Positions 1-64,000 of a stretch of 64,000 bases of DNA are shown one piece after another. Within the stretch, counting starts at the first letter, position 1. Each line of letters opens with the position of its first letter. Location: IMG/VR virus record IMGVR_UViG_3300032334_002567, positions 124,001-188,000 of that record; one strand, given 5' to 3'. Below the pieces are notes generated by a model that saw only the letters and a list, made by a program, of their open reading frames with translations, did not search any database and was not told the DNA's origin. The position numbers were made by a program, and so were the translations under genes.

Positions 1-600
1 TAGATCTATTCCTCGAAACATTTTTTTATTTGAATCGTAAACAGCAAAACGCTTTCTTTTTTCTACCTTCTTTTTAAGACTTGCATTGCCCCCATAAAAT
101 TTTTGTGCTCGACGAGCGTTTTCTTTTTGAGTTATATATTCTAAATTTACTATTTTGTTATTGTGTTTAACATGATCTTTATGATCAACTATCAAGCCAC
201 TTGCAACCAATTCTTTAACACCACAATCAGTCGAGTCCCAAATATCCTCTGAAATATATTTGGGACATATATACTTTAAAGGACAAAAAGAGTCCATTAC
301 AAGTCGATTGGCACCTACATTAATTATTTTTCGACCAAAGTCAAAGGCTCTATATCCTTTTTTACTTAGTTTGCCTTTTAGCAACTTTGGGTATTCACAT
401 AAAGTATAAATAGACCCAGCAAATTTTCCGTCTTTTATTTTTGGGGTTTTTTTCCAAAAGCTTCTAACATTTCCAAAATTAGAAACTTGATATCCTTTTA
501 TTTTTTTATCTTCATGATAACAATCAGTCCAAATTTCTATGCCTTTTTCACAATTTGCAATTGCATCCAAATAAAGTTTTTTAGCATTTTCTTTTTTCAT
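1..600 (-). CDS. NUMOD4 + HNH homing endonuclease (runs off the left edge; not in the ORF track)
   Basis: Manual minus-strand translation from ATG at 600: MKKENAKK...EIWTDC...KGYQVSNFGNVRS (NUMOD4 motif) ... VDHKDHVKHNNKIVNLEYITQKEN (HNH motif); open to position 1. Confidence 0.85.
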   Translation of the reverse strand, partial: MKKENAKKLYLDAIANCEKGIEIWTDCYHEDKKIKGYQVSNFGNVRSFWKKTPKIKDGKFAGSIYTLCEYPKLLKGKLSKKGYRAFDFGRKIINVGANRLVMDSFCPLKYICPKYISEDIWDSTDCGVKELVASGLIVDHKDHVKHNNKIVNLEYITQKENARRAQKFYGGNASLKKKVEKRKRFAVYDSNKKMFRGIDL

Positions 601-704
601 TCCTTAAGATAGTATCACCACACCAAAATCTATTAACGCAACCCTTGCTTGCTTTCTTTTTTTGCTGTACACTACTATTAACCATTAACTTAAGGTAAAA
701 ACTT

Positions 705-1559
705 ATGTCAAATAAAATTTCTTTAGAAAAAGATGTTCATTATAAAGAGTCCGAAGGTTATTTGAAAGTGCCAAAAGTTGGCATAATAAGACAGCCTTAT
801 ATTCAAGCTGGCGAAAACATTTCGGTTAAAAGAATTGGTGAGGAGGAATTTGAGTTTCAAATAGATGGATTAAGACCTTTCATTATAAATCCGCAGACAG
901 ACTTATCTAATTTAAGTGACATAACTATAGAACAACTAGCAGAAGAAATGTATCTTTGTGGAGAGTCTTCTGATGATAACTATAGATTTGCTAAATTTTC
1001 TAAAACTCGTAAGCATTTGAAAAACTATCAAAGACCAAAGATCAATACAAGGAAGGCAAATACTGATTATCATGTTTCCAATCTGACAAGTTTGCTTAGA
1101 TGCAAAAATTGCAAAAAATCTTCAAATGAAGCAACAAAAGATCAGCAAAAGGGTCGCCATGAGATGTTGTCTATTCCGTCTTTAAAGAGTTTTGTTAGTG
1201 AATTTACTCATCCTACTAATTATAAAGGTAAGTCTAAAATACCTAGTTTATTTTATCCGCCTCATGGCTCTTTGTTTGGTATTGGATTCATTTATGATGA
1301 AGACTTTGATGATAGAATATTAGTAGCCGTTACTAAGCTTCTTAGAGCACATTACAAGTCGATTATAGCTGCCAGCGAGCATGAAGGAGTTTTAAAGGTA
1401 TATTCTGTTGTTCCTTTTGCCTTAGATCGTCTAAAATCATGGGAAGATTTAACCAGTGATATGGAACTTAAAGTTTGTGGGGATGCCTGGTATATAGAAC
1501 AGTATGTTGTATGCGGAAATGAATGGGTAGATCCTAACAAACTTATTGACTCTTTGTAG
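705..1559 (+). CDS. hypothetical protein
   Basis: 284-aa ORF with an aaggt RBS-like sequence upstream; no recognisable family. Confidence 0.6.
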   Translation: MSNKISLEKDVHYKESEGYLKVPKVGIIRQPYIQAGENISVKRIGEEEFEFQIDGLRPFIINPQTDLSNLSDITIEQLAEEMYLCGESSDDNYRFAKFSKTRKHLKNYQRPKINTRKANTDYHVSNLTSLLRCKNCKKSSNEATKDQQKGRHEMLSIPSLKSFVSEFTHPTNYKGKSKIPSLFYPPHGSLFGIGFIYDEDFDDRILVAVTKLLRAHYKSIIAASEHEGVLKVYSVVPFALDRLKSWEDLTSDMELKVCGDAWYIEQYVVCGNEWVDPNKLIDSL

Positions 1560-1568
1560 TATTACAAA

Positions 1569-2975
1569 ATGAAAACCTGCGAAATCGTCGGCTTTGAACA
1601 TCTTCATCTTCATACGGATTTTTCATTATTAGATGGCTTCGGCCTCGTAGAGGAATACGCCCAACGTGCTCCTCAAATTAATCAGAAATTTCTTACTGTG
1701 AGCGATCACGGTATGCTTGGTGCTGTACCAAGACAAATAAAAGCATGTGAAAGAATAAATGAAAAGAAGGGTAAAGATACTCTATCCCCGATCTTTGCCG
1801 CAGAACTGTACATTAACCGCCTTCAACCAGAATCAAACTGTTTAGAAGACGTTCAAAAATTTGTTGCAGATTTAAATGAAGAAGAAAAAAATGAGATTAA
1901 AGCTAGTCCACATCTTTTAGCAATTGCTTACAACGATATTGGCTATAAGAACCTCGTCAGGCTCACTAGCTGGGGATGGACTAAAGGATTCTATAGAAAG
2001 CCAAGAGTCAATTATGAACAGCTTTTAAAGCATAAAGAAGGCTTGTTCTTCACTAGTTGCTGTTACAACAGTGAAGTAGGCAGGGCCTTTGATAAAGGCG
2101 GCGAAGAAGCAGCATATGCCGCTATTGAACGATATATAGAAATGGTTGGTAAAGACCATTATTTCTTGGAATTAATGCTTCTAGACTTTAAGAAGCAAAA
2201 GCCTTATGACGCTTTTATAATTAAAGCCCATGAAAAGTATGGTTTACCATTGATTTTGACTAATGATTGCCATTATTGCAATCAGGAAGACAGTAAGTTC
2301 CAAAGACTTATGTTGATGGTTCAAACAAATAGGACCGTTCAAGAAATACAAAGAGCTATAGCAGCAGATGATACTCAAGACTTTTTTGAGCTTCAGGATG
2401 CTAGCTTGTGGATGAAAAGCGAAGAAGAACTAAATCAAAAGTGGTTAGATCATTATTCTGACACAATACCCTATGAATTGTTCTGTGAAGCTAAGAAGAA
2501 CACTGTAAAGCTTTGTGAAAAAGCCAAAGGCGTTCAGCTAGATAGAAGCTTGAAACTTCCTAATCTTCCAGATGCAGATGAAGTTCTTAAAGACGAAGTT
2601 ATGAAGGGCTTCATTTCTAGAAATCTTCCAAAAACTAAAGAATATTTGGAAAGATTGAAAGAAGAATACTCCCTCATAACAAGGAAAGGCTTTTCTAGTT
2701 ACTTCTTAATACAAAAGAAGATGACAGATGAAGCAAGAAGAGTTTGTGCTAGCTTGTTAGGTTGGGGGGATGGTAGTCAAGCCGTGGGGCCTGGGCGGGG
2801 GAGTGCTGCTGGAGCTTTGACTTGTTATTGTTTAGGAATAACCAACGTAGACCCAGTAGCAGAAGGTCTTCTATTTAGTCGTTTTATGAGTGAGGCAAGA
2901 GGTGGAAGATCTATATCTTTAGAATTTAAGAATATGGATCCTTTGCCTGCTAACGAAGTTTTTGATGGAAACTGA
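1569..2975 (+). CDS. dnaE: DNA polymerase III alpha, N-terminal part (PHP domain plus start of palm)
   Basis: HLHLHTDFSLLDG, SDHG, GFYRKPR, TNDCHY, VGPGRGSAAG, LGITNVDP, LLFSRF; ends before the PDID catalytic motif. Confidence 0.92.
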   Translation: MKTCEIVGFEHLHLHTDFSLLDGFGLVEEYAQRAPQINQKFLTVSDHGMLGAVPRQIKACERINEKKGKDTLSPIFAAELYINRLQPESNCLEDVQKFVADLNEEEKNEIKASPHLLAIAYNDIGYKNLVRLTSWGWTKGFYRKPRVNYEQLLKHKEGLFFTSCCYNSEVGRAFDKGGEEAAYAAIERYIEMVGKDHYFLELMLLDFKKQKPYDAFIIKAHEKYGLPLILTNDCHYCNQEDSKFQRLMLMVQTNRTVQEIQRAIAADDTQDFFELQDASLWMKSEEELNQKWLDHYSDTIPYELFCEAKKNTVKLCEKAKGVQLDRSLKLPNLPDADEVLKDEVMKGFISRNLPKTKEYLERLKEEYSLITRKGFSSYFLIQKKMTDEARRVCASLLGWGDGSQAVGPGRGSAAGALTCYCLGITNVDPVAEGLLFSRFMSEARGGRSISLEFKNMDPLPANEVFDGN

Positions 2976-3690
2976 TAAGATTTATAATGAAAACTGCTTG
3001 GATACTATGTCTAGAATGCCAGATGGCTTCGTAGACTTGTCTTTAACTTCTCCTCCTTACAATATGAACCTAAGGATCAGAAACGGTTCTTATTGTTCTA
3101 GACAAATTATAAAGGAAGAGTTTAGTACAAAGTATTCTGAGTTCTCTGACAATATACCTATAGAAGAGTTTTATTCTAATCATAAAGCTATTTTAGCTGA
3201 GCTTCTTAGGGTTTCTAAAATAGTATTTTATAATATATCAATTGTTACTGGCTCGAAACGTGCTTTTTTTAAAATTATGGGCGACTTTTCTGATAACATA
3301 AAAGATATGATTGTATGGGATAAAGGACATGCTCAGCCAGCAATGAAATATAATGTATTAAATAGGCAGTATGAATTAATTCTAGTTCTAGAGAAGCAGG
3401 AAAGTGCAATATCTAGAATGTTTGATAAGTGCAATTTTGCCAGAGGAACCTTGAATGATATTTGGCTGGTAAAGAAGCCTAAAAAAATATCAAAGGATCA
3501 CGCTGCGATATTTCCCGAAGAATTAGCATCAAAAATAATATCAAACTTTACTGATATTAACGACCTAGTTTATGATCCTTTTATGGGAAGTGGAACTACT
3601 GCGGTTGTGGCTAAAAACTTAAAGAGAAGGTATATCGGTAGCGAGATTAGTGAAAAATATTGTAATATAGCAAACGAAAGATTACTATAA
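2965..3690 (+). CDS. DNA methyltransferase (N4-C/N6-A, beta class)
   Basis: TSPPY catalytic motif followed by HAAIFP and DPFMGSGTT SAM-binding motif. Confidence 0.9.
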   Translation: METDKIYNENCLDTMSRMPDGFVDLSLTSPPYNMNLRIRNGSYCSRQIIKEEFSTKYSEFSDNIPIEEFYSNHKAILAELLRVSKIVFYNISIVTGSKRAFFKIMGDFSDNIKDMIVWDKGHAQPAMKYNVLNRQYELILVLEKQESAISRMFDKCNFARGTLNDIWLVKKPKKISKDHAAIFPEELASKIISNFTDINDLVYDPFMGSGTTAVVAKNLKRRYIGSEISEKYCNIANERLL

Positions 3691-3696
3691 ACTTTT

Positions 3697-4611
3697 TTAG
3701 TACTTGGGCATAAATGGGTTTCTAGGCATACGGTTTTCGCCACCCATATCTTCGTCTGAATAATCTTCATCGCCCATATCTTCTTCTTCATCGCCCATGT
3801 CTTCGTCGCCCATATCATCTTCTGAAGGTTCTTCGTCGCCCATGTCTTCATCGCCCATATCGTCTTCATCTTCGTCTGAGTAATCTTCATCGCCCATATC
3901 TTCATCGTTAGAGGCTGAGCAACCTTCGCTACCCTCTTCGTCCTCTTCATCGCCGTACTTTTCGCTTTCTTCATCGCTGTCCATACCAATAGGAGAGGCT
4001 ACCATTTCATTTAAAGCCTTGTCTATTTTTCTTGCATAGGATTCATCGCTTTCAATGAGCTTGGCTAAGACCGTAAATGACTCATTGTGGTTTAGCATTT
4101 CTACCAAGAAAGCTTCTAGCATTTTGTTTCTTTTAACATCTCTAACAAAGTTGGTAATGCTCTTTTCGCTGCACTTGCAAGCTTCGATCATATTTCTAGT
4201 TGCTTCTAATGCAAATGACTGACATTCTGAAGATTCATTTTTGATCATATTCTTGGTGAACTCAGCAAGAGAGAGTTTCTTTGTTTGCTTAACCCATTCT
4301 TCTACTGTGGTTTTTGGCCAAGACTTCTTCTCTTCTGGGTCGGCATCGACGTTTGGTTCATATCTTAGATTCTTGTCGCCCTTATAGACCAAGCCAGACT
4401 CATCTTCTTTATTTGGGTCTTTTGCATTGTCTCCACCAACATAAGGAGCGGGTTCCCCTACCGTTCCTTTTCCACCTGCATCTTTTGGCATTTCTGCTTT
4501 GCCTGGCTTTGTAACTCTGTTGCCTTCGTAGTCTGCTACCTTTGCAACCTTAGCCTTGGTTTGTACATTGCCATTTTGATCGATGTATTCTTGGAAAGTC
4601 TTAAACTTCAT
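3697..4611 (-). CDS. acidic-tailed hypothetical protein with CTS-like N-terminus (possible head core/internal protein)
   Basis: Starts MKFKTFQEYI; C-terminal DMGDE repeats; AGGAG RBS and ATATATA box upstream. Confidence 0.6.
   Translation of the reverse strand: MKFKTFQEYIDQNGNVQTKAKVAKVADYEGNRVTKPGKAEMPKDAGGKGTVGEPAPYVGGDNAKDPNKEDESGLVYKGDKNLRYEPNVDADPEEKKSWPKTTVEEWVKQTKKLSLAEFTKNMIKNESSECQSFALEATRNMIEACKCSEKSITNFVRDVKRNKMLEAFLVEMLNHNESFTVLAKLIESDESYARKIDKALNEMVASPIGMDSDEESEKYGDEEDEEGSEGCSASNDEDMGDEDYSDEDEDDMGDEDMGDEEPSEDDMGDEDMGDEEEDMGDEDYSDEDMGGENRMPRNPFMPKY
3737..3905 (-). repeat. imperfect coding repeats encoding (E)DMGDE
   Basis: Repeated TTC(A/G)TCGCCCAT(A/G)TC units on the plus strand. 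Confidence 0.75.
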
Positions 4612-4691
4612 GGGGAGTCTCCTTTTTCTGTATATATTGTGTACTAATTAATTTTTTTAGTTAAAAACGTTTTATTTTGATATATAAAATC

Positions 4692-5186
4692 ATGATATCT
4701 TTTAAAAGCTGGCTATTTGAAAACGATGCAGAGCACACAGAGACTTTAAAAAAAACGGGTTTCTGGGGCAAACAAGGAGCTGGCTGCATTATATTATCAA
4801 AAAGTACAGGTAGAATATTGTTGCCACATAGATCAAACAAAACCCTTGAGCCTAATACTTGGGGAGTTTGGGGTGGTGCTATAGACGGTGCAGAAAACCC
4901 ACAGATAGCAGCAAAAAGAGAGGTTGAAGAAGAGGCAGGATACTCTGGTCATGCCGCTATGGTGCCATTGTCTATTTTTCAGAAAAACGATTTTAAGTAT
5001 CACAACTTCTTAGCGATTGTGGATGAAGAATTCGTTCCACAACTTAACTGGGAAACACAAAACTATGTCTGGACAACTTTAGATGAACTTCCAAGTCCTC
5101 TCCATTTCGGTTTACAGTGGGTTTTATCTAGAGACAAAGGTAAAATTCAGAGTATTATAGATTCATTCAATTTAGTGCCCGCTTAA
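4692..5186 (+). CDS. Nudix hydrolase with CTS-like N-terminus
   Basis: Nudix box GGAIDGAENPQIAAKREVEEEAG; likely start MISFKSWLFE at 4692. Confidence 0.88.
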   Translation: MISFKSWLFENDAEHTETLKKTGFWGKQGAGCIILSKSTGRILLPHRSNKTLEPNTWGVWGGAIDGAENPQIAAKREVEEEAGYSGHAAMVPLSIFQKNDFKYHNFLAIVDEEFVPQLNWETQNYVWTTLDELPSPLHFGLQWVLSRDKGKIQSIIDSFNLVPA

Positions 5187-5215
5187 TATTTTATATTTGG
5201 CACTCTATTGGAGGT

Positions 5216-5440
5216 ATGCAAAAATATAATTGTACTATACCTGTAACTGGTGGTCCTATGTGTGGAGAGTCACTAGCCGTAAAAGATGGTAGAATTCCCA
5301 ATCATTTGCCTTTATTCTTTGAAGGCAAATTTTACTCATACAATCTGGTCATAGAGTCCACAGAAGATTGGACTAACATCTATTATCAATATTCTAATGA
5401 AGTTTTAGGAATTAATGTGGATAAAAGAAATCAATTATAA
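5216..5440 (+). CDS. hypothetical protein
   Basis: 74-aa ORF, GGAGG RBS. Confidence 0.55.
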   Translation: MQKYNCTIPVTGGPMCGESLAVKDGRIPNHLPLFFEGKFYSYNLVIESTEDWTNIYYQYSNEVLGINVDKRNQL

Positions 5441-5676
5441 GTTATTACTTTCATGGAATTAGACTTTACATTTGAGTAATCTGGCCCACCGAATGGGTTA
5501 GATTTTGCATTTGAGTAATCTGGCCCACCGAATGGGTTAGATTTCGCATTTGAGTAATTTGGTCCACCGAATGGATTATTGTTTACATGGTTTTTTGTTG
5601 TAATTTTTTTGCTACACATAACGTAGCTAATTAATATAACAAAAATGATAAGCATTACTATTTTTATTTTTTTCAT
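5431..5676 (-). CDS. small membrane-anchored protein with 13-aa tandem repeats
   Basis: N-terminal hydrophobic helix; three copies of NPFGGP(N/D)YSN(A/V)KS. Confidence 0.65.
   Translation of the reverse strand: MKKIKIVMLIIFVILISYVMCSKKITTKNHVNNNPFGGPNYSNAKSNPFGGPDYSNAKSNPFGGPDYSNVKSNSMKVITYN
5469..5578. repeat. 39-bp tandem repeat x3 (coding)
   Basis: CATTTGAGTAATCTGGCCCACCGAATGGGTTAGATTT units at about 5469, 5508 and 5547. Confidence 0.9.
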
Positions 5677-5708
5677 ATTTTATTTAGTTTGTAGCTTAAA
5701 TAATTATT

Positions 5709-6512
5709 ATGTTTAAATTGTGGCTTGAAAATGAAGAAAGTACTTGCACTTTAAAGATAAGCAAGCCTAATGCTAAAATACCTCATTATAACTTTAATTT
5801 GCCAGCAGGATTTACTTGTCCTTTTGCATCAAAATGTTTATCAAAAGCTGATCCAACAACTGGCAAGTTAACAGATGGACCTAATATAGATTTTAGGTGT
5901 TCTGCCGCTGGAGAAGAAGCTCGTTATCCACCTACAAGAGCACAGAGATGGAGTAACTTTGAAGCCTTGAAAGCTATAGGTTTAGACAATGTACCCAAAA
6001 TGGCAGATGCTATTGTACAGGCAATAAACCATAACTTACCAAGAAGTCATCGTACATTCAGGCTACATGCTAGTGGTGACTTCTTTAATAAGAACTATTT
6101 AAAAGCTTGGATAGAAGTTGCTCGTAGAATGCCAGATATTACTTTTTATACCTATACAAAGAGTATACCTTATATTTTAGAAAATCTACCATTACCGAAT
6201 AATTTTCTTGTGACTGTTTCCAAAGGTGGACAACAAGATGCTTTAATTGATAGGAATGGACTCAAATTTTCTGTAGTTGTTTTTAGTGAAGAAGAAGCGG
6301 CAAACTATGTTTGGCATGATAAGAGCGGCAAACAGCATGTAGGATTAGAAATTGATCATGACGATAGCCATGCTTGGAAAGATGACAAACCTTTTGCTCT
6401 ATTAATTCATGGAACACAACCAGCCGGTTCGCCCGCTTCTAAGGCTAAATCTGCACTTGCTGGAAAGGGTTCCTACGGAAAATCTAGCAATAATAGTAGT
6501 AAAACTACATAA
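5709..6512 (+). CDS. phage Gp88-like protein with CTS-like N-terminus
   Basis: LPAGFTCP..C..C, FRLHASGDF and FYTYTKS motifs typical of the Gp88 family; starts MFKLWLENEE. Confidence 0.7.
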   Translation: MFKLWLENEESTCTLKISKPNAKIPHYNFNLPAGFTCPFASKCLSKADPTTGKLTDGPNIDFRCSAAGEEARYPPTRAQRWSNFEALKAIGLDNVPKMADAIVQAINHNLPRSHRTFRLHASGDFFNKNYLKAWIEVARRMPDITFYTYTKSIPYILENLPLPNNFLVTVSKGGQQDALIDRNGLKFSVVVFSEEEAANYVWHDKSGKQHVGLEIDHDDSHAWKDDKPFALLIHGTQPAGSPASKAKSALAGKGSYGKSSNNSSKTT

Positions 6513-6996
6513 CTACTGTTTTAGGTTTGCTATTTTGAATTGCTGCCATAATATTTTGAGATTTGGTTGTCAAAATCTGGTTTGCAACTTGCTGTGAGAA
6601 GCCAGGTGAAATTGAATTCTGATTAACAGCATTCGTTGATTGTTGAGATATGTTTTCTTTTTCTTCTTCGCTCAAGTATTGCAATGTTTGATCTGAAACA
6701 TCAAAGTATGACATTACCGTTCTGTCTACTAAAGAAGGATCTCTATTTTGCGCTTTAGAAAGCATATTTTTTTTCGCCATTTCTGCCGCTTGTTTGATTG
6801 ATGATCTGCCAAACCATGCTTTTTTTGCTTGTGACGCACCCCTCAATAGTGCTGAGCCTAAAGTAAAGGCTGTGCTCATCCCAGAGGCATCAAGAGCAAG
6901 TTGACCAGCAGCACCAGCAATGGTTTTTACTGCACCCTGAGCGTCTTTTCTATATTGTAAAATATTAGACTCTATATATTCAGCAAAACTTTTCAT
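6505..6996 (-). CDS. hypothetical protein with CTS-like N-terminus
   Basis: Likely start MKSFAEYIES at 6996 (the longer ORF would overlap tmRNA); TAAATA box 5 nt upstream. Confidence 0.6.
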   Translation of the reverse strand: MKSFAEYIESNILQYRKDAQGAVKTIAGAAGQLALDASGMSTAFTLGSALLRGASQAKKAWFGRSSIKQAAEMAKKNMLSKAQNRDPSLVDRTVMSYFDVSDQTLQYLSEEEKENISQQSTNAVNQNSISPGFSQQVANQILTTKSQNIMAAIQNSKPKTVVM

Positions 6997-7054
6997 ATTC
7001 GTATTTATCCTTGGTTGGATAAAAATTGGCTGGAAAGACACCGCAAATTTAAAC

Positions 7055-7082
7055 TTTACAAGTGATTTTTTTGTGCTATACT
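7055..7082 (+). promoter_or_regulatory. sigma70-like promoter for tmRNA
   Basis: TTTACA-N16-TATACT with TGn extended -10, 12 nt before the tmRNA 5' end. Confidence 0.7.
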
Positions 7083-7094
7083 CATTTATTGTTA

Positions 7095-7444
7095 GGGGTC
7101 GCACTGGTATCGACGTAGTACAAGGAGATATTGGTGGCACGCCGAGGTTGATCGAAAGGCCTCGTAAAAATTCGATCACGTCTTAACTGACGAAGTTTCT
7201 TACGCAATGGCTGCCTGAGAAGGCAACCACAAACTTAGGAAGCCACGCAAGAAGCGTCCAAAAGTTTGTCGCAAAATCTTGCTGGTTTCAATTGGTCAAC
7301 TTAGTTGAAACGAGATTAATAGGTTGAAAAGATTCTTAGACTTTTGTTCGTTGTAGTCGAAAGAATCTTATGAACAACGAAACAAGCGTGTAGAGGCCAT
7401 ATTGAGTTTGCTTACGGACAGGGGTTCGACTCCCCTCGACTCCA
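7095..7444 (+). ncRNA. ssrA: tmRNA, tag peptide (A)DEVSYAMAA
   Basis: Acceptor stem GGGGTCG/CGACTCC with G3.U; T arm AGGGG-TTCGACT-CCCCT; pk1-like region then TAACT resume context; tag frame 7189-7218 ends MAA-TGA; 3' end reads CTA, so CCA is not encoded. Confidence 0.95.
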
Positions 7445-7446
7445 CT

Positions 7447-7482
7447 AAAAGGAGGACTACGAAAGTGGTCCTCCTTTTTTTT
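7447..7482 (+). terminator. rho-independent terminator after tmRNA
   Basis: AAAAGGAGGACTAC-GAAA-GTGGTCCTCCTTTT followed by a T run. Confidence 0.85.
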
Positions 7483-7566
7483 CCATTTACTTCTCAATAT
7501 ACCCCTTTATTTTCATATATAATATAGGTGCAATGAATGCACTGCTTTTTAAAAAGGAGTTTAATT

Positions 7567-8208
7567 ATGGCAGCTACAACAACAGAAGGAACCGGTGCCG
7601 GTTCAGCAGGTAAATATAATCCATTAATCATTAATGGAAAAGTTAAGGATGTAAACGTTTCTCGTAATGCTCTAGATATGTATAGAGGTTATTTGAGTGT
7701 CGATGGTCTTGATCTAATGAATCCTATTGCTACTATTACAGGTGATTTGGATGTTACGGGCGACATTGAAGCCACAGGTTATGTTCGTGGGCACTTAGCA
7801 GGTCAATTGTTAAATACTGCTTTCTGGACATTCGATAATGGTGTTATAGTATGCTCAAACACTTCTTTTACAGATGTTGCTAGCGTATCATACACACCAG
7901 TATCAGCAACATCAAAGTTGTTAATTGAATATCATGCTATGTATACTGTTAGTGGTAGTTTGGGAGACAGCTTTAGATCAAGACTAACACTTGATGGAAA
8001 TCAACTTACTTGGAGGGACCAAGCATTCTATAATGGTGCAGGCGGCGGAACTAGAAGCGGTGTTTTATTCCCAATTTCTATGGTTTATACAAACAGCAAT
8101 GTTGCTCTCAAGACTATAAGAGCACAGGCTGCAAGAGTTAGTGCTGATGATAGCGTATCTCTTGATACAACATCTGCTTACTTAAGAATATCTGAATATG
8201 CTCGCTAA
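7567..8208 (+). CDS. putative virion structural / fibre-like protein
   Basis: Start MAATTTEGTGAGS after AGGAG; G/T/S-rich, beta-rich C-terminal domain ending LRISEY; TATATA box upstream. Confidence 0.5.
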   Translation: MAATTTEGTGAGSAGKYNPLIINGKVKDVNVSRNALDMYRGYLSVDGLDLMNPIATITGDLDVTGDIEATGYVRGHLAGQLLNTAFWTFDNGVIVCSNTSFTDVASVSYTPVSATSKLLIEYHAMYTVSGSLGDSFRSRLTLDGNQLTWRDQAFYNGAGGGTRSGVLFPISMVYTNSNVALKTIRAQAARVSADDSVSLDTTSAYLRISEYAR

Positions 8209-8232
8209 AAAATCTTAGTTTTTAAGAATTTT

Positions 8233-8266
8233 AAACACCCGGCCCAAAAGGTCGGGTGTTTTTTTG
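8233..8266 (+). terminator. rho-independent terminator
   Basis: AAACACCCGGCC-CAAAA-GGTCGGGTGTTT followed by a T run. Confidence 0.8.
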
Positions 8267-8316
8267 TAGCTGATCTTAAAAGTGTAAAGTATTTACTATT
8301 AATATTTTGTAAATAA

Positions 8317-8388
8317 TGCGAGGTAGCATAACGGTAATGCAGCAAACTGTTAATTTGTAAAATGTCAGTTCGACTCTGACCTTCGCAG
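8317..8388 (+). tRNA. tRNA-Asn(GTT)
   Basis: Acceptor TGCGAGG/CTTCGCA; anticodon arm GCAAA-CTGTTAA-TTTGT; T arm GTCAG-TTCGACT-CTGAC; no encoded CCA. Confidence 0.92.
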
Positions 8389-8435
8389 TAATTTTTTAAA
8401 TATTGGCACGAATTAATATAATATGGAAGGACACG

Positions 8436-9011
8436 ATGCGACATAGCTCTTTGGAAAAAGCATATAAAGACATACAAACAACCAGTTTAGATTCAACGCC
8501 GATTGTCAGCAATATTTACGGCGTTGAAGTGCGAAGACCAACAGTTCATAACGATCACCGTGGTCGGTTATTTGAAGTCTTTCCTGGCACCAACACCACA
8601 GATATTTTTTGGGATAAACCTGTAGTCTATTGTTACATGTTTAGTATTCGGGCAAACCAAATTAAAGGATGGGGTTTACACGAGCATAAAGATGACCGCT
8701 ACACTTTAATCAAAGGAGAAGTACTTAATGTGCTTTTTGATGCTCGTCCTGATTCGCCCACCTACTTAAAGACACAAAATGTATACCTCAGCGAACAGGG
8801 AAACCGTTCGTTAAAAATACCAACAGGAGTTTGGCATTGTAATATAAATATTTCTGATACCGAAACCCTGTTGGTGAACCATCCTACCGAAGTTTACAAA
8901 CATGAGGCGCCAGATAGATTGCTATTACCTTGGAATTCACCTGAAATACCAGTTGATTTAAAAAAATATTTTCCTATCCAACAAATGCAGCATGAACAAT
9001 GTTCGTGTTAA
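8436..9011 (+). CDS. rmlC: dTDP-4-dehydrorhamnose 3,5-epimerase-like cupin
   Basis: DHRGRLFE, KGWGLH, DARPDSPTY and IPTGVWH motifs. Confidence 0.75.
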   Translation: MRHSSLEKAYKDIQTTSLDSTPIVSNIYGVEVRRPTVHNDHRGRLFEVFPGTNTTDIFWDKPVVYCYMFSIRANQIKGWGLHEHKDDRYTLIKGEVLNVLFDARPDSPTYLKTQNVYLSEQGNRSLKIPTGVWHCNINISDTETLLVNHPTEVYKHEAPDRLLLPWNSPEIPVDLKKYFPIQQMQHEQCSC

Positions 9012-9022
9012 AGAGAATAAGC

Positions 9023-9712
9023 ATGGTAATTGCATCTATATTAATTCCGACTCATAACCATGGTGAACTCATCAATTTCGCTGTACAGTCAGTTCTAGAA
9101 CAAACTGTACAAGACTTTGAATTGTTTATTATTGGGGACGGTCCAACAAAAGAAACACGTGTCGCTGCTCAAGCTCTGGTAAACGATAAGGTTAAATACG
9201 AAGAATTTCCTAAAGCAGGACGAACCGGCGAACCACATCGTCATCATGTAATAACAAAAAAAACGACGGGCAAATATATTTTCTATTTAAGCGATGATGA
9301 TATTTGGACCAAACGACACCTTGAAACAATGCTACAAGCTCTTCAGTCGGGAAACTTTTGTCACTCAAAATATATTGAAGTCATGGGAAAACCTCGCCAT
9401 GAACACTTGTTACCAAATGACAAGAAGCTGTTAATTAAACAAAATTTCAACTTCATTCCACTTTCTTGTGGTGCACATAGTAGAGGTTTATACGCTAAAC
9501 TTAAAGAAGGATGGACTGAGACACCAGAAAAATACCATACCGATCATTATATGTGGAAAAAACTGGTTTCTCACCCTGATTGCCTTTCGACAAGTTCAAA
9601 ACATACAACTGTTATAAATTTTCCTAGCAAAAACAGGATGAATGAGAGTATTGATTCACGCAAGCAAGAGATAGAAAAGTGGTTAGCAGAAAATACCCAA
9701 ACAATTGCGTGA
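9023..9712 (+). CDS. glycosyltransferase family 2
   Basis: SILIPTHN, SVLEQT, IGDG, YLSDDD. Confidence 0.85.
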   Translation: MVIASILIPTHNHGELINFAVQSVLEQTVQDFELFIIGDGPTKETRVAAQALVNDKVKYEEFPKAGRTGEPHRHHVITKKTTGKYIFYLSDDDIWTKRHLETMLQALQSGNFCHSKYIEVMGKPRHEHLLPNDKKLLIKQNFNFIPLSCGAHSRGLYAKLKEGWTETPEKYHTDHYMWKKLVSHPDCLSTSSKHTTVINFPSKNRMNESIDSRKQEIEKWLAENTQTIA

Positions 9713-9794
9713 AATGCTCATCAATTTGCTATTATTGGCATTGATTTTTTAATTTTATTTCATTAGAATATATCGTTCGGAGGCTGACGCAAGT

Positions 9795-9865
9795 GCGGAA
9801 ATAGTTTAATGGTAGAACTACCGTCTCCAAAGCGGTTGGTGAGGGTTCGATTCCTTCTTTCCGTG
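9795..9865 (+). tRNA. tRNA-Trp(CCA)
   Basis: Acceptor GCGGAAA/TTTCCGT; anticodon arm ACCGT-CTCCAAA-GCGGT; T arm GAGGG-TTCGATT-CCTTC. Confidence 0.92.
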
Positions 9866-9997
9866 CTTTTGGTGATTTTCCTGAGCGGTCAAAAATCACT
9901 CACTACTTTTAAAACACAGGTTAAAAGGAGAAAAAGAAAAAACAAAAAAGTTTTAATCTCTATATAATATAGGTTCTTTTACATGGAGGTTTAGATC

Positions 9998-10192
9998 ATG
10001 ATTCACAGATTTTTTTTAGTGCTTGCTAGAACAATAGATCACAGGGTGGGAAAAACAGATTCAGATAAGCCAGACATACCTGTTTTAACAATGCAAGAGG
10101 CATTGATATCTTTTTTCATTAAGTTTTTTATTGTTTTAGTTAATCTTATTACTTGTAGCTTTGTAATAGCAAATATCATACGTCACTGGTAA
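9998..10192 (+). CDS. small membrane protein
   Basis: GGAGG RBS, C-terminal hydrophobic helix, TATATA box upstream. Confidence 0.55.
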   Translation: MIHRFFLVLARTIDHRVGKTDSDKPDIPVLTMQEALISFFIKFFIVLVNLITCSFVIANIIRHW

Positions 10193-10922
10193 GATATTTA
10201 ATTAATTCTTCTCTTGATTTGATGCCTTTATATTTTAATTCTGGCTCTTTCATTTTCATCAAGGAGGAGCACAGAGATTTTTTCTTTATATCTTTTTCGT
10301 CTATAAGGTATTGTCTTAATATGAATAAGCAAAAATGTTGCTCTGGAAAAGCCACCGTTACTTGACGTTCTATTTTAACAAAGACACATGGGTTTGATGC
10401 ATCAAATTCTTTTGTTTTAAACCTAGGATGAAAATTGTATTTTTTTTCGTGTACTATGCTCCATACAAATCTTTCAAAAATTCCTTTGTATATCATTGCT
10501 TCCACAACTTTTCTACTATTGTGTAGGCTCATGGGAACAGGAGCGTGTATTTCATCAAAGTTTTTACCAACTTTTTCTGATGGTAGCCAACCACTTGGAA
10601 AGCAAACATGTGCACTCGCCATCCAATCTTTTTCGCCATCTAGCCTGTGTATAATTAGATCTTCGTCTATTTCTTTTGCTAGGCTCAGATAATCCGCAGA
10701 CTTAGTTTCTACTGGGTAGTTTAGCTTTATAAAATTAAAGCAAGTATCGTATATTTCTTTTGTGACATTAGATTCAAAAAAATATTCTTGATTGTTAAGA
10801 GCTTCTTTTTTTTCTTTATGCAGCTCAAAGCAGTCAGATTTATTTTTTTCAAATATTTCTTCTGTTTTAATTTTTTTTAGATCTGGAAGTGTGCTGAATC
10901 CATGTTCATAAGCATGATACAT
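10176..10922 (-). CDS. DUF3445 / heme-dependent oxidative N-demethylase alpha-like protein
   Basis: VCFPSGW...EKVG...IHAPVP, R.VW and KIERQ motifs. Confidence 0.7.
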   Translation of the reverse strand: MYHAYEHGFSTLPDLKKIKTEEIFEKNKSDCFELHKEKKEALNNQEYFFESNVTKEIYDTCFNFIKLNYPVETKSADYLSLAKEIDEDLIIHRLDGEKDWMASAHVCFPSGWLPSEKVGKNFDEIHAPVPMSLHNSRKVVEAMIYKGIFERFVWSIVHEKKYNFHPRFKTKEFDASNPCVFVKIERQVTVAFPEQHFCLFILRQYLIDEKDIKKKSLCSSLMKMKEPELKYKGIKSREELIKYLTSDV

Positions 10923-10923
10923 G

Positions 10924-11742
10924 TCAACTTACTCCGATTTGCCTGTACCATTTTGTTAGTATCCACTTTTCTCCCTCTATCACGGGATCGCCGGAGTGTA
11001 GTGTTGCTTCGTCTAATTCGCCCTTTGAGTTGCAATATTCAAAATAAATAGCGGAGCCTTTCTTTGGATAGAAGGTGGAGCCTACTCTTGGGAAAGAAGT
11101 TGTACCACCAGACTCTAGATCTGTTAAATAAACAATTAAGGTTGCAACTCTGTTTCTTTTATCTTTTTTGAGCACAGGGTCATGGAAGTAATCAGTGTGT
11201 GGTTTATATTCTTGTCCTGTTTGATAACGAAGTATTTGTAGCGGCTCAGTATCTTCTGGTTTATAATCTATAATTTCACATAATCTATCGTCTATTTGTC
11301 TTAAAAATTCACTTTCATTTCTATCGAAGTGTGTGCTTGAGCTTGTTCTAAATTCTGATACGTCTGGTTCGCCTTGTTGGTTAAATACTTTTGATTGTTG
11401 AACTTTATTTGCTGATATTTTTATTAATTCGTCGCATTGTCTGGTTGTTAGTACATCTTCTAAATAGCATATAAATGGTTTATTCATTTTGGAGACGATC
11501 CTGATTTCTCCATCTTTCAGTTTGACGAAGTTCTTAGACACATCTAATCTTGGTTTTTCATTTTCAAATGAATCATAGGTTACAACATCTTTTAAAAGTC
11601 TAGAGGCAGTATCTTTATCTAAGCCAGCATTCGTCATTGCAGTGACAACATTGCCCACATGCTCTCTGATCCACTGCATCCATTTTAGCTTTGCTTCTAA
11701 TTGTTCTTTTGGTTCCATTTTATTCTCCATTTTATTCTCCAT
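10924..11742 (-). CDS. 2OG-Fe(II) oxygenase, prolyl 4-hydroxylase-like
   Basis: RTSSS, EPLQILRY..GQEYKPHTDYF, YL.D...GG.T.FP, TLHSG.PV..GEKW. Confidence 0.9.
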   Translation of the reverse strand: MENKMENKMEPKEQLEAKLKWMQWIREHVGNVVTAMTNAGLDKDTASRLLKDVVTYDSFENEKPRLDVSKNFVKLKDGEIRIVSKMNKPFICYLEDVLTTRQCDELIKISANKVQQSKVFNQQGEPDVSEFRTSSSTHFDRNESEFLRQIDDRLCEIIDYKPEDTEPLQILRYQTGQEYKPHTDYFHDPVLKKDKRNRVATLIVYLTDLESGGTTSFPRVGSTFYPKKGSAIYFEYCNSKGELDEATLHSGDPVIEGEKWILTKWYRQIGVS

Positions 11743-11802
11743 TTGCTATATTATAGCAACTTTTGTTCTACAATAAAATAGCGAGATATACGTAAATACT
11801 AC

Positions 11803-11934
11803 ATGGAACCAGATCTATCTAAAAAAGATTATATTGCTATGATAATTTTATCAATAGTTATTAGCTCAATTGTGACGTTTATTCCATTTATTGTTCGTAT
11901 TTTGATCAATAAAATTTTTGATTTTCTTTTTTGA
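11803..11934 (+). CDS. 43-aa single-TM protein (not in the ORF track)
   Basis: MEPDLSKKDYIAMIILSIVISSIVTFIPFIVRILINKIFDFLF; TAAATA box 4 nt upstream. Confidence 0.55.
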   Translation: MEPDLSKKDYIAMIILSIVISSIVTFIPFIVRILINKIFDFLF

Positions 11935-11989
11935 TATTGCTGTTTTAACTTCTCAAGATATAATGCAAGAAAATTATATCTGGTGAAAT

Positions 11990-14710
11990 ATGCAATTGTC
12001 TGATATTTGCATCCAAAAATTGTCTGAGAAAAAACTAAATGATTTTGAACATAAAAAGCGTTTAAAGTGGGAGCTAGAAGAAGTCGCAGCAAAAGATAAA
12101 GAATCTTATTTCCTTAATCTTTACAAAAATAAAACCAGATATTCAAAGAATCAAAATAATCTTCTAATTTGCTGGTTGCTAGGAATAGCACCAGATTTTG
12201 ATATAAAGAATGATCCAAATTGTTTTTATGGTGAATATCCTGATATTGATGTAGATTTTATTCCTCAAATAAGAAATTACATAAAAGAAGATTGGGCTCC
12301 CAAGTTTTTTGGTGAAGAATACGTATGCAATATAGGAAATTATACTACTTTTGGCATTAAGTCTGCACTTATAGACATGGCTAGAGTCCACGGAGAAAGC
12401 AGAGAAGAAGTTTTGGGTTTAACCAAAAACCTTGATGCAAAGGATGACGAAGGTAAGGCGATGACTTGGGACGCAGCGATGAAGCTGTATCCTGAATTGA
12501 AAAAATATTGTGAAACTCATCCAGAAATCGCTGAGTCTGCTAAGAAATTATTAAATAGAAATCGTGGAATGGGCGTTCACGCCGGAGGTTTGATTATATC
12601 AAAAACTCCACTTCCTGATTTGGTTCCTCTTGTAAAAAGGAAAGACAATCCACAGGCTTCATCTTGGGTAGAAGGATTGCATGGGCAAGATTTACAGCCC
12701 GTAGGCCTTGTTAAGTTTGATTTACTTGTTGTATCTAACTTGTTGCAGATTGCCAAGTGTTGCGAGTTGGTCAAGAAGAGGCATAAAGTAAATAACATAT
12801 GTGCCTTAGAAGGACAATCAGATTGGAGTGACGTTGAAGCTTGGCGTAATGATTCTTTAGCTTTAGAAATGGCAAACTCTGGCGATCTTAAGGGGATATT
12901 CCAGTTTGATAGTGAAACTGTACGCAGCATGTGTCGTTCTGGTGGTGTGGATAGGTTTGAAGATCTTGTAGCTTATACAAGCTTAAATAGACCTGGCCCA
13001 CTGAACATGAAGATGCAAGAAAGATACATTGAACGCAAAAGAGGAAGAGAAAACTTTTTCCTGCATCCAATACTTCAGCCAATCTTAGGTAAGACTTATG
13101 GCGTTATTCTCTATCAAGAACAGGTAATGAGAATATTAAATGCTGTTGGTGAAATACCCTTGAAAGATTGTGAGTTGGTTCGTAAAGCTATTTCCAAAAA
13201 GAAGATTGAAAGCTTTATCAAATATAAAGAAATATTCATAATTAATGGTCAAAAGAATCTAGAGGTTAGCGAGAAAGAAATAGAACATCTTTGGAACCAA
13301 ATTGAAGCTTTTGCTGAATATGGATTTAACTTAAGCCATGCCGTTGCTTATACATACATTTCTGCTTATTTACTTTACCTAAAATCTCATTATCCGCATG
13401 AGTTCTATACAAGCATATTAAGTTGTGAGAATTTAAGCGACAAGATAAAAGATTATAAGATGGAAGCTAAAATTCATGGTGTTAATGTGGTTAGAGTTGA
13501 CGTCAATAATTCTAGAGTAGACTTTGATCTTCAAGGTGATGAAATATATTTTGGTCTTTCAAATGTAAAGGGGATTGGCGAGGGTCCTTCTCAAAGGATA
13601 GTTGACCAACAGCCTTATAAAAACTTTGAAGATTTTCTCGACAGATTCGGCACAGACGCCAGCGTTCTTAAGCCTTTGATTGGATTGAGATGTTTCCAAG
13701 AAAGAGATCCCATAACTCTTTGGAAGTTCTCTGAAGTTTATAAAAACTTTGTAAAGAAGAACGAAGACAAGAAAAAAAGATTTTTGCTTTCTTTGGAAAG
13801 GTATGAGAGTGAGTTTAAGGATTTATTCCCAGATGAAACTATGTCTTTGGCTGAGGTAGAAGAGGCGATTGGTTCTGGCCATTGGTCAAGATATGACGTT
13901 GATGAAGAGCGTTATGTTGAAACAAATACAGAATGCTCTGCTGATGAAGAAGGAGCAGTTTCAAAAACAGTTAACGGCACAGTTGAATTAGATTGTGGAC
14001 TTACGATAGAAAAAGAAGTTATTAAGTACTACAAAAAGACGAAGATTAAAAAGTCTTTTAATAAGCTGAATGAGCTTAAAAAGCTTATCCAAAAAAGAAA
14101 AAGAACTATAGAGAAGCACAAAAAGGTAGAAGGCGACAAGCCAACTTTGAATAACTTTAATCCTCATGAACAGTTCGTGAATGAGGATTTAGAGTTAGAA
14201 CTGCAAGATATTATTGCCTGTGAAAATAAGTATTACGGTTTTTCATGGATACATCCCTTAGAAAATAGTCCAGATTATAGTGGTAATTTGACTTTTGATA
14301 ACCTTAGAAATTCTACGGATGTATCAGTTGGCCCAGTTGAAATTCGTGTAATAAAAGCGAATAAAACAAAAAGCAAAAAAGGCACTGTATACTTCCAAGT
14401 GTCAGCTGAAGACGTCACGGGCCAAGAAAACAAGATAATAGCTTGGCAGGATGATTGGGATCGTTGGTCTGAAGAATTGTCACAGGATAACTTACTTAGG
14501 ATACGGCTTCAGCCACCTTCTAATGGCTTTTCTACTTTTACTTTAGAAAGTAACAGGGGGAGTGCTAAGTGGAAAAACATTAAGAAGTATGAAGACAAAA
14601 AAGATGACATAAGAGTTGTTGTTTTGAGAAAAGGCGAGACTCAAAATAAGATTGTCTCTGATGTTGATTTGATTGAACAGTTTGAAGAATGTATTATGGA
14701 GAAAAAATGA
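11990..14710 (+). CDS. dnaE: DNA polymerase III alpha, C-terminal part (catalytic palm, fingers, HhH, OB)
   Basis: YPDIDVDF, HAGG, GLVKFDLL, GIFQF, RPGP, YQEQVM, YGFNLSHAVAY, GLSNVKGIG. Confidence 0.93.
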   Translation: MQLSDICIQKLSEKKLNDFEHKKRLKWELEEVAAKDKESYFLNLYKNKTRYSKNQNNLLICWLLGIAPDFDIKNDPNCFYGEYPDIDVDFIPQIRNYIKEDWAPKFFGEEYVCNIGNYTTFGIKSALIDMARVHGESREEVLGLTKNLDAKDDEGKAMTWDAAMKLYPELKKYCETHPEIAESAKKLLNRNRGMGVHAGGLIISKTPLPDLVPLVKRKDNPQASSWVEGLHGQDLQPVGLVKFDLLVVSNLLQIAKCCELVKKRHKVNNICALEGQSDWSDVEAWRNDSLALEMANSGDLKGIFQFDSETVRSMCRSGGVDRFEDLVAYTSLNRPGPLNMKMQERYIERKRGRENFFLHPILQPILGKTYGVILYQEQVMRILNAVGEIPLKDCELVRKAISKKKIESFIKYKEIFIINGQKNLEVSEKEIEHLWNQIEAFAEYGFNLSHAVAYTYISAYLLYLKSHYPHEFYTSILSCENLSDKIKDYKMEAKIHGVNVVRVDVNNSRVDFDLQGDEIYFGLSNVKGIGEGPSQRIVDQQPYKNFEDFLDRFGTDASVLKPLIGLRCFQERDPITLWKFSEVYKNFVKKNEDKKKRFLLSLERYESEFKDLFPDETMSLAEVEEAIGSGHWSRYDVDEERYVETNTECSADEEGAVSKTVNGTVELDCGLTIEKEVIKYYKKTKIKKSFNKLNELKKLIQKRKRTIEKHKKVEGDKPTLNNFNPHEQFVNEDLELELQDIIACENKYYGFSWIHPLENSPDYSGNLTFDNLRNSTDVSVGPVEIRVIKANKTKSKKGTVYFQVSAEDVTGQENKIIAWQDDWDRWSEELSQDNLLRIRLQPPSNGFSTFTLESNRGSAKWKNIKKYEDKKDDIRVVVLRKGETQNKIVSDVDLIEQFEECIMEKK

Positions 14711-15201
14711 ACGAAAGTAATGAATTAATAATTGATCAAACAAATTTTGATCAATACTTTAGAGATTGTAGACTCAGTCGTCCTTCTCGTGGCGACGTTA
14801 TGGCTAGGTTTACAGCCATGGCTGATTTTGTAGATGGTCGAATGAAGAAAGATATAATAGATCTTCTTTTTTATAAGCGAGATAAGGTCAATGCCGCTGT
14901 GCAGGTTATGATAAAGTTGGGTGGTGCTACTGAAAGAGAAGCTCTTAGAATTTGTAAAGAGATTTGTTTAGACCTTGCAAATGGAATGAATCCTGAAGAA
15001 GTTGAAACTAAGACTTATACATATCAAATGGAGATCTTTTATTACACAAAAAAGGAGTATGTGCCAATAAATGATCCGCATTGGTCGATAATTAGCATAG
15101 CTAATTTGGACGAGTTTTTAGACAAGTCCGGCCAAAGGCTAAGAATGGAATCAAAGCTTAAGATAGATGATAAAGGAGAAGATGAGGAGAAAATTCGGTG
15201 A
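14707..15201 (+). CDS. hypothetical protein
   Basis: ATGA overlap with the dnaE stop; GGAG RBS. Confidence 0.6.
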   Translation: MNESNELIIDQTNFDQYFRDCRLSRPSRGDVMARFTAMADFVDGRMKKDIIDLLFYKRDKVNAAVQVMIKLGGATEREALRICKEICLDLANGMNPEEVETKTYTYQMEIFYYTKKEYVPINDPHWSIISIANLDEFLDKSGQRLRMESKLKIDDKGEDEEKIR

Positions 15202-15742
15202 AACTTTACACATAAGCACACCCTATCGACCGGAGACAGGAAGCTTCGCAAAACATAAGACTTTTAATGGCGAAAAATACAAAGTACTACAATGGCATTA
15301 TTGTCGTGATATTTTTCACCCACAACTCTATAATTTAGATTTATTTTTCTTTTCTCATTATTCCAATAGGGGTCACTGTGTTGCGGCTTTTATGGAAAAG
15401 ATAGAAAAGAAGTTGGATGTAGATATACCGTCAGAGTTTGGTCCCACGCAAAAAAATTCAATAATGTGGATAAGACCTTCAAGGTGGTGGACCATTAGAT
15501 CTATGCGTAGATCTTTATTTACAATACTTTTAAGAAGTGCAAATAATTTTTCACCATCAAAAAATAACTTTAAGGAAGCTCTTTTAAGTGATCCTTACGC
15601 CATGGCCACTAGCTATGCTATAAACCGCTTTTTAAAGGGCTTTACGTTTTATACTGGTAAGAAAAAAGGATGGCTAGATCAGTTTTATGAAACAAAAATT
15701 GATAAAAAGACAATAGATTCTTTGTTGGTCGAGCCTATATAG
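15182..15742 (+). CDS. hypothetical protein (paralog of 40679-41323)
   Basis: Shares GSFA, W..CR..F, FFFSH, W..PS..W, RSL.TILLRS, AI.RF..GFT and GW...F with the paralog. Confidence 0.65.
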   Translation: MRRKFGETLHISTPYRPETGSFAKHKTFNGEKYKVLQWHYCRDIFHPQLYNLDLFFFSHYSNRGHCVAAFMEKIEKKLDVDIPSEFGPTQKNSIMWIRPSRWWTIRSMRRSLFTILLRSANNFSPSKNNFKEALLSDPYAMATSYAINRFLKGFTFYTGKKKGWLDQFYETKIDKKTIDSLLVEPI

Positions 15743-15765
15743 TTTAACAGCAGTGGAGGTAAATT

Positions 15766-16302
15766 ATGGGTGATATGCAATCTGATTTAAATAAATACGC
15801 AAAAATTTGGGATGATGCTCTACAAAAAGGTATTTTTGATGACATGCCCAAGGACGATCCATCTAAGAATTCCACTGATTTCTTCGGTCAGTATCTTACT
15901 GGTGAGTACGATATGGATAAACCTTTAAATGAGGTGGATACAAAATATTGGGCAATTCTTTCAAGAAGAGCCGATCCCTTATTCGTTGAAGGTAAAAAGG
16001 AAGAAGATGAGGCTAAGGCAAACACAGCCGCATTGGCCAACGTACACAATCCAATACACCCAAATACTGCGGGCAAAGATCAAGAATCACCAAAAAGTTT
16101 TGTATTAGATGATGAGGATATAAATAAGCTTGAAGAATTAAAAAATAAACTTCATAATCTTGAAAACGATCTCAATTCATTAAAGGCAAAAAGTCCCGAG
16201 AAGTCTGAAGCCACCACTCAGTCAAAAATAGATTCTCTTAAAAAACAAATTGATGATTTGAGTGACTCTTTGACCGGCAATCGCTTTACAAGAGGCGGCT
16301 GA
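15766..16302 (+). CDS. coiled-coil hypothetical protein
   Basis: GGAGG RBS, TATATA box, C-terminal heptad repeats. Confidence 0.6.
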   Translation: MGDMQSDLNKYAKIWDDALQKGIFDDMPKDDPSKNSTDFFGQYLTGEYDMDKPLNEVDTKYWAILSRRADPLFVEGKKEEDEAKANTAALANVHNPIHPNTAGKDQESPKSFVLDDEDINKLEELKNKLHNLENDLNSLKAKSPEKSEATTQSKIDSLKKQIDDLSDSLTGNRFTRGG

Positions 16303-16333
16303 TTCTATAGAATATTGTCAACGGAACGTAAAG

Positions 16334-16759
16334 ATGAACAATAAAAGGCTGTTCGATCTTATAGTTCTAGGCTTATGGTTATTAATGGCTTCAGTTTTTT
16401 ATGTTCAAAATGGAATAAGAACGCAAGACAGAATACCCATACCAGAAAAATCATCTTTCGTATTGCAGCCCAACAAAGAATTAGAGATCAAAAAAATATC
16501 TGTTATAACTGGTGATCTTTTTGAGCTTACTCTTAAGGATCAAAGCTCCAGTAGAATTTTTGCCAAACTTCCTATTGATGCTGCCGATAATTCAAAGGGA
16601 AGAGTCGTCAAAATTCTTAGAGAGGTTGTCTCACCAAGAGTTTTTTTGGTTGAAAAAAAGCAAGATGGTAAGTGGATCGCAAATATTTTTTTTCTTTTAG
16701 AAAATCAAGAATCGAACCTAGTTAATTGGTTAGAACAAAACAATTTGGTATCTGAATGA
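16334..16759 (+). CDS. membrane-anchored hypothetical protein
   Basis: N-terminal TM helix. Confidence 0.55.
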   Translation: MNNKRLFDLIVLGLWLLMASVFYVQNGIRTQDRIPIPEKSSFVLQPNKELEIKKISVITGDLFELTLKDQSSSRIFAKLPIDAADNSKGRVVKILREVVSPRVFLVEKKQDGKWIANIFFLLENQESNLVNWLEQNNLVSE

Positions 16760-17883
16760 GAGCTGAAGAACTGATGGAAATTGAAAAAAAAAGACAAAGT
16801 AGAAGAATAAAAGAAACAACAGTTTCAAGGTGTCAAAAGTTTTTGAATGATAAGATACAAAAAGCTATTTGTGAAAAAGGTCTCGCTAGGATTGCAATAT
16901 TTACGCACCCATCGCCAGACCCAGACGCCGTTGGAAGTCAAATGGCATTGGCATGGATGCTGAGGAAAGCCTATGAAAATATAGAGGTAGATTGTTTTTA
17001 TGATGGATGCATATCACATCCACAGAACCAAAGGATGGTCAACCTCTTAGACCCAGACTTAAAACTTTGCTCAGATTGCCACGTAGAGCAGTATGACATT
17101 AAAATTTCTGTTGACGTTATTCCCTCTCATGCTTTTTGTCCAAGTAATACTTCTTTTGATTTGGTAATAGATCATCACAAAGAGCCTCCGAATGGAACCT
17201 TCAAGGGCTTATACCTTAATTTGAAAGCGGGTAGTTCTTGTGCCACTGTCTACCAGCTTATTAAACAGCATGGGGTAGTTTTTGAAGAAGATAACGATAA
17301 TGATTCAAAGGTTGCTACCGCTTTGTTAGTGGGGATCATAACAGACACTGAGTATCAAACTTCAGACGATACAACAGAGATAGAACATAGAACTTACGCA
17401 GAAATTTTCAATTTTAGAAACCCCACTGCCTTAAAGCAAATAACTAAATATAAGCAACCAAGGGACTGGGTTCAAGCAAAAGCAAGTGTTGCAGAAAAAG
17501 CTAATGACAGAATAAAAGATGGTGTTTTAATTCATGGTATAGGCTTGATAACTATTAACAATAGAGACTTAATATCTGCGGTTGCCGATGAGATGTTATC
17601 TTGGGAAAACGTTGAGACTTCTGTTGCTTTTGCGATAGTTGATGGCTCTAGAGTAGAGGGATCTATTAGAAGCACAAACGCTGCTCTTGCTGTTCCTGCC
17701 CTGTGTAAAGAACTTGGTGGACAATATGGTGGTGGTGGTGGCAAGCTAGGAAAGGGTGCCTATCATTTTAATCTCGGCAGTCTTTCTTTGGAGAGTGATG
17801 TAGAAGAATCCTCTAAAGAAAAGTTATGGGAATGCATTAATGATAGAGAATTAAAGAGACTTTTTAGGATTATTAAGAAATAA
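16756..17883 (+). CDS. DHH/DHHA1 phosphoesterase (NrnA/GdpP-like)
   Basis: HPSPDPDAVGS, IDHH, GIITDT, GSIRS and GGGGG motifs. Confidence 0.88.
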   Translation: MRAEELMEIEKKRQSRRIKETTVSRCQKFLNDKIQKAICEKGLARIAIFTHPSPDPDAVGSQMALAWMLRKAYENIEVDCFYDGCISHPQNQRMVNLLDPDLKLCSDCHVEQYDIKISVDVIPSHAFCPSNTSFDLVIDHHKEPPNGTFKGLYLNLKAGSSCATVYQLIKQHGVVFEEDNDNDSKVATALLVGIITDTEYQTSDDTTEIEHRTYAEIFNFRNPTALKQITKYKQPRDWVQAKASVAEKANDRIKDGVLIHGIGLITINNRDLISAVADEMLSWENVETSVAFAIVDGSRVEGSIRSTNAALAVPALCKELGGQYGGGGGKLGKGAYHFNLGSLSLESDVEESSKEKLWECINDRELKRLFRIIKK

Positions 17884-17907
17884 TCAATTTTTTACTATTA
17901 TGTTTTT

Positions 17908-18090
17908 GTGGAAAAGTCTTTTGTTTTAAAATGTTTATCTTGTAAATGGTTCAAAAGAACCAACGGTCGATCTGAAGATTTGACCGATTTAAGGGAGATC
18001 AAGAGGTGTGCCAAGTGTGGTAGGCCAAGGGAATTCTCTTGTCCTAAATGTGGCAAACCCATAAAAATGCTTCGTGAGATTAAAAAATGA
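17908..18090 (+). CDS. small Cys-rich zinc-ribbon protein
   Basis: Three CxxC motifs. Confidence 0.6.
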   Translation: MEKSFVLKCLSCKWFKRTNGRSEDLTDLREIKRCAKCGRPREFSCPKCGKPIKMLREIKK

Positions 18091-19229
18091 ACTCAGTAGT
18101 GGATTTTTTAAAAAGAACATCTGAGAGGAACGGATTTAGCAGGGATCGTTTTGAAGAGAGAAAGATACCTACTGACTTTTCTAACGTTTGTATTTTACCT
18201 TTTTTTGGGGATATTAGGTCTACTTGTATACTTTCTAGCTTTATACTTCATAGATACCGACAAGAAGTTAAATCATCAAGATATTTTATTTTAGCTTCTT
18301 GGCCAGGATTTCAAGGTTTGTTTCCTTATGTAGATGAATATTGGTCTATAACTGATAATGCACATATTAAAAGCTTCTACGAAAAATCAGAAGGTTTTTT
18401 AAATAAGTCTGATTTAAATACTGTCTATACAAGGAATTTAAATGAATTTTTTAGGGATGTAATAAATGTCACAGACTTATCTGCCTATTATGATGATGGG
18501 CTTACATCTAAATTTTTTGATAAGTTCAAAGACGTTAAAAGATTCCTTCCTTTTATATCTTCTTCTGCAAACTTGAGTAGAGATTTTAACAAAGATTTGG
18601 CTAGTATGCCGGGTTTTAAAGTTTTTGTCACGCCTTCGGTCTTCATTAAAACTTGGAATAATGGTCGATCTAAGAACATTAAAACAAATATAGATTTTTG
18701 GAAAAATTTAGTTGATTATCTATTAGAGAAAAACCACACCCCAGTAATCTGGAATAACTATTTAACTCATGATTTATCACAAGAAAAGTACATAGGAAAA
18801 TGTCTTTTTTTGAATGAGATCGACATTTCACGGGTTTTATCAGCAATGAGAGCAACAGGCTTTGTATTAGACGTTTTCAATAATGTTTCTAAGTTGTCAC
18901 TTCTGGCTAGGTGTCCTTATTTGTGTGTAGATGAAAGATCTAGATATTCCAATCAAAAAGAATACGAAATAGATGATTTGTTTCCGTATATCCCAAAAAA
19001 TTATATTTATACATTTTCTACTATACTAAATGAGGGTACGAAGAACTCTTGGAATAATGATATTTTTAATTCTATCGGAAATAGAATAGAAGAAATTATT
19101 CCAGTCTTAGATAGAGACAAGTGGCCTTCTACCGGTGAATCTTTTGATAATGTTTCTTATAAGGACAGCGTCAGAAAGATAAAATCAAAAAAAATGGGAA
19201 CTAAGTTTATTCAAGTAATTAGGGATTAA
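18087..19229 (+). CDS. hypothetical protein, possibly GT-B/GT9-like glycosyltransferase
   Basis: FGD near the N-terminus and an overall layout loosely like heptosyltransferases; weak. Confidence 0.35.
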   Translation: MNSVVDFLKRTSERNGFSRDRFEERKIPTDFSNVCILPFFGDIRSTCILSSFILHRYRQEVKSSRYFILASWPGFQGLFPYVDEYWSITDNAHIKSFYEKSEGFLNKSDLNTVYTRNLNEFFRDVINVTDLSAYYDDGLTSKFFDKFKDVKRFLPFISSSANLSRDFNKDLASMPGFKVFVTPSVFIKTWNNGRSKNIKTNIDFWKNLVDYLLEKNHTPVIWNNYLTHDLSQEKYIGKCLFLNEIDISRVLSAMRATGFVLDVFNNVSKLSLLARCPYLCVDERSRYSNQKEYEIDDLFPYIPKNYIYTFSTILNEGTKNSWNNDIFNSIGNRIEEIIPVLDRDKWPSTGESFDNVSYKDSVRKIKSKKMGTKFIQVIRD

Positions 19230-19230
19230 A

Positions 19231-19479
19231 ATGGTAAAAGTCTTCCAAAAAAACCTCTCGCCAAATGCAAGTATGGCAGAAAAAGAAATAGCCTTTAAAA
19301 AAATGTTTTCTATATTTAAAAAGGCAGTAGTAGATTCAGGAATTCTACAAGAATATAAAAAGAGGGAATTCTACGAAAGTCCGGGCGAAAAAAGAAGAAG
19401 AAAGAAAAAAGAGTCAAAAAATCAACTGCTAAAGGCTAAACTAAGAGAAAATTTTCCAGAAAGATACGGTGATGCATGA
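19231..19479 (+). CDS. rpsU: ribosomal protein bS21
   Basis: FKKAVVDSGILQEYKKREFYESPGEKRRRKK. Confidence 0.88.
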   Translation: MVKVFQKNLSPNASMAEKEIAFKKMFSIFKKAVVDSGILQEYKKREFYESPGEKRRRKKKESKNQLLKAKLRENFPERYGDA

Positions 19480-19745
19480 GTGCAAATAAAATATTAAGTT
19501 TATCTATAGATACTGAATTTCAAGAGAGAGTAAAAAAAGAAGCCAAAAGAAAGAATGTGTCTGTTTCCAAATTAATCAGAGATATAGTTGAAAAAAGTTT
19601 GCCCACAGACGCAGAAGATGGCCCCGTACATGACACGGTTATTTTGAGAATTCCAAATGAAATGAAAGAGAGCAGGGAAAAGCTTGAATCTTGGTTAAAA
19701 CCAAGATTTGATAGTATAATAAAAAATCTTACTAGCTCTGTTTGA
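19476..19745 (+). CDS. ribbon-helix-helix (CopG-like) DNA-binding protein
   Basis: ILSLSID...VKKEAKRKNVSVSKLIRDIV. Confidence 0.7.
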   Translation: MSANKILSLSIDTEFQERVKKEAKRKNVSVSKLIRDIVEKSLPTDAEDGPVHDTVILRIPNEMKESREKLESWLKPRFDSIIKNLTSSV

Positions 19746-19804
19746 TATTGTTTTTCTTTTTTTCTTTTATATGATAGCAGAAACAGAAATGGTTTCTTTG
19801 TCAT

Positions 19805-20293
19805 ATGCAAAATAAATATTCTATAATATCGATAAAAGAAGCACCAAAATCAGTTTCAACTCCTACTAAAGATCTTGTTCTTCTTTTTAAGACATGCAAT
19901 CAAATGGAGAAGCTGTGCAGAGAGAATGGTGGAGTTGGTCTACATGCCATACAAGTTGGCCTTCCTTGGGACCTATTCATTATTAATAGAAATGAAAATT
20001 ATGAGTTTTATTTTGATTGTTCTTATGAAGGCATAGGGAATACTTCTATAGCGATAGAAGGATGCCTTTCTATAAAAGATGAAACACATTTAAAACTTAG
20101 AAGATTTCAAGTTGCAAGATACTCAGAGGTGCTAGTAAAAGGCTTTAGGCTTTTATTTAGTGATGTTATAAAGTCCGAACCTTTTCAGTCTGTAGAAAAG
20201 GGTACTCAAGCAGTAATATTCCAGCATGAGATAGATCATTCTTCGGGAATTTCAATTGCGGATTTTGGAAAAGAAATTCAACTTATTACTTAG
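19805..20293 (+). CDS. def: peptide deformylase
   Basis: GVGLHAIQVG, EGCLS, QHEIDH. Confidence 0.92.
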   Translation: MQNKYSIISIKEAPKSVSTPTKDLVLLFKTCNQMEKLCRENGGVGLHAIQVGLPWDLFIINRNENYEFYFDCSYEGIGNTSIAIEGCLSIKDETHLKLRRFQVARYSEVLVKGFRLLFSDVIKSEPFQSVEKGTQAVIFQHEIDHSSGISIADFGKEIQLIT

Positions 20294-20299
20294 GAGATT

Positions 20300-20584
20300 A
20301 TGCAAATGTTGAGTGCAAAACATCTTAAAGACGTTTGTTTGGTTGGAAGCAATTCAAGCGAAAAATGCAGGTATTTAGCAGAAGATGAAACTGAAACTTC
20401 AAAGTATTATTGTCTAAAGAAGTCTTCTAGGGCGAAAGATGTTGACATAGAATTAGAAGATTTTATAAACGAAATGAGAAAAAGAGGAAAAGATCCTTCT
20501 AAAGAAAACGTTCCTATGGGCAACAACTGTTCCGGCTATCCTATTCTTCGTCATAAAGAGCAAGGTTACGATAAAAAAAGTTAA
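20300..20584 (+). CDS. Cys-containing hypothetical protein
   Basis: AGGAG RBS; 94 aa. Confidence 0.55.
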   Translation: MQMLSAKHLKDVCLVGSNSSEKCRYLAEDETETSKYYCLKKSSRAKDVDIELEDFINEMRKRGKDPSKENVPMGNNCSGYPILRHKEQGYDKKS

Positions 20585-21076
20585 TTATTCTAGATTTGAT
20601 TCAAGAGTACCAAGCACTTGTTTTGCAATTCCTTTTTTTGCTGCTTCACGTAATATCCGATCATTTATTTCTGCGTCGTTGATATTCGTCACTTCTTTTG
20701 CAAGTATTGATATTGTTTTTTCTTTTTCTGCAATTTTATTTCTATGCCATAGAATCATTGCAATCGTAGCTATTGCGAATACAAGCATTAGGGCTCCATC
20801 TCCTTGTAGTATTTGTACCCCACTATTTTCATTGTCTGAAAGTTTTGAGCTTATGTTTATTAGTCCATTTTGTACTTCTTTTAATTGACTTCCAAGTATG
20901 TCTGTGTTTTGCTTTAATTTTCCAATCTCTGCAATTATCCCATTTTGATTAGACTTTATTTCTTCTATTTTGCCATTAGGGTTGTTGATTCTCTGTTGGC
21001 TTCTAGGGCTGAAGTTGGAACAACCGGAAATCATTAGTACAAGACAAAATATTGTTAATATCTTTATGGTTTTCAT
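20585..21076 (-). CDS. lipoprotein with coiled coil and downstream TM helix
   Basis: Start MKTIKILT after GAGG; lipobox ISGC; coiled coil; hydrophobic ALMLVFAIATIAMILW. Confidence 0.6.
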   Translation of the reverse strand: MKTIKILTIFCLVLMISGCSNFSPRSQQRINNPNGKIEEIKSNQNGIIAEIGKLKQNTDILGSQLKEVQNGLINISSKLSDNENSGVQILQGDGALMLVFAIATIAMILWHRNKIAEKEKTISILAKEVTNINDAEINDRILREAAKKGIAKQVLGTLESNLE

Positions 21077-21159
21077 TTTTACCTCTATGGTATGTATTGA
21101 CAAACAGTAAAAATTATTGTATAAAGATATTCTTATTTGGTTGATAACTTGGAGGCTTT

Positions 21160-21600
21160 ATGAGCTCTTTAATGGAAATTAGTTGTGATTTTGATGATTA
21201 TGAAGAAGAATCAGAATATTCTCAAGAACAAGAAAAAGAGATGCTTTTTTTTGCAACAGCTTTTTACGGTGATGCAAAATACCTAGCAAAACAGTACATT
21301 GCCCAGTTTTTTCAAGATAAAAGACTGTTTTGTGGCGGTAAAATTCCTAGTAAACTTCTTTTAGAAGATAATAATATTTCAATAGTACTAGATTATGATA
21401 TAATAAATAGTGTAAAAAGAGCTTATAATAGTTTAAAGGACCATTCTGTTTCTTCGGAGTCTTTGGGAGAGGTTACGGGTGATATACGTTTGGTAAGTGG
21501 CATACTAGGGGATCTTGCCAAGTCTAATGTGCCACAGCAATTCGCAGGGGGAATGATGCTCCTTTATTTAAAATTGGTTGAGGGAATTAATATTGGTTAG
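21160..21600 (+). CDS. hypothetical protein
   Basis: GGAGG RBS; TTGACA upstream. Confidence 0.55.
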   Translation: MSSLMEISCDFDDYEEESEYSQEQEKEMLFFATAFYGDAKYLAKQYIAQFFQDKRLFCGGKIPSKLLLEDNNISIVLDYDIINSVKRAYNSLKDHSVSSESLGEVTGDIRLVSGILGDLAKSNVPQQFAGGMMLLYLKLVEGINIG

Positions 21601-21895
21601 TAAAAAGGATTTGGACTTCTTATCGAGAGAATTTGAGAACTTTGAAGTTCCAAAAGAAAAAAGATTTTTATTAAAATACTTTAAACAAGAAGTACAGCAG
21701 GCTTTTCTGCGGTACTATTTGGTTTTTGGTAGTTATAATAATTTCGTTGACCATACTGGATTTTATTGTCAAGAAAGGTGGTTGAAGGTTCTACATAAGA
21801 AGCTTGTCGAACTTGAAAGGGTGCACAAACTCTTTAAGTCTAACATAGATTTAGAGTCATTATTACTTGTAGAATCAGGAAATTATAAACTTTAA
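21578..21895 (+). CDS. hypothetical protein
   Basis: ORF within the co-directional cluster; start uncertain. Confidence 0.5.
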   Translation: MRELILVSKKDLDFLSREFENFEVPKEKRFLLKYFKQEVQQAFLRYYLVFGSYNNFVDHTGFYCQERWLKVLHKKLVELERVHKLFKSNIDLESLLLVESGNYKL

Positions 21896-21904
21896 GGAGG
21901 CCAT

Positions 21905-22270
21905 ATGGATCCAATATTTGAATCAAAATCTTCTGTGCCGAATCACCAAATAGATGCTTGGCTCGCAGCGGTTGATAAGCTCCACAAAGCAGTTGCTGAA
22001 CTACAGGCTGCTAAGGAGAAAGCCAAGAGAAAGTTAGGAACTAAAATATCTGTTCCTTCCAAAAGAAAAGAAGAAAATATGCCGCAGGATAAGAATAAGG
22101 AGAACAAGGGTAAAGATAAAGAAAAACCCGATACAGATGATTCTGAAATTGAAAAGTCATCAAAGCCTTCCAAGACTAAGAAGAAACCAGTTGAAAAAAT
22201 AGAAAAAGCAGAAAAGAAGCCCTCAACAAGGGGCAGGAAACCTAAAGTAAACAAAGAAGAAGAGGTTTAG
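21905..22270 (+). CDS. Lys/Glu-rich hypothetical protein
   Basis: AAGGAGG RBS; charged low-complexity tail with RGRKPK. Confidence 0.55.
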   Translation: MDPIFESKSSVPNHQIDAWLAAVDKLHKAVAELQAAKEKAKRKLGTKISVPSKRKEENMPQDKNKENKGKDKEKPDTDDSEIEKSSKPSKTKKKPVEKIEKAEKKPSTRGRKPKVNKEEEV

Positions 22271-22492
22271 TTGAACATGAGCGAATATACAATTTCTTCA
22301 ATTATTAGTCGTGTCTACGGTGAATTTAAAAGCATCATAGATAAAGAAAAGAATACACCAATTGATAGCTCTAATAGTTTGTATCCTTATAGTGTAACCA
22401 CGACTACGACCACAACGTATTATACAAAGTCAAAAAAACGTGATCCCGCAAGAAGGCATAATAAAAATTATCTATCTTAAAGTTTTTGTTAT

Positions 22493-22912
22493 ATGACAAA
22501 ACAAAGTTCTGAAGATAAAATTGTTCGTGGAGTTAAGAACTCTTTTGTTTTTGAGGTGTCTCAAGAACGTACTGGTATTATTTTAGTGGTCGCCAATAGG
22601 AATGAATCTTACAATAAAACAACTAAAATAAGTTGCTACCAAGGATGTGCTTTAGGGGGGTATGCATACGATACACAGTCTGATTGCTATATAATTAGTT
22701 GTGCTGACTATATTTATTTGGGAGATATACCCTTTTCTTTAAAAATGTTCGTAGAAGAAGATACAAATTGGAGCTGTAGGGTGCCTGTTCCTTCTTCAAA
22801 GATTAAAAAGTATCTTTCAAATTCTCAAAAAAGAGATGTAAAAACTTTTGTTAGTAAGTTTGACAATGAAGATTATCGTTTTTACTATATACAAGTTATT
22901 AATCCTAATTAG
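22493..22912 (+). CDS. hypothetical protein
   Basis: 139-aa ORF. Confidence 0.5.
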   Translation: MTKQSSEDKIVRGVKNSFVFEVSQERTGIILVVANRNESYNKTTKISCYQGCALGGYAYDTQSDCYIISCADYIYLGDIPFSLKMFVEEDTNWSCRVPVPSSKIKKYLSNSQKRDVKTFVSKFDNEDYRFYYIQVINPN

Positions 22913-22949
22913 CTGCCTATTTTTATTCACTTTACGCATAAATACAATC

Positions 22950-23657
22950 ATGGGATGCAACAACACAAATATCAATAATAGCGGGTATATTCCAAATTCA
23001 GGCTACAATTGCGTTGATGAATATGGTTGCTCGGCTGCTTGTCCAGATTTTTCAATACGCAGGAATGACACCAAGCCAGATTTCAGGCTCCAAATGCAAG
23101 ATTGTGATGGTCCTATGGACTTAACAGATCTTGTTCTGGAAAGCAGTATGTGGGCAAGGGGTAAATTAAAGTCTACGATTGAGGACGACTCTACTCAAAT
23201 ATCTTTTGCAGACAATGTTGGATTTTACCAAGTTGCTATTAATGACGTAATTATAATGGACAGACCAAGAAGCCCAGAGAAAATGTTGGTAACTGGAATA
23301 GATGAAGTTTCTAAAATTATAACGGTAGAAAGAGCCCACGACAGCACTGATGCTCAACCTTGGAAAAAAGGTTCTCCTTTAAGAATAATTAAATTTTTGA
23401 ATGCTGATGCACAAACTGAAATGCTTTATGAGGATGTAACGGAGCTTGACGGCACAGTAAACCAGAATGTTTTAATTGAAAGTTACTTTGTTTATAACTG
23501 GGACATTGCTGACACCTTACTTCCGGGTTGCTATTACTTTGAATTTAAGTTAATAAAGTTAAATGAATCTTCTGAAGTCGAATGGATGAGAAGATTTCCA
23601 ACAGACCGAGAAGGTTTTTTAATAAAGATAAATGACACAATTCCTAGCGAAGCTTAG
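22950..23657 (+). CDS. putative virion structural protein (BppU-like Ig domain)
   Basis: Likely start MGCNN after a TAAATA box; FSIRRNDTKP ... YNW..DT..PG.Y..EF pattern of baseplate-upper-type domains. Confidence 0.5.
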   Translation: MGCNNTNINNSGYIPNSGYNCVDEYGCSAACPDFSIRRNDTKPDFRLQMQDCDGPMDLTDLVLESSMWARGKLKSTIEDDSTQISFADNVGFYQVAINDVIIMDRPRSPEKMLVTGIDEVSKIITVERAHDSTDAQPWKKGSPLRIIKFLNADAQTEMLYEDVTELDGTVNQNVLIESYFVYNWDIADTLLPGCYYFEFKLIKLNESSEVEWMRRFPTDREGFLIKINDTIPSEA

Positions 23658-23670
23658 GTTGGAGACATAG

Positions 23671-25278
23671 ATGCCGTCAGTTGCCGAATTTCTGATTGAA
23701 AGACTGGGTAACTTTGGTGTAAAGCACATATTCGGAGTTCCCGGAGATTATCTAGTGGACTTCATCAATAGTGCAAATCAAAGCGAAAAAGTTGTTTTTG
23801 TAAACAATACTGATGAGAATCATTCTGGATTTGCAGCGGATGCTTATGCAAGAGCACATGGTATAGGTTGTGTTTGTGCCACCTACAGTGTTGGAGCATT
23901 AAAATTATGTAATGCCGTGGCAGGAGCATACGCAGAGAAGTCCCCAATAATAGTTATAAGTGGTTCTCCTGGAATTAAAGAGCGTAACGAGGACTTTCTT
24001 TTGCATCATGTTGTTGAAAGCTTTGATAATCAACAAAAAATATTTAAACATATTACATGCCATAGTGTTGTTCTAGACGATGCCACTACGGCTGGCTGGA
24101 AGATTGATAATGCCTTAGAAATTATAAAACAAAATAAGCAACCAATTTATATTGAGTTACCCAGAGACATTGCAACACAGCCGATTAAATATGATGTCTA
24201 CAGACAAGGCACACCAGAAAGCCAAAAGAGCGATGAAGATTCCCTGAAAGATTCTATACAAGAAACCGCTGAGTGGTTGGTTTTATCAAAGAATCCTGTG
24301 ATTATGGTTGGGGTTCAAATCACTAGATTTGGCTTAAATGAACAGCTAATTAGGTTTGCAGAAAAACATAATATTCCGATGGTCACGACACTTTTGAGTA
24401 AGTCATCTGTGAATGAAGACCATCCTCTTTTTGCCGGTGTTTATTGCGGAAATCAAACTAGCCAAGATCATGTTAGAAATATTGTAGACGGATCAGACTG
24501 TCTACTAATATTGGGTGAAATGCTTACTGATATGATTGCTGGGTTCGAAACGCCAAAGTTTACTAAAAAACAAATTATATTTTGCTCAACAGAAGGGTTA
24601 AAAATTAAGAATCATGTTTTTAAAGACGTAAAATTTTTAGATTTCTGTAGAGGGTTTTTTAAGTTAGAGCTTGGCAAAAAAGAAGCCCCATGCATAAAAA
24701 AACCAGAAATTCTAGAATTTGTTCCTTCTAACAATACGATAACTGTTGAAAGATTCTTTCAAAAAATAAACAGTATTTTAAATGAAAAAGTTGCTGTTGT
24801 AGCTGATATAGGTGAATGTCTATTAGGTGCATCTAGTTTGAAAGTTTGTCAACATCATTTTATAAGCCCTGCTTTTTATTGCAGTATGGGCTTAGCGATT
24901 CCCGGAGCACTTGGGCTTCAATTGGCAAAGCCCAATATTCGTCCCATAGTTTTAGTTGGTGACGGAGCTTTCCAGATGTCGCTATCAGAATTAAGTACAA
25001 TACTCCAACATAAATTAAATCCGATTGTATTTGTTTTAAATAATAAAGGATATGCAACAGAAAAATTACTTGAAAAAAATATTTCTATAAGAGACTGGAA
25101 TTACCATAAAGTATTTGATATGATGGTTGGTGGTTTTGGATATAAAGCAGTAACAGAAGAAGAACTAGAAAGTTCTATAAAATTGGCTTTAAATTCAGTT
25201 GAACTTTCTGTTATTAATGTATGTCTAGAAACCGGTTCTTCTTTACTAAAAGGTATCAATAGTTCTCCAAAGGCATAA
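23671..25278 (+). CDS. TPP-dependent alpha-keto-acid decarboxylase (pyruvate/indolepyruvate decarboxylase family)
   Basis: FGVPGDY, E..GFAADAYAR, LLHH, GDGAFQM...NNKGY. Confidence 0.9.
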   Translation: MPSVAEFLIERLGNFGVKHIFGVPGDYLVDFINSANQSEKVVFVNNTDENHSGFAADAYARAHGIGCVCATYSVGALKLCNAVAGAYAEKSPIIVISGSPGIKERNEDFLLHHVVESFDNQQKIFKHITCHSVVLDDATTAGWKIDNALEIIKQNKQPIYIELPRDIATQPIKYDVYRQGTPESQKSDEDSLKDSIQETAEWLVLSKNPVIMVGVQITRFGLNEQLIRFAEKHNIPMVTTLLSKSSVNEDHPLFAGVYCGNQTSQDHVRNIVDGSDCLLILGEMLTDMIAGFETPKFTKKQIIFCSTEGLKIKNHVFKDVKFLDFCRGFFKLELGKKEAPCIKKPEILEFVPSNNTITVERFFQKINSILNEKVAVVADIGECLLGASSLKVCQHHFISPAFYCSMGLAIPGALGLQLAKPNIRPIVLVGDGAFQMSLSELSTILQHKLNPIVFVLNNKGYATEKLLEKNISIRDWNYHKVFDMMVGGFGYKAVTEEELESSIKLALNSVELSVINVCLETGSSLLKGINSSPKA

Positions 25279-25284
25279 AAAATA

Positions 25285-25815
25285 ATGTCGATAGATCCAG
25301 AAGATTTTAGAATTAATTGGAAGATTAAATCTTTTCAAGTTCGTGTTGTCATGGATGACAAACAACTTGGTGTAATGAATACAGATAAGGCAAGAAGGAT
25401 TGCCGAAGAAGCTGGGCTCGACTTGGTTGAAGTCGCCCCAGCAGCAAAGCCACCTGTTTGTAAAATAATTGATTATGGACGCTTTAAATACGAACAACAA
25501 CTTAAGAAAAAAGAGCAGGCTAAAAAACAAAAAGAATCTAAGGTTCAAATAAAGGAATTAAGATTAAGGCCTACTATAGCTGACAACGATATAGCCGTTA
25601 AAATTTCACAAGCCAAGGATTTTTTGGAAGACAGGATGAAAGTTCAGTTTAATCTGATGTTTAAGGGTCAAAGAGAACTGATACATAAAGAAAAAGGTTT
25701 TACAGTTATAAATCATATTATTTCAAGTTTATCTGAGGTTTCTCTTTTAGATAGGCCTCCAAAGCTTGATGGAAATAAAATAATTTGTTGTTTAAGTCCT
25801 AAAGTATCATCATGA
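25285..25815 (+). CDS. infC: translation initiation factor IF-3
   Basis: RIN..I...VRV, LDLVEVAPAAKPPVCKIIDYGRFKYE, KELRLRP. Confidence 0.95.
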   Translation: MSIDPEDFRINWKIKSFQVRVVMDDKQLGVMNTDKARRIAEEAGLDLVEVAPAAKPPVCKIIDYGRFKYEQQLKKKEQAKKQKESKVQIKELRLRPTIADNDIAVKISQAKDFLEDRMKVQFNLMFKGQRELIHKEKGFTVINHIISSLSEVSLLDRPPKLDGNKIICCLSPKVSS

Positions 25816-26822
25816 AGTTCAAAAGTAGTGTTCCAAAAACTCAAGAAGTTTGTTTTTCTCTTTTGAGTAAGTCTGACAAAGGAATATACATTTCTGGACG
25901 CAGAGATATATTGGCCTCATTGTCGCTAAAAAAAGTAAGACAATTACTTAAAGAATTTACTGATACTGTATTTGAAGGTAAAGTAGATGAGACTCATCCT
26001 GATATTTTAGAGATTTTTTATTCTTTGATAGAAGGAAATTTCTCAGAAGAGAAGATAATTTCTTCAATTTCTAAAGTAACTTCTTTTTCTTCTTTTAAAA
26101 CAAGGCTTATAAAAAACAAATCACTTAGAGAAGAAATAAGATCTTTAAAAAATGTTCAAAATATTGATCTATATTCTTTCTGCAAAAATCTACAAAGTAA
26201 TTGGGAGTCATCTCCTGATTCTTTTGATAAATTTATGAGGTTTGATGAGTCTTACAAAAATGATATTAAGCTGGCGAATAAGAAGGCAAAAAGATACGAA
26301 GAAATAGGGTGCATGTTTCTAGCAGATGAAGTTAAGAATTCTATTGGTCTTATAGAAGAGACAAACAAGTTGTATTACGGTTTTCACCCTATCAGTATAC
26401 TTTCAACTTCAACTATTTTAGCTAAGATAATGGGGTTTCACATATCAGAAAACTTGATTGTAGGGCATATTGCTCCGTACGGTGAGGTTCTTTATGAGCC
26501 AAGAGTTTACCCTCTTCGTGCTTTTTTTGATATAGCTTCTAAAAGAACAAAGAAGGCATTAAAGATTTTAGAAAAATTTCCACAAGCAAACGAAAAACCC
26601 ATATTCGACAATTTTTGTGTGGTTGTGCCAAGTATACAGATAATACAACAAAGTGATGAGAACTATTGTTTCTTGGACTGTGAAAATATTTTCCAAACTT
26701 ACAAATCAAAGCATGAAGCATTGAATGCTTTCGACCGTAGCTTAATTAGAAACAAACTCATTCATGCCGTATTGCTCGGTGAAAAAGACGAAAAATGTTA
26801 TTTTTTGAACTTTTTTGATTGA
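25812..26822 (+). CDS. hypothetical protein
   Basis: 336-aa ORF overlapping the infC stop (ATGA). Confidence 0.6.
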   Translation: MKFKSSVPKTQEVCFSLLSKSDKGIYISGRRDILASLSLKKVRQLLKEFTDTVFEGKVDETHPDILEIFYSLIEGNFSEEKIISSISKVTSFSSFKTRLIKNKSLREEIRSLKNVQNIDLYSFCKNLQSNWESSPDSFDKFMRFDESYKNDIKLANKKAKRYEEIGCMFLADEVKNSIGLIEETNKLYYGFHPISILSTSTILAKIMGFHISENLIVGHIAPYGEVLYEPRVYPLRAFFDIASKRTKKALKILEKFPQANEKPIFDNFCVVVPSIQIIQQSDENYCFLDCENIFQTYKSKHEALNAFDRSLIRNKLIHAVLLGEKDEKCYFLNFFD

Positions 26823-26850
26823 TTGCATAAAATATTTAAATGGAGGCTTT

Positions 26851-28335
26851 GTGGAAAAGTATATTGGCAAAAACTTTGTAGATGGTAGTTGGATAGCACA
26901 AAGAGAAGACTTTTTGAGTTACAATCCATCCACAGAAGAAATTATTGGCGGATTTCCTCAGACTAATTCTGAAGAGATAACTCATTCCTTGAAAGTAGCC
27001 AGAAAAGGTTTTGATGTTTGGCGAAAGATTTCAAAAGTAAAAAGAGCAGATTACTTTTGGTCCCTTTGCAAAATTCTAGAGCAGAGAGTTGGCGACGTAG
27101 CTAAAGCAATTTCTTTGGAAACTGGTAAAAACCTTAATGAAAGTAAGGCCGAAGTTATTGAGGCTTTACATATGGCTCAGTATTGTTTTGGAAAAGGGAG
27201 AGAAACTTCTGGAGATATTGTTCCCTCTGAAATTGCAGAAAAAGATTGTTATATTGTTCGAAAACCTAAGGGTGTAGTTGCAATAATAGCACCATGGAAT
27301 TTTCCCTTTGCTATTGGTGGTTTTTGGTGTGCTGGCCCTTCTCTTATTGAAGGAAATACCGTTGTTTTTAAGCCTAGTGAATTAACACCCATGGTCGGAC
27401 AGATAACCGCAGAACTTTTTGATCAAGCGGGATTTCCCAAAGGCGTATTTAACTTAATTCATGGAGATGGTGAGGTTGGGGCCAAAATAGTCAATAGCGA
27501 TTTAGTGGATCATATATGCTTTACAGGCAGTGCAGAAGTAGGCAGGTCAATAAGAGTTGCTTGTGCAAATAGTTGGCACAAAACATGTAGTTGTGAAATG
27601 GGCAGTAAGTCTGCTGTGGTTGTTTTAAACGACGCAGATATTGACTTAGCTGTTTCCGCTTGCATAAATAGTGCTTTTAAACTAAGCGGACAGAGATGTG
27701 TTTCGGCTGGAAGACTATTGATACAAAGAGATATTCTTCCTGAATTTAAGCAAAGATTTTTAAGTGAATTACATTTATCTGGCTATGGCGATCCTTTTAA
27801 TATGGATAAGTCTAAAAATTATTCTGTTTATTTTGGTCCTCTAATTAGTAAAGATCAAAAAGAAAGGGTATCTTGTTTTAATCAAAAGGCGAGAGAAGAT
27901 AAAGATGTGACCATACTTTACGACATAATCAGCCCAGAGCCTAAGGGAAATTACTTAGCACCTTTTGTTTACCAGTGTGAGTGGGGCGATAAAGAATTTC
28001 TAAAAAATGAGGTATTTGGGCCACATCTAGCAATTATACCTTTTGATACGGTAGAACAAGCAATTGAGATTTATAATGATACCGAGTATGGTTTATCTTT
28101 GGGGTTGATAACTAATGACTTTAAAAAAGCACGACAGTTTAGAGACAACTGTGACTTTGGTTTGGGCTATTGGAACGGAGGCAGTATTGCGGCAGAGTCA
28201 CACCTTCCTTTTGGCGGCGTCAAAAAATCTGGCAATGGCAGCCCTTCTGCTGCTGGTTTATTTGATGGTGTTGTTCACAAGGTTACATGGACTGTTAACC
28301 ATGGAGCCTTATCATTTCCACAGGGCTTAAAATAA
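26851..28335 (+). CDS. NAD(P)-dependent aldehyde dehydrogenase
   Basis: PWNFP, KPSE, FTGS, EMGSK, GQRC, EVFGP, PFGG; GTG start after GGAGG (TTG at 26815 is an alternative). Confidence 0.92.
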   Translation: MEKYIGKNFVDGSWIAQREDFLSYNPSTEEIIGGFPQTNSEEITHSLKVARKGFDVWRKISKVKRADYFWSLCKILEQRVGDVAKAISLETGKNLNESKAEVIEALHMAQYCFGKGRETSGDIVPSEIAEKDCYIVRKPKGVVAIIAPWNFPFAIGGFWCAGPSLIEGNTVVFKPSELTPMVGQITAELFDQAGFPKGVFNLIHGDGEVGAKIVNSDLVDHICFTGSAEVGRSIRVACANSWHKTCSCEMGSKSAVVVLNDADIDLAVSACINSAFKLSGQRCVSAGRLLIQRDILPEFKQRFLSELHLSGYGDPFNMDKSKNYSVYFGPLISKDQKERVSCFNQKAREDKDVTILYDIISPEPKGNYLAPFVYQCEWGDKEFLKNEVFGPHLAIIPFDTVEQAIEIYNDTEYGLSLGLITNDFKKARQFRDNCDFGLGYWNGGSIAAESHLPFGGVKKSGNGSPSAAGLFDGVVHKVTWTVNHGALSFPQGLK

Positions 28336-28344
28336 GGAGTTAAT

Positions 28345-28755
28345 ATGAGCACCCCAGAAACCTTAATTCTTTCAAGACAGGAATTAATTGATTTTGCTAA
28401 AGAAATATATTCTGATTCGTGTGCAGGTTACATGGATTTAAAAGATACAACGTGTCAGAGTAAAGTCGATAAATTATTTGACCAAAAAAAGTCTTTTATA
28501 AAAAGAGATTATCAACAATCTCAATTTAATTGGGAGACCGGAGGCAACAATTCTATGTATAATACAGTCACATTTAGCACAAGCCACTATGGACTGGATA
28601 TGTCGGGCTATACCTTGGACACGTCTAATTTGAGCGTAATCGTACCAAACGATCTACAGCTAGTTCCTAGTACTGTTTTGGCTAATGAAACTAATATTAC
28701 AAATTTTTTAAACCCACACTCTATTGAGGGTGAAGATTCAAACACTAGTTTTTAA
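28345..28755 (+). CDS. hypothetical protein
   Basis: AAGGAG RBS. Confidence 0.55.
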   Translation: MSTPETLILSRQELIDFAKEIYSDSCAGYMDLKDTTCQSKVDKLFDQKKSFIKRDYQQSQFNWETGGNNSMYNTVTFSTSHYGLDMSGYTLDTSNLSVIVPNDLQLVPSTVLANETNITNFLNPHSIEGEDSNTSF

Positions 28756-28763
28756 GGAAAAAA

Positions 28764-29159
28764 ATGAATAAGATATTAAACTCAGATGGTTCACCAATGC
28801 TTACCCCTATTCCAAAGATTTCAGCTGTAAAGCCAGCGGGTTCACAGGTTCTAGTGGAGATTTTAACTGCACAAGAATTGATGGGAACAACTTTAACATT
28901 AGCAGAGAACACAGACCTAAAGGTACCTTTGCAGGGTTATATTAGAGGCGTTGGCCCATCCTTTAATCAAGATGCTTGGGGTTTTAACTTAGGTGATAGA
29001 GTGCTCATCTCTGGTGGTGGTGTTCTAGCTCCAAACTATGACGATACTCATAGAGATCGATTTTTTATGGAGCCACACGCTATAAAGAGTGTATTAATCG
29101 AAGAAAGTGACCCAGTCGAGGAAGTTGATCAATCAGGCAGCTATAATGAATCCCTATAA
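28764..29159 (+). CDS. GroES-like co-chaperonin
   Basis: VKPAGSQVLVE...G.IRGVG...LGDRVL. Confidence 0.65.
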   Translation: MNKILNSDGSPMLTPIPKISAVKPAGSQVLVEILTAQELMGTTLTLAENTDLKVPLQGYIRGVGPSFNQDAWGFNLGDRVLISGGGVLAPNYDDTHRDRFFMEPHAIKSVLIEESDPVEEVDQSGSYNESL

Positions 29160-30165
29160 TGCATTAGGAGTAGAATCTAATTCTACCCTTGATGATATAA
29201 AAAAAGCTTATAGAGACTTAGTTAAGAAGTATCATCCTGATTTAAATCCTGATGATATTGAGTCGGCTAAGAGATTTAAAGAGATTCAACATGCCTATGA
29301 AATCTTGACAGGTCAATCTAGGAGAACAAACACAGAAAGGTCAAGTCCTAAGCATAATCCTTTTGATTTTGACTTTTCTGCTGATTTGTTTGGCTCTAGT
29401 ACATTCAAGGGCAAAAACGTTATTGTAAGGTTAGAGATTGATTTATTAGAATCTATCAGTGGTTGTAAGAAATTTGTAAAAGCAAAAAAAAGAAAAAGGT
29501 GCGACGATTGCGATGGACAAGGTTGCACAGATTTTTTGATTTGCGAGCAATGCTCTGGTAATGGTTTTATACAAGCTCCTAGTGTTCCGTTCACTATAAA
29601 ACAGTCTTGTCCAAATTGTGCTGGCTTAGGCAAGATAAAATTAAAAAAATGTGACAAGTGTGCAGCAACAGGTTTTTCTTCTTATGAAGAAAAGGATATA
29701 GAAGTAGAAATACCATCAGGCATACAAAACAATGCTCAGCTTAGTTTTGCTGGTGATGGAGAAGAGTCTGTTAGGGGTGGCAGGCAAGGCGATTTAATAA
29801 TTATAGTTAAGGTTAAAGATGATCCTTTATTTAAAAGAGAAGGATCTAATTTACATATAGAGGTTCCAGTTTCATATACCCAGCTTGCACTTGGTTGTGA
29901 ACTGCTTGTACCCTCTATATTTAAAGAAAGATTAATTGTTAAAATTCCTCAAGGATGTCAGCCGCAAACAAAATTTAAGGTTAAGGGAAAAGGTGTATTA
30001 ACTAAAGCTCATATAGGTGATATGATAGTGTCTTTAAAGCTCGAAATACCAAGACAGACCGACGATGAGTATAAGTCTACTTTAAAGGAACTTTCTGCTT
30101 TTGAACAAAAAAATGTTACACCACAAAGGCAAAATTGGCTTAATAATTTGGAAACTCAACAGTAA
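29146..30165 (+). CDS. dnaJ: chaperone DnaJ
   Basis: J domain with HPD; four CxxCxGxG-type repeats; C-terminal GDL/LALG domain. Confidence 0.92.
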   Translation: MNPYNALGVESNSTLDDIKKAYRDLVKKYHPDLNPDDIESAKRFKEIQHAYEILTGQSRRTNTERSSPKHNPFDFDFSADLFGSSTFKGKNVIVRLEIDLLESISGCKKFVKAKKRKRCDDCDGQGCTDFLICEQCSGNGFIQAPSVPFTIKQSCPNCAGLGKIKLKKCDKCAATGFSSYEEKDIEVEIPSGIQNNAQLSFAGDGEESVRGGRQGDLIIIVKVKDDPLFKREGSNLHIEVPVSYTQLALGCELLVPSIFKERLIVKIPQGCQPQTKFKVKGKGVLTKAHIGDMIVSLKLEIPRQTDDEYKSTLKELSAFEQKNVTPQRQNWLNNLETQQ

Positions 30166-30186
30166 ATAAAATTAATAGGAGGGAAC

Positions 30187-30384
30187 ATGAACAATAATAA
30201 ATTAGTTTACTTATTTGTGGCGTTAACGGTCTTACTTTTAGTTTTTGGCATTGGGACCAAGGTTTTTGTTGATAAAGTAGCCGATAGAGTTATCTACAAG
30301 CTTCAAAAGGACTATTCTCCCTCTCCATATGGCCCCGGAATAGACCCGGACAAAATAGATTTGGATAAAGTTAAGTCTAAATAA
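30187..30384 (+). CDS. small membrane protein
   Basis: N-terminal TM, GGAGG RBS, TAAATA box. Confidence 0.55.
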   Translation: MNNNKLVYLFVALTVLLLVFGIGTKVFVDKVADRVIYKLQKDYSPSPYGPGIDPDKIDLDKVKSK

Positions 30385-30724
30385 CCTTGCACATGGTTAT
30401 TTTAGAGGGATAAATTGAACTATCCTGTGGTAGCCTTTGCATCTTCCAAATCAAAGTTTTACCAATAACAGGCACCCCAGATATCCTCTTAAATTCGTCA
30501 TATGTAAAAAATAGTTTAGATCCATCTTTTAGTTGAATATAGATAGGATTTACTTTATCCATCACCGTCATAATTATTGATTTTCTTTCAACGGACGGTA
30601 ACTCCAAATCAGTCTGAGGCAGAATAAAATCTTTGACCCAATCGAAATTTTCAGGAACATATAAATTGCCGTGTTTTTCAATTGTTTCTTGAAATTCTAT
30701 GTATTTTTTGAACTGATTTTTCAT
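30377..30724 (-). CDS. hypothetical protein with CTS-like N-terminus
   Basis: MKNQFKKYIEFQE; ATAAATA box upstream. Confidence 0.6.
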   Translation of the reverse strand: MKNQFKKYIEFQETIEKHGNLYVPENFDWVKDFILPQTDLELPSVERKSIIMTVMDKVNPIYIQLKDGSKLFFTYDEFKRISGVPVIGKTLIWKMQRLPQDSSIYPSKITMCKVI

Positions 30725-30779
30725 GTTATTACTACTTTAACTTCGTAAGAATATTTATTATCAAGGGTCTTATATTTAA

Positions 30780-31106
30780 ATGAATAATTACAAAATTTTA
30801 TCTTATACAACCATATTTCCAATGATAATTTCTTTTAAAGAGGTTAAAGAAGACCAAGATGTGAACGAGGATACAGAATCAACGCCAGTTAGCACAAGTG
30901 TAAAGGTAGACTACTTTAATAGAAAAGTTCATTTCGATGAGCAGGAAAAATTATCTGAGTTTGGTTTTGACCTAGAGTTACTTGAGAGTAACATTCTTGA
31001 CTCTCTTGTGCCCCAAAATATAGAAAATCCAGAAATACCAAAAGAAATACTTGACAGGATTTCGCAGGTTAAGAGTGGAAATTATGAATCGTTTAGCAAA
31101 ATTTAG
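30780..31106 (+). CDS. hypothetical protein
   Basis: 108-aa ORF. Confidence 0.5.
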   Translation: MNNYKILSYTTIFPMIISFKEVKEDQDVNEDTESTPVSTSVKVDYFNRKVHFDEQEKLSEFGFDLELLESNILDSLVPQNIENPEIPKEILDRISQVKSGNYESFSKI

Positions 31107-31114
31107 GAGGAAAA

Positions 31115-31471
31115 ATGACAGTAGGTAATCCAGAGGGATACAAATTTAAAATTAGTGTGGGCAATGAAGAATCTAAGACCCCCTGTGACTTTAGTAACTT
31201 AACTCTGCATAAATTAATTAAATGGATTGACCAACAATCAGTTTCCAAGCAAGTAAAAGAAGAACTGAAAAAGAGTGCATCTAGATTCCCGCATCAGGCC
31301 CTTCCAAAATGGAGAGCTGGCTACCTAAAACATCTTTCTAAAGCACAAGCTAAAGTTAGAGAAAAAAACGGGAGAATTGTTGACCGTGTTGTAGAAGAGT
31401 TGGGTTCCGATGATGCTTCTTCAAGAGGCATTTCAATTGCGGATGTCGAAATACAGGAGGAATTTGAATGA
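31115..31471 (+). CDS. hypothetical protein
   Basis: AGGAGG RBS. Confidence 0.55.
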   Translation: MTVGNPEGYKFKISVGNEESKTPCDFSNLTLHKLIKWIDQQSVSKQVKEELKKSASRFPHQALPKWRAGYLKHLSKAQAKVREKNGRIVDRVVEELGSDDASSRGISIADVEIQEEFE

Positions 31472-31677
31472 AGATTTTTGCTATTATTTCTGTAGCAAGG
31501 CAGGTAGACGGTGAATATTGCGTAGTTAAGGTAGAAAAAGGCTTTAAAACAGGAACCTTGGCAGAACAATATGCAAAAAGTTTAGTTTCCAAATATGCAG
31601 AAAATATTCAAACTCCAACCGGATTAATTGAGTGCGTTTGTGAAAGAGGAATATTTGAGATTGATATTGACGAGTGA
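31468..31677 (+). CDS. hypothetical protein
   Basis: AGGAGG RBS; ATGA overlap. Confidence 0.55.
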   Translation: MKIFAIISVARQVDGEYCVVKVEKGFKTGTLAEQYAKSLVSKYAENIQTPTGLIECVCERGIFEIDIDE

Positions 31678-31720
31678 CTTTAATAAGTTTATATTTTAAC
31701 GAACCAAAAGGAGAATCATC

Positions 31721-32452
31721 ATGGCCGAAATGCCCCACAACCCTTTAGAAGGCGAAAGACCAGAGCTAAGCGTAAAGTTGCATGACACAACTGATGAACA
31801 TTTGTCAATTGTTGTAGTGCATAAAGACAGACCAGAATATCTGAATATTTGTCTTCAGTCTATTGCTGTGACATCTTTTAACAACAACTATGAAATTATA
31901 GTCGTAGATAATAACAGCGGCAAAGAATCACAAGACTTCTTGAGCGAGATAGAAGGTGAAGTAAAAGTTGTAAGAAGCGATAAAAATTTGTACTGGGCCG
32001 CTGCTTGCAACAAAGGAGCAGCAGCAGCAGATAAAAATTCAAAATACATAGTTTTTTTGCATTGCGATGTTGTTGTTCTGAATCCAGCTTGGATAGATTT
32101 ATTGATAAATGTTTCCGAGGGTCAACAATCTGGCATGGTGGGTGTAGAAAGTCAATCTTATATGGTTGGCACACAAAGAATGGAATTTTTACAAGACTAC
32201 ACTTTGCTCTTTACTAGAGAAGCTTGGAGCAACATCGGACCATGGCCAGAAGAATTACCTCAAATTGGTGGCTCTTTCATATTAACAGTAAGGGCACAGT
32301 CTGCAGGCTATAAGCCTCAGATTATGAAGAATCCAATAGTTCACCACTACAAGGTGTTCAGTTTGGAGACAAGTGAATTTGAAAGAATGACTGAACAAGC
32401 TATGGTAACAATTCCAAAGTTAATGACAGACTTACAGTCTAGGCCTGTTTAA
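31721..32452 (+). CDS. glycosyltransferase family 2
   Basis: LSIVVV, YEIIVVDNNS, N.GA, FLHCD. Confidence 0.8.
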   Translation: MAEMPHNPLEGERPELSVKLHDTTDEHLSIVVVHKDRPEYLNICLQSIAVTSFNNNYEIIVVDNNSGKESQDFLSEIEGEVKVVRSDKNLYWAAACNKGAAAADKNSKYIVFLHCDVVVLNPAWIDLLINVSEGQQSGMVGVESQSYMVGTQRMEFLQDYTLLFTREAWSNIGPWPEELPQIGGSFILTVRAQSAGYKPQIMKNPIVHHYKVFSLETSEFERMTEQAMVTIPKLMTDLQSRPV

Positions 32453-32466
32453 TTGGAGAAAAAACA

Positions 32467-32832
32467 ATGCCATATATTAGCAAAGAAAACAGGCAAGAGC
32501 TGGATGAGGCAATAGAGTCTCTTCGTTGGGCAATTGTTAGACTGATTGCCCCAAAAGATCGTGACTATAAGATTTTTGACATATCTTCTCATAATCTTCT
32601 AGACTCTGCTGGTAATTTAAACTATGTGATAACAAGACTCTGCGCAGGTCTAATTTGTGAACCTAGTTATTCTAAGATAGCAATTATAACTGGTGTGCTT
32701 GAAAACGTTAAACAAGAGCTTTATAGGCGTGGTGCTTCTGAGTACGAGGATCTCAAGTCTAAGGAAAATGGCGACATACCAGAGTACGTTTATATGTCCA
32801 AACTTATAAAAAATTCCTCTAATTCAATTTAA
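32467..32832 (+). CDS. conserved phage protein (DUF6899-like)
   Basis: MPYI..R, G.LNY, G.LE..K.E.YRR...YED.K...NGD. Confidence 0.6.
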   Translation: MPYISKENRQELDEAIESLRWAIVRLIAPKDRDYKIFDISSHNLLDSAGNLNYVITRLCAGLICEPSYSKIAIITGVLENVKQELYRRGASEYEDLKSKENGDIPEYVYMSKLIKNSSNSI

Positions 32833-33267
32833 TTTCTTTATAAAGTTCATCCATGCTTCATGATCGTGGATTCTAGGACAATGGTCTCCAGAGTAGTAGC
32901 AAGCATACGCCATGCAAAAAAGTTCTTCAGGTGGTTGATCTTGTTTTTTTTCTTCTGTGGAATCTAGCACTTTTTTCCATGATTTTCTCATGTTTTCATC
33001 GATAAGATGCTCCCACACTAAGTGTGCTATTTCATGTAATGTTGTGAATTTTCTAGAATAGTTCCAAGGTGCGGCTACTACTATTTTGTCTTTATGTATA
33101 TAACCGATATGTTGTTCATCACCTTTTAAAGTATTGTTTGGCGTATAAGTAAACTTGTACTTATGCAACATCCTTTTGTGATTTTTTGGAAGATTTGCTA
33201 TAAGAACTTTTACGTTCCTCTCTTCCTCAGATTCGGTCTCTTCTAAAAATTTTTTAAAACTTTCCAT
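32824..33267 (-). CDS. HEXXH zincin-like metallopeptidase with CTS-like N-terminus
   Basis: LHEIAH and PEELFC; starts MESFKKFLEE; exact TATAAATA 4 nt upstream. Confidence 0.65.
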   Translation of the reverse strand: MESFKKFLEETESEEERNVKVLIANLPKNHKRMLHKYKFTYTPNNTLKGDEQHIGYIHKDKIVVAAPWNYSRKFTTLHEIAHLVWEHLIDENMRKSWKKVLDSTEEKKQDQPPEELFCMAYACYYSGDHCPRIHDHEAWMNFIKKLN

Positions 33268-33324
33268 TCTTTATTTATATTTGCTACAATGAAAATTTAA
33301 AATAATTTAGCTATTATAATTTGT

Positions 33325-33540
33325 TCACGGCCCTAAAGGGAGGCTTCGAAGGCCTTAATTTCGATAGCTGATTGCTTCGGCTATAAAACCTTTGCAACGA
33401 ATTAATCCTACGACAAAGGAATGGAAATCTATGGTTCCACCAGTTCATAGACGCTGTTGTGCTGCGCAAGCATAAAAAAGTGACGAAATCTCTTTAAAAA
33501 AACGGAAAGCCCAAAAGAGCAGACAATCTTTTAACCGTGA
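33325..33540 (+). ncRNA. putative structured ncRNA (unassigned)
   Basis: 444-nt intergenic gap; TATAAT at 33315; closing stem TCACGG/CCGTGA with nested stems and several hairpins; terminator downstream. Confidence 0.6.
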
Positions 33541-33627
33541 TTCAAAAAAGGATAATTTCGTAAGTTTCATGATTTATCTTGAAACTTAGTTTTTAAAAAA
33601 GCCAAGTTTGCGAATCTACTTCTTTTT

Positions 33628-33660
33628 AAAGACCCAATATCTAATATTGGGTCTTTTTTT
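33628..33660 (+). terminator. rho-independent terminator
   Basis: AAAGACCCAATAT-CTA-ATATTGGGTCTTT followed by a T run. Confidence 0.85.
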
Positions 33661-33710
33661 GTTCCTTTTCTGTGTAAATATAGATAGGCTCTCAATAAAG
33701 GACAAAATGT

Positions 33711-34586
33711 ATGAATTTCAAAGACTGGATTTTACTAGAAGACAGCAAGTCTTTAGCTAAAGCTTACGTAGATTTATTGAAAGATGTCCCGCAGGATCCA
33801 ACCCATCATCCAGAGGGCAACGCTTTAGTACACATACAATTGGTAAGAAAAGCAGTGCCCAAAGCAATTGCTACGTTAAAAGTTCTAAAAAATAGAGAGC
33901 CATTCACACATATTCTTTCCGATATAAGTTTTGATGTCACACCTTTAGAGAAACAAATTCTTTATTTGGCTGCTTGGCTTCATGACATAGGTAAATCAAC
34001 TGCTACTACAGTTGGAGGCATTAATTTTAATTATCTCCGTCAAATGGATGTTATGTACCAAATGGATAGTGGGAAAATAAAATCAATTGGGCATGATGAG
34101 CCAAGGCACTATATGCCACAAATTAATAGGTTGAAGGACTTAGCGCCTGAATCAACCAAAGACCTATACATTAAGAATAAGGATCTTATAAATTTTTTAA
34201 TTGACCACCATATGGATTTGATGAATTCTGATGGTTTTTCTAATGCATTCGTTAAAGAACATTTTGTTGATGGCAAGGTAATTAATAGTCAAAAAATTAA
34301 ATTGTTATTGATCCTAATGTGGTCTGACAAGATGGGAAGAACTGAGGAGACAATACCGAAATCAATTAGAAACAATGAAGAAAGATTGGTTGCGTCATCA
34401 AATAGGTCTGTTGAACAAAGAAAAAAAGCCGAACTCGAACAGCAGAAGGCCAAGGCAAAAGATTTCAGCTCACCAGAACAAATGATCGATATGTTAACAA
34501 GAAGAGGCTTAACGCCACAGCAAATACAAATTGCTGTTCAGAATAAATTTCCAGGTTATCAACAAATTACTAAAGGAACAGAATGA
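33711..34586 (+). CDS. HD-domain phosphohydrolase (CCA-enzyme HD-like) with CTS-like N-terminus
   Basis: QDPTHHPEG...H, AAWLHDIGK, GHD, HH and SD motifs; starts MNFKDWILLE. Confidence 0.8.
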   Translation: MNFKDWILLEDSKSLAKAYVDLLKDVPQDPTHHPEGNALVHIQLVRKAVPKAIATLKVLKNREPFTHILSDISFDVTPLEKQILYLAAWLHDIGKSTATTVGGINFNYLRQMDVMYQMDSGKIKSIGHDEPRHYMPQINRLKDLAPESTKDLYIKNKDLINFLIDHHMDLMNSDGFSNAFVKEHFVDGKVINSQKIKLLLILMWSDKMGRTEETIPKSIRNNEERLVASSNRSVEQRKKAELEQQKAKAKDFSSPEQMIDMLTRRGLTPQQIQIAVQNKFPGYQQITKGTE

Positions 34587-35287
34587 GAAAAAAGCAAAGA
34601 CACAATAGATCTAAACAAAGAACTGAGGTTAAGCAAGAGCAGCCTCTAAAAAAGCAGCCACAGACTTTCCATTTTGAATTTTTTAACCAAGCACAAAAAC
34701 TTGCTTGGAGTATGTTTGATCAATACGATGTACTTTTTTTATTGGGCCCAGCTGGGGTTGGCAAGACTCAACTGGCCTGTGCATTCAGTATAAGTGAGGT
34801 TCTTGCTAAGAAAAAAGAAAGAATAATTTTGACTAGGCCGATAGTAGAAGCAGGGGAATCTTTGGGTTATCTTCCTGGTTCTTTTGAGGAAAAAGTAAGT
34901 CCTTACATGATGCCTATGTACGACTGTATAGACAGGTGTTTGGGAAAAGATGGTCCACAAAGAGAAATTATAAATAAATCAATTGAAGTTGCACCACTGG
35001 CTTACCTCAGAGGAAGAACTTTTCACAATTCTATTTGTATATTTGATGAGGCGCAAAATGCAACTTTATCACAAATTAAACTCTTTATAACCAGATTTGG
35101 CAAGAACAGTAAGGTAATTATTACTGGGGATCCCAACCAAAGTGATATTCCTGAGAGGCAACAAGGATTAATGCATGTGGTCAAAAAGCTAGAGACTTTA
35201 AATGGAGTTGGAGTCGTTTACTTTAAATCTAGTTCAATAGTTAGACATCCTTTAATAGCTTCTATTTTGGAAAAGCTAGAAGGGTAA
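34583..35287 (+). CDS. phoH: PhoH-family ATPase
   Basis: GPAGVGKT, LGYLPG, LAYLRGRTF, DEAQN, GDPNQSD, VRHPL. Confidence 0.95.
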   Translation: MRKKQRHNRSKQRTEVKQEQPLKKQPQTFHFEFFNQAQKLAWSMFDQYDVLFLLGPAGVGKTQLACAFSISEVLAKKKERIILTRPIVEAGESLGYLPGSFEEKVSPYMMPMYDCIDRCLGKDGPQREIINKSIEVAPLAYLRGRTFHNSICIFDEAQNATLSQIKLFITRFGKNSKVIITGDPNQSDIPERQQGLMHVVKKLETLNGVGVVYFKSSSIVRHPLIASILEKLEG

Positions 35288-35288
35288 A

Positions 35289-37088
35289 ATGTCTAGTAGT
35301 CTTGTAACAGAATTAGATGATTTGATATTATTTGACTCGCCTTCAGTTAGCGGTCAAATAATATTGAATGAACCTGTCTACTTACAAGACCCAATTACAT
35401 TAGAAACAACGGAGTTTCTTCTCACAGAAACAGGCGAAATAATTGCTGGAGTAGAAGATAACATTCTGCTCACTGCTACAAGTAGTTCTGAAGCTTTTGG
35501 CAATCTTGTAGTGCAATCCAATACAGCTCTTGTTTACTTAGAAGGAGTGCCTTCTCAACAAAGTTTTGGATCACAAAAACTCAAAACAAGTGTTTCTTTA
35601 AGCGGCATAGAATCTGGAGAAGCTCTTGGAGATGTTGTAGTTAATTACATATCTTTTGAGCAAGATATTTTATGGAATGTTTCTGCAAATGTTCTGATAT
35701 CATCAAACTTTAATTGGAATGTTGGTCAAGGAGTTCTGAGATGGTATAGAGTACAAGGTTGTTGCAAGTGGCCAACCGCAATTGGATCAGGCTCTTTGTC
35801 TGAGCCTTTTCCTGGTGGTTGTGATATTATAGGTCTTCAGACAGATGACCAAAAATGTGTAGGAGGACTGGGAAAGCAGCAATTTATACAAAACATACTT
35901 GCAAGAAGCCTTAGTGAAGTTTGTGTGATCTTAAAAGAAAGCGGAATGAAGTGGCAAATTTGTAGTATTAAGGTCTTTAGCAAGCCCGCAGATCCAACAC
36001 TCGTCACCGATGAATGCAATACGCTCACATCGGTGCCTTTTGCAGACTTGCCAGAATGTATTGAGATTGCTCTTAAGGATGACTTATTGGTTAAAACCAA
36101 AATGGGCGTTTCAATATATGAATCCACGGCAGGTCAAATTTATCAATACGTTGGTGGTTTAGATGAACTTGGAGAACTACAGGTTTCTGACACTGTTGGT
36201 GGTGAAGCTGTAATAAATACAGATTTTGAAATACCAAGTAAGGCAGAATATCACTATATTGCTATTTCAAACATGGAGTTTGGACTAGCAGGACTAAACG
36301 CACAAGAATATATTGAAGATCAAATTATATCAGCATCTATAAGATCTGTAAATACAACAGGTGGATCTGCTGCGGTGACTTCTGATTGGTCTAGAGATTT
36401 GTCGGTATCTATGTATTCAAAGGTCACAGTCGAAAAATTAGATGCCATACTATCTTCTAAATCACTTCCTGAGCTTGTGCCTGTCACACCCACAGTTAGA
36501 ACATTCTGTGGTTCTTGCACGGCTATGCCTTCAATACTTTATACTTATCACAACTTGTCCGATATAGGTGTTTTATCTACCTTCTTAGTTGGAAATAAGC
36601 TAACTCTGCCTACTTATTTGACAATGCACTATAGTAAGAACTTATCCTCATGGTCCGCTAATCAGCATTTAGTGGGTCTTGGAATGGTCAATAAAGAAAG
36701 ATGGAACATCGTTTTAACTTGGTCTTGCACAAATAAGGAAGCTGACTTCGTTACAAATCCATTTTGGAAATTTGCCTTGCTCTTATCGAAGACTGATCTT
36801 GTTACCGGGGTGACTTTGGATTCAAGAATTTGTATCACTTTTTCTTCTTCTATATTATGTGAAAAAATTAATAATATGAGTATAGATTTTCCATTCACTT
36901 TAAACACAGTTACCAAGAATGTATTTGATAAATTTAAGAGTGTTTCTAGTGAGATAATTCTATATGATGAAATTGGTTTATTTAAACCTTCTAAATGGCG
37001 AGCAAAGCCAAGTCTTAAGTTTAGGCTCTCTAAAAATTCAAATCTAACTGCTACCAATAGAAAAGATATTTCTTCTATTTTTGGATAG
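35289..37088 (+). CDS. large hypothetical, probably virion structural protein
   Basis: 599 aa, S/T/V-rich with repeated S.E.FG units. Confidence 0.5.
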   Translation: MSSSLVTELDDLILFDSPSVSGQIILNEPVYLQDPITLETTEFLLTETGEIIAGVEDNILLTATSSSEAFGNLVVQSNTALVYLEGVPSQQSFGSQKLKTSVSLSGIESGEALGDVVVNYISFEQDILWNVSANVLISSNFNWNVGQGVLRWYRVQGCCKWPTAIGSGSLSEPFPGGCDIIGLQTDDQKCVGGLGKQQFIQNILARSLSEVCVILKESGMKWQICSIKVFSKPADPTLVTDECNTLTSVPFADLPECIEIALKDDLLVKTKMGVSIYESTAGQIYQYVGGLDELGELQVSDTVGGEAVINTDFEIPSKAEYHYIAISNMEFGLAGLNAQEYIEDQIISASIRSVNTTGGSAAVTSDWSRDLSVSMYSKVTVEKLDAILSSKSLPELVPVTPTVRTFCGSCTAMPSILYTYHNLSDIGVLSTFLVGNKLTLPTYLTMHYSKNLSSWSANQHLVGLGMVNKERWNIVLTWSCTNKEADFVTNPFWKFALLLSKTDLVTGVTLDSRICITFSSSILCEKINNMSIDFPFTLNTVTKNVFDKFKSVSSEIILYDEIGLFKPSKWRAKPSLKFRLSKNSNLTATNRKDISSIFG

Positions 37089-37117
37089 TTTTTAATAGTT
37101 CTTTTCTATAATAGAAT

Positions 37118-37402
37118 ATGGAAACCCAGCTTGATAAAAACATGAATATTATTTACATTTTATTTGCTTCAAATTTAGTTTTAATTATAATTAATCTAGT
37201 TCTTACTTTTTACATGGGCGCATTTTTAGTTAGATTCCGAAGGGATTTAACTGAATTAATCTCTAGTTTATTAGAAATCAACATAGAACCTCCAGATCAG
37301 AAACAACCAGTTGAAGAATACCCTAAAACTTGGGATCAGAAGTACGAAGAAGAAATACAAGAAGCGTCTCGTCGGTTGGCACAGCAACAAGGCGATTTTT
37401 AA
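37118..37402 (+). CDS. membrane protein
   Basis: Long hydrophobic helix; TATAAT 5 nt upstream of ATG. Confidence 0.55.
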   Translation: METQLDKNMNIIYILFASNLVLIIINLVLTFYMGAFLVRFRRDLTELISSLLEINIEPPDQKQPVEEYPKTWDQKYEEEIQEASRRLAQQQGDF

Positions 37403-38346
37403 TGAATGAAAAAGTTAATGTAGCTTACAAAAAATTTGATATTGAAAGAAATTTTGGCGTAGAGTTAGAAATGGGTAGTTTTATTCCCAAGAATAAAATA
37501 AAAAATTTGATTAAGGTAGCTTCAAAAGTTCCCGTTGAGGTTACAAAATATCAATTAAGCTCAAACAATAATTTTTGGCATGTCAAAGATGATGCTACTT
37601 GCGGCATTCTAGGTAGGAGAGGTCCCAAGGGAGTAGAGGTTGCATCTTATGTTGCCCAAGGTAGCAAGGACATCAATCACATAGCAGGTATAGCTAGTTT
37701 TTTATACGATGCTGGATGTAGGTCAAATCAAAATTGTGGCACACACATTCATGCTGATGTTAAAGATCTAGATATAAAAGCCATTGGCACAATATTATCT
37801 TATTGGCTTAAGATTGAGACTTGGATAGAAAATTCACTACCCAGCTCCAGAATAAATAATAAATACTGTAGAAGATTGTCAGGCACTATAGGCCTTGATC
37901 GTGATAAAAAAAGAAAACCAGAAGATGTTTTTTCTTTTCTTGCACCATCCAATTTGAATGTTTATGAGAACGAAGAGAGAAGGGTCTCTTTGAATTTAGT
38001 AAATTATATGCGTTCTATAGTCGGCATTGCAAAAAGAAAAACTATAGAACTTAGATATCCTGAAGGCACACTAGATTCAAGGGACATAAAATCATGGATC
38101 TATTTATTTTTAACTTTTATAGAAAACTGTAAAGATAAAGATATTCCTGACAATTTATTGGATTGTGAGTCAATTGATGAGGTTCTTTGTTTTTTAGGCT
38201 TAGGCCATACCCCAGAAACTTTTTTTATTTTTTCAAGTGATTTACATGATACAAGAATTTGGTTCTTACAGAGATTAATCAGATATGGAGGTAAAAAACA
38301 CAAGGAACAAGCAGAAAAAAAGCTTGAATTTTTAACAAAAAATTAG
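37402..38346 (+). CDS. putative amidoligase (amidoligase_2 / COOH-NH2 ligase-like)
   Basis: FGVELE, W..KDDAT, EVAS, CGTHIH, TIELR..EGT. Confidence 0.8.
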   Translation: MNEKVNVAYKKFDIERNFGVELEMGSFIPKNKIKNLIKVASKVPVEVTKYQLSSNNNFWHVKDDATCGILGRRGPKGVEVASYVAQGSKDINHIAGIASFLYDAGCRSNQNCGTHIHADVKDLDIKAIGTILSYWLKIETWIENSLPSSRINNKYCRRLSGTIGLDRDKKRKPEDVFSFLAPSNLNVYENEERRVSLNLVNYMRSIVGIAKRKTIELRYPEGTLDSRDIKSWIYLFLTFIENCKDKDIPDNLLDCESIDEVLCFLGLGHTPETFFIFSSDLHDTRIWFLQRLIRYGGKKHKEQAEKKLEFLTKN

Positions 38347-38411
38347 AGTTTAAAACGATAAATACATTAACTAAATTTTAACTATTTAACTAACTATAAG
38401 GAATTTTAACT

Positions 38412-38702
38412 ATGACTGAAGAACTTAAAAAACAACTAATTTTATCTAATCTAGAATTTGCAAATAGAGTAGCATTGAGTAAAAAGAGATTTTTATCGCA
38501 TATACATTATGAGGATCTTCAATCCGCTGCTTATTTTGGATTAGTGCAAGCAGCAAATAAATATGACTTTAAAAAAAATGACTGTTTTCAGGCGTTCGCA
38601 TTCTGTAGAATAAAGGGTGCAGTGCAAGATTACTTACGAGAAATCAATTGGGGCTCTAGAAGAAATCCTATACACATGGAAAGCTTGCAAAACTTAATTT
38701 GA
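38412..38702 (+). CDS. short sigma factor containing only region 2 (FliA/WhiG-like)
   Basis: EDLQSAAYFGLVQAANKYD...F..FA..RIKGAVQDYLRE..W; stops at 96 aa with no region 4. Confidence 0.8.
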   Translation: MTEELKKQLILSNLEFANRVALSKKRFLSHIHYEDLQSAAYFGLVQAANKYDFKKNDCFQAFAFCRIKGAVQDYLREINWGSRRNPIHMESLQNLI

Positions 38703-38709
38703 GGATATT

Positions 38710-39624
38710 ATGTTCAAAATTACATTTTTAATATTTTGTTTTATTGTCAGTTCTTCTTTTTTATTTGCTGACGATTTGATATTTCCAGCAGATGTTCCTG
38801 TAACGACTGCGGAAACTTCTGATCCTGAATTACGTTCTTTAGAGTGGAATAGATACGTCAATAAAAACTTTGTAATTTTGAGCATAGATGACTCTCAAGG
38901 CCTCTGGCTTTGTAAAAATGTACCAAATTTGAATGAATGGTGCGTTTCAAGATGGGGATTCACACCAAAAAAATTATCAAAAGAATGCAGGATATTTTGT
39001 GTCCCAAACAATTCTCTTCTTAAAAAGTTATTTGGTTTAGATTCGCCAAAGGTAGAAATAAGAAAAGACAAAGATGGCAAGACGGAGATAATGGCCATGT
39101 GGTTTGTTTTAGATGAAACACGAACCACTCCTTTTTTGCCGCAGTCTCTTACGAGGGTGGGTTTTTCTGATTTTTCAGAGCAGAGTAGCTATGTCATACC
39201 TTTCTGGTTTTTAAGATCAGCGGAACTTATAAATTCTTCCTCTAAAAGCAGTTTTAAAAATGCAGCAGAAGTTTTTGAAAAGAATGAATATAAAAATGTT
39301 TCGCTTCTTAGTTGCAAAGAATTACTTAGCACCGATATTAAAGGGTATCAAGCTATGCCGAGCAGCAAGAAAGATTGTTTTGATTCACAATCTATTGTTC
39401 TTTGCATGATGCTGAGAAAAGAATTTGGTGAATCTAAACTTCACTATTTTTTAAGTCTTTTGCAAAGTAAAGATCTCTCTTTAGCTCTAAAGGATTCTTA
39501 TGGCTATGAAAATTTAGAAGATTTTGAAAAAAAGTACTTAATGTATTATAGAGATTTTTCAAAAGACTTATTTCAAGATAAAGTTCCCAATTCATATTTC
39601 GAAGTTAAAAGTGTCAAGAATTAA
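38710..39624 (+). CDS. secreted hypothetical protein
   Basis: Signal-peptide-like N-terminus ending LFA-DD. Confidence 0.55.
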   Translation: MFKITFLIFCFIVSSSFLFADDLIFPADVPVTTAETSDPELRSLEWNRYVNKNFVILSIDDSQGLWLCKNVPNLNEWCVSRWGFTPKKLSKECRIFCVPNNSLLKKLFGLDSPKVEIRKDKDGKTEIMAMWFVLDETRTTPFLPQSLTRVGFSDFSEQSSYVIPFWFLRSAELINSSSKSSFKNAAEVFEKNEYKNVSLLSCKELLSTDIKGYQAMPSSKKDCFDSQSIVLCMMLRKEFGESKLHYFLSLLQSKDLSLALKDSYGYENLEDFEKKYLMYYRDFSKDLFQDKVPNSYFEVKSVKN

Positions 39625-39635
39625 AAGGAGATTTT

Positions 39636-39887
39636 ATGTTTCACTTATTGGGTTGGATAATATTTGGTTTAATAGTTGGTTTAGTAGCAAAATACACACA
39701 TCCCGGCGAAGAATCACTTGGTTTTGCATCGACGCTCTTAGTTGGCATTGCTGGTTCTTTTTTAGGTGGATTTATAAACTATTTATTGTCGAGTGGAGAT
39801 GTCGTAAGACCGGCTGGTTTTTTGATGTCAATTATTGGTGGGGTGATTTTTTGTGCCCTATGGCGTTATTATAAATTACATAACTAA
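39636..39887 (+). CDS. GlsB/YeaQ/YmgE (transglycosylase-associated) membrane protein
   Basis: WIIFGLIVGLVAK...PG...GIAGSFLGG...SIIGGVI. Confidence 0.85.
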   Translation: MFHLLGWIIFGLIVGLVAKYTHPGEESLGFASTLLVGIAGSFLGGFINYLLSSGDVVRPAGFLMSIIGGVIFCALWRYYKLHN

Positions 39888-39889
39888 AA

Positions 39890-40108
39890 ATGATATCAAA
39901 AAGTATAGTTAAAAGTTTAAAGGAAAGATATTATACACTTCATCCTTTAATTTTCCATAGATCTGTCGAGAGAGCAAAAAATGATGTTGAACTATTTGAC
40001 ATACTTGATTGCGTCCCGAGACTTTTTCCTATAGTTTGGTGTGATACCGAAAGAAAATGGGTAACATCACAGGACATCTACCAAACAGAACAAGAATTTT
40101 CTAAATGA
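39890..40108 (+). CDS. hypothetical protein
   Basis: 72-aa ORF in a co-directional run. Confidence 0.5.
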   Translation: MISKSIVKSLKERYYTLHPLIFHRSVERAKNDVELFDILDCVPRLFPIVWCDTERKWVTSQDIYQTEQEFSK

Positions 40109-40674
40109 ATATTATAGATGAGTATCTACTTAGACATGGATTGTCTTTTCCTATTGTTCGTCATTCTGATGGAGTAGTTATTTTGAGAGAGTTGGGAACT
40201 CAAAAGCTTTTTGTCCTTTCAACAAAATGGATTACAAATAACCACCATCCGGGTCATCATTTAATTGAATTGAGACATACTTCTTGCTCTGCTTCTAAGC
40301 AAAGTTTATCAAATCTTTTTGAGTGTCGATTTTCTTATGAAAAAAATTGGTCTGAATATGAGGATTTCTTTTTTAGCTGGACAAGAAATATGAACTTCAC
40401 TCCAGTCTTAGAAAGAAAAAACGTTATTATTTCTGCGTGGGAAATTTTTGTTTGTTGTTATGAGTTTTGGTTTTTAAATGGTTCTGATTTTTTCAAAAAA
40501 AAACTATTTGACACCCTAGACCCAGAACAAAGTTTAGAAGATAGGTTTTTTTCTTGCGAATATTTTTTTAATCAAAAAGAGTTCAAAGCTTCTGAGCTTT
40601 CAAAAATTTGGGAAGACAAATTTCTGAGTGAAACAAATAATTATTTAGATTGGTTTAAGTCCTTGAATAAGTAG
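40105..40674 (+). CDS. hypothetical protein
   Basis: 189-aa ORF. Confidence 0.5.
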   Translation: MNIIDEYLLRHGLSFPIVRHSDGVVILRELGTQKLFVLSTKWITNNHHPGHHLIELRHTSCSASKQSLSNLFECRFSYEKNWSEYEDFFFSWTRNMNFTPVLERKNVIISAWEIFVCCYEFWFLNGSDFFKKKLFDTLDPEQSLEDRFFSCEYFFNQKEFKASELSKIWEDKFLSETNNYLDWFKSLNK

Positions 40675-40678
40675 AATT

Positions 40679-41323
40679 ATGAAATCTAGTTCCATAAAAG
40701 AGCTAAAACAATATTATGGTGTGCCACCCATCGGCAGCTTTGCTTTAGAGGCAGAGTTTCCGTCACTCGTAAAATGGGATCATTGTCGGGAGCAGTTTGC
40801 TGTAAAGTTCACAGAAAAATTAAAAGGATTCTTTTTCTCTCATGCGGCAAATAAGGGCGAATCTGTCTGTGAATTTTTTCACACCTTTGAAGATATTGTT
40901 TTTGATGTTTATGAAAAGAAAAGAAAAAAAACACAATTTATCAAAACAAATAATCCAAGTGTTTTATGGGTTCAACCTTCAAAGTTTTGGAAAAAATGTA
41001 GAATTAAACGTTCTTTGTTGACAATACTTCTAAGGTCTGGTGCCAACTATTGCATAGATAAAAAGAACTTTGATGATTGTTTATTTTTTAGTGACTACAA
41101 AGAAAATCAGTATATTAGGAATACAAAAAATGCTATAATGCGTTTTATGTTTGGTTTTACTGAGTTTGTTGGTAAAATGCCTGTTACGAGTGTTTCTATA
41201 GAAAAACATGGTTGGTTCGAAGAATTTAAAAATTGTGACCAAAAAAAAGTTTGTGAGTTGTTGCGTTTTCCTGAAAAAGAGCCAAAGCAGAAAATTTTTG
41301 GGGTAAATTGTTTGTGGAACTAA
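40679..41323 (+). CDS. hypothetical protein (paralog of 15182-15742)
   Basis: Shares motifs with the 15182-15742 protein. Confidence 0.65.
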   Translation: MKSSSIKELKQYYGVPPIGSFALEAEFPSLVKWDHCREQFAVKFTEKLKGFFFSHAANKGESVCEFFHTFEDIVFDVYEKKRKKTQFIKTNNPSVLWVQPSKFWKKCRIKRSLLTILLRSGANYCIDKKNFDDCLFFSDYKENQYIRNTKNAIMRFMFGFTEFVGKMPVTSVSIEKHGWFEEFKNCDQKKVCELLRFPEKEPKQKIFGVNCLWN

Positions 41324-41613
41324 AATCTTTTGACGAATCATCTTTTTTGACAGATCAAGAAGGCGGTATCTTGGTTTTGCTGCAATTTTGGTCATCTTGG
41401 TGTGGCCCATGTTTTGATGTAAAACATTTAGAAGAGTTTCAAGAAGAGAACCCTTCAATAAAGGTGTACAGGGTCAACACAGAAGAGAACCAAACCTTTT
41501 GTAAAAGTTATTCTATAGTTGTTCTTCCAACTTATCTTTTCTTGAAGAACTCTAAAGAATTAGCTAGATTTGTTGGACTTCAAACAAAGGATTCTCTAAA
41601 GGGTGCATTGTAA
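41308..41613 (+). CDS. trxA: thioredoxin
   Basis: WCGPC active site; LPT cis-Pro motif. Confidence 0.85.
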   Translation: MFVELKSFDESSFLTDQEGGILVLLQFWSSWCGPCFDVKHLEEFQEENPSIKVYRVNTEENQTFCKSYSIVVLPTYLFLKNSKELARFVGLQTKDSLKGAL

Positions 41614-42656
41614 TGAAACGTGTTTTGCTCACAGGTGCTAGTGGTTTTATAGGTGCACATTGTGTTAAATACTTTTTAGAAAAAACAGATTGGTTTATTG
41701 TCGCATTAGATTCATTTCGACATAAAGGCACCTACTCAAGGCTTAACGAATTAGATATAGATCCAAATCGCTTTTTGCTAATTAAGCATGACTTGTCTGT
41801 GCCCATTGACGAAGTTTTAGAGAACAGAATTCTAAGCAGAACAATAGACCAAAGAGGTTATCTAAGACAACAAAGAATCGATTATATAATTAATATGGCT
41901 TCTGATTCTGCCGTTGAACGTTCTATAACAAATCCAAAAGATTGCTGGACAAATAATTGCGAAATAGCAATTAACATGCTTGAATTAGCAAGAAAAATAA
42001 AACCAAGTATATTTTTTCAAGTATCTACGGATGAAGTTTATGGCGATTGCCCCGATAGCTATTCTCATCCTGAGTGGGACGTTATAGTTCCATCGAATCC
42101 TTACGCTGCTTCAAAAGCCGCTCAAGAAGCACTTGCTATATCTTATTGGAGAACTTATGACGTTCCTGTTGTGTTGACAAATTGCATGAACACTATTGGT
42201 GTATGGCAAGATAAAGAAAAGTTTCTTCCTAAGATTATTTGGAAAATTGCAACGAACCAAGAGTTGGAAATTTACGCTGATAATGTGGGAAACGGCCAAT
42301 ACAAAATTGGTAGTCGATTTTACCTCCATGCTGAAAATCATGCGGACATCTTTATTTGGCTGGCAAATAGAGCTATTTCAAAATATGAAAATGGTGACAC
42401 CCTCCCAGATAGATACAACGTGGTGGGAGATATTGAGCTCAATAATTTGGAATTAGCTTTTTTGGTTTCAAAAATCATGGATAAGCCCTTGAAATACCGT
42501 TTAACCCCCTCAGAGTCCGTTAGAAGAGGCTATGATAGAAGATATGCCCTAGATGGGTCAAAGTTAAAAAAGGCTGGTTGGGAGCCTCCCATAGAGTTCC
42601 AAGAAGGTCTTGAGAAGATAGTTTCTTGGACATTGCAAAATTCTTGGTGGGTTTGA
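41613..42656 (+). CDS. rmlB: dTDP-glucose 4,6-dehydratase-like
   Basis: TGASGFIG, S.V.RSI, STDEVYG, NPYAASKAA, EKFLP, DRRYA. Confidence 0.85.
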   Translation: MKRVLLTGASGFIGAHCVKYFLEKTDWFIVALDSFRHKGTYSRLNELDIDPNRFLLIKHDLSVPIDEVLENRILSRTIDQRGYLRQQRIDYIINMASDSAVERSITNPKDCWTNNCEIAINMLELARKIKPSIFFQVSTDEVYGDCPDSYSHPEWDVIVPSNPYAASKAAQEALAISYWRTYDVPVVLTNCMNTIGVWQDKEKFLPKIIWKIATNQELEIYADNVGNGQYKIGSRFYLHAENHADIFIWLANRAISKYENGDTLPDRYNVVGDIELNNLELAFLVSKIMDKPLKYRLTPSESVRRGYDRRYALDGSKLKKAGWEPPIEFQEGLEKIVSWTLQNSWWV

Positions 42657-42684
42657 TTTACAATCCAGCTTTTTAGGCTATACT
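42657..42684 (+). promoter_or_regulatory. sigma70-like promoter
   Basis: TTTACA-N16-TATACT. Confidence 0.6.
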
Positions 42685-42697
42685 CAGAAAGGCACCC

Positions 42698-43438
42698 ATG
42701 TGGCACTTTACATCAGATTGGCACCTAAACCACCATAACATTCTAAAATACTGCGATAGACCCTTTCTGAACAAAGAAGAGCAAGAGTTATTGGATCTTT
42801 CTAAAAGTGGCTCTTTGCCAATAAAAAGTATAGAAATAAGCCAAGAATCTGTTCAAAGAATGAATCAATGTATTATTGATTCCACTAACTCTGTGGTTTC
42901 TGAGGACGATAGCCTAGTTATTTTGGGCGACTTTTGCTGGACATCTACCCCTAGAGATCAAGTAGCACATTTTATTGACTCATTGAGATGCAAAAATATT
43001 TACTTAATTTGGGGAAATCACGACAATAGACAAATCCTACAGCCTTTTTTTAAGGCAACATACGACCAGTATGTTTTTTATGTAGAAAAACAACATATTT
43101 TTGTTAGCCACTATCCTTGTAGGTCTTGGTATTTGTCTAACTATGGAAGCTGGATGCTATATGGTCATGTTCACAATAATTTTTGGCACCAAGACAACCA
43201 CCGACCAACAGATTTGCAAAAAGAGTCTTTAAAAGTTAGTTTGAAGGAACACTTCAACTTAGATCCAGACCAGTTTGATTTTGAAAATTTTGCTAATTCT
43301 ACAATTTCTTTATTCAACAAAAATTTACGGACTCTAGATGTGGGCGTAGATAATGTTCGTGAAAATGTACCTTTTGGTACACCTTGGAGTTTAAACGATA
43401 TTCGTTTTTATATGGAAAATAAGGAACTTAATAAATGA
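42698..43438 (+). CDS. calcineurin-like metallophosphoesterase
   Basis: SDWH..H, LGD, GNHD, HYP, GHVH, DVGVD. Confidence 0.88.
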   Translation: MWHFTSDWHLNHHNILKYCDRPFLNKEEQELLDLSKSGSLPIKSIEISQESVQRMNQCIIDSTNSVVSEDDSLVILGDFCWTSTPRDQVAHFIDSLRCKNIYLIWGNHDNRQILQPFFKATYDQYVFYVEKQHIFVSHYPCRSWYLSNYGSWMLYGHVHNNFWHQDNHRPTDLQKESLKVSLKEHFNLDPDQFDFENFANSTISLFNKNLRTLDVGVDNVRENVPFGTPWSLNDIRFYMENKELNK

Positions 43439-44580
43439 AAACCTACCCAGTTCTGTATACAAAAGATACAATTGGTAATGTCCGTGTTTGGTACATGGAA
43501 CAGGAAAACAACAAGCATAGAACAGTTTCTGGACTTTTAGACGGTGAACGAGTAACATCTGAGTGGACGATTACTGAGGCCAAGAACTTTGGCAAGAAAA
43601 ACGCTACGACTGCTGTTGAGCAGGCTAGTGCGGAAATCGACTCCAGATACAAGAAGCAGAGAAAAACGGGTTATTTTGATGACATTGGAGACGTTGGATC
43701 TACTTCTTACGTGGAGCCAATGCTTGCCAAGCTATATAAAGACTATGCTCACAAAATCGACCTTTCAGGTGGAGAGTGGCTTCTTCAATGTAAATTCAAT
43801 GGGATGCGTTGTGTGGCTACCAAAGATGGTCTTTTTACACGCAAGGGTGAAAAGTACCTAAGTGTCCCACATGTTGAGGATTCTCTAAAGCCATTTTTTA
43901 AGAAGCATCCCAATGCTGTTCTTGACGGCGAATTGTTCAATAACGAACTGCGACAGCAACTTAACGAGATAAGCAAGTTAATCCGAAAAACAGTTCATAT
44001 TTCTAAAGAAGATTTAGAGCGTAGTGAAGAGCTGGTTAGATATTATATCTATGACGGTTATGGTTTTGGCCTCAAAACCAATCCCATGAGCCAGAATGAA
44101 CCATACAAGTCTAGAAAAGAATGGATTGATAATCAAGTTATTGGCGAGTATGATTATGCGGTTCATGTCACAGACATCAATATTCTTAGTCAAATCAATC
44201 TAGACGAGGCTTACCAATCTTTGATAGATGATGGACAAGAGGGTGGAATACTTCGTCACAAGAACATGAAATATGAAAACAAAAGAAGCAAGCATTTGCT
44301 AAAGGTTAAGCCTGAGGATGATGACGAAGGTGAGATCGTTGAAATAACGGAAGGTGCCGGTAATTGGCGAGGAACTGGCAAAATTATTACGTTGAATTGG
44401 AATGGTAAAATCTTTGATGCTACTTTTAAGGGTACTTTTGAACAAGCCACTGAATTCTTGAATAAAAAGAAAAAATGGATTGGAAAGAAAGTAACTTTCC
44501 TCTACAATGGACTCACAGGGTTAGGCACACCAAATTATGCCCGTGTAGACATAAACAACTGTCTTAAAGGTGATAGATAG
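43435..44580 (+). CDS. lig: ATP-dependent DNA ligase
   Basis: PMLA, KFNGMRC, LDGEL, YD, EGGILR, YENKRSKHLLKVK, C-terminal OB fold. Confidence 0.9.
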   Translation: MKTYPVLYTKDTIGNVRVWYMEQENNKHRTVSGLLDGERVTSEWTITEAKNFGKKNATTAVEQASAEIDSRYKKQRKTGYFDDIGDVGSTSYVEPMLAKLYKDYAHKIDLSGGEWLLQCKFNGMRCVATKDGLFTRKGEKYLSVPHVEDSLKPFFKKHPNAVLDGELFNNELRQQLNEISKLIRKTVHISKEDLERSEELVRYYIYDGYGFGLKTNPMSQNEPYKSRKEWIDNQVIGEYDYAVHVTDINILSQINLDEAYQSLIDDGQEGGILRHKNMKYENKRSKHLLKVKPEDDDEGEIVEITEGAGNWRGTGKIITLNWNGKIFDATFKGTFEQATEFLNKKKKWIGKKVTFLYNGLTGLGTPNYARVDINNCLKGDR

Positions 44581-44691
44581 TGATTTTTGAAATTCGAAAG
44601 GAGAGTTGAGTGTACTAAAACCTTACGGTTATTGGTTAGATGGTTGGTTGTAGTTTTTATTTTTAAACCTTGGAAAATTTGGAGTAATAAG

Positions 44692-45096
44692 ATGTATTTT
44701 GAGAGAAAGCCTATTGTTGATAAGAAGCCCGCAACCCCCTTTGACATCGATCTCAGATGCAATATCAACATTGAAACTCATGTTGCAATGAGGCTTGGAG
44801 AGTTGATCTTGGTTTCTGGAACTGAGGATAAACAACTTTTGGCTTTAGGACATAGGTTGTCTAAGTCAATGTCTCATCTTGTGGACCAGCTTGATGACCG
44901 ACAGTGGCACAAGGTGAAAGAATATATCATGGAACAAACTTTTGAGGATGATAACGAAGAGCCTCAAAGTGATTCTAGGCCCAATGACTTTTATTCTACG
45001 AGGGCCAGAAGAGTAGTTGAAGAAGCTAACGTTCCTATCAACTCCATGAAAAATTTTGTGAGGGCTAAGGTCACTCATGACAAAATGAGTAAATGA
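44692..45096 (+). CDS. hypothetical protein
   Basis: GGAG RBS before MYFERK. Confidence 0.55.
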   Translation: MYFERKPIVDKKPATPFDIDLRCNINIETHVAMRLGELILVSGTEDKQLLALGHRLSKSMSHLVDQLDDRQWHKVKEYIMEQTFEDDNEEPQSDSRPNDFYSTRARRVVEEANVPINSMKNFVRAKVTHDKMSK

Positions 45097-45124
45097 GTTT
45101 CTTTTTTTATTTAAAATCAAAACG

Positions 45125-45154
45125 AAAAACCCCTGCCAAAAGCGGGGGTTTTTT
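45125..45154 (+). terminator. rho-independent terminator
   Basis: AAAAACCCC-TGCCAAAAGCG-GGGGTTTTT. Confidence 0.7.
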
Positions 45155-45156
45155 GT

Positions 45157-45185
45157 TTGACAGCATAAGCTTGTTTTGTTAAGAT
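45157..45185 (+). promoter_or_regulatory. sigma70-like promoter
   Basis: TTGACA-N17-TAAGAT. Confidence 0.65.
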
Positions 45186-45209
45186 ATACTTTTATCTTGG
45201 AGGATATTT

Positions 45210-45482
45210 ATGTCTTTTCGTTTAAGTGAAAAAGTTACTTTAAACGAAGGGGATAAGGTACGGATTTCATCTGGACCTTATTATATTTCATCTTCTGGTG
45301 CAAAGATAACTATGGGGGAAAAGGGCGTAGGTACTTTCGTATCCGTCACAGAAGATAGAACGGCGATATATGTAAAATTTAAAAACGAAACGCCCAAATA
45401 TGTCTACATAGGCCCAGAAAAAGTAGCTTCTAATACTGGAACTATTATGAGGCCACACAAAGTCACAAAAGTAAGGAGATAA
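45210..45482 (+). CDS. small beta-barrel (KOW/SH3-like) hypothetical protein
   Basis: LNEGDKVRISSGP; GGAGG RBS. Confidence 0.5.
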   Translation: MSFRLSEKVTLNEGDKVRISSGPYYISSSGAKITMGEKGVGTFVSVTEDRTAIYVKFKNETPKYVYIGPEKVASNTGTIMRPHKVTKVRR

Positions 45483-45483
45483 A

Positions 45484-45747
45484 GTGATAAACAACGATTT
45501 GACAAAAAAGGCGATTAAAGAAAACATCCCTATAGCTGAATTAGAGTATCTTGGTCTTCCTTTAAGGGTAATTAATGCCTTGGAAGATTCTAAGCACAAC
45601 TTAATTTATATAAAGGACTTAGTTTCTTTAAATGAGAAACAGATTTCTTCAATAGAGAACTTGGGTTCTTCTGGGGTGAAACAAATTGTTGCTGCTTTAG
45701 AAAAGTTAGGTGATTTGGATAAAGAAATAGCAAGATGGCACAGATAA
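45484..45747 (+). CDS. stand-alone RNA polymerase alpha-CTD-like protein
   Basis: IPIAEL..GLPLRVINALE...IYIKDLV...IENLGSSGVKQI..AL. Confidence 0.8.
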   Translation: MINNDLTKKAIKENIPIAELEYLGLPLRVINALEDSKHNLIYIKDLVSLNEKQISSIENLGSSGVKQIVAALEKLGDLDKEIARWHR

Positions 45748-45873
45748 ATTTTAGTAATTTTTATTTTGATGCTATTGATTTTTGAAAATATCGTGCTATC
45801 ATAATAACGGCAGTCATAAGTTTGGTTGCTGTTTCGGTCGGTCGGTTTGTTACCTTTTGAAAGGAGTTTAGAA

Positions 45874-46395
45874 ATGAGATTTTTAAACGTTGTTTTTTTC
45901 TTTGTTGCAGTTTGTCCCATTTTTGTTTTTGGGGCAGATCAACAGTCACCTACTCTTGCTGATAACACGGTCAGTATCTTATCTTCTAAGGAAGCACAGG
46001 CCACGGCCCCAGCATCCTCGACTTATGACTCTGCCGTGATTACTTCGACTGCTGCGATTGTTTCACCCACTTGCAGTGGTCCCAACTGTGGTTGCAATAG
46101 CTGCGGCAACGAGCCCAAGGTTACCTATAGGCACAAGAGAAACATTGCACCTAACGCTGTGCCGGATACGGCAACGCTATGTGTGTGCAAGAGAGACCCT
46201 TGCACTTGCAGCAAGGTCGCTACGGAGCTTAATGTTCCCATCTGTGTTCCTCCTTGCGCTTGCAAGGACACCACCACCGTTAGCCGAGATGGCAACAGAG
46301 TTGTCAAGGACTACGGTCGGTATGAGGTTGTTGTCACCAATAGAAAGAGTGGCAACATCGATGTTAAGTACAGAAAGCGTCTCTTGAATCGCTAA
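45874..46395 (+). CDS. secreted Cys-rich protein
   Basis: Signal peptide after AAGGAG; many Cys; visibly higher GC than flanks. Confidence 0.65.
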   Translation: MRFLNVVFFFVAVCPIFVFGADQQSPTLADNTVSILSSKEAQATAPASSTYDSAVITSTAAIVSPTCSGPNCGCNSCGNEPKVTYRHKRNIAPNAVPDTATLCVCKRDPCTCSKVATELNVPICVPPCACKDTTTVSRDGNRVVKDYGRYEVVVTNRKSGNIDVKYRKRLLNR

Positions 46396-46410
46396 TACTT
46401 TTAGACCAAA

Positions 46411-46456
46411 AAGAATCGGCCACCAAATAAAATAAATAAGTTTGGTGGCCGATTCT
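46411..46456. terminator. long hairpin / bidirectional terminator
   Basis: AAGAATCGGCCACCAAA ... TTTGGTGGCCGATTCTT. Confidence 0.75.
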
Positions 46457-46475
46457 TGGTCTTTGGTGTATAAAA

Positions 46476-46721
46476 ATGAACGTTTGGCTTAAATTTGGTC
46501 GCGCAAGAAAGATCGCAAAAGAGTTACAGTATAAATATTTTAATCTAGACTATTACTGTCAAGATGAAGAGCTTCTTGAGTTTAAAATACTAGAGGATTT
46601 ATGGTCTCATCCACTTTATACCAATGATATGCTTCTTAATATAGTCTGGGACGAGTATGATAGGCTTTTGTGGCTACAAGTCGGGTTAAATGGCATAGAC
46701 GCAGGATTAGTACCCAGATAG
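46476..46721 (+). CDS. hypothetical protein
   Basis: 81-aa ORF. Confidence 0.5.
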   Translation: MNVWLKFGRARKIAKELQYKYFNLDYYCQDEELLEFKILEDLWSHPLYTNDMLLNIVWDEYDRLLWLQVGLNGIDAGLVPR

Positions 46722-46756
46722 CAAAATTTGAAATTAGCAAAATCTTTTTAGGTCTC

Positions 46757-46784
46757 TTTACAAGTCAAAACCTAGTGCTATACT
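46757..46784 (+). promoter_or_regulatory. sigma70-like promoter nearly identical to the tmRNA promoter
   Basis: TTTACAAGT-N9-GTGCTATACT in both. Confidence 0.7.
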
Positions 46785-46794
46785 AATTTTTGTA

Positions 46795-46924
46795 GGAAGT
46801 ATTAAGAAGGTGCCGAAAGGCACTGGCAACCGAGCAAAAGCCACGGTGCCACCAGCTATCTTTGCTGGGATACGCACAGGAGTGTTTCCTGTGAAAAAGC
46901 GGATTATCCGCCTTCTTGATCTCC
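46795..46924 (+). ncRNA. putative structured ncRNA or 5' leader (unassigned)
   Basis: ATTAAGAAGG/CCTTCTTGAT closing stem enclosing five GC-rich hairpins. Confidence 0.65.
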
Positions 46925-46946
46925 CTTTAACAGAGAGAGAGTAACC

Positions 46947-47153
46947 ATGTTTTTTAGTGCTGCTGTTTTACAAGGACTCAACGATCTTAGGAATAAGAAC
47001 CCTAAGATTGTAGAGGTAACCAAAGAAGAGCTAATTGCTTCTATGAAAAGGCAAGGCTCTGCTGATTGGGAAATAAATATGACTTTGTCTTTCTTGAAAG
47101 GAGGTGCTGCATTAGGCGGTTCCAATGGAGAAAGAATTGTCTTAAAAGAGTAA
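46947..47153 (+). CDS. hypothetical protein
   Basis: 68-aa ORF directly after the structured RNA. Confidence 0.5.
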   Translation: MFFSAAVLQGLNDLRNKNPKIVEVTKEELIASMKRQGSADWEINMTLSFLKGGAALGGSNGERIVLKE

Positions 47154-47165
47154 GATAAAAAGATG

Positions 47166-47202
47166 ATAAACCGGGAGAGGACAACCAACTCTCCCGGTTT
47201 AT
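47166..47202. terminator. perfect 14-bp hairpin
   Basis: ATAAACCGGGAGAG-N9-CTCTCCCGGTTTAT. Confidence 0.7.
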
Positions 47203-47291
47203 AAAACCATATGACGCTAACAAGATATCAACAGAAGTACCGAGTGAACCAAAAGCAAAGATTTAACATCACCACCGAGTGAACCATAAAA

Positions 47292-47600
47292 ATGTTTGAA
47301 CTAGAAAATTTAAAAAAACAGTTGTGCGAAAATTGTTGGTTTGATGCCTGGCTAGTTTTATGTTTTCGTCAAAACGCTAGAACACAAGAAGAACAAATTG
47401 AGATAGCAAAAGAAATGTTGTCCCCGAGTACAAAGTATTGGCTACCCAGAACTATTGCAGGGTTTATGATTTGGAGTATGAAAGCTTATGAAGCAAAAGC
47501 TACTGACTGGTTAAGGTGTCATTTAAGTGAAACAGATTTATCGGCAGAAGAATATCAAAAGCTTAACGAAAATTACAAAAAAAACACTGTTACTTTGTAA
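47292..47600 (+). CDS. hypothetical protein
   Basis: 102-aa ORF. Confidence 0.5.
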   Translation: MFELENLKKQLCENCWFDAWLVLCFRQNARTQEEQIEIAKEMLSPSTKYWLPRTIAGFMIWSMKAYEAKATDWLRCHLSETDLSAEEYQKLNENYKKNTVTL

Positions 47601-47615
47601 AAAAATCAACTACAC

Positions 47616-47643
47616 TTTACAAACTGTTTTGTTGTGGTACAAT
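47616..47643 (+). promoter_or_regulatory. sigma70-like promoter
   Basis: TTTACA-N16-TACAAT with TGn extension. Confidence 0.65.
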
Positions 47644-47661
47644 TATTTTGGAGGCACAAAC

Positions 47662-47913
47662 ATGCAAGCGTCGAGATACTTTTTTGTTTTTGAATACGGA
47701 TTCGGTAGTTTTGGAGCAGCAGCAGATACCGTACAAGAAGCTAGAGAAGTTTTTCGCAAACGTATGAATGGAGAACTGGAATTATCATGTGGATTTCCAA
47801 AAGAAGAAAACTGGAAAAAACTAGCTAGACAGCAAAGACATCTTGAGAGATTCAAAAATTCTGGTTTAGATATTGACTTAATTGAACCTGCGGTTTATTC
47901 TGAACAAAAATAA
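47662..47913 (+). CDS. hypothetical protein
   Basis: GGAGG RBS before MQASRY. Confidence 0.55.
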   Translation: MQASRYFFVFEYGFGSFGAAADTVQEAREVFRKRMNGELELSCGFPKEENWKKLARQQRHLERFKNSGLDIDLIEPAVYSEQK

Positions 47914-47972
47914 CAGGAGATAATTATGTCTTGGCCTTGAGCAAAAGACTTTAGCGGGTTAATTATAATATC

Positions 47973-48187
47973 TTGGGCTGGCATTACTCTGAGAACTTTA
48001 GAATAAGTTGTAGTGTTTCCAAAACCCCGTTTGAGTCAAGCGGACCCTTTTGCGAATGTACCTGCCATTTGTGTATGAGGGTGAATCTTCTTTTATATTC
48101 TGGCTACCGAAAGGGTTCAGAAATAATGGATGGTTTCTTGGCTTCGGTAAGTAGATACCGTGATTGGGGACTTAACAAATAGCCTAA
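47973..48187 (+). ncRNA. putative structured ncRNA (unassigned)
   Basis: TATAAT at 47964; TTGGGCTG/TAGCCTAA closing stem; inner stem and a four-hairpin junction. Confidence 0.6.
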
Positions 48188-48221
48188 ATAAAAAATAGGG
48201 CGAATAGAGTTAAGCGAGACC

Positions 48222-48509
48222 ATGAACTGCGACTCATCAAAAGAATTGCTGGATCAATACATTCGTAGAGTTGCCTATGGAAACTCTATAAAAAATTTTG
48301 ATTCAAAGGGCTTACACGCTGGTAATTCTTTTTATGTTTATTGTGTCCATTGTGGAATCCCGACAGAGGCCTTTCCTGAGAAGCCTCTGGTCGAGACAAA
48401 TTCCATTTGTTCTCAATGCAACTTTTTGTTAAAACAATCACTGTTGGAAATAGCAAAAAATGCCGCCAATAAATTTTTTGGAAATGAACCAAAAAACACA
48501 ACCAGATGA
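48222..48509 (+). CDS. zinc-finger hypothetical protein
   Basis: CVHC and CSQC. Confidence 0.55.
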   Translation: MNCDSSKELLDQYIRRVAYGNSIKNFDSKGLHAGNSFYVYCVHCGIPTEAFPEKPLVETNSICSQCNFLLKQSLLEIAKNAANKFFGNEPKNTTR

Positions 48510-48693
48510 AGTCGTTAAAGTTTCTACAAATCTTTTGTCTGTTTTGATTGTTGTTTTAGTTTTAGCTTTTCCTAATTCTTACTTATGGAAAAAACTTTTA
48601 GTCCCCGTATTCAACCTACCCAGCCTATCTTATTGGCAGATGGTTGGTTTTGAAATTTTTGTTTTTTTATTCTCTAGAATTGCGAGGCTTTAG
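48484..48693 (+). CDS. small membrane protein
   Basis: Two hydrophobic segments; LW...VP.F.LP.LSYWQ. Confidence 0.55.
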   Translation: MNQKTQPDEVVKVSTNLLSVLIVVLVLAFPNSYLWKKLLVPVFNLPSLSYWQMVGFEIFVFLFSRIARL

Positions 48694-48699
48694 TTGACA

Positions 48700-48960
48700 A
48701 TGGAAAGTTTTTTTGGTAAACTGAATCCCTTCCAATGGTCTTTTAATAACAACAAGGAAAGTTCAACAATGAATAATCAGACTGTTTCTTTAGAAATGCC
48801 AACATCTTGTGGTGGAATTAGAAATATTGAAGAAAATATTTGTGAAAAGAACCAAGAAGAAAAAATTAGAGAACTTGCTTATTATCTTTGGGAAGAAGCA
48901 GGTCGTCCCGACTGTGATGGATCTTCTTTTTGGATAGAAGCTGAAAAACAATTTTCTTGA
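48700..48960 (+). CDS. DUF2934-domain protein
   Basis: KIRELAYYLWEEAGRP...FWIEAE. Confidence 0.8.
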   Translation: MESFFGKLNPFQWSFNNNKESSTMNNQTVSLEMPTSCGGIRNIEENICEKNQEEKIRELAYYLWEEAGRPDCDGSSFWIEAEKQFS

Positions 48961-49094
48961 TTTAAAAAGGCCAGACTCTTTTCGTATAGAAGAGTCTGGC
49001 CTTTTTTATGTTTAGGCCAATAGGGGCAGTTTGTGCATTTGCATCCACAACAAACTCCTCTTTCGATAAGAAATTTTTTACTTAAAGGCTCCAT
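48882..49094 (-). CDS. DUF5522-like Cys-rich small protein
   Basis: LSKKFLIERGVCCGCKCTNCPY. Confidence 0.6.
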   Translation of the reverse strand: MEPLSKKFLIERGVCCGCKCTNCPYWPKHKKGQTLLYEKSLAFLNQENCFSASIQKEDPSQSGRPASSQR

Positions 49095-50222
49095 ATGGAT
49101 TTTTCTCCTAGAGTAGATTCGTCGTTTAGACCCTACGCTGCCAAAACTGCTGATCATACAACTTATTTTAATTACTTCTATTATTATTTATATAAATTCT
49201 CTCAACAACCTAATTATTATTCAAATACATCTTTAATAAGTACTTCTATCCTTGATAAACTTATAGGCATTGGTGCAAAACAAATATTTAAATACACTTC
49301 TGATAAACTTGATAAGGGTGAGCTTTCCTTTGGAACAGAAGCAAACGATTCAGAGGTAGCTTTTGAGTTTGAGGATGCAGTAATTTGTGTTTTAAAGCAA
49401 CCAAGACTGTCTAGTTTTTCTCGTGCTTATGGGGAAACATATCAGGATTGTCCTGATGATGGCAACTATTGCAGAGTTTTTTATTCACAAGAAGAAACTC
49501 TTTTTAAAATAAAGTCTCTATTTGATTACGTAAAAGAAAAAAACACTAAAAGCATTCACCTTATGTGTAAGGTGGAAGGTGTGCTAGATGTCCAAAGGTT
49601 TGATATTGTCTTGCCAACTGAAGATGATTTAGACATAGAACTTAATTATGGCGAGGAGCTTGCAGGCAAGGAAGCAAAAATAATAGACATATTAGAAAAA
49701 AAGAAATCTGGTTTGATTTTATTTTCTGGAAAGCCTGGAACAGGAAAAAGCACATTTATTAAATATCTTTCTTCTAAGGTAGACAGAAAGATTATTTATC
49801 TTCCTTCTGCATTCACTGAAGAAATAACCAGCCCTTCTTTTCTAAGCTTTATGACAGACTATAAAGATTCTATATTTCTTTTGGAAGACGCAGAGAAAGT
49901 TTTAAAAAGCAGAGAAGAACAAGAAAATTCAGCAATTTCAAACATATTAAATATCACAGATGGTTTGTTGGGCGATTGTCTTAATATATTCGTTATAGCA
50001 ACCTTTAATACATCTAGAGATAAAATAGATTCTGCTTTGCTTAGAAAAGGTCGTTTAATGCTAGAACACGAATTCAAGGAACTGCCAGCAGATAATTGTA
50101 ATAAAATATTTGAAAAAATAAATTCGGATAGAAAAACTGATATTCCCTTAACGCTTGCAGATATTTATAATGCAGAAGACAATTATAAGAAAGAAATTGA
50201 TAAGAAAAAAATAGGATTTTAG
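49095..50222 (+). CDS. AAA+ ATPase
   Basis: GKPGTGKS, LLEDAE, LN.TDG, TFN, DSALLRKGR, KIGF tail. Confidence 0.88.
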   Translation: MDFSPRVDSSFRPYAAKTADHTTYFNYFYYYLYKFSQQPNYYSNTSLISTSILDKLIGIGAKQIFKYTSDKLDKGELSFGTEANDSEVAFEFEDAVICVLKQPRLSSFSRAYGETYQDCPDDGNYCRVFYSQEETLFKIKSLFDYVKEKNTKSIHLMCKVEGVLDVQRFDIVLPTEDDLDIELNYGEELAGKEAKIIDILEKKKSGLILFSGKPGTGKSTFIKYLSSKVDRKIIYLPSAFTEEITSPSFLSFMTDYKDSIFLLEDAEKVLKSREEQENSAISNILNITDGLLGDCLNIFVIATFNTSRDKIDSALLRKGRLMLEHEFKELPADNCNKIFEKINSDRKTDIPLTLADIYNAEDNYKKEIDKKKIGF

Positions 50223-50233
50223 GAGCAAATAAA

Positions 50234-51316
50234 ATGGAACTTAAAGTCTGGCAGATGCACTCAAATTGTGCAAGAATAGAAAAAGCAGAGAAAACTTGCC
50301 TTGGCCTCGCCAACAAAGACGGTGTTAAATGGTGTGGCCCGTATTCCTCTGTAAATAAGTTGGGGTTTTGGCTTTACCCTCCCGTCAGTTTTGAATTTAC
50401 TTATTCTAACGGTAAGATTGAATACAAAGTCTTAGAAGATTACAGCGGTGAAGACGGCAAAAGAGTTGTTGACTTAATGAGTCAACCCGGAAAAGAAAAT
50501 CTCAGACACGAAACAGATAAGCTTTTTTGGTGTGCCGATGGTAGGACTAAGTTTACATGGGGAACCGTAGAACCCAACGTAATACAAATATGGACAGGAT
50601 TAATATTCCAGACTCCAAAAAATATTTGTTTACACATAAGAGAACCAATTAATTTTCCAAGACGTGATTTTCATGTTATGGAAGGTCTTTTGGAAACAGA
50701 TTGGATGCAATATGATATTTGGGTTAACATTATTGTTGACGCAGAAAACAAAAAAGTTGTTGTTAAAAAAGATGTTCCTCTGGCACATTTAACACTAGTA
50801 GATCGAGCTTTAATAGAAGATAACTGGACGATCTGCCCAGAGATGATTAATAGAGATTCAAAGGAAGCCGATGAGGTTTTTACCTATTGGATAGATTATA
50901 ATAAGAAGAAGTTTGAAAGCGGTGGCAAACAACTACTAACGCCAGATGGTTCTTACATGAAAGATTCTACTACTTTCTTCAAGGAACGGTCTAAAGCTTT
51001 AGGTATAGGGCGAAATTCAATGTTTAATGATGCAGATGAATCTATAAGAAAAATTGTTGAAGGCCAAGATGCAGCACAACAAGAGGCCATCAAGAAGTGC
51101 CCATATGCAGCTATGTTTGGTTCTGTTAAACCACAGAACAATATTGAGGAAACAAAACCATCCTTGCCTAAAAGTGTTCTGTATGAAGGTGCAATGGTTA
51201 AAGAAAAGGAACCTACTAAAAAAGAAGAATGCAAGGTTTTAAGCAAAATCTGTAGAAAAATCCATAAGCCACTAAAGAGAGCCTTGGTTGGCAAGATGTT
51301 TAGAAAGAATAATTAA
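50234..51316 (+). CDS. hypothetical protein (DUF6065-like)
   Basis: G..F.TP....L...P.N ... G.LETDW pattern. Confidence 0.45.
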   Translation: MELKVWQMHSNCARIEKAEKTCLGLANKDGVKWCGPYSSVNKLGFWLYPPVSFEFTYSNGKIEYKVLEDYSGEDGKRVVDLMSQPGKENLRHETDKLFWCADGRTKFTWGTVEPNVIQIWTGLIFQTPKNICLHIREPINFPRRDFHVMEGLLETDWMQYDIWVNIIVDAENKKVVVKKDVPLAHLTLVDRALIEDNWTICPEMINRDSKEADEVFTYWIDYNKKKFESGGKQLLTPDGSYMKDSTTFFKERSKALGIGRNSMFNDADESIRKIVEGQDAAQQEAIKKCPYAAMFGSVKPQNNIEETKPSLPKSVLYEGAMVKEKEPTKKEECKVLSKICRKIHKPLKRALVGKMFRKNN

Positions 51317-51723
51317 TGTCTGATCTTGGGCCAATGGGTAGATACTACAAGTTAATTCGGCAATGTGGATGCGGCAGTGGACTAGTATCTAGCTGGTATA
51401 AAGACCCCAAGAATGTTGACGTTAAAGCCTGTGATGGATGTAAGCCTAAGTTACTTTATAGTATTTTCGATGAAAGATATATGGACTTGTTCGAAGGATG
51501 GCTTTTAAGTTTGTTTTGTGAAAAAGCAGAAGATGGCTATGAGTGGGTTTGGCAAGATTTACTAAAAGAAAAGGGATGTGAACAAGTTATGGGTGTAGAG
51601 CAAGCTAAAAAAAAGCAATCACAAAATCAGATTTTAATTTCTTGTCCTCATAATAAAGAATATTATATTTTAGTTCCAAAAGAGTATGCGGAATCGGTTT
51701 TGGAAAATGGAAGAATGGTTTAA
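51316..51723 (+). CDS. Cys-containing hypothetical protein
   Basis: CGCGSG and CDGC. Confidence 0.5.
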   Translation: MSDLGPMGRYYKLIRQCGCGSGLVSSWYKDPKNVDVKACDGCKPKLLYSIFDERYMDLFEGWLLSLFCEKAEDGYEWVWQDLLKEKGCEQVMGVEQAKKKQSQNQILISCPHNKEYYILVPKEYAESVLENGRMV

Positions 51724-51727
51724 GAGT

Positions 51728-52012
51728 TTACTTGGCAAACCATATTGTATATTTTATTTCGTCTTTATTTTCGCTGAATGTCCATAAAAACTTTTCACAT
51801 TCGCTAATATGAGATGAAAAGTTTAATACGAATAATGTGGTATCATCACTTATAGCATCTTTTCTATTAACCTCTCTATTATTTTTAATTAATTCAATAT
51901 TAGCTTTTTTATAATTCATATTATGACTGGTTCTATTTTCTCCAAATTCATATAAAAAATATATGTTTAGTAGTAAACTTAATAAGCACAATATTGGGTA
52001 GATTTTTTTCAT
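51728..52012 (-). CDS. small membrane-anchored protein
   Basis: N-terminal TM. Confidence 0.5.
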   Translation of the reverse strand: MKKIYPILCLLSLLLNIYFLYEFGENRTSHNMNYKKANIELIKNNREVNRKDAISDDTTLFVLNFSSHISECEKFLWTFSENKDEIKYTIWFAK

Positions 52013-52021
52013 TTATTTTTC

Positions 52022-52456
52022 CTATACATTCTTTATATTCCAAATGCCGCCTTCACCTTCATCCGGCACAAAATCTTTATGCTTTGTATAAGTTGGTTTG
52101 CCGGGGATGTGTGTAATTTTCCATGGTGCTCCTTCTCCATTATTTGCTGCAAAATTGCTGTTCTTTTTTAGGTGGCTTGGTTTTCCTTTTATGTGTGTTA
52201 TATCCCATAGTCCACCATCTCCACTGTTCATCTTTTCGTTGCTTTCACCAGGAATGTGTGTAATGTCAAATTGACCACCATCTTTTCCTTTGTAGATTCG
52301 GTCGTCAATTGATAAGTAAAAGATTGCGTCTGCACTTCTTGTGGTGTACCACTGAGGTGGGTACAGACCTATACCCCCATAACTAAGAGGATATAGACCA
52401 GTTTTAGATCCAGGATTGCTTCCTTCATTTAATAACCAGTTTTTAAAGTTTAACAT
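52022..52456 (-). CDS. repeat protein with CTS-like N-terminus
   Basis: MLNFKNWLLNE; four G.G..(W/F).I(T/K)(H/N)(I/V) repeats. Confidence 0.6.
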   Translation of the reverse strand: MLNFKNWLLNEGSNPGSKTGLYPLSYGGIGLYPPQWYTTRSADAIFYLSIDDRIYKGKDGGQFDITHIPGESNEKMNSGDGGLWDITHIKGKPSHLKKNSNFAANNGEGAPWKITHIPGKPTYTKHKDFVPDEGEGGIWNIKNV

Positions 52457-52503
52457 TGTTTTGACTCACTTTAATGTATATATAATTAAAAGAAAGGAAA
52501 ATT

Positions 52504-52866
52504 ATGAATGAATGGCTTAAATTATCTGGAATAAATGAATCCATAGAATCTGATTTCGTAACATTTGCAGGCAAGAGATATCAAGGAGCAGAAAAGATAG
52601 TAAATATGGCTGACAAAAAAGGTGGCCCAGCCCTTTTAACTAGAGATCATTTTTCTGTAAAATTGCCATATTATGAAAAGGCAAAAGAAGGTAAATTTGA
52701 TAGAGTAGAAATGAAAAAGGAATATCAAGAATTATGTACACGTCTACACTCAAAAATGAACTCGATAGAAAAAGTAAATCAGATAGAGTTTCAAAAGTTA
52801 TTGGGGAGAATAGAGGTAGTAGGGGAGCTTCTGATAAAGACGCAGGATCTCCAAGGAGCAGGATGA
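52504..52866 (+). CDS. hypothetical protein with variant tag
   Basis: MNEWLKLSGINE; shares the TATATATA box with the divergent gene. Confidence 0.55.
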   Translation: MNEWLKLSGINESIESDFVTFAGKRYQGAEKIVNMADKKGGPALLTRDHFSVKLPYYEKAKEGKFDRVEMKKEYQELCTRLHSKMNSIEKVNQIEFQKLLGRIEVVGELLIKTQDLQGAG

Positions 52867-53462
52867 TACAAAACAGGAGAGTTTTAGTATTAAATAAATC
52901 TTGGCTTGCAATAGGCACAACTACTTTAGAAAATGCAATAATAAAACTAACATCTCCTTACAAAGATGGATTTCCAAAAGCAAAAATCGTTGATTGTTTA
53001 AATGATTTTAAGTCTTTCGATTGGTCTGATTGGACAAAAATGCAACCTTCTCATGACGAAGAGGGCATAAGAACCGTAAATTCTATACTAAGGATACCAG
53101 AAGTAATTCAGTTTACTCGTTATGATAAAGTTCCACAAAAAGAAATTCATTATAATAGAAGAACGATATTTTTGAGGGACGAAAACCAGTGCCAATACTG
53201 TATGTCTAAAGAAGATTTATCATTAGATCATGTTCTCCCAAGGTGCCAAGGCGGGTTAACAAATTGGGAAAATGTTGTAGTAGCTTGTGTAAAATGCAAC
53301 CTAAAAAAGGCTGGAAGAACCCCACAACAAGCTGGAATGAAACTTCTTAAAAAGCCTGTTAAGCCTAAATGTAATTTTTTTATTGGGGATCAGAGGGTCA
53401 GGTCTTGGAGCCAATTTATAGGAGAAGCTTACTGGCTAACAGAGCTAGAGCACGACAAATAA
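52863..53462 (+). CDS. HNH endonuclease (McrA-like)
   Basis: VLVLN, RD...CQYC, DHVLPRCQGG...WENVVVACVKCN.KK. Confidence 0.9.
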   Translation: MIQNRRVLVLNKSWLAIGTTTLENAIIKLTSPYKDGFPKAKIVDCLNDFKSFDWSDWTKMQPSHDEEGIRTVNSILRIPEVIQFTRYDKVPQKEIHYNRRTIFLRDENQCQYCMSKEDLSLDHVLPRCQGGLTNWENVVVACVKCNLKKAGRTPQQAGMKLLKKPVKPKCNFFIGDQRVRSWSQFIGEAYWLTELEHDK

Positions 53463-53502
53463 TTAGTATCGTTAATATATAATTAAAGTTTGGGAGGAAT
53501 AT

Positions 53503-54168
53503 ATGAATTTTAGTGAATGGTTAATGAACGAAGAAAAAGATGCTTGTTATTATAAAGTAAAAGCTACAGCATCTGTGTGGCCCTCTGCCTATGCTAGCGG
53601 ACGGGTTGTCCAATGTAGGAAAAAAGGTGCCAAAAATTATGGTAACTCCAAAAAGAAAAAACATAAAAAGAAAAAACACATGCAAGAAGAGGGTGTGCAA
53701 ATAGACGAAGTTCTAGCAAATAAGCAGCAATACGACGATGCAGCAAGTGCCCTTAATGCTTTAATGTATCAAGACATGGACGTAGCCAATATGTCAGGCC
53801 CAGAGATCATCAATGCTTTAGCTGCCATGAGAAAATATCCACCAGAAGGCGTGAAACCCAGCACATTTGCTGGAAGGATAAAGGCTGTCGCAAGTGGCAG
53901 TGTGGACAAAAAAGATTTTCGGGAAGGAACATTTGATCTTGAAAAAGAAAAAGGCCTTCATGGTTGGTTTTCTAGAAATAAAGGCAAAGGATGGATCGAT
54001 TGCAAGGCTAGCACTAAGACTAAAAAGGTTCCATGTGGTAGAAGTAAAGCAGGAAAAGGAGCAGAAAGAAAGTATCCTGCTTGTAGGCCAACTTTTTCGG
54101 CCTGCAATGCCACTGGTAAAAGGAGGAAAAAAAGTTCAAAACCTGTATCTTGGAAGAAAGAAGAATAA
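53503..54168 (+). CDS. basic Cys-containing protein with CTS-like N-terminus
   Basis: MNFSEWLMNEE; DACYYKVK..VWPSAYASG..V.CRK and GL..WF..W.D..PCGR..KYP.CRP modules, which I recall from T4-like phage proteins. Confidence 0.6.
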   Translation: MNFSEWLMNEEKDACYYKVKATASVWPSAYASGRVVQCRKKGAKNYGNSKKKKHKKKKHMQEEGVQIDEVLANKQQYDDAASALNALMYQDMDVANMSGPEIINALAAMRKYPPEGVKPSTFAGRIKAVASGSVDKKDFREGTFDLEKEKGLHGWFSRNKGKGWIDCKASTKTKKVPCGRSKAGKGAERKYPACRPTFSACNATGKRRKKSSKPVSWKKEE

Positions 54169-54420
54169 ATGCCTCTAACTCCTCCAATTTATACTTTTGT
54201 AGTTAATAACATTGATTACACAGAAATATATTCTAGGCCTATGACGGAGAACATAGAAAATGTAATCTTAAATTTAAACAATCAGGCTGTTTATGTTCCT
54301 TATATAAATAAGCCTTTAAAAAATGGCGATATTTTCACATTAAACGGAAAAAAAGCGGAACATGTGTACAATATATACATTGGAAAAAGCCCAAAGATTC
54401 TAGAGCTTTTGGAAGGATAA
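54169..54420 (+). CDS. hypothetical protein
   Basis: 83-aa ORF. Confidence 0.5.
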   Translation: MPLTPPIYTFVVNNIDYTEIYSRPMTENIENVILNLNNQAVYVPYINKPLKNGDIFTLNGKKAEHVYNIYIGKSPKILELLEG

Positions 54421-54422
54421 AT

Positions 54423-54662
54423 ATGAAGTTTTCATTATGGTTGGAAAGAAGAGAAAAAAGAAATCAAAAATCAGCAACTAAACAACCAAGAATTAAGAGT
54501 AACCAAGAGCTTGCCTTAAGAACAAGTAAATCACGTATACACGACATGGCCGGTCAAGGTGATTCAAAAACATATGGACGTTCTGGAAGCTCAGATTCAA
54601 ATATTTATAAAGGTTCAAGATCTAAAAAGAATAGGGACGCAATCAGATCTTTTGATCACTGA
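54423..54662 (+). CDS. small basic protein with CTS-like N-terminus
   Basis: MKFSLWLERRE; K/R/S-rich. Confidence 0.55.
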   Translation: MKFSLWLERREKRNQKSATKQPRIKSNQELALRTSKSRIHDMAGQGDSKTYGRSGSSDSNIYKGSRSKKNRDAIRSFDH

Positions 54663-54665
54663 TAA

Positions 54666-55397
54666 TTAGCCCAAATTTGCCTTAGCATCTATCACAGCTT
54701 TATATATTCTTTGATACATTTTACGCTTTTGTTGCGATGATCCGTGTGCGAAGTATATGTGATAATACTTCCAGTACTCGGGATCACCAATAACTCCGTA
54801 AATTTTTTCGGCTTTAGATTTCTCAGGATTAGATATAAATCTTAATGTGTCATCTAACTGTTTTTTTAATATCGGTTCTTTATCAGTACCTTTTAGTCTA
54901 TCCGCAGCAGTTGTTATTGAGTAGGCTAGCTGTCCTGTATATGCATCGAATTCGAATGGATGAGTGTAGTAATCGATTCCACCTTTGTTATCGTAGTTTT
55001 TGACGTTTTTAAAAGTATTAAAGTTACTCATTTTTGGGTCCATAGAGTGTATTAATTCATGGGCTACTACTCTTTCAATCCACCTAGGAGTTAGTTCTTC
55101 TTCTTCAACATGAGCAACATTGATTTGTATGCCGTATCCTATTCTAAATGACCCATTATTGTTTTCATAGCTATTGTTTACAACGTGTATGTTTATTTCA
55201 CGTTGCCTATCTTTAAAGTATGGATCGTTATACTTTATTATTGCTACATCAAAAACCTCTCCCTCGGGCTCTTTTTTAATAGCTTTTGCTGTTTGATAAA
55301 TTTTGTCGATAGACGATTTAATTTGGGACACGATTTCATCGGTTAACCGTATACCTTTACTCTCAGATATTTGAAACCATTCTTTAAATTTAATCAT
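54666..55397 (-). CDS. HEXXH zincin-like protein with CTS-like N-terminus
   Basis: Start MIKFKEWFQISE; VAHELIH ... YY..P.E..A. Confidence 0.65.
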   Translation of the reverse strand: MIKFKEWFQISESKGIRLTDEIVSQIKSSIDKIYQTAKAIKKEPEGEVFDVAIIKYNDPYFKDRQREINIHVVNNSYENNNGSFRIGYGIQINVAHVEEEELTPRWIERVVAHELIHSMDPKMSNFNTFKNVKNYDNKGGIDYYTHPFEFDAYTGQLAYSITTAADRLKGTDKEPILKKQLDDTLRFISNPEKSKAEKIYGVIGDPEYWKYYHIYFAHGSSQQKRKMYQRIYKAVIDAKANLG

Positions 55398-55511
55398 ATT
55401 GCTTCCATTTAAACTATTTCTAAATATATATGTAATTTCTTTTCGGTATTGACTAAATCGAACCCCAGAACTAAATTGCTTTTTTTGGTGACCCCTCAAT
55501 AAGAAGATTTT

Positions 55512-56690
55512 ATGTGGTCAACGGTTTTTACTCTTCTTGCATCTTTTGTAGGGATTTGGGCTGTTTTTAAGTATGTTCTATTGATAGAAACCCGAATAGA
55601 CACTAATACTTTTAAAACTCTGTACGAGCTTTGTAAAGAAGAGAAAAAGATAATTATTCACGAAGAATTTGTAACTGAAAACCGTCATCCCGTTATTTTT
55701 TCTGCTTTTTGTTTTTTTAATGGTTCTCCTTGGTTTTACATAGATCGAACAGAAAGATTGATGCAAGCAGGATATCACGGCAAAGACCATTTGACTTTTA
55801 TTTTTTGTTTTCGTTGGCAATATTCTAAATTAAAAAAGTATCTACATGGCAGAATAAAAGAAATGCAGTTTTATACTTTGGGAGTTCCTGTAGAACTTAT
55901 GCTACCCTACGGTGCTGATAAAATCGGTTCTTTAAAGAAGACTTTTCCAGCTCCTATTGTTGATGATTCTCTTTGGGTTGATTTTGATAGAGAGGTTGAA
56001 GAGGTATCTCAACTTAAAAGATCAACCACTAGTGCCCTTTTTTATGGGCCACCTGGAAACGGGAAAACTTCATTTATAAAGTATCTTTCTACAAAGCACA
56101 AATTGCCCATAATGATCTTTACGCTAGATCCTGATTGGAACAATCAGGATTTGCTTCTTATGTTTTCGCAGATTCCAAAAAAGTGCATAGTTTTATTTGA
56201 AGACTTTGATAATTATTTTCATGGAAGAAAATGTATAATGGGTGGTGAAGGAAACCGTACAATCAAATTTACTTATGACATAATCTTGAACGGATTAGAT
56301 GGAGTTTATACCACTTATGAAAACGTAGTTTTTATAATGACTGTAAACGACATTTCAAAAGTAGATTCAGCCTTGAGAAACAGACCTTCCAGATTTAAGT
56401 ACACAAGGTGCTTTTCAAACCCAAATTTATCTATAAGAAAAAAGATTTTAGTTCAAGACTGGGCGGAAAAATCTGATGGCTTGAATCTAGATCAAATCTT
56501 TAGACTCAAAGAGTATTTTGAACAAGGTAATGACTTCGAAGAGGCAATAGCTAGATTAGAGAAAAACTTCAGTCACTCGGATATAGAATTTGCTGCATTT
56601 GAAAGGTTTAAAGAAAGACAAGAACTAAGTATACAAGGAGGTGCACAGGATGATTGGAATCACGCAATAAATCATCTTAGATCAAAGTAA
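55512..56690 (+). CDS. membrane-anchored AAA+ ATPase (BCS1-like) with DUF2934-like tail
   Basis: N-terminal TM; GPPGNGKT, FEDFD, LNGLDG, DSALRNRPSR; C-terminal DIEFAAF...R...G.A.DDW..A. Confidence 0.8.
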   Translation: MWSTVFTLLASFVGIWAVFKYVLLIETRIDTNTFKTLYELCKEEKKIIIHEEFVTENRHPVIFSAFCFFNGSPWFYIDRTERLMQAGYHGKDHLTFIFCFRWQYSKLKKYLHGRIKEMQFYTLGVPVELMLPYGADKIGSLKKTFPAPIVDDSLWVDFDREVEEVSQLKRSTTSALFYGPPGNGKTSFIKYLSTKHKLPIMIFTLDPDWNNQDLLLMFSQIPKKCIVLFEDFDNYFHGRKCIMGGEGNRTIKFTYDIILNGLDGVYTTYENVVFIMTVNDISKVDSALRNRPSRFKYTRCFSNPNLSIRKKILVQDWAEKSDGLNLDQIFRLKEYFEQGNDFEEAIARLEKNFSHSDIEFAAFERFKERQELSIQGGAQDDWNHAINHLRSK

Positions 56691-57594
56691 AGTCTATAAA
56701 CTGTATTTCTAATATTTCTCTTGGAAACAACTCACCAGAAGCTAATTTTGGTTCGTCGCTATTTCTCCAATTGGATTTTATTCTTCGAAGTACTTCTGGG
56801 GTGTGGGTGAAGAACAACTCTACTGGTTGAGTTACCACACTTTCTTTGAGTATTGTAAACCCTGCATCTTTGATGAATCTTTTATATGTTTTGATTGGGT
56901 TTATTATTCTTAAAATTTCTGGAGGTTCTAGCCCCATTGCATACAGCTCATCTTTTGTAAAAACTAAATGTAGATAGGCTTTATTTAATTGTTTATAAAG
57001 ATGTGATCCATGGCGACTTGTCCAAGGGTGTATTCTTAGAAAAACTTGCCCATCGATAGGCTTTTTGACTTCTTGGATCATTTGTAGTGTAGAAGCTGGA
57101 TCTTTGCAGTGATCAAGCACATCGTTTATTAAAATAATATCATATGGTCCTTTTCTTCTAACATCTTCCCATTCTGTCGTGAATTTTAATTCATCGTGTG
57201 GGTCAAGAGCTGCCCAGTCTTGGTTTTTTATATCATATCCAACAACATTTTTAGATTCATATAGAGTGGCAGCAACGTATGGAACGTGGCCTTCTCCACA
57301 TCCAAAGTCCAAGAATGATTTTTCTTTTAGATCCATTGCTATGAAGTCTTGAACAATGCCAGCGGCTCTTGACATTTTTTCTTCTTCTATATCGTTGCAT
57401 ATTAGTTCTGGCGGCACCGCCTCAGGCCAAACATCTGATTTAGCCAACATCCTTAGTTCTGTTATTTCTGATAGCCTGTCCCTTTCACCTTTTTGAAAAG
57501 GTACAATTTTATTCTCTTCTTCTAGAAGAGTTTTCAGAAAACTACTAATGTGATCTAATGCTCTTATGTACTCTTTAATGCTTTTTTGATTCAT
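56677..57594 (-). CDS. class I SAM-dependent methyltransferase
   Basis: FLDFGCGEG, VGYDI, YDII...VLDH. Confidence 0.85.
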   Translation of the reverse strand: MNQKSIKEYIRALDHISSFLKTLLEEENKIVPFQKGERDRLSEITELRMLAKSDVWPEAVPPELICNDIEEEKMSRAAGIVQDFIAMDLKEKSFLDFGCGEGHVPYVAATLYESKNVVGYDIKNQDWAALDPHDELKFTTEWEDVRRKGPYDIILINDVLDHCKDPASTLQMIQEVKKPIDGQVFLRIHPWTSRHGSHLYKQLNKAYLHLVFTKDELYAMGLEPPEILRIINPIKTYKRFIKDAGFTILKESVVTQPVELFFTHTPEVLRRIKSNWRNSDEPKLASGELFPREILEIQFIDFTLI

Positions 57595-57658
57595 TTTTCT
57601 TTCCCATATAACTCTAATATATAACAGTCATTTTCTTTTAAATTTAGTAGGAGCCTTG

Positions 57659-58459
57659 ATGGCGGAAGAAAACAAAATAATGATCAATAGGACAATAAGG
57701 ACCGAGTTATTCGCCAAAAAAGAGGTCGAAATAATAATTCCTTTTTATGGAAAGCACTCGTTTGTAAGCAATTTAGTTCAGGACATTTTTAATACCGTTT
57801 ATTCTAATAGGTACCTTGTTACTTTGGTTGATGACGGTTCTTCCAACAACGAATTTCACACACAAATACAAAAATCTAAGGTTCCTGGCTTACGGTGCTT
57901 AAGACAAAGACAAAATAAAGGTTTTGGATCCTCAATAAACTTTGCTTTGTCAAATCCTTGGATATTTGAAAATAATTCAACAAAAGAAATACCATATGTT
58001 TTATTAATGCACTCTGACGTTTCGCTGGATAGCAAAGATTGGCTTTTAAATTTAGGCAATTTTTTGGAGTCGTTCAAAAAAGATAATGTGAAAATGGTTT
58101 CCCCAAAAACAGATAATCCAGTAGTAGATTTCGATGTCTTAAAAAGCAAAAGGTCTTTTAGTGGAGAAAATTACATTTTAAAAAATGAGTTTTTGCCTCT
58201 TTACTGTGCACTTGCTCACAGAGATCTATTTAAACATGTTGGTTTATTTAAAGAATACCCTTATGCTGGTTGCGAAGCAGAAGAGTTTGCCAAGAGAATG
58301 AATTCTAAAGGTTTTAAGCAAGGAGTTTGTGGTTCTAGCTGGGTTTCTCACATCGGCAGAGGCACACTACAACAATTTGATAAGAATAGAAAAGTCAAGG
58401 AAATATTGCGAAAAGCTAGAGAACAACATGACAAAGATATGCAGAAAACTAATATATAA
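57659..58459 (+). CDS. glycosyltransferase family 2
   Basis: IIIPFY, LVDDGS, NKGF...N, HSD, VGLF, V.H.G. Confidence 0.85.
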   Translation: MAEENKIMINRTIRTELFAKKEVEIIIPFYGKHSFVSNLVQDIFNTVYSNRYLVTLVDDGSSNNEFHTQIQKSKVPGLRCLRQRQNKGFGSSINFALSNPWIFENNSTKEIPYVLLMHSDVSLDSKDWLLNLGNFLESFKKDNVKMVSPKTDNPVVDFDVLKSKRSFSGENYILKNEFLPLYCALAHRDLFKHVGLFKEYPYAGCEAEEFAKRMNSKGFKQGVCGSSWVSHIGRGTLQQFDKNRKVKEILRKAREQHDKDMQKTNI

Positions 58460-58504
58460 TTATGTTGGAGTATAGCTTCAAACATTTATTAAGGAGGATA
58501 TCTC

Positions 58505-58660
58505 ATGAGATGCTTAAAACCAAATGGAACCTACACAACTGCTTCTTGGAAATACTTTTATCCACGTTGCAGCAGAATTGCTCAGGCTCTTGGAATTTGC
58601 AACGGCAAGGCCGGAGCTTGGGTCGCAGCTGTAACAGTCTGTGGCCAAAGATTATTCTAA
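58505..58660 (+). CDS. 51-aa Cys-containing protein (not in the ORF track)
   Basis: AAGGAGG RBS; MRCLKPNGTYTTASWKYFYPRCSRIAQALGICNGKAGAWVAAVTVCGQRLF; TATATA box upstream and terminator downstream. Confidence 0.65.
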   Translation: MRCLKPNGTYTTASWKYFYPRCSRIAQALGICNGKAGAWVAAVTVCGQRLF

Positions 58661-58684
58661 GTTGAAATAAAACTATTCGTAAAT

Positions 58685-58717
58685 AAAACCACTGGGGGAA
58701 ACCTCAGTGGTTTTTTT
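58685..58717 (+). terminator. rho-independent terminator
   Basis: AAAACCACTGGGG-GAAA-CCTCAGTGGTTTT followed by a T run. Confidence 0.85.
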
Positions 58718-58788
58718 GTCTTGATTTTTCTTGTGAATGTGTTATCATTCCTTGGGTTTGTTTTTTTCCATCGAAAAAGGAATTTCTG

Positions 58789-58980
58789 ATGTTAGTTTTA
58801 AGCAGGAAAAAGGATGAAAGTGTTGTTATTGGCGACAATGTCAGAATTTTTATCGTAGACATTAGGGGTGACACCGTTAGATTAGGCATAGAAGCTCCAG
58901 ATCGCATACCAGTGCATAGGAGCGAAGTTTATGAAGCAATAAAGGAAGCTGAAAGAAAAAAGAGCTATGAAAGAACCTGA
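58789..58980 (+). CDS. csrA: carbon storage regulator CsrA/RsmA
   Basis: [15 protein letters not shown]...VRLGIEAP...VHRSEVY. Confidence 0.95.
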
Positions 58981-59602
58981 TTTATTGGTTCAAATAGAAA
59001 ACTTATTTTCTTCAATCAATAAATCTTTTTTCTCAGGAAGAATCCAAAAGGTTCCTCTTTGTATTCTTCCACAAGAAAATTTTTTATTTTCTTGGAAAGA
59101 TAATCATTTAAGGCTAGGTTCTGGTGCAAGGTACACTACTAAAGAAGATTTTTTTATTAGTATGTGCCATGAAATGATTCATATTTTTAACCATCAACAA
59201 AGAATCGTTGATGTTGGAAGAAATTTTTATCATAAAAACGCTTTTGCTGACTGTGCTTTGAGTATCGGCTTCATTGTTGTTAAACACAAGGCACAAGGAT
59301 GGTCTGTTCTCAGCACAGAAGTTCCTAGGAACGCCTTACTCCCGCAGTTTATCAGAATTCCATTCACAGAAAATAATTCTAAAATTCTTTGTGAATTAAA
59401 TGCTTTTCAATGGGAAAAAATAGACAGAGGCACCTTAGTCTCAAATTCAAAAAATAAAAAAGCATTTTTTCTAAAATACGAATGTGATTGCCCAAGTCCC
59501 TACAACTCGGTTAGATGTGGAAGGGGCATTAAAAGTTCTAATCCTCTCCGTGCTAAATGCTTGGTCTGTGGGAGCATTTTTAAAATTTGCGATAGCAATT
59601 AG
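58967..59602 (+). CDS. SprT-like metalloprotease with zinc ribbon
   Basis: N..FF.G, HEMIH, YH...F, YECDC ... CLVCG. Confidence 0.7.
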
Positions 59603-59773
59603 AATCTGGGCTGTTTGGGGTTTATGCGGCAGATTAGAGGCAAAAAATCTCAGTATTTTTCGGGAAAAATGGACTTAACAAGCTAAAAATCTGTGCTATC
59701 ATATTCCCCCAGCCAACCAAAGGATTTCAAGGTGGTAGGCTACCTTAAACTGGGGAGGGAGGGTTAAATCACT

Positions 59774-60409
59774 ATGAAGATTATTTTCCCGCCCAGACCC
59801 AAAGGCAAAATGCTTCCTACGGATCTTCGTTACTATGAAGAAACTGGAGATTGGGTAGCACAAAGAAAGTTTAGGGGCAGCAGAATAGTTCTGCATATTT
59901 CTTGCAATAAAGAAGTTACTGTTGGGACTAGACACGGCACTGCTTTTTCAAAATTCCAGTTTGAAAGCAAAAGGCGGGATGAGCTATTAGATAGCTTGAA
60001 TCTTGAGCAAAACAAAGAATATTGGCTTGATGGTGAATTAATGAACAAAGACATTAATGCCACCAATGAAATAATTTTCTTTGATGTGTTGCAAGCTGGC
60101 AGATACTTGTTTTTTAAGCCAACGCAAGTTGAGCGACTTGAAATTTTGAATTCAATTTGTGGAAGCCCCACAAAAAAGAGTAGGTCAGGAATCGCATTAG
60201 AGATATCGCCATCTCACTGGATGGCTGAAACTTTCTATGACAACTTTTCTTCTAGATTTGATGAATCTTTAGACAACCCACAGCTAGAAGGATTATTGTT
60301 AAGAAAAAAGAATGTCGGTATTGAGAGTTTGGGTGAAAAGGAGTATGAAACAACCAACTTGATACGCTGCCGCAAACCCTTTTCAAAAACCAAGGGATAC
60401 GAATTTTGA
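59774..60409 (+). CDS. stand-alone ATP-dependent ligase-type nucleotidyltransferase domain
   Basis: QRKFRGSR, LDGEL, FFD, EGLLLRKK, RCRK; no OB domain. Confidence 0.7.
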   Translation: MKIIFPPRPKGKMLPTDLRYYEETGDWVAQRKFRGSRIVLHISCNKEVTVGTRHGTAFSKFQFESKRRDELLDSLNLEQNKEYWLDGELMNKDINATNEIIFFDVLQAGRYLFFKPTQVERLEILNSICGSPTKKSRSGIALEISPSHWMAETFYDNFSSRFDESLDNPQLEGLLLRKKNVGIESLGEKEYETTNLIRCRKPFSKTKGYEF

Positions 60410-60451
60410 TTTTTTGATTTCTTCAACCTTTACAGAAAAAAGGACTTTTCG

Positions 60452-61984
60452 ATGAAAAAGGCAAATTCTTTCGGTTTAATTGACGGTATTGAACATCTCC
60501 ACGGTTCCCTCTTCAAAGTTAAATTTTCAAAAATTATAACCACCGACAAAGTGGAAGAATCTTCGGATTATGTATTTTCTAACCCAAGACTTTTAACGCA
60601 GAACGGCACCGAAACCCTTACAGATAGGTCTTTGTCTGCGGACCTAAGGGAAAACATTAAGCACAGAACGCTTTTGAATCCCTTGATTTGCCGTTGGGTT
60701 GGCGATAGTGAAAATGCACACCCCCAGCTTGTTGGTGGTGATCGTAGGTATAGAGCCTTGGACTATCTCATCTCTAAAAAAGAGATGGTAATTGATCCAA
60801 GAGAAAGCAAATTTGGAGAAACTACTTCTGAAAGAGAAATGGTTTCTGCTGACATTGCATACGAATACGTTGTCTGCCAGATATTTAGCTGTGCAAGCGA
60901 TCTTGAAGCTGCAACGCTCGCATGGGCAGAAAATAAGAATCGCATCAACCTGACGGACGGTCATGAAGTGGCTGCTGTGCGGGAATTCCGTTTGTATGGA
61001 GCCAGTGACGATCAGATTCTTGAAATCCTGCAAAGAGATTCAAAATGGCTTCATGAAACAGATGAACTTCTTGAAAAAATTGACGAAGATACGTTGTCTC
61101 AGCTTTGTGAAGACAAAATCAAGAGAAGCGTAGCCTCCCAACTTTTAAAGATTGACGATCTTGAAAAGAGATCGGAAGTTTTAAGTGCTGCTATTGTCAA
61201 TGCACAGGAAAGCCATAAGGCTAAAACCTCAAAGTTGGACAAACAGCTAGACGCAATTAAAAATAAAAGAGGTAGGGCTGAGACAAAAAAAGTTATTGCA
61301 GAAAGTAATAACGATGAAACCTTGCTTCGACAGTCAAAGAAGGTCATTGACAGGACTGAAGAACGAGAAAAAGAGATTCAGAATAAGAAATCGAAGACAA
61401 AGCCAATCGCTTCTTCCAAAAATTTGAAGCAAGCTATGGCCGAAGTTGGTGTTGAAGAAAATTCAAACGCCAGAGCCGGTATCAAGAGTATTAAGAAAGT
61501 TTTGGCCACTATCCAGTCAATTATCGATAAGGATGGTGTTGTTGATATTCTTGGTGAAGACGTCTCTTTTCAGCTTGATCCAGTTTACTTGGAATTATTG
61601 AAGCTTGTTTTAGAAAACCATGCGCTCAAAGATTCTGATAGTCTAAAGGATACTCTGGATCAGTGGCGGGAAGAATTTCCAGAAGCTGTTGATGCCCATA
61701 GTGCTGTTGTAGAGCAAGAAATTGTAATTGTAGATGAGGATGAGGATGAGGATGAGGATGAGGATGAGGATGAGGATGAGGATGAGGATGAGGATGAGGA
61801 TGAGGATGAGGATGAGGATGAGGATGAGGATGTAGAAGACGAAGACGAAGACGAAGACGAAGACGAAGACGAAGACGAAGACGAAGACGAAGAACTGATC
61901 AGCAGCGAATCAGACGATGAATTTTATGATGATTCTTCTGAAGAGCTTGAAAGCCTTGTACAAGATGAAGAAGACGAGGACTAA
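60452..61984 (+). CDS. ParB/Srx N-terminal-domain protein with coiled coil and long Asp/Glu tail
   Basis: NPR, LLNPL, LVGGDRRYRA, AEN..R..L. Confidence 0.7.
   Translation: MKKANSFGLIDGIEHLHGSLFKVKFSKIITTDKVEESSDYVFSNPRLLTQNGTETLTDRSLSADLRENIKHRTLLNPLICRWVGDSENAHPQLVGGDRRYRALDYLISKKEMVIDPRESKFGETTSEREMVSADIAYEYVVCQIFSCASDLEAATLAWAENKNRINLTDGHEVAAVREFRLYGASDDQILEILQRDSKWLHETDELLEKIDEDTLSQLCEDKIKRSVASQLLKIDDLEKRSEVLSAAIVNAQESHKAKTSKLDKQLDAIKNKRGRAETKKVIAESNNDETLLRQSKKVIDRTEEREKEIQNKKSKTKPIASSKNLKQAMAEVGVEENSNARAGIKSIKKVLATIQSIIDKDGVVDILGEDVSFQLDPVYLELLKLVLENHALKDSDSLKDTLDQWREEFPEAVDAHSAVVEQEIVIVDEDEDEDEDEDEDEDEDEDEDEDEDEDEDEDEDVEDEDEDEDEDEDEDEDEDEELISSESDDEFYDDSSEELESLVQDEEDED
61733..61891 (+). 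repeat. perfect hexamer repeats (GATGAG)16.5 then (GACGAA)9 encoding poly-DE
   Basis: Directly visible in the sequence. Confidence 0.95.
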
Positions 61985-61986
61985 AG

Positions 61987-62580
61987 GTGTTTGAGCCCAA
62001 AATTATTGATGACGTTTTGTCTTCTGAGGAATTAGAATTAATTTCTCTGTTTCTATCCAACTTAGGCCACTGGTCCCAGTCGAATGGGGGTGGCCTAAGT
62101 TGGCAGGGAAGGATCATTCATGACTACAACGTATTCGAAGTAAACAATCAGTTGGGTCTTTTGTTGGCAAGTTTTAGAAATAGATTCCAGAAAGCTATTT
62201 CTGAAGCATACCAACTCAAGGACTTGATTTATCCTGATACATTTGAAATTGTTCGTTGGGATGTTGGGTCTGAACAATCGCCTCATTGGGATGATATGGT
62301 CGGGACTACCGCATCGGAGGAACACCTTCAATGGTGCAAGCACAGGGCTTATGGCTCTGTGCTTTATTTAAACGACGATTATACAGGTGGAGAAACTTAT
62401 TATTCAAATTATGATTTCCAAATAACACCAAAAGCTGGTCGTTTGGCTGTGCATCCGGGTGATAAGAACCATGCACACGGAGTTCGTAAGGTATTAGGAA
62501 AAACTAGATATACTATTGCATCTTTTTGGACTTTCGATAAAAATTTTGAAGATATATGGATTCCAAATATAAATTCTTGA
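61987..62580 (+). CDS. 2OG-Fe(II) oxygenase
   Basis: PHWD, YLNDDYTGGE, HGV..V..RYT..FW. Confidence 0.88.
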   Translation: MFEPKIIDDVLSSEELELISLFLSNLGHWSQSNGGGLSWQGRIIHDYNVFEVNNQLGLLLASFRNRFQKAISEAYQLKDLIYPDTFEIVRWDVGSEQSPHWDDMVGTTASEEHLQWCKHRAYGSVLYLNDDYTGGETYYSNYDFQITPKAGRLAVHPGDKNHAHGVRKVLGKTRYTIASFWTFDKNFEDIWIPNINS

Positions 62581-62638
62581 CTATTTGCTGCCATTTATTT
62601 ATTTTTCATTTTATTTAATATATATCTGCGGAGGGATC

Positions 62639-62911
62639 ATGAAAACATTTAGAGAATGGCAATTAAAAACAAACGAATCTGCGGATTATTCCGATTTGTT
62701 TGATGCCGTCACCAAAGAAGGTGCGAAGCAGCAAATAAGCCAGATACTAGATGAGCACCCAGAATTGGTGGATGGAATAAAGAATTTTAAGCAGAATGAA
62801 CCAGAAAAGTTCAAAAGAAGTATTAGTAATTTTAACAATAATAGCGTTGATTTAAATCTTTTGATTAAATTATCGAAGGGTAAGTTTCTCGGCTATTACG
62901 ATTGGATGTAA
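62639..62911 (+). CDS. hypothetical protein with CTS-like N-terminus
   Basis: GGAGG RBS, then MKTFREWQLKTNE; TATATA box upstream. Confidence 0.6.
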   Translation: MKTFREWQLKTNESADYSDLFDAVTKEGAKQQISQILDEHPELVDGIKNFKQNEPEKFKRSISNFNNNSVDLNLLIKLSKGKFLGYYDWM

Positions 62912-62914
62912 AGT

Positions 62915-63199
62915 GTGATAGGTGTTTGCCCTAGTTGTGGTTACAAACTAAACAACAAACTAAATGATGGTTTGTCAAATTGCATCAATTGCAATTGTGT
63001 CTTTAGTTCCACCGTTTTTAATGAGCTTTTAGCTGCCGCATGGCAGATAAGAAAAAACAATCTAACCATTGAGCAGGCACAAGAACAGATTAAAATAGAT
63101 AAAGACTTTATTGTTTTTGCTTTTTGCTTTGCTTCTCTTTTTGAATATTCGCATGATGAGTTTCTTTCTTTATTAAAAAAACTTGGTATCAAAAATTGA
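62915..63199 (+). CDS. zinc-ribbon hypothetical protein
   Basis: CPSCG and CINC. Confidence 0.55.
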   Translation: MIGVCPSCGYKLNNKLNDGLSNCINCNCVFSSTVFNELLAAAWQIRKNNLTIEQAQEQIKIDKDFIVFAFCFASLFEYSHDEFLSLLKKLGIKN

Positions 63200-63250
63200 T
63201 CGACTAGTTTGTTTCTGCTAAAATCTTCCTCGCAACCCGAGGACGCAGAA

Positions 63251-64000
63251 ATGAATGGAATAAGAATTTTTGGTCTAGGATCAAGCCTCAAATATGCAGA
63301 TAAAATTTCTGGTATTCTCGGTGTAAAAAGAACTCCACATATTGAACAATTTCACGATGACGATGAACCTTACGTTTTATCTCAGGAAAACGTAAGAGGT
63401 TGTGACGTTTTTATTGTTTCTAGTCTGCACTCATGCAATGAGGAAAGACTAGCAGACAAATTTTTAAAATTAATCTTATTTGCACGTTCTTTAAGAGATG
63501 CATCTGCAAAAAGAATAACTTTGGTGGTTCCTTATTTTGCTTTTCAAAGACAAGATAGAAAAACAGAAAGCAGAGCACCCGTATACACAAAGTATATTCC
63601 TGAAATAGTAGAAGGATTGCTAAGGCCAGATGATAGAATTTTAACTATGGATGCACACAATTTAAGTGCATACCAGAGCGGCCTCAGGATGATGTTGGAT
63701 CATCTAGAGGCAAAACCACTAATAGCAGACTGGTTTAGTCGTTCTGTTAATAGACTTTGGCCCGATCTAAATTTAGATAATTTGTGTTTTGCCTCCCCAG
63801 ATGAAGGTGGAGTTAAGCGAATAGGCTATTATCGGAAAAAAGTTCAATCAATAATGGGAATTTCAATTTCCACTGCATCTGTCTACAAAACGCACGAAGG
63901 AAGAGACATACATGCCCACGGAGTCATGGGCAACGTTGAAGGAAAAGATATTTTTCTTGGTGACGACATGATTTCTTCCGGTACCACCCTTGTAAAGGCT
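63251..64000 (+). CDS. prs: ribose-phosphate pyrophosphokinase (partial, runs off the right edge; not in the ORF track)
   Basis: Manual translation: ENVRGCDVFIV, SAKRITLVVPYFAFQRQDRK, TMDAH, SPDEGGVKR, DDMISSGTTL. Confidence 0.93.
   Translation, partial: MNGIRIFGLGSSLKYADKISGILGVKRTPHIEQFHDDDEPYVLSQENVRGCDVFIVSSLHSCNEERLADKFLKLILFARSLRDASAKRITLVVPYFAFQRQDRKTESRAPVYTKYIPEIVEGLLRPDDRILTMDAHNLSAYQSGLRMMLDHLEAKPLIADWFSRSVNRLWPDLNLDNLCFASPDEGGVKRIGYYRKKVQSIMGISISTASVYKTHEGRDIHAHGVMGNVEGKDIFLGDDMISSGTTLVKA

What the first reader, a model, noticed from the sequence alone, without database searches (positions are those of the whole stretch)
46757..46924. GC-rich five-hairpin RNA behind a promoter almost identical to the tmRNA promoter
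Seen: promoter TTTACAAGT-N9-GTGCTATACT, the same as at 7055. A 10-bp closing stem ATTAAGAAGG/CCTTCTTGAT (46801/46911) encloses TGCC-GAAA-GGCA (GNRA loop), TGGCA.CCG/CGGTGCCA, CCAGC/GCTGG, CACAGGA/TCCTGTG and CGGA/TCCG. Almost every base is paired, and GC content is visibly above background. An alternative fold CAC-AGGA-GTG would expose a CsrA-type site. It does not match the tRNA, SRP, or lysine/cobalamin riboswitch cores I know. Inference: a novel stable RNA or a regulatory leader for the 68-aa ORF at 46947.
Basis: partly seen in the sequence, partly recalled or inferred. Interest (0 to 1): 0.72.

Follow-up and report, generated by a model that had tools for sequence, protein, structure and literature searches.

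The report
SAM riboswitch in a jumbo phage
The "five-hairpin RNA" is a member of a known riboswitch class, SAM-I/IV, which senses S-adenosylmethionine; the unusual part is that it sits in a 381-kb phage genome in front of a tiny protein of unknown function rather than a SAM-metabolism gene.

Summary
The promoter match, the hairpins, the long closing stem and the raised G+C content are all present. The RNA is not novel: window 46794-46909 matches Rfam RF01725 (SAM-I/IV riboswitch aptamer) over the full model at 52.2 bits (gathering score 41.1). The SAM-I and SAM-IV models do not match.

The window belongs to a 381,443-bp IMG/VR virus record (a jumbo phage). Seven other distinct copies of the same riboswitch were found in related freshwater phage contigs. 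They sit behind the same type of promoter and carry compensatory changes in P2, P3 and P5.

It therefore cannot coexist with the SAM-binding fold. I read it as the ligand-free alternative helix of the expression platform.

Most likely mechanism (inferred, not shown): SAM locks P1. This frees a pyrimidine tract (46920-46928), which pairs with the purine-rich ribosome-binding tract (46932-46940) and shuts off translation of the 68-aa ORF.

The regulated proteins are orphans. They are the 68-aa protein, whose model has a winged-helix-like topology, and in most relatives an extra ~100-aa helical protein. No RNA-seq run could be listed.

Verdict: a known RNA class in a new and moderately interesting phage context.

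The parts
46757..46784 (+). Sigma-70-type promoter with extended -10: -35 TTTACA at 46757-46762, TG at 46776-46777, -10 TATACT at 46779-46784. The predicted start is about 46791.
   Evidence: The same promoter type (TTTACA, 16-17 nt, TGnTAnAAT) lies at the same distance upstream of the riboswitch in L002, L011, L012, L044 and L049.
46794..46909 (+). SAM-I/IV riboswitch aptamer (Rfam RF01725), full-length match.
   Evidence: 52.2 bits against a gathering score of 41.1; E = 1.2e-5 for the window and 1.6e-8 for the genome. SAM-I and SAM-IV models give no match at E <= 10 in the phage genome.
46799..46873 (+). P1 helix: 46799-46803 pairs with 46869-46873 (5 bp, the last a U-G pair). It encloses J1/2 (AAGA, 46804-46807), P2, P3 and P4.
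   Evidence: Rfam alignment and constrained fold. 100% of cells pair in 8 sequences; U-G in the window is C-G in the 7 relatives.
46808..46824 (+). P2: a plain hairpin with no internal loop. A46808-U46824, G46809 bulged, 46810-46814 with 46819-46823, GAAA loop.
   Evidence: One compensatory C-G to U-A change in L049. The loop stays GNRA (GCAA in L002).
46825..46850 (+). P3 with the conserved asymmetric internal loops (AA 46828-46829; U46847) that line the SAM pocket in this clan. The distal stem is short, with an AAAA loop at 46836-46839.
   Evidence: The distal stem varies in length and sequence among relatives but stays paired; pair 47-68 of alignment A3 is G-C in 4 sequences and A-U in 3.
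46852..46868 (+). P4 hairpin (46852-46856 with 46864-46868), inserted between P3 and the 3' strand of P1.
   Evidence: Treated as an insertion by the Rfam model. 97.5% paired in 8 sequences, with no covariation. SAM-I/IV is described as having a P4 helix (PMC6890682).
46875..46893 (+). 3' hairpin outside P1 (46875-46881 with 46887-46893). This is the hairpin that distinguishes SAM-IV and SAM-I/IV architecture from SAM-I.
   Evidence: Two positions show compensatory changes in 3 of 8 sequences.
46899..46911 (+). Extra hairpin P6 (46899-46903 with 46907-46911, loop UUA). It overlaps the 3' tail of the Rfam model.
   Evidence: The stem is invariant in relatives and the loop varies. A strain variant A46903G keeps the pair as G-U. 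The consensus scan flags it as a weak terminator-like site.
46791..46809 (+). 5' strand of the long-range alternative helix (purine-rich leader, P1 5' strand, J1/2 and base of P2).
   Evidence: It overlaps P1 and J1/2, so it excludes the SAM-bound fold.
46912..46932 (+). 3' strand of the long-range alternative helix (pyrimidine-rich). It contains the proposed anti-SD tract, 46920-46928.
   Evidence: In relatives the inner 6 bp are invariant, two pairs form only in the window, and the outer part has a different sequence on both strands yet can still pair.
46932..46941 (+). Purine tract (AG repeats), the probable Shine-Dalgarno region, 5 nt before the AUG. In the P1-forced fold it pairs with 46920-46928 (4+4 bp).
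   Evidence: Other genes of the window use AAGG, AGGA or GGAG at this distance. Relatives have AAGAAAGG here.
46947..47153 (+). Regulated ORF, 68 aa. Orphan family with a predicted alpha1-beta1-alpha2-alpha3-beta2-beta3 (winged-helix-like) topology.
   Evidence: 9 homologues at 72-93% identity; pLDDT 76; 16 representatives at E <= 1e-3. No Pfam or PHROG family and no structural match.
47166..47202 (+). Terminator hairpin ending the one-gene unit (14-bp stem).
   Evidence: -24.4 kcal/mol, z = -6.7. A different hairpin sits at the same place in L009.

Best explanation
This is a phage-encoded SAM-I/IV riboswitch that controls the 68-aa ORF at 46947-47153.

A strong sigma-70-type promoter (46757-46784) starts the transcript at about 46791. 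Nucleotides 46799-46893 fold into the S-adenosylmethionine aptamer: P1, J1/2, P2, P3, P4 and the 3' hairpin.

Without SAM, the pyrimidine-rich segment 46912-46932 invades the aptamer. It pairs with the leader, the 5' strand of P1 and J1/2.

With SAM bound, P1 and J1/2 are held in the aptamer. The tract 46920-46928 is released and pairs with 46932-40, so translation of the ORF goes down. That makes it an OFF switch.

Shown: family membership by covariance model, conservation and covariation of the aptamer helices, mutual exclusivity of the two folds, and gene linkage. Inferred: SAM binding, the direction of the switch, and action at translation.
For: (1) Family match. RF01725 matches at full length, 52.2 bits against a gathering score of 41.1. 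It is the only match in the 381-kb genome.

(2) Core sequence, read directly. The clan's conserved core is present: tandem A-U/U-A pairs in P1, J1/2 AAGA, the CAACC ... A-GGUG internal loops of P3, and a P2 without an internal loop. That last feature defines this variant (Weinberg 2010 supplement).

(3) Comparative support. Eight distinct copies exist (alignment A3). 97.8% of 269 cells pair, and 5 pairs (11 cells) change on both sides. Sliding the partners by 1-3 columns drops pairing to 29-47% and removes all compensatory changes.

(4) Purifying selection. A strain relative has 1 substitution in 46791-46946, and it preserves a pair. It has 4 substitutions in the first 44 nt of the ORF.

(5) Position. 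The promoter is conserved directly upstream, there is no strong terminator before the ORF, and a strong one follows it.

(6) The two folds. The long-range helix and P1/J1/2 share nucleotides 46799-46809. Without ligand, the long-range fold is 5.1 kcal/mol more stable than the P1-forced fold (-61.1 against -56.0). That gap is of the order a tight ligand could plausibly bridge.

(7) Accessibility. With the leader folded up to the AUG, the SD window is 0.80 unpaired without P1 and 0.30 with P1 forced. The direction is the same in all six relatives (0.18-0.46 against 0.04-0.28).

(8) Two different solutions. The window and its relatives use different sequences for leader, anti-SD and SD (AGGAAG / CUCCCUUU / AGAGAGAG against GGACAGG / CCUGCCUUU / AAGAAAGG) but keep the same three-way pairing logic.
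Against: No ligand-binding or expression data exist, and no RNA-seq run could be listed.

Formal covariation for the long-range helix is nil. Its inner 6 pairs never vary, and 2 pairs form only in the window. Support for its outer part rests on just two lineages.

When 12-28 nt of coding sequence are included, the U-run after the AUG pairs with the purine tract in silico. The predicted accessibility difference then vanishes for the window (0.29-0.27 against 0.35-0.31).

In several relatives a short SD hairpin forms in both states and is only lengthened in the P1-forced state. The predicted effect there is modest.

The PK-2 pseudoknot of SAM-IV and SAM-I/IV could not be identified.

The regulated genes have no recognisable link to SAM, except that in L044 a SET-domain methyltransferase is co-transcribed.
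Confidence: 0.68

Rival explanations
1. The same SAM-I/IV aptamer is present, but it acts on transcription. The P6 hairpin (46899-46911) followed by the U-rich CUUCUUGAU acts as a weak intrinsic terminator or pause/Rho entry site in the SAM-bound state. This releases a ~125-nt RNA, which would look like a stable small RNA.
For: The consensus scan lists 46899-46911 plus its tail as a terminator-like site. In the ligand-free fold the tail is sequestered in the long-range helix.
Against: The stem is only 5 bp with a 3-nt loop. The tail is poor (4 U in the first 6 nt, and CUUCUAAAU in relatives). P6 forms in both states, so there is no obvious antiterminator. The anti-SD/SD complementarity is conserved in two different sequence solutions, which a terminator model does not need.
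Confidence: 0.12
2. The element is a riboswitch-derived structure that no longer responds to SAM. It could be a constitutive structured leader locked in the long-range fold, or an aptamer retuned to another ligand such as SAH or a phage-made SAM analogue.
For: The long-range fold is predicted to be more stable than the aptamer fold in the window, more so than in some relatives. The score of 52 bits is lower than for canonical copies in other viral contigs (66-74 bits). The target genes are not SAM genes.
Against: All core positions of the family are kept and are invariant across eight phage copies, while neighbouring coding DNA drifts. A decayed aptamer would not be under such constraint. The lower score comes mainly from insertions (P4, long P3) that the model penalises.
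Confidence: 0.12
3. One reading: a novel stand-alone stable RNA unrelated to known families, co-regulated with tmRNA through a shared promoter.
For: The promoter is identical to the tmRNA promoter. The fold is compact and very stable.
Against: It matches RF01725 over the whole model. The transcript has no terminator before the ORF. The shared promoter is one instance of a general consensus seen 5 times in the window and upstream of the riboswitch in relatives.
Confidence: 0.03

Closest known systems
SAM-I/IV riboswitch (Rfam RF01725; 'SAM-I/SAM-IV variant' of Weinberg et al. 2010, PMC2864571)
   Same: Full-length covariance-model match. SAM-I-like core (P1, J1/2 AAGA, P3 internal loops). P2 without a kink-turn or internal loop. 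A hairpin 3' of P1. Found mostly in aquatic metagenomes.
   Different: It is encoded by a jumbo phage and precedes orphan small proteins rather than methionine or SAM genes. It carries a P4 insertion, a very short P3 tip and an additional P6 hairpin in the 3' tail. The PK-2 partner of the P3 loop is not recognisable.
SAM-I (RF00162) and SAM-IV (RF00634) riboswitches, same clan CL00012
   Same: Same ligand-binding core logic. P4 lies between P3 and P1 as in SAM-I. There is a 3' hairpin after P1 as in SAM-IV.
   Different: Neither model matches anywhere in the phage genome at E <= 10. P2 lacks the kink-turn or internal loop and the PK-1 pseudoknot that these classes have.
Phage-encoded glutamine (glnA RNA) riboswitches of marine myophages (e.g. 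OM43 phage Melnitz, PMC9004378)
   Same: A metabolite riboswitch carried by a large aquatic phage that also encodes a tmRNA, apparently regulating the phage's own genes rather than a host-type metabolic gene.
   Different: Different ligand and fold. In Melnitz the riboswitch is associated with the tmRNA gene itself. Here the tmRNA (7095-7447) only shares the promoter sequence, and the riboswitch is 39 kb away.

Membership tests
SAM-I/IV riboswitch (RF01725) | Covariance-model score at or above the curated gathering score, over the full model | tested here: met
   52.2 bits against 41.1, model positions 1-99 of 99. Relatives score 44.7-47.2 bits.
SAM-I/IV riboswitch (RF01725) | SAM-I-type core: P1 with tandem A-U/U-A pairs, J1/2 AAGA, P3 with the CAACC and A-GGUG internal loops | tested here: met
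   Read from the alignment. These positions are invariant in all 8 phage copies.
SAM-I/IV riboswitch (RF01725) | P2 is a plain stem without the internal loop or kink-turn of SAM-I and SAM-IV (definition: Weinberg 2010 supplement) | tested here: met
   P2 is one A-U pair, one bulged G, 5 bp and a GNRA tetraloop.
SAM-I/IV riboswitch (RF01725) | Hairpin located 3' of P1 | tested here: met
   46875-46893. Two compensatory positions among 8 sequences.
SAM-I/IV riboswitch (RF01725) | PK-2 pseudoknot between the P3 loop and the 3' tail (shown for SAM-IV in PMC6890682; for SAM-I/IV from my own recollection of the env87 crystal structure paper, which is not held here) | tested here: inconclusive
   The P3 loop differs in every lineage (AAAA, UACG, UUAGA, CAGA, UCAACAG). 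Only 2-4 nt of possible pairing with the P6 loop were seen by eye. There are too few sequences to test.
SAM-I/IV riboswitch (RF01725) | Helices supported by covariation in homologues | tested here: met
   97.8% of cells paired, 5 pairs with double-sided changes, and none when partners are slid. Caveat: only 8 closely related sequences.
SAM-I/IV riboswitch (RF01725) | Selective binding of S-adenosylmethionine | not testable with these tools
   Needs in-line probing, ITC or a reporter assay.
SAM-I/IV riboswitch (RF01725) | Usual genomic context: 5' UTR of methionine or SAM metabolism genes (typical, not strictly defining) | tested here: not met
   Downstream genes are a 68-aa orphan, a ~100-aa orphan 'X', and in L044 a SET-domain methyltransferase. 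By contrast, IMG/VR contig L123 has SAM-I/IV plus SAM-V before metK.
SAM-I riboswitch (RF00162) | Covariance-model match; kink-turn in P2 with the PK-1 pseudoknot | tested here: not met
   No match at E <= 10 in the phage genome. P2 has no internal loop.
SAM-IV riboswitch (RF00634) | Covariance-model match; P2a/P2b with internal loop; no P4 | tested here: not met
   No match at E <= 10. A P4 hairpin is present and P2 is undivided.

The most novel reading that the evidence does not exclude
The phage uses the host cell's SAM level as a signal for its own programme. When SAM is low, for example in a starved host or after SAM depletion by defence or counter-defence activity, the riboswitch turns on a small winged-helix-like DNA-binding protein, plus protein X in relatives. 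That protein would act on the GAGTGAACCA / GATTTTACAT boxes. These boxes lie just downstream of its gene and form a ~15-unit, 35-nt-period array next to an AAA+ initiator-like gene elsewhere in the genome. This would couple SAM status to phage replication or transcription. It would be the first riboswitch-controlled regulatory circuit of a phage keyed to SAM.
Probability: 0.1. Interest if true: 0.7.

Novelty: new member of a known kind. Interest (0 to 1): 0.4.

Why it matters
Riboswitches are described as rare in phages (PMC9004378). In five full-text searches I found no report of a SAM riboswitch that regulates phage-specific genes.

SAM matters in phage-host conflict. Restriction-modification and related defence systems depend on it, and some phages degrade it (own knowledge).

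A phage that measures SAM and adjusts an orphan, possibly DNA-binding, protein would open a concrete question: what does a phage do differently at high and low SAM?

Practically, the riboswitch assigns a testable condition of expression to two orphan protein families. It also gives a compact natural SAM-I/IV variant, with P4, a minimal P3 tip and an extra P6, for structural comparison.

The RNA class itself is well known. Most of the value therefore lies in the context, not in the fold.

Tried and rejected
- Pattern scans for more copies. Four patterns derived from this riboswitch were scanned. In viral contigs, two gave nothing and one gave 4 chance hits without P2 complementarity. The same pattern in metagenome contigs gave 24 chance hits. 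The genome-contig scan found only one partial candidate, at the edge of the fetched locus in a Planctomycetota MAG contig, which was not informative.
- Relatives of the 68-aa protein in IMG/VR. None were found. The wider alignment was too divergent to search with. There is no match for the RNA or the protein in GenBank phages.
- Function of the two regulated proteins. There is no Pfam or PHROG family. There is no significant Foldseek match for either model. The Atlas look-alikes (winged-helix domains of MCM and RPA) score below 0.9 and are leads only.
- Transcription evidence. No RNA run could be listed. The DNA runs gave only strain variants.
- Protein-DNA complex prediction for the 68-aa protein on the repeated box. 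The job was not folded by the tool and is no evidence either way.
- Ensemble SD accessibility with coding sequence included. There was no clear difference for the window. I therefore treat the translational model as likely, not shown.
- Formal covariation of the long-range helix. There is none.
- The structure paper for SAM-I/IV (env87) is not held. PK-2 details rest on PMC6890682 and on memory.

Full report
**What is in the sequence**

The region was read directly. The promoter-like string at 46757-46784 is identical, in all 19 specified positions, to the one at 7055-7082. That second copy lies 13 nt upstream of a tmRNA gene (7095-7447, RF00023, 133.7 bits). The pattern occurs only at these two places, with 0.01 matches expected from shuffles.

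It is a good sigma-70-type site with an extended -10. A looser version (TTTACA, 13-16 nt, TGnTAnnnT) occurs 5 times in the window against 0.48 expected. The identity therefore reflects a strong consensus used by this genome, not a special tie to tmRNA.

G+C is 0.485 in the element against 0.31-0.41 around it.

**What it is**

A scan of the whole window against Rfam 15 finds four RNAs: the tmRNA, two tRNAs, and at 46794-46909 the SAM-I/IV riboswitch aptamer RF01725. The riboswitch hit is full length at 52.2 bits, against a gathering score of 41.1. The hit is repeated in a local scan and in a search of the whole genome, where it is the only copy. The models of the two sister classes, SAM-I and SAM-IV, give no match at E <= 10.

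- TGCC-GAAA-GGCA is P2.
- TGGCA.CCG/CGGTGCCA is P3, with its two conserved internal loops.
- CCAGC/GCTGG is a P4 insertion between P3 and the 3' strand of P1.
- CACAGGA/TCCTGTG is the hairpin that follows P1 in this class.
- CGGA/TCCG is an extra hairpin (P6) in the 3' tail.

It is 46799-46803 pairing with 46869-46873.

The defining difference of this class from SAM-I and SAM-IV is a P2 without an internal loop (Weinberg et al. 2010, PMC2864571, supplement). That feature is present here. SAM-I/IV is also described as having a P4 helix and lacking PK-1 (PMC6890682), which fits.

**Where it is**

The window is bases 124,001-188,000 of a 381,443-bp IMG/VR virus record, with CheckV completeness 79%. 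This is a jumbo phage. The window also carries phage-typical content: tmRNA, tRNA-Asn and tRNA-Trp, DNA ligase-like ORFs and many small ORFs. DNA runs that hold the sequence are lake and freshwater metagenomes.

**Relatives**

The 68-aa ORF has nine homologues at 72-93% identity in metagenomes, and a wider family of ~70-aa proteins. Fetching their contigs and scanning them gave eight distinct copies of the riboswitch in all: the window, L002, L011, L012, L013, L044, L045 and L049.

The gene arrangements are:
- In the window and L011 the riboswitch directly precedes the 68-aa gene.
- In L002, L012, L013, L045 and L049 it precedes an extra 93-110-aa gene ('X', a four-helix model, no known family), which is followed within a few bases by the 68-aa gene.
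- In L044 it precedes a 160-aa X whose stop overlaps the start of a SET-domain methyltransferase gene.
- In L006-L010 and L014 the 68-aa gene has no riboswitch. L009 keeps a 9-codon remnant of X.

X is absent from the window's genome, and its SET gene lies 34 kb away. The promoter type is conserved at the same distance upstream.

**Support for the structure**

On the alignment of the eight copies (A3), the aptamer structure has 97.8% of 269 cells paired. Five pairs change on both sides: one in P2, two in P3 and two in the 3' hairpin. No shuffle reaches the observed covariation score. Sliding the 3' partners by 1-3 columns drops pairing to 29-47% and removes every compensatory change.

The sequences are close relatives, so this is supportive rather than strong evidence by itself. 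The main evidence for the fold is the Rfam model match.

A strain relative in another run has one substitution in the 156 nt of leader, A46903G, which keeps a P6 pair as G-U. It has four substitutions in the first 44 nt of the ORF. This points to tighter constraint on the RNA than on the coding sequence.

**How it probably works**

It cannot coexist with the ligand-binding fold.

Folding the leader up to the AUG gives -61.1 kcal/mol for this long-range fold and -56.0 kcal/mol when P1 is forced and J1/2 is kept single-stranded. In the forced state, the released pyrimidine tract 46920-46928 pairs with the purine tract 46932-46940, 5 nt upstream of the AUG.

The predicted unpaired probability of the SD window is 0.80 without P1 and 0.30 with P1. 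The six relatives with a complete leader go the same way (0.18-0.46 against 0.04-0.28). The relatives use different sequences for leader, anti-SD and SD but the same three-way logic. In them, the extended anti-SD:SD helix shares nucleotides with the outer part of the long-range helix.

Genes of this phage use SD-like AAGG, AGGA or GGAG motifs, so SD sequestration is a plausible control point.

My best reading is a translational OFF switch. The aptamer is transcribed about 40 nt before its competitor strand, SAM locks P1, and the anti-SD then closes the ribosome-binding site.

**Caveats on the mechanism**

- The inner long-range pairs never vary, and two of them exist only in the window, so covariation says nothing about them.
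- With 12-28 nt of ORF included, the U-run after the AUG pairs with the purine tract in silico, and the difference disappears for the window.
- In some relatives a short SD hairpin exists in both states.
- A weak terminator-like site at P6 keeps a transcriptional mechanism possible.
- No RNA data could be listed.

**What it regulates**

The 68-aa protein is conserved. It models with moderate confidence (pLDDT 76) as alpha1-beta1-alpha2-alpha3-beta2-beta3, the order of elements of a winged helix. No structural match is significant. The language-model look-alikes (winged-helix domains of MCM and RPA) are below the level at which they count as more than a lead. X is all-helical and equally orphan.

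None of these is a methionine or SAM gene. The only link to SAM is the co-transcribed SET-domain gene in L044 and a SET gene 1-3 kb upstream in L002, L045, L048 and L049.

**Comparison and novelty**

What is new is the setting.

Phage riboswitches are described as rare. The known aquatic examples are glutamine riboswitches (PMC9004378). My literature searches found no SAM riboswitch regulating phage-specific genes; this is absence in the searched library, not proof.

A crude pattern scan shows that canonical SAM-I/IV copies do occur in other IMG/VR contigs:
- L061 has one before small unknown ORFs.
- L123 has one in tandem with SAM-V before metK.
- L076 has one on a contig that also carries a bacterial SRP RNA and is probably cellular DNA.

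The class is therefore not unique to this phage lineage among sequences labelled viral. I rate the finding as a new member of a known kind, of moderate interest.

Noticed in passing
window 47238-47287; also G000:C1 ~273,566-274,120 (L174:1188-1740): A 35-nt unit (GAGTGAACCA, 8 nt, GATTT(T)AACAT, 6-7 nt) lies just after the 68-aa gene's terminator; the 11-mer CCGAGTGAACC occurs at 47240 and 47275. It recurs 60-200 nt downstream of the 68-aa gene in relatives, including L009/L010, which lack the riboswitch. In the phage's own genome the same unit forms a tandem array of about 15 copies right after a 361-aa AAA+ initiator-like ORF. It could be an iteron-like or operator array, possibly the target of the winged-helix-like 68-aa protein.
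   Followed up: partly
window 7055-7447: The phage encodes a one-piece tmRNA (RF00023, 133.7 bits) behind the same promoter sequence. ARAGORN did not report it, although Rfam did. tRNA-Asn (8317-8388) and tRNA-Trp (9795-9866) follow.
   Followed up: no
window 45484-45747 (+): An 87-aa ORF matches the C-terminal domain of the bacterial RNA polymerase alpha subunit (PF03118, E = 1.2e-8). A free-standing alpha-CTD in a phage could be a transcription decoy or adaptor.
   Followed up: no
L044:2841-3881: In one relative the same riboswitch controls a 160-aa X protein whose stop codon overlaps the start of a SET-domain methyltransferase gene. This is the only direct link between this riboswitch lineage and a SAM-using enzyme.
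   Followed up: partly
L123:541-793 and 768-2072; L061:11362-11467; L076:2120-2221: Other IMG/VR contigs carry canonical SAM-I/IV riboswitches (66-74 bits). L123 has SAM-I/IV and SAM-V in tandem before a metK gene. L061 has one before small unknown ORFs. L076 also carries a bacterial SRP RNA and is probably cellular DNA.
   Followed up: partly
window 46931-46946: Strain variants in other metagenomes insert AG after 46931 (lengthening the AG-repeat SD tract) and A after 46946. The purine tract therefore varies in length between strains.
   Followed up: no
window 47616-47643 (+): A third promoter of the same type (TTTACA, 16 nt, TG-extended TACAAT) lies inside or after the 102-aa ORF, ahead of the ORF that ends at 47913.
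   Followed up: no

What the first reader, a model, noticed from the sequence alone, without database searches (positions are those of the whole stretch)
47964..48187. Third multi-branched RNA with architecture similar to the 33.3-kb RNA
Seen: TATAAT (47964), closing stem TTGGGCTG/TAGCCTAA, side hairpin TCTGAG..TTTAGA, and inner stem GTTTCCAA/TTGGGGAC enclosing four arms: CCGTTTG/CAAGCGG; ACCCTT/GAGGGT with inner GCGAATG/CATTTGT; TTCTGG..CC-GAAA-GG..TTCAGAA; and GGTTTCT..C-TTCG-G..AGATACC. GNRA and UUCG loops and many G.U pairs suggest selection on RNA structure. Length (~215 nt) and topology (outer stem, side hairpin, four-arm junction) resemble 33325-33540 without obvious sequence identity. 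Inference: the three RNAs may be a structurally related, undescribed phage ncRNA class.
Basis: partly seen in the sequence, partly recalled or inferred. Interest (0 to 1): 0.7.

Follow-up and report, generated by a model that had tools for sequence, protein, structure and literature searches.

The report
Orphan structured leader RNA in phage
A roughly 250-base non-coding stretch in a freshwater huge phage is kept far more constant than the genes around it and folds into several hairpins, so it is probably a regulatory leader RNA for the next gene, but it matches no known RNA family and does not form a class with the phage's other RNAs.

Summary
Window 47964-48221 (+) is non-coding. Both overlapping ORFs are frameshifted or stopped in sister haplotypes. 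It differs 3.5-5.0% between haplotypes, against 9-17% for the downstream genes and 13-17% for the 23-nt spacer before it.

Three adjacent hairpins are robust: 48044-48082, 48083-48136 (GNRA-capped) and 48145-48160. Four base pairs change on both sides and stay paired. A local 5' hairpin (47973-48022) fits those substitutions. Alternative global folds lie within about 5 kcal/mol of each other.

Rfam gives nothing. A covariance model finds no second copy in the 381-kb genome or in five related phage records. The 33.3-kb RNA shares neither sequence nor above-chance topology.

The RNA always travels with a strong Shine-Dalgarno site and a 4-codon ORF (MSWP-stop, 47926-47940). Together they sit behind three different upstream cassettes and in front of an SD-less gene for a 95-aa zinc-ribbon protein. 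More distant relatives lack the RNA and have a promoter directly before that gene.

Best reading: a lineage-restricted cis-acting leader RNA with a leader mini-ORF. Its signal is unknown, and no expression data could be obtained.

The parts
47873..47901 (+). Sigma-70-like promoter match TTGACT-17-TATTCT at the left edge of the segment shared with L002. It is not present in the GROS haplotype, so it is not part of the conserved core.
   Evidence: 9/12 match. (homology with L002 resumes at 47863). (GROS differs upstream of about 47911).
47915..47940 (+). Strong Shine-Dalgarno site AGGAG (47915-47919), a 6-nt spacer, then a 4-codon ORF ATG TCT TGG CCT TGA (MSWP-stop, 47926-47940). It is conserved behind three different upstream cassettes.
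   Evidence: Sequence. Alignments show only 1-2 differences in 47911-47940, while the sequence before it is unrelated between cassette types.
47941..47963 (+). Hypervariable spacer with substitutions and 1-2-nt indels. It serves as an internal near-neutral control.
   Evidence: Divergence is 13-17%. X5 differs at roughly a third of positions (loose-end consensus).
47964..47969 (+). TATAAT, where the conserved block begins. It may be a -10 box without a fixed -35. It is split by a 39-nt insertion in one contig (L034).
47973..48022 (+). 5' hairpin: TTGGG/TCCAA, GGCATTAC/GTAGTGTT and AACTT/AAGTT.
Evidence: Consensus fold. Local z is -1.5 (window) and -2.0 (GROS).
48027..48043 (+). It is mutually exclusive with a long-range helix GAGTCAAG (48033-48040) / CTTGGCTT (48137-48144).
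   Evidence: 48028 C>T keeps the pair as U.G. The long-range helix is invariant, so it is untested.
48044..48082 (+). Arm b: ACCCTT/GAGGGT with inner GCGAATG/CATTTGT. It is almost invariant.
   Evidence: z -3.0. It appears in every fold. There is one break (48077 G>T, X5) and one loop insertion (GROS).
48083..48136 (+). Arm c: a long, imperfect hairpin capped by a GNRA loop (GAAA, or GGAA in L002/X3).
   Evidence: z -2.8. Compensatory changes: 48096/48123 goes U-A > U.G > C-G, and 48086/48133 shows U.G, C-G and U-A. Breaks at 48090, 48128 and 48132.
48145..48160 (+). Hairpin d: CGGTA/TACCG.
   Evidence: Two of its five pairs covary: 48147/48158 G-C > A-U (GROS), and 48148/48157 U-A > U.G > C-G (X5, X7). 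Breaks in X6 (C.A) and X7 (48156).
48161..48221 (+). Conserved, A-rich 3' tail running to the start codon. It has no SD-like sequence and no terminator. It contains GAGTTAAG (48207-48214), which could pair with CTTGGCTT.
   Evidence: No differences in L002, X3, X5 or X7. Three to four differences in GROS. No terminator. The alternative pairing costs 3.4 kcal/mol.
48222..48509 (+). Downstream gene: a 95-aa protein with CxxC...CxxC. It is the first gene of a three-gene unit (95 aa, 77-aa membrane protein, DUF2934) that ends at a strong terminator at 48964-49006.
   Evidence: The AlphaFold model has pLDDT 84. The best fold-cluster match is a 'DksA C4-type domain' protein (TM 0.51-0.55, E 0.3), which is weak.

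Best explanation
The element is a cis-acting, structured 5' leader of about 250 nt, preceded by a 4-codon leader ORF. It belongs to the transcript of the downstream three-gene unit (95-aa zinc-ribbon protein, 77-aa membrane protein, DUF2934 protein).

Shown:
- The block from the SD/mini-ORF to the start codon is inherited as one module behind three unrelated upstream cassettes.
- The RNA part is under purifying selection and is non-coding.
- At least arms c and d are maintained as RNA helices.
- No terminator separates the RNA from the gene.
- The gene has no Shine-Dalgarno site of its own.
- In more distant relatives the same gene sits directly behind a promoter.

Inferred:
- Transcription enters from upstream, or from the TATAAT at 47964.
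- The leader folds into a string of hairpins whose long-range closure can switch between alternatives of similar energy. Examples are CTTGGCTT pairing with GAGTCAAG or with the start-proximal GAGTTAAG, and the 5' hairpin versus 5'-3' closure.
- This switching sets how accessible the SD-less start codon is.
- The strongly initiated MSWP-stop ORF either loads ribosomes next to the structure (a standby or re-initiation role) or biases which fold forms.

The signal sensed (metabolite, protein such as the phage's own CsrA, temperature, or translation status) is unknown.
For: Non-coding status: the 69-aa ORF is frameshifted in X5 and GROS, and the 32-aa ATG ORF (48056-48154) gains a stop in X5.

Conservation: the RNA differs 3.5-5.0%, the three downstream genes 8.7-17.4%, and the spacer 13-17%.

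Structure: the R1 consensus model has 98% of cells paired, 14 extra pair types and 4 double-change pairs. Slid controls give 3-8 extra types and 0-2 double changes. The tool count on three haplotypes gives a covariation score of 0.081 against 0.014-0.050 for slid controls. Folding is better only on the + strand, and arms b and c score z about -3.

Module linkage: the same SD, mini-ORF and RNA sit behind the SAM-riboswitch cassette (window, X3, X5), the 273-aa HTH gene (L002, L003) and a 70-aa gene (GROS loci).

Absence in relatives: seven loci with 52-64% identical proteins have the 81-aa gene followed within 0-110 nt by the 95-aa gene. In several of them a -10-like box lies 6-7 nt before the ATG.

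Transcript layout: there is no terminator between RNA and gene, and a strong one after the third gene.

Alternative folds lie within 1-5 kcal/mol of each other.
Against: - No expression data: no RNA run could be listed, so the transcript ends are unknown.
- All haplotypes are at least 95% identical in the RNA. Every helix proposed for the switch (GAGTCAAG/CTTGGCTT/GAGTTAAG) is invariant and therefore untested.
- Five to six substitutions break predicted pairs.
- The whole-element z-score is only -1.4 to -1.8.
- The spacer between the mini-ORF stop and the first helix varies from 28 to 31 nt (67 nt in L034). This argues against tight steric coupling between ribosome and structure.
- The conserved TATAAT would equally fit a separate RNA gene.
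- Lower divergence could partly reflect recent recombination of this segment among strains.
Confidence: 0.45

Rival explanations
1. A stand-alone small RNA gene transcribed from the TATAAT at 47964 (start near 47975). It would act in trans or as a protein-binding or scaffold RNA, with its 3' end made by processing or read-through.
For: The conserved block begins exactly at TATAAT, after a hypervariable spacer. The window's MFE pairs the 5' and 3' ends. The module moves with different neighbours.
Against: There is no terminator or other defined 3' end, and conservation continues unbroken to the start codon. The 5'-3' closing stem is broken in L002/X3. No -35 box lies at a constant spacing. TATAAT is split in L034. 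The SD and mini-ORF upstream of TATAAT are conserved too, which a separate gene starting at 47975 would not explain.
Confidence: 0.2
2. A ligand-binding riboswitch of a new class. This is a special case of the leader model: the hairpin cluster would be an aptamer and the 3' tail the expression platform.
For: The position is right: 5' of an operon, with no terminator and an SD-less start. The 5' half and the junctions are highly conserved (2.5% divergence). Alternative pairings involve the start-proximal tail. The same phage carries a bona fide SAM-I/IV riboswitch 1 kb upstream.
Against: No homologue was found outside one narrow clade. The downstream genes give no metabolic clue. There is no well-defined junction architecture. 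A riboswitch would not need the mini-ORF.
Confidence: 0.12
3. A DNA-level regulatory region (promoters, operators, a recombination hot-spot boundary) whose RNA folds are incidental.
For: It lies at the right border of a cassette-swapping hot spot. It contains promoter-like hexamers. The whole-element folding z-score is weak.
Against: Four pairs show compensatory double changes in two helices. Foldability is strand-specific, with many G.U pairs. About 250 bp of near-uniform conservation is much longer than operator or promoter sites.
Confidence: 0.12
4. A mobile or self-processing RNA, such as a group I intron, another ribozyme, or a relic transposon-guide (omega) RNA, inserted before the gene.
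For: It is present or absent between related phages. It is more conserved than its flanks. It is about 250 nt long and has a GNRA loop. A TnpB gene lies next to a homologue of the upstream 83-aa gene in L016.
Against: No Rfam ribozyme, intron or omega-RNA family scores even at E<=10. No gene is interrupted: homologues of the 95-aa and 83-aa proteins start and end where the window's ORFs do. There is no second copy in the genome and no TnpB or endonuclease nearby.
Confidence: 0.04
5. Protein-coding: the 69-aa TTG ORF at 47973-48182, or another small ORF.
For: The ORF is open in the window.
Against: There is a 1-nt deletion in X5 and two separate 1-nt insertions in GROS. Substitutions show no third-position bias. 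There is no SD. Gene callers called no gene there in 14 contigs.
Confidence: 0.02

Closest known systems
Leader-peptide-containing 5' leaders (ribosome-mediated attenuators such as trpL/tnaC; leader-ORF-controlled mgtA/corA leaders)
   Same: A strongly initiated tiny ORF sits at the 5' end of a long structured leader in front of the regulated genes. Alternative helices have similar energy. The mini-ORF ends Trp-Pro-UGA, a context known from general knowledge to terminate slowly (TnaC ends Pro-UGA).
   Different: The ORF has only 4 codons, too short to act as a nascent-chain sensor of the TnaC type. There is no intrinsic terminator or antiterminator pair. The spacer to the first helix varies in length. 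No amino-acid or ion-related genes lie downstream.
Riboswitches, e.g. the SAM-I/IV aptamer found 1 kb upstream at 46794-46909
   Same: A conserved multi-hairpin RNA directly 5' of a transcription unit in a phage, more conserved than the coding sequence, with a start-proximal tail that can be sequestered.
   Different: It matches no Rfam family. It is known only from near-identical phages. No conserved junction or ligand pocket can be defined, and the ligand is unknown.
Ribosome standby sites / shunt-type leaders (tisB standby site in E. coli; short ORF plus stem structure in the cauliflower mosaic virus 35S leader)
   Same: A short ORF or strong ribosome-binding site lies upstream of a compact structure, followed by a start codon with no SD of its own.
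   Different: This is purely an analogy of layout. Nothing here shows ribosome transfer across the structure.
The window's 33.3-kb RNA (33325-33540)
   Same: Similar length, an intergenic position after a TATAAT, a multi-hairpin MFE fold with 5'-3' closure, and no Rfam family.
   Different: There is no sequence similarity (z -0.6) and no above-chance structural similarity. Model R1 does not hit it. It is followed by a clear terminator, whereas this element is not.

Membership tests
Any Rfam 15 family | Covariance-model score at or near the family's gathering threshold | tested here: not met
   There is no hit in 47964-48221 at the gathering threshold. At E<=10 on 551 nt, the only matches that overlap the region are unrelated eukaryotic families far below their gathering scores (E 3.2-9.5). 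The L003 and L039 haplotypes give no hit in the RNA region.
   Model R1 finds only itself in the 381-kb genome at E<=10. The global alignment z-score is -0.6, and tree-edit distances fall within the shuffle distribution.
   For this element, the closing and inner stems are each contradicted by substitutions in other haplotypes. Alternative closures lie within 1-5 kcal/mol.
Group I intron | Interrupts a gene, with exons that join to a continuous homologous product | tested here: not met
   Homologues of the 95-aa protein begin at the same Met with no N-terminal extension. Homologues of the 83-aa protein are complete at 79-88 aa.
Group I intron | Conserved P3-P9 catalytic core recognisable by RF00028 | tested here: not met
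   No hit at E<=10.
Riboswitch | Aptamer conserved with covariation across diverse genomes | tested here: not met
   It was found only in haplotypes at least 95% identical. It is absent from five related phage records and from all other loci.
Riboswitch | Specific ligand binding that changes the fold | not testable with these tools
   This needs in-line probing, SHAPE or ITC.
Ribosome-mediated attenuator | Translated leader ORF with its own SD upstream of the structure | tested here: met
   AGGAG, a 6-nt spacer, then ATG TCT TGG CCT TGA at 47915-47940. It is conserved in all haplotypes and in three upstream contexts. Translation itself was not shown.
Ribosome-mediated attenuator | Terminator/antiterminator alternative directly downstream of the leader ORF | tested here: not met
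   There is no terminator-like site between 47941 and 48221.
CsrB/RsmZ-type CsrA sponge | Multiple conserved GGA motifs in hairpin loops | tested here: not met
   The RNA has only three GGA motifs, and none lies in a hairpin loop of the consensus model. The best one (48128-48130) is destroyed in L002, X3 and X5. The phage does encode CsrA.
TnpB/IscB omega RNA | Lies at the 3' end of a tnpB/iscB gene, usually in several genomic copies | tested here: not met
   No such gene lies nearby, and the element is single-copy in the genome.

The most novel reading that the evidence does not exclude
The SD/mini-ORF, the compact RNA and the SD-less start codon work together as one device. Ribosomes would be captured by the 4-codon Trp-Pro-stop ORF and handed across, or gated by, the folded RNA to start translation of a gene that is promoter-proximal (apparently leaderless) in related phages. 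That would be a bacterial-virus counterpart of shunt or standby initiation, or a new riboswitch class that needs a leader ORF. It may control a TraR/DksA-like RNA-polymerase-binding protein.
Probability: 0.08. Interest if true: 0.75.

Novelty: new member of a known kind. Interest (0 to 1): 0.35.

Why it matters
Huge phages carry many unexplained intergenic regions. Here one of them is shown to be a selected RNA-level element. It was added, together with a tiny leader ORF, in front of a gene that relatives express directly from a promoter. That is a natural before/after pair for asking how a phage acquires post-transcriptional control. The practical value is limited for now. The element is known only from one narrow freshwater lineage, its signal is unknown, and the broader claim of a new class of related phage RNAs does not hold.

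Tried and rejected
- Known RNA family: rejected.
- Paralogues in the genome, including the 33.3-kb RNA: none found with model R1. Pairwise sequence and structure comparison is at chance level. BLAST of the 33.3-kb RNA against five related phage records found nothing.
- Distant homologues were sought in many ways, all without result:
  - blastn against the phage collection;
  - neighbours' proteins in IMG/VR and JGI metagenomes;
  - homologues of the 95-aa and 83-aa proteins and their contigs;
  - model R1 on five related huge-phage records found through DnaE;
  - exact-pattern scans of viral contigs and genome contigs. The eight hits are chance, because R1 matches only the 17-nt pattern itself.
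  Only near-identical haplotypes were obtained.
- Split gene or intron reading (MSWP joined to the in-frame extension open from 48192): rejected, because homologues start at the annotated Met.
- Read-through, selenocysteine or bypass of the mini-ORF's UGA: rejected, because the spacer has indels that are not multiples of three.
- CsrA sponge: rejected, because the GGA motifs are not conserved.
- Expression: no RNA run was listed.
- Genome-wide z-score scan of all intergenic gaps: the first attempt timed out, and only the window's gaps were scored.
- Function of the 95-aa protein: Pfam and PHROGs are uninformative. PDB fold search found nothing. AFDB clusters gave only a weak DksA C4-type-like match.

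Full report
**Context**

The window is bases 124001-188000 of a 381,443-bp IMG/VR virus record, estimated 79% complete. Near-identical DNA occurs in freshwater and lake metagenomes. The genome uses the standard code, with long + strand ORFs. The window also carries a tmRNA, two tRNAs and a SAM-I/IV riboswitch.

The finding lies in a 308-nt gap. Upstream is an 83-aa gene (47662-47913). Downstream is a 95-aa CxxC...CxxC gene (48222-48509). That gene is followed by a 77-aa membrane protein, a DUF2934 protein and a strong terminator at 48964-49006.

**Checking the observation**

Folding is better than shuffles only on the + strand, and only modestly: z -1.79 against +0.28 on the - strand. Longer constructs give z -1.5 and -0.8. 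Individual arms are stronger: 48044-48082 scores z -3.0 and 48083-48136 scores z -2.8.

No Rfam family matches the region in three haplotypes. At E<=10 only unrelated eukaryotic families, far below their gathering scores, touch it.

**Relatives and the insertion**

The 95-aa protein has homologues at 52-92% identity.

In seven loci with 52-64% identity (L004, L005, L007, L009, L010, L012, L013), the homologue of the window's 81-aa gene (46476-46721) is followed within 0-110 nt by the 95-aa gene. In several of them a -10-like box lies 6-7 nt before the ATG. These loci have no RNA, and model R1 finds nothing there.

In the close clade (87-92% protein identity) the gap is filled by a variable cassette plus a constant module. 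There are three cassette types:
- the SAM-I/IV riboswitch with three small ORFs (window, X3, X5);
- a 273-aa HTH gene (L002, L003);
- a 70-aa gene (twelve 'GROS' contigs).

The constant module begins at about 47911 and has four parts:
- AGGAG, 6 nt, then ATG TCT TGG CCT TGA (47915-47940);
- a 23-nt spacer that is hypervariable and carries indels;
- TATAAT (47964);
- the RNA, running up to the start codon.

Homologues of the upstream 83-aa gene in other contigs have no such RNA behind them.

**Selection**

Divergence from the window, by segment:

| Segment | L002 | GROS |
|---|---|---|
| SD + mini-ORF (47911-47940) | 6.7% | 3.3% |
| Spacer (47941-47963) | 13.0% | 17.4% |
| RNA (47964-48221) | 3.5% | 5.0% |
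| Three downstream genes | 8.7-17.4% | 9.8-11.8% |

The 5' half of the RNA (47964-48082) differs by 2.5% in both comparisons. Logan contigs X3 and X5 show the same contrast.

The 69-aa TTG ORF is frameshifted by a deletion at 48150 in X5 and by two separate +1 insertions in GROS. The 32-aa ATG ORF (48056-48154) gains a stop in X5 through 48077 G>T. The element is therefore non-coding and constrained.

**Structure**

I assembled eight haplotypes: window, L002 (identical to L003), two GROS variants, X3, X5, and the partial X6 and X7.

- Closing stem: 47977 G>A gives an A.C mismatch in L002 and X3.
- Inner stem: 48016 is C, giving a C.A mismatch, in every other haplotype that covers it.
- UUCG arm: it loses its closing pair in GROS (48147 G>A) and has two breaks at 48132.

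A consensus fold instead gives these elements:
- a local 5' hairpin, 47973-48022, in which both of the first two substitutions improve pairing;
- CCCC/GGGG;
- GAGTCAAG/CTTGGCTT;
- arms b and c, and hairpin d.

For this model, 98% of cells pair. Fourteen extra pair types occur, against 3-8 when partners are slid by 1-3 columns. Four pairs change on both sides, against 0-2 in the slid controls:
- 48086/48133;
- 48096/48123, with a U.G intermediate;
- 48147/48158;
- 48148/48157, with a U.G intermediate.

The tool count on three haplotypes agrees: covariation score 0.081 against 0.014-0.050.

There are caveats:
- The model was derived from two of the haplotypes.
- Five or six substitutions break pairs (48077, 48090, 48128, 48132, 48156, and 48148 in X6).
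- All long-range helices are invariant and so untested.
- A consensus fold on a longer stretch gives yet another closure.
- Forced alternatives lie within 1-5 kcal/mol of the MFE.

My conclusion is that arms b, c and d are solid, and the 5' hairpin probably so, while the global junction is undetermined.

**The 'class' claim**

Model R1 finds only the element itself in the whole genome at E<=10. It finds nothing in five related huge-phage records.

The 33.3-kb RNA folds well (z -2.6) and also has no Rfam family. It shows no sequence similarity to this element. Its MFE tree is no closer to this element's than folds of shuffled sequences are. It is also followed by a terminator, which this element is not.

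**Mechanism**

I commit to a cis-acting leader, with confidence 0.45. The reasons are:
- the module is inherited with the downstream gene;
- conservation runs unbroken to the ATG;
- there is no terminator;
- the gene has no SD;
- the only good ribosome-binding site is that of the mini-ORF.

The likely logic is control of start-codon access by alternative long-range pairings, with the mini-ORF acting as a ribosome-loading or fold-biasing element.

The variable spacer argues against tight ribosome-structure coupling, and one contig (L034) has a 39-nt insertion splitting TATAAT. The rivals are listed separately, each with the result that would refute it.

The regulated 95-aa protein models confidently (pLDDT 84) as a long helix, a zinc ribbon and further helices. 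Its best fold-cluster match is a DksA C4-type domain protein (TM 0.51-0.55, E 0.3). Pfam does not support this assignment and PDB gives nothing, so I treat it only as a lead.

**Verdict**

This is a genuine, previously undescribed, lineage-restricted structured leader RNA. The proposed class of three RNAs is unsupported.

Noticed in passing
window 46757-46946: A SAM-I/IV riboswitch aptamer (46794-46909; 52 bits against a gathering score of 41). It sits behind a good promoter match (46757-46784) and in front of small ORFs of unknown function (46947-47153, 47292-47600). The region's folding z-score is -5.8. The riboswitch lies in a cassette that is present only in some haplotypes.
   Followed up: partly
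window 46722-48221 and loci L002, L004-L013, L031-L042: The gap between the conserved 81-aa and 95-aa genes is a cassette-swapping hot spot. It is empty in distant relatives, and the close clade has three different gene cassettes there.
   Followed up: yes
L034:1704-1742: A unique, GC-rich 39-nt insertion splits the TATAAT in one contig. It has no other copy in the genome or in the fetched loci. It may be a real variant or an assembly artefact.
   Followed up: partly
window 1569-2975 and 11990-14710: DNA polymerase III alpha appears to be split. PHP plus the first part of the NTPase domain are in one ORF. The rest (NTPase, finger, HHH) is in another ORF 9 kb downstream. The tmRNA, two tRNAs and several genes lie between them.
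   Followed up: no
window 7095-7447, 8317-8388, 9795-9866: The phage encodes a tmRNA (134 bits), tRNA-Asn(GTT) and tRNA-Trp(CCA). The mini-ORF studied here ends Trp-Pro-UGA, a stop context prone to stalling.
   Followed up: no
window 58789-58980: A phage-encoded CsrA homologue (Pfam E 3e-25). A related contig (L007) also carries one.
   Followed up: partly
window 45484-45747: An 87-aa protein that consists only of an RNA polymerase alpha C-terminal domain (Pfam E 1e-8). It is conserved at the same place in the GROS contigs.
   Followed up: no
window 23671-28335: Metabolic genes in the phage: a thiamine-pyrophosphate enzyme (535 aa) and an aldehyde dehydrogenase (506 aa; Pfam E 4e-121).
   Followed up: no
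window 33315-33660: The 33.3-kb RNA folds well (z -2.6, or -3.6 with flanks). It has no Rfam family and is followed by a hairpin and a terminator at about 33628-33660. No homologue was found in five related phage records.
   Followed up: partly
L016:796-1941: A TnpB (OrfB_IS605) gene lies next to a homologue of the window's 83-aa gene in another phage-like contig.
   Followed up: no
L007:~905-951, L010, L013, L009 (upstream of the 95-aa homologue): In RNA-less relatives the -10-like box lies only about 6-7 nt before the ATG. This suggests that the gene is expressed there as a leaderless or near-leaderless mRNA.
   Followed up: partly
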